A model generated the notes under the pieces. It saw only the letters and a list, made by a program, of their open reading frames with translations. It was not told where the DNA came from and did no database searches. A stretch of DNA of 566 nt, taken from a phage. Shown in pieces: positions 1-566 of the stretch (its first letter is position 1; each line of letters begins with the position of its first letter). Made by a program: the position numbers and the translations under genes. Where the stretch lies: sequence record EF517024.1. The stretch is one strand, 5' to 3'.

Positions 1-1
1 C

Positions 2-106
2 TGGGAAAAAGAAAACCCACCAGTACAAGCAACTGAGTGTATAGCTTGCTTAGAGAAAGATAACCGTTATCCACACACATCTGTAACAAAGGAGCTAACG
101 ATATGA
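2..106 (+). CDS. 5'-partial ORF encoding a peptide like the N-terminal extension of T7 gp1.7, in a different frame from the kinase body; ends at TGA 104-106, overlapping the kinase ATG (ATGA)
   Basis: The frame beginning at position 2 is open from the window start and reads WEKENPPVQATECIACLEKDNRYPHTSVTKELTI then stop. Up to ...RYPHT this matches my recollection of T7 gp1.7 residues about 9-34, then diverges where a roughly 2-nt indel near 80-83 changes the frame. The kinase frame has stops at 34-36 (TGA) and 61-63 (TAA), so it cannot extend upstream. Confidence 0.45.
   Translation, partial: WEKENPPVQATECIACLEKDNRYPHTSVTKELTI
89..94 (+). promoter_or_regulatory. Shine-Dalgarno ribosome binding site for the kinase ORF
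   Basis: AAGGAG is a perfect match to the SD core, with 8-nt spacing to the ATG at 103. Confidence 0.8.
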
Positions 107-566
107 CCGAACGTGAACAAGAGATGATTATTAAGTTGATAGACAATAATGAAAGTCGCCCAGATGATTTGAATGGCTGCGGTATTCTCTGTTCCAATGT
201 CCCTTGCCACCTCTGCCTCGCAAATAACGATCAAAAGATAACCTTAGGTGAAATCCGAGCGATGGACCCACGTAAACCATATCTGAATAAACCTGAGGTA
301 ACTCCTACAGATGACCAGCCTTCCGCTGAGACAATCGAAGGTGTCACTAAGTCTTCCCACTATATGCTGTTTGGCGACATTGAGGCTATCGAAGTGATTG
401 CTCGTTCAATGACCGTTGAGCAGTTCAAGGGATACTGCTTCGGTAACATCTTAAAGTACAGACTACGTGCTGGTAAGAAGTCAGAGTTAGCGTACTTAGA
501 GAAAGACCTAACGAAAGCAGACTTCTATAAAGAATTCTTTGAGAAACATAAGGATAAATGTTATGC
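103..566 (+). CDS. 1.7: T7 gene 1.7-like nucleotide (dTMP/dGMP) kinase; 3' end runs off the window (154 complete codons, no stop seen)
   Basis: ATG at 103-105 lies 8 nt downstream of AAGGAG (89-94). The frame is open to the window end. Translation: MTEREQEMIIKLIDNNESRPDDLNGCGILCSNVPCHLCLANNDQKITLGEIRAMDPRKPYLNKPEVTPTDDQPSAETIEGVTKSSHYMLFGDIEAIEVIARSMTVEQFKGYCFGNILKYRLRAGKKSELAYLEKDLTKADFYKEFFEKHKDKCY. From memory this is near-identical to T7 gp1.7 from its internal Met (about residue 42) to near the C-terminus. The other + frames and all minus frames are broken by stops. Confidence 0.85.
   Translation, partial: MTEREQEMIIKLIDNNESRPDDLNGCGILCSNVPCHLCLANNDQKITLGEIRAMDPRKPYLNKPEVTPTDDQPSAETIEGVTKSSHYMLFGDIEAIEVIARSMTVEQFKGYCFGNILKYRLRAGKKSELAYLEKDLTKADFYKEFFEKHKDKCY
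550..554 (+). promoter_or_regulatory. Probable Shine-Dalgarno site for the downstream overlapping small gene
   Basis: AAGGA lies 8 nt upstream of the ATG at 563-565 and is embedded in the kinase coding sequence. Confidence 0.4.
563..566 (+). CDS. 1.8: Probable start of the next small ORF (T7 gene 1.8-like, function unknown), overlapping the kinase 3' end; only the first 4 nt are in the window
   Basis: ATG at 563-565 is in a different frame from the kinase and is preceded by AAGGA at the proper spacing. In T7, as I recall, gene 1.8 starts a few nt before the gene 1.7 stop. The body of this ORF is not visible. Confidence 0.35.

What the first reader, a model, noticed from the sequence alone, without database searches (positions are those of the whole stretch)
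64..106. Gene 1.7 homologue is split into two frames: the N-terminal extension is uncoupled from the kinase body
In T7, as I recall, gene 1.7 is a single 196-codon ORF producing a long form and a short form from an internal Met, both present in the active oligomer. Here the extension (frame of position 2) and the kinase body (frame of position 103) are in different frames and meet at an ATGA stop/start overlap. Only the short form can be made by ordinary translation, and the extension would be a separate peptide of 40+ aa. The pattern fits a 2-nt insertion near 80-83 (...cacacatCTgtaacaaa...). This could be a natural variant, a laboratory mutation (gene 1.7 loss is reported to alter dideoxythymidine sensitivity) or a sequencing or assembly error.
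Basis: partly seen in the sequence, partly recalled or inferred. Interest (0 to 1): 0.6.

Follow-up and report, generated by a model that had tools for sequence, protein, structure and literature searches.

The report
Frameshifted T7 gene 1.7 allele
This is phage T7's nucleotide kinase gene (gene 1.7) from a heavily mutated, probably laboratory-mutagenised T7 lineage, in which a 2-base insertion cuts off the dispensable N-terminal extension but leaves the kinase body with its own start site: an ordinary loss-of-isoform mutation.

Summary
The window matches T7 8190-8753 (gene 1.7 from codon 9, plus the gene 1.8 start) at 97.3% identity. It carries a 2-nt insertion (AT, window 79-80) at the CACACAC run. 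The upstream reading frame now ends at TGA 104-106, which overlaps ATG 103-105 (T7 Met42). That ATG has its own AAGGAG 8 nt upstream.

Reference T7 has one 196-codon ORF; here only the short form can be made by ordinary translation.

The context makes it ordinary:
- All 13 substitutions are derived relative to T7. Twelve are G>A or C>T, and missense to silent is 8:4, the neutral ratio. This matches the deposited mutagenised T7 isolates K, K115, P and P82.
- The extension is lost repeatedly elsewhere. Three natural Kayfunavirus isolates carry +2 at the same CA run with the same ATGA junction. Three others carry a -2 deletion, one lost the start codon, and a laboratory T7 clone deleted the extension.
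- Most relatives (K1F and many Klebsiella-type phages) encode only the short-form equivalent.

A sequencing error cannot be excluded without reads. Interest is low.

The parts
2..106 (+). 3' part of the uncoupled N-terminal ORF. It covers T7 gene 1.7 codons 9-34, then 8 out-of-frame codons (SVTKELTI) and stop TGA 104-106. The product would be 42 aa if the 8 upstream codons match T7.
   Evidence: Translation; alignment to T7.
72..80 (+). CA dinucleotide run. The window has CACACACAT; T7 has CACACAC. This is the site of the frameshift.
   Evidence: R1 and LNA5 have CACACACAC, and SHAK9454 has CACACACGC, at the same place.
79..80 (+). The 2-nt insertion (AT) relative to T7, lying between T7 8267 and 8268 in AY264774 numbering.
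88..94 (+). Internal Shine-Dalgarno sequence AAAGGAG, 8 nt upstream of ATG 103. It is invariant at the DNA level in all 21 sequences compared that carry the extension.
   Evidence: The region shows no stable RNA structure.
103..106 (+). ATGA stop/start overlap: ATG of Met42 (short-form start) and TGA of the upstream ORF.
103..566 (+). Kinase body, equivalent to T7 gp1.7 residues 42-196 (the short form). There are 154 complete codons plus GC of the last Ala codon; the stop lies beyond the window. It carries seven missense changes: G59S, P80L, H101Y, P125S, D132G, A178T and L186F.
343..531 (+). DUF3310 (PF11753) domain, the module shared by all gp1.7-family proteins compared here.
   Evidence: E = 1.4e-22, residues 81-143 of the body.
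563..565 (+). Start codon of gene 1.8, overlapping the end of gene 1.7.
   Evidence: Alignment to AY264774, where the gene 1.8 CDS starts at 8750.

Best explanation
The window is gene 1.7 (nucleotide kinase, DUF3310 family) of a T7 derivative that accumulated GC>AT transitions at about 2.3% without detectable purifying selection on this gene. That pattern points to a chemically mutagenised or mutation-accumulation laboratory lineage.

One lesion is a +2 frameshift at the short CA run in codons 32-34. It is either an AT insertion or one extra CA unit by replication slippage followed by a C>T transition. Ribosomes that start at the normal gene 1.7 start codon now read 8 wrong codons and stop at the TGA that overlaps Met42. 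They would make a 42-aa peptide lacking Cys35 of the C-x2-C...H-x-C motif, so it is probably inert.

The kinase body is still translated as in wild type. Initiation would be at the internal AAGGAG-N8-ATG site, possibly helped by termination-reinitiation at ATGA. Only the 155-aa short form is made.

Shown: the indel, the two frames, the Shine-Dalgarno sequence and ATG, the mutation spectrum, and the natural and laboratory parallels. Inferred: that translation behaves this way, that the peptide is inert, and that the body, with 5 of 7 missense changes at invariant columns, may itself be impaired.
For: - Indel and frames.
- T7 is the closest relative at 97.3%, with no exact match in any collection.
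- All 13 substitutions are derived. At 12 of 13 sites all or nearly all outgroups carry the T7 base. Window position 19 is uninformative for four outgroups because they lack that part of the extension..
- The spectrum is 5 G>A, 7 C>T, 1 A>G and no transversions. The polarity test gives P = 0.003..
- Missense to silent among the GC>AT changes is 8:4, against a neutral expectation of 159:83..
- The deposited mutagenised T7 isolates K, K115, P and P82 show the same spectrum at 1.0-1.5%..
- Five of the 7 body missense changes fall in columns invariant in 9 relatives, where 53% of columns are invariant. Conserved sites are not avoided..
- The internal Shine-Dalgarno sequence and Met42 are invariant in relatives. 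The initiation region is unstructured.
- The extension is dispensable. T7 clone T7_1t3 deleted about 100 bp covering it and kept the short form. Three Kayfunavirus isolates have +2 at the same run, three have -2, and one lost the start codon. In 64 of 80 IMG/VR loci the CIAC motif was not found by a strict pattern. About 40 of these begin directly at the Met42 equivalent (MTERE.. or MTDQK..), while a few carry divergent variants of the motif. K1F encodes 155 aa.
Against: - No reads are available, so a base-calling or assembly error at 79-80 cannot be excluded.
- The source record was not found, so the laboratory-lineage origin is inferred from the mutation spectrum alone.
- AT is not a clean slippage product. 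The slippage reading needs a second event.
- The gene's start codon lies outside the window.
- The two-isoform biology of gp1.7, and the near-equal kinase activity of the two forms, rest on my recollection of Tran et al. 2010/2012. These papers could not be read here.
Confidence: 0.8

Rival explanations
1. Sequencing or assembly artefact. The phage has an intact 196-codon gene 1.7, and the two extra bases are a base-calling or editing error.
For: No other record carries this exact junction. The comparable deposited mutagenised T7 records contain ambiguous bases, for example G>N in isolate K. Two of the three natural +2 records are flagged UNVERIFIED.
Against: A dinucleotide insertion of two different bases is not the usual homopolymer-type error. 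The gene shows no sign of purifying selection, so a real frameshift would be tolerated. Real disruptions of the same segment occur in independent natural and laboratory genomes.
Confidence: 0.12
2. Natural T7-like variant in which the split arrangement is a maintained, functional two-gene architecture: a small Cys-rich peptide plus a translationally coupled kinase.
For: The same +2 and ATGA junction is found in R1 (China) and in LNA5 and SHAK9454 (Australia). This shows the arrangement can persist in nature.
Against: - The window's substitutions are polarised GC>AT with a neutral missense-to-silent ratio, unlike natural divergence.
- The frameshift removes Cys35 of the conserved C-x2-C...H-x-C motif.
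- The out-of-frame tail is simply what T7's +1 frame encodes.
- Close relatives of the +2 phages (Bia, SHAK7854, Esher7) are in frame.
- The +2 pattern is absent from IMG/VR and the JGI metagenomes.
Confidence: 0.05
3. Programmed ribosomal frameshifting (-1) between positions 64 and 102 restores a long form despite the insertion.
For: Both frames are open across 64-106, and a Shine-Dalgarno-like AAGGAG lies inside that stretch. In principle this could stimulate shifting.
Against: Frame 2 has no X XXY YYZ slippery heptamer between 64 and 106 (read directly). There is no stable downstream RNA structure (z = +0.96). A +1 shift at ATA TGA would enter frame 3, not the kinase frame. Wild-type T7 needs no recoding here.
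Confidence: 0.02

Closest known systems
Phage T7 gene 1.7 (gp1.7 nucleotide kinase, NP_041967; Pfam DUF3310)
   Same: 97.3% DNA identity over the whole window. Same position between genes 1.6 and 1.8. Same internal Shine-Dalgarno sequence and Met42. DUF3310 domain present.
   Different: A 2-nt insertion breaks the single 196-codon ORF. There are 9 amino-acid substitutions, all derived.
Mutagenised T7 isolates K, K115, P and P82 (AY264775-AY264778; the GenBank set of Bull et al. 2003, an attribution from memory)
   Same: Substitutions are almost exclusively G>A and C>T relative to wild-type T7. K and K115 have C>T at the last C of the same CA run, CACACAT-CTGT.
   Different: No substitutions are shared with the window, so the lineage is independent. 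Those isolates keep gene 1.7 in frame (K and K115 have an in-frame 3-nt deletion). The window's substitution density is higher: 2.3% against 1.0-1.5%.
Kayfunavirus isolates vB_EcoP-R1 (OQ703102), LNA5 (MZ311861) and SHAK9454 (OR594184)
   Same: +2 at the same CA run. The small ORF MGCIACLEKDD[HR]YPHTPVIKELTI* ends in the same ATGA overlap with the kinase start.
   Different: They are natural isolates only about 80% identical to the window. The extension is 23 codons rather than 41. The inserted unit is a clean CA (GC in SHAK9454).
Short-form-only nucleotide kinases (K1F gp1.7, 155 aa; Klebsiella-type phages starting MTEREIQVV...)
   Same: The gene product corresponds to T7 residues 42-196 and starts directly behind gene 1.6 with an ATGA overlap. 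This is what the window can still make.
   Different: These phages have no remnant of the extension at all.
T7 clone T7_1t3 (OL964750)
   Same: A laboratory T7 that has lost the extension but keeps the Shine-Dalgarno sequence and a 155-codon gene 1.7.
   Different: The loss is by a deletion of about 100 bp ending inside the CA run, not by a frameshift.

Membership tests
T7 gp1.7 / DUF3310 nucleotide kinase | DUF3310 (PF11753) domain above the gathering score | tested here: met
   79.9 bits against a cut-off of 24, E = 1.4e-22, residues 81-143 of the body.
T7 gp1.7 / DUF3310 nucleotide kinase | Genomic position between gene 1.6 and gene 1.8 of a T7-like early/middle region | tested here: met
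   The window is colinear with T7 8190-8753, including the gene 1.8 ATG at 563-565. Gene 1.6 itself lies outside the window.
T7 gp1.7 / DUF3310 nucleotide kinase | Single continuous 196-codon ORF, as in reference T7 | tested here: not met
   The +2 at 79-80 ends the upstream frame at TGA 104-106.
T7 gp1.7 / DUF3310 nucleotide kinase | Internal ribosome-binding site and Met42 that give the short form | tested here: met
   AAGGAG at 89-94 and ATG at 103-105. Both are invariant in relatives.
T7 gp1.7 / DUF3310 nucleotide kinase | dTMP/dGMP kinase activity; two co-purifying isoforms | not testable with these tools
   This needs biochemistry. The primary papers (Tran et al. 2008, 2010, 2012) are not held. 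The kinase function is quoted second-hand in PMC7693777 and PMC11897194.
Chemically mutagenised / mutation-accumulation T7 lineage | All differences from wild-type T7 are derived, and almost all are GC>AT transitions | tested here: met
   12 of 13 are G>A or C>T. Outgroups carry the T7 base. Isolates K, K115, P and P82 show the same spectrum.
Chemically mutagenised / mutation-accumulation T7 lineage | No purifying selection signal in a non-essential gene | tested here: met
   Missense to silent is 8:4 against a neutral 159:83. Five of 7 body missense changes fall at invariant columns. The sample is small.
Chemically mutagenised / mutation-accumulation T7 lineage | Identity with a deposited laboratory line | tested here: not met
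   The best match is 97.3%. There was no exact DNA or protein match in any collection searched.
Programmed ribosomal frameshift site | Slippery heptamer plus a stimulatory element, conserved among relatives | tested here: not met
   No X XXY YYZ in frame 2 between 64 and 106. No stable structure. Most relatives are simply in frame.
Translationally coupled gene pair (ATGA overlap) | Stop and start codons overlap, with a Shine-Dalgarno sequence inside the upstream ORF | tested here: met
   ATGA at 103-106 and AAGGAG at 89-94. The arrangement is a by-product of T7's own sequence, and actual coupling is untested.

The most novel reading that the evidence does not exclude
The short CA run in the gene 1.7 extension could be a recurrent slippage hotspot that works as a natural on/off switch for the long isoform in T7-like phages. 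Independent +2 events occurred in the T7 lineage of the window and in the R1/LNA5/SHAK9454 group. Other independent ways of losing the extension are also seen. This would imply selection to shed the N-terminal Cys/His module under some conditions. One possible reason is that gp1.7 is sensed by host defence proteins such as EfAvs5 (PMC11897194).
Probability: 0.05. Interest if true: 0.5.

Novelty: already known. Interest (0 to 1): 0.15.

Why it matters
It matters little on its own. It is a frameshift allele of a well-studied, non-essential T7 gene in a genome that looks deliberately mutagenised. It has three practical uses:
- Annotators should call two ORFs, or a pseudogene plus the 155-codon kinase, rather than forcing a 196-codon gene.
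- The allele is a ready-made short-form-only gene 1.7 that could be used to ask what the long isoform adds.
- The comparison shows that the N-terminal Cys/His extension of gp1.7 is an optional module. It has been lost repeatedly in nature and in the laboratory, and the T7 short form corresponds to the commonest architecture of the family.

Tried and rejected
- Finding the source. I tried megablast against INPHARED, exact 25-41-mers spanning the junction in IMG/VR, the JGI metagenomes and GTDB genomes, and exact protein look-up of the 155-aa body and the presumed 42-aa peptide.
- Looking for +2 variants with the pattern CCACACACNNCTGTAAYAAAGGAG in IMG/VR and the metagenomes. There were none, so the natural +2 alleles are known only from three INPHARED records.
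- Reading the primary gp1.7 papers and Springman et al. 2010. They are not held, and a full-text search for 'gene 1.7 protein' gave no hits. The two-isoform claim therefore remains recalled, not verified.
- Programmed frameshifting. There is no slippery site and no structure, so I rejected it.
- Natural divergence as the source of the 13 substitutions. The polarity, the absence of transversions and the neutral missense-to-silent ratio argue against it.
- PDB search for a solved relative of gp1.7. None was found, and I did not run a structure prediction because it would not change the verdict.
- The weak DUF2387 'metal-binding' hit of the small peptide (E = 0.006, below the cut-off). It was not used as evidence.

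Full report
**What is in the window**

The 566 bases align end to end with phage T7 (AY264774 8190-8753) at 97.3% identity, and no record in the phage collection is closer. In T7 this stretch is gene 1.7 from codon 9 to its penultimate base, plus the first four bases of gene 1.8. T7 gene 1.7 is one ORF of 591 nt, or 196 codons. Pfam finds DUF3310 in the C-terminal part of both the T7 protein and the window's product.

**Checking the observation**

Frame 2 is open from position 2 and stops at TGA 104-106. Frame 1 has its last upstream stop at TAA 61-63, carries ATG at 103-105 and is open to the end of the window.

The pairwise alignment contains one gap. T7 reads CACACAC-CTGT and the window reads CACACACATCTGT, so the extra bases are AT at 79-80. 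Removing either pair restores ...YPHTCNKGANDM..., but only the 79-80 placement needs no mismatch.

The ATG at 103 is T7 Met42. AAGGAG lies at 89-94, 8 nt upstream of it. The surrounding RNA is no more structured than shuffled sequence, in both the window and T7.

**Where the sequence comes from**

Besides the insertion there are 13 substitutions: 5 G>A, 7 C>T and 1 A>G, with no transversions. Six natural relatives carry the T7 base at these sites. The one exception is position 19, where four of the outgroups lack the homologous segment. Every change is therefore derived on the window's lineage.

This polarity is unlikely for two naturally diverged sequences (12 of 13 in one direction, two-sided P = 0.003). 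Among the GC>AT changes, 8 are missense and 4 silent, which equals the neutral expectation for this gene (159 missense against 83 silent possible GC>AT changes). Five of the seven missense changes in the kinase body hit columns that are invariant in nine relatives, although only 53% of columns are invariant.

The four deposited mutagenised T7 isolates K, K115, P and P82 (AY264775-8) show the same near-exclusive G>A/C>T spectrum, at 1.0-1.5%. The window shares none of their substitutions and is more heavily hit, at 2.3%.

I conclude that the window comes from an independent, heavily mutagenised or mutation-accumulation T7 lineage in which gene 1.7 is drifting. The source itself was not found in any collection. 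N-methyl-N'-nitro-N-nitrosoguanidine mutagenesis of T7 populations is documented second-hand in PMC8923235. That this mutagen gives GC>AT transitions is my own background knowledge.

**How the frameshift probably arose and what it does**

The site is a (CA)3C run. K and K115 carry C>T at its last C, giving CACACAT-CTGT. The natural phages R1 and LNA5 carry one extra CA, giving CACACACAC-CTGT. The window's CACACACAT-CTGT equals one extra CA unit plus that C>T, or a direct AT insertion. The data cannot distinguish the two.

Downstream of the shift the ribosome reads SVTKELTI and stops at the TGA inside ATGA. That TGA already exists in T7's +1 frame (GATATGACC), and this frame is open from window 54 onward. 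Any +2 or -1 frameshift between 54 and 102 would therefore create the same overlap. The overlap is a by-product, not a designed coupling signal.

The presumed product is a 42-aa peptide, assuming the start codon and the other seven upstream codons outside the window match T7. It keeps C21-x2-C24 and H33 but loses C35, so the conserved C-x2-C...H-x-C motif is broken. The kinase body keeps its own Shine-Dalgarno sequence and ATG, so the short form should still be made. This is an inference.

By my recollection of Tran et al. (Mol Microbiol 2010; J Biol Chem 2012), wild-type T7 makes both a 22-kDa and an 18-kDa form, which co-purify and have similar kinase activity. I could not read those papers here.

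**Relatives**

The segment GCIACLEKDDRYPHTC is in frame with the body in these phages:
- T7, SYGE1, Yanou, HZ2R8, 3A_8767, Bas104 and 64795_ec1;
- YZ1, LI10P1, Bia, SHAK7854, Esher7 and WW2;
- several IMG/VR genomes.

It is broken in several ways in others:
- R1 (China), LNA5 and SHAK9454 (Australia) have +2 at the same CA run. Each has a 25-codon ORF ending in the same ATGA overlap.
- Midid, Milel and Emlis have a 2-nt deletion that gives MGCIACLER*.
- IME177 has ACG in place of the start codon.
- The laboratory clone T7_1t3 (OL964750) has deleted about 100 bp. This removes the extension up to the CA run and leaves the Shine-Dalgarno sequence plus a 155-codon gene.

K1F encodes only 155 aa. 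In 64 of 80 IMG/VR loci the CIAC motif was not found by a strict pattern. About 40 of these start at the equivalent of Met42 (MTEREIQVV... or MTDQK...) directly behind gene 1.6, and a few others carry divergent variants of the motif.

Met42 and the AAAGGAG are invariant wherever the extension exists. The short form is thus the common architecture of the family, and the extension is an optional module that is often lost.

**Rivals**

- A sequencing error cannot be excluded without reads. However, a two-different-base insertion is not a typical error, and the gene shows no constraint that would make a real frameshift implausible.
- A maintained two-gene architecture is unlikely. The spectrum is mutagenic, the Cys/His motif is truncated, and the nearest relatives of the natural +2 phages are in frame.
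- Programmed frameshifting is unsupported. There is no slippery heptamer and no RNA structure.

**Verdict**

The feature is an ordinary frameshift allele of a known, non-essential T7 gene in a mutagenised background. It has natural and laboratory precedents for losing exactly this segment. Interest is low.

The one mildly interesting by-product is the repeated, independent loss of the gp1.7 extension, twice through +2 at the same CA run. gp1.7 has been reported to activate the Avs5 defence protein (PMC11897194), so this might merit a look, but nothing here tests that idea.

Noticed in passing
L012 396-470 (OQ703102), L100 (MZ311861), L094 (OR594184): Three natural Kayfunavirus isolates, from China and Australia, carry +2 at the same CA run as the window. 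Each has a 25-codon ORF MGCIACLEKDD[HR]YPHTPVIKELTI* ending in the same ATGA overlap. Their close relatives Bia, SHAK7854 and Esher7 are in frame.
   Followed up: yes
L098, L101, L102 (OX461104, OX460914, OX460933); L096 (MZ398247): Midid, Milel and Emlis share a 2-nt deletion (GAGAAAGATGAC to GAGAGATGAC) that truncates the extension to MGCIACLER*. IME177 has ACG instead of the extension's ATG. Its kinase body is also annotated as two overlapping CDS (364-672 and 639-833), which suggests a second frameshift.
   Followed up: partly
L107 620-760 (OL964750, T7 clone T7_1t3): A laboratory T7 clone has a deletion of about 100 bp (roughly AY264774 8164-8263). It joins the end of gene 1.6 to the CA run, removes the gene 1.7 extension and leaves the internal Shine-Dalgarno sequence and the 155-codon short form.
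   Followed up: partly
L003 and L004 (AY264776, AY264775), aligned to window 3-11 and 78: Mutagenised isolates K and K115 have an in-frame 3-nt deletion near gene 1.7 codons 9-11. They also have C>T (T34I) at the last C of the same CA run where the window has its insertion.
   Followed up: partly
L024, L032, L041, L047, L025, L059, L073, L063-L066 (IMG/VR loci): The gp1.7 family is modular. The N-terminal C-x2-C...H-x-C segment is joined to a different Cys-rich middle in T3-like genomes. In others it is joined directly to the DUF3310 domain. Many Klebsiella-type phages have only the middle and the DUF3310 domain. DUF3310 is the only constant part.
   Followed up: partly
L051 1189 and 1640 (IMGVR_UViG_2974604219_000001): The same MGCIACLEKPEVTPTDDQ... 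start, with the extension motif fused straight to the C-terminal domain, occurs twice 451 nt apart. This suggests a tandem duplication of a shortened gene 1.7.
   Followed up: no
window 86-94 and the homologous positions in 20 relatives: The codons AAA GGA G.. (Lys-Gly-Ala/Val) that form the internal Shine-Dalgarno sequence never vary at their synonymous positions, whereas neighbouring codons do (TAT/TAC, CCA/CCG, CAC/CAT, ACC/ACA, TGT/TGC, AAC/AAT). This is consistent with selection on the ribosome-binding site itself.
   Followed up: partly
window 563-566: The gene 1.8 start codon (ATG 563-565) overlaps the last codons of gene 1.7. The window ends 1 nt before the end of the final Ala codon, so the gene 1.7 stop codon cannot be seen.
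   Followed up: yes
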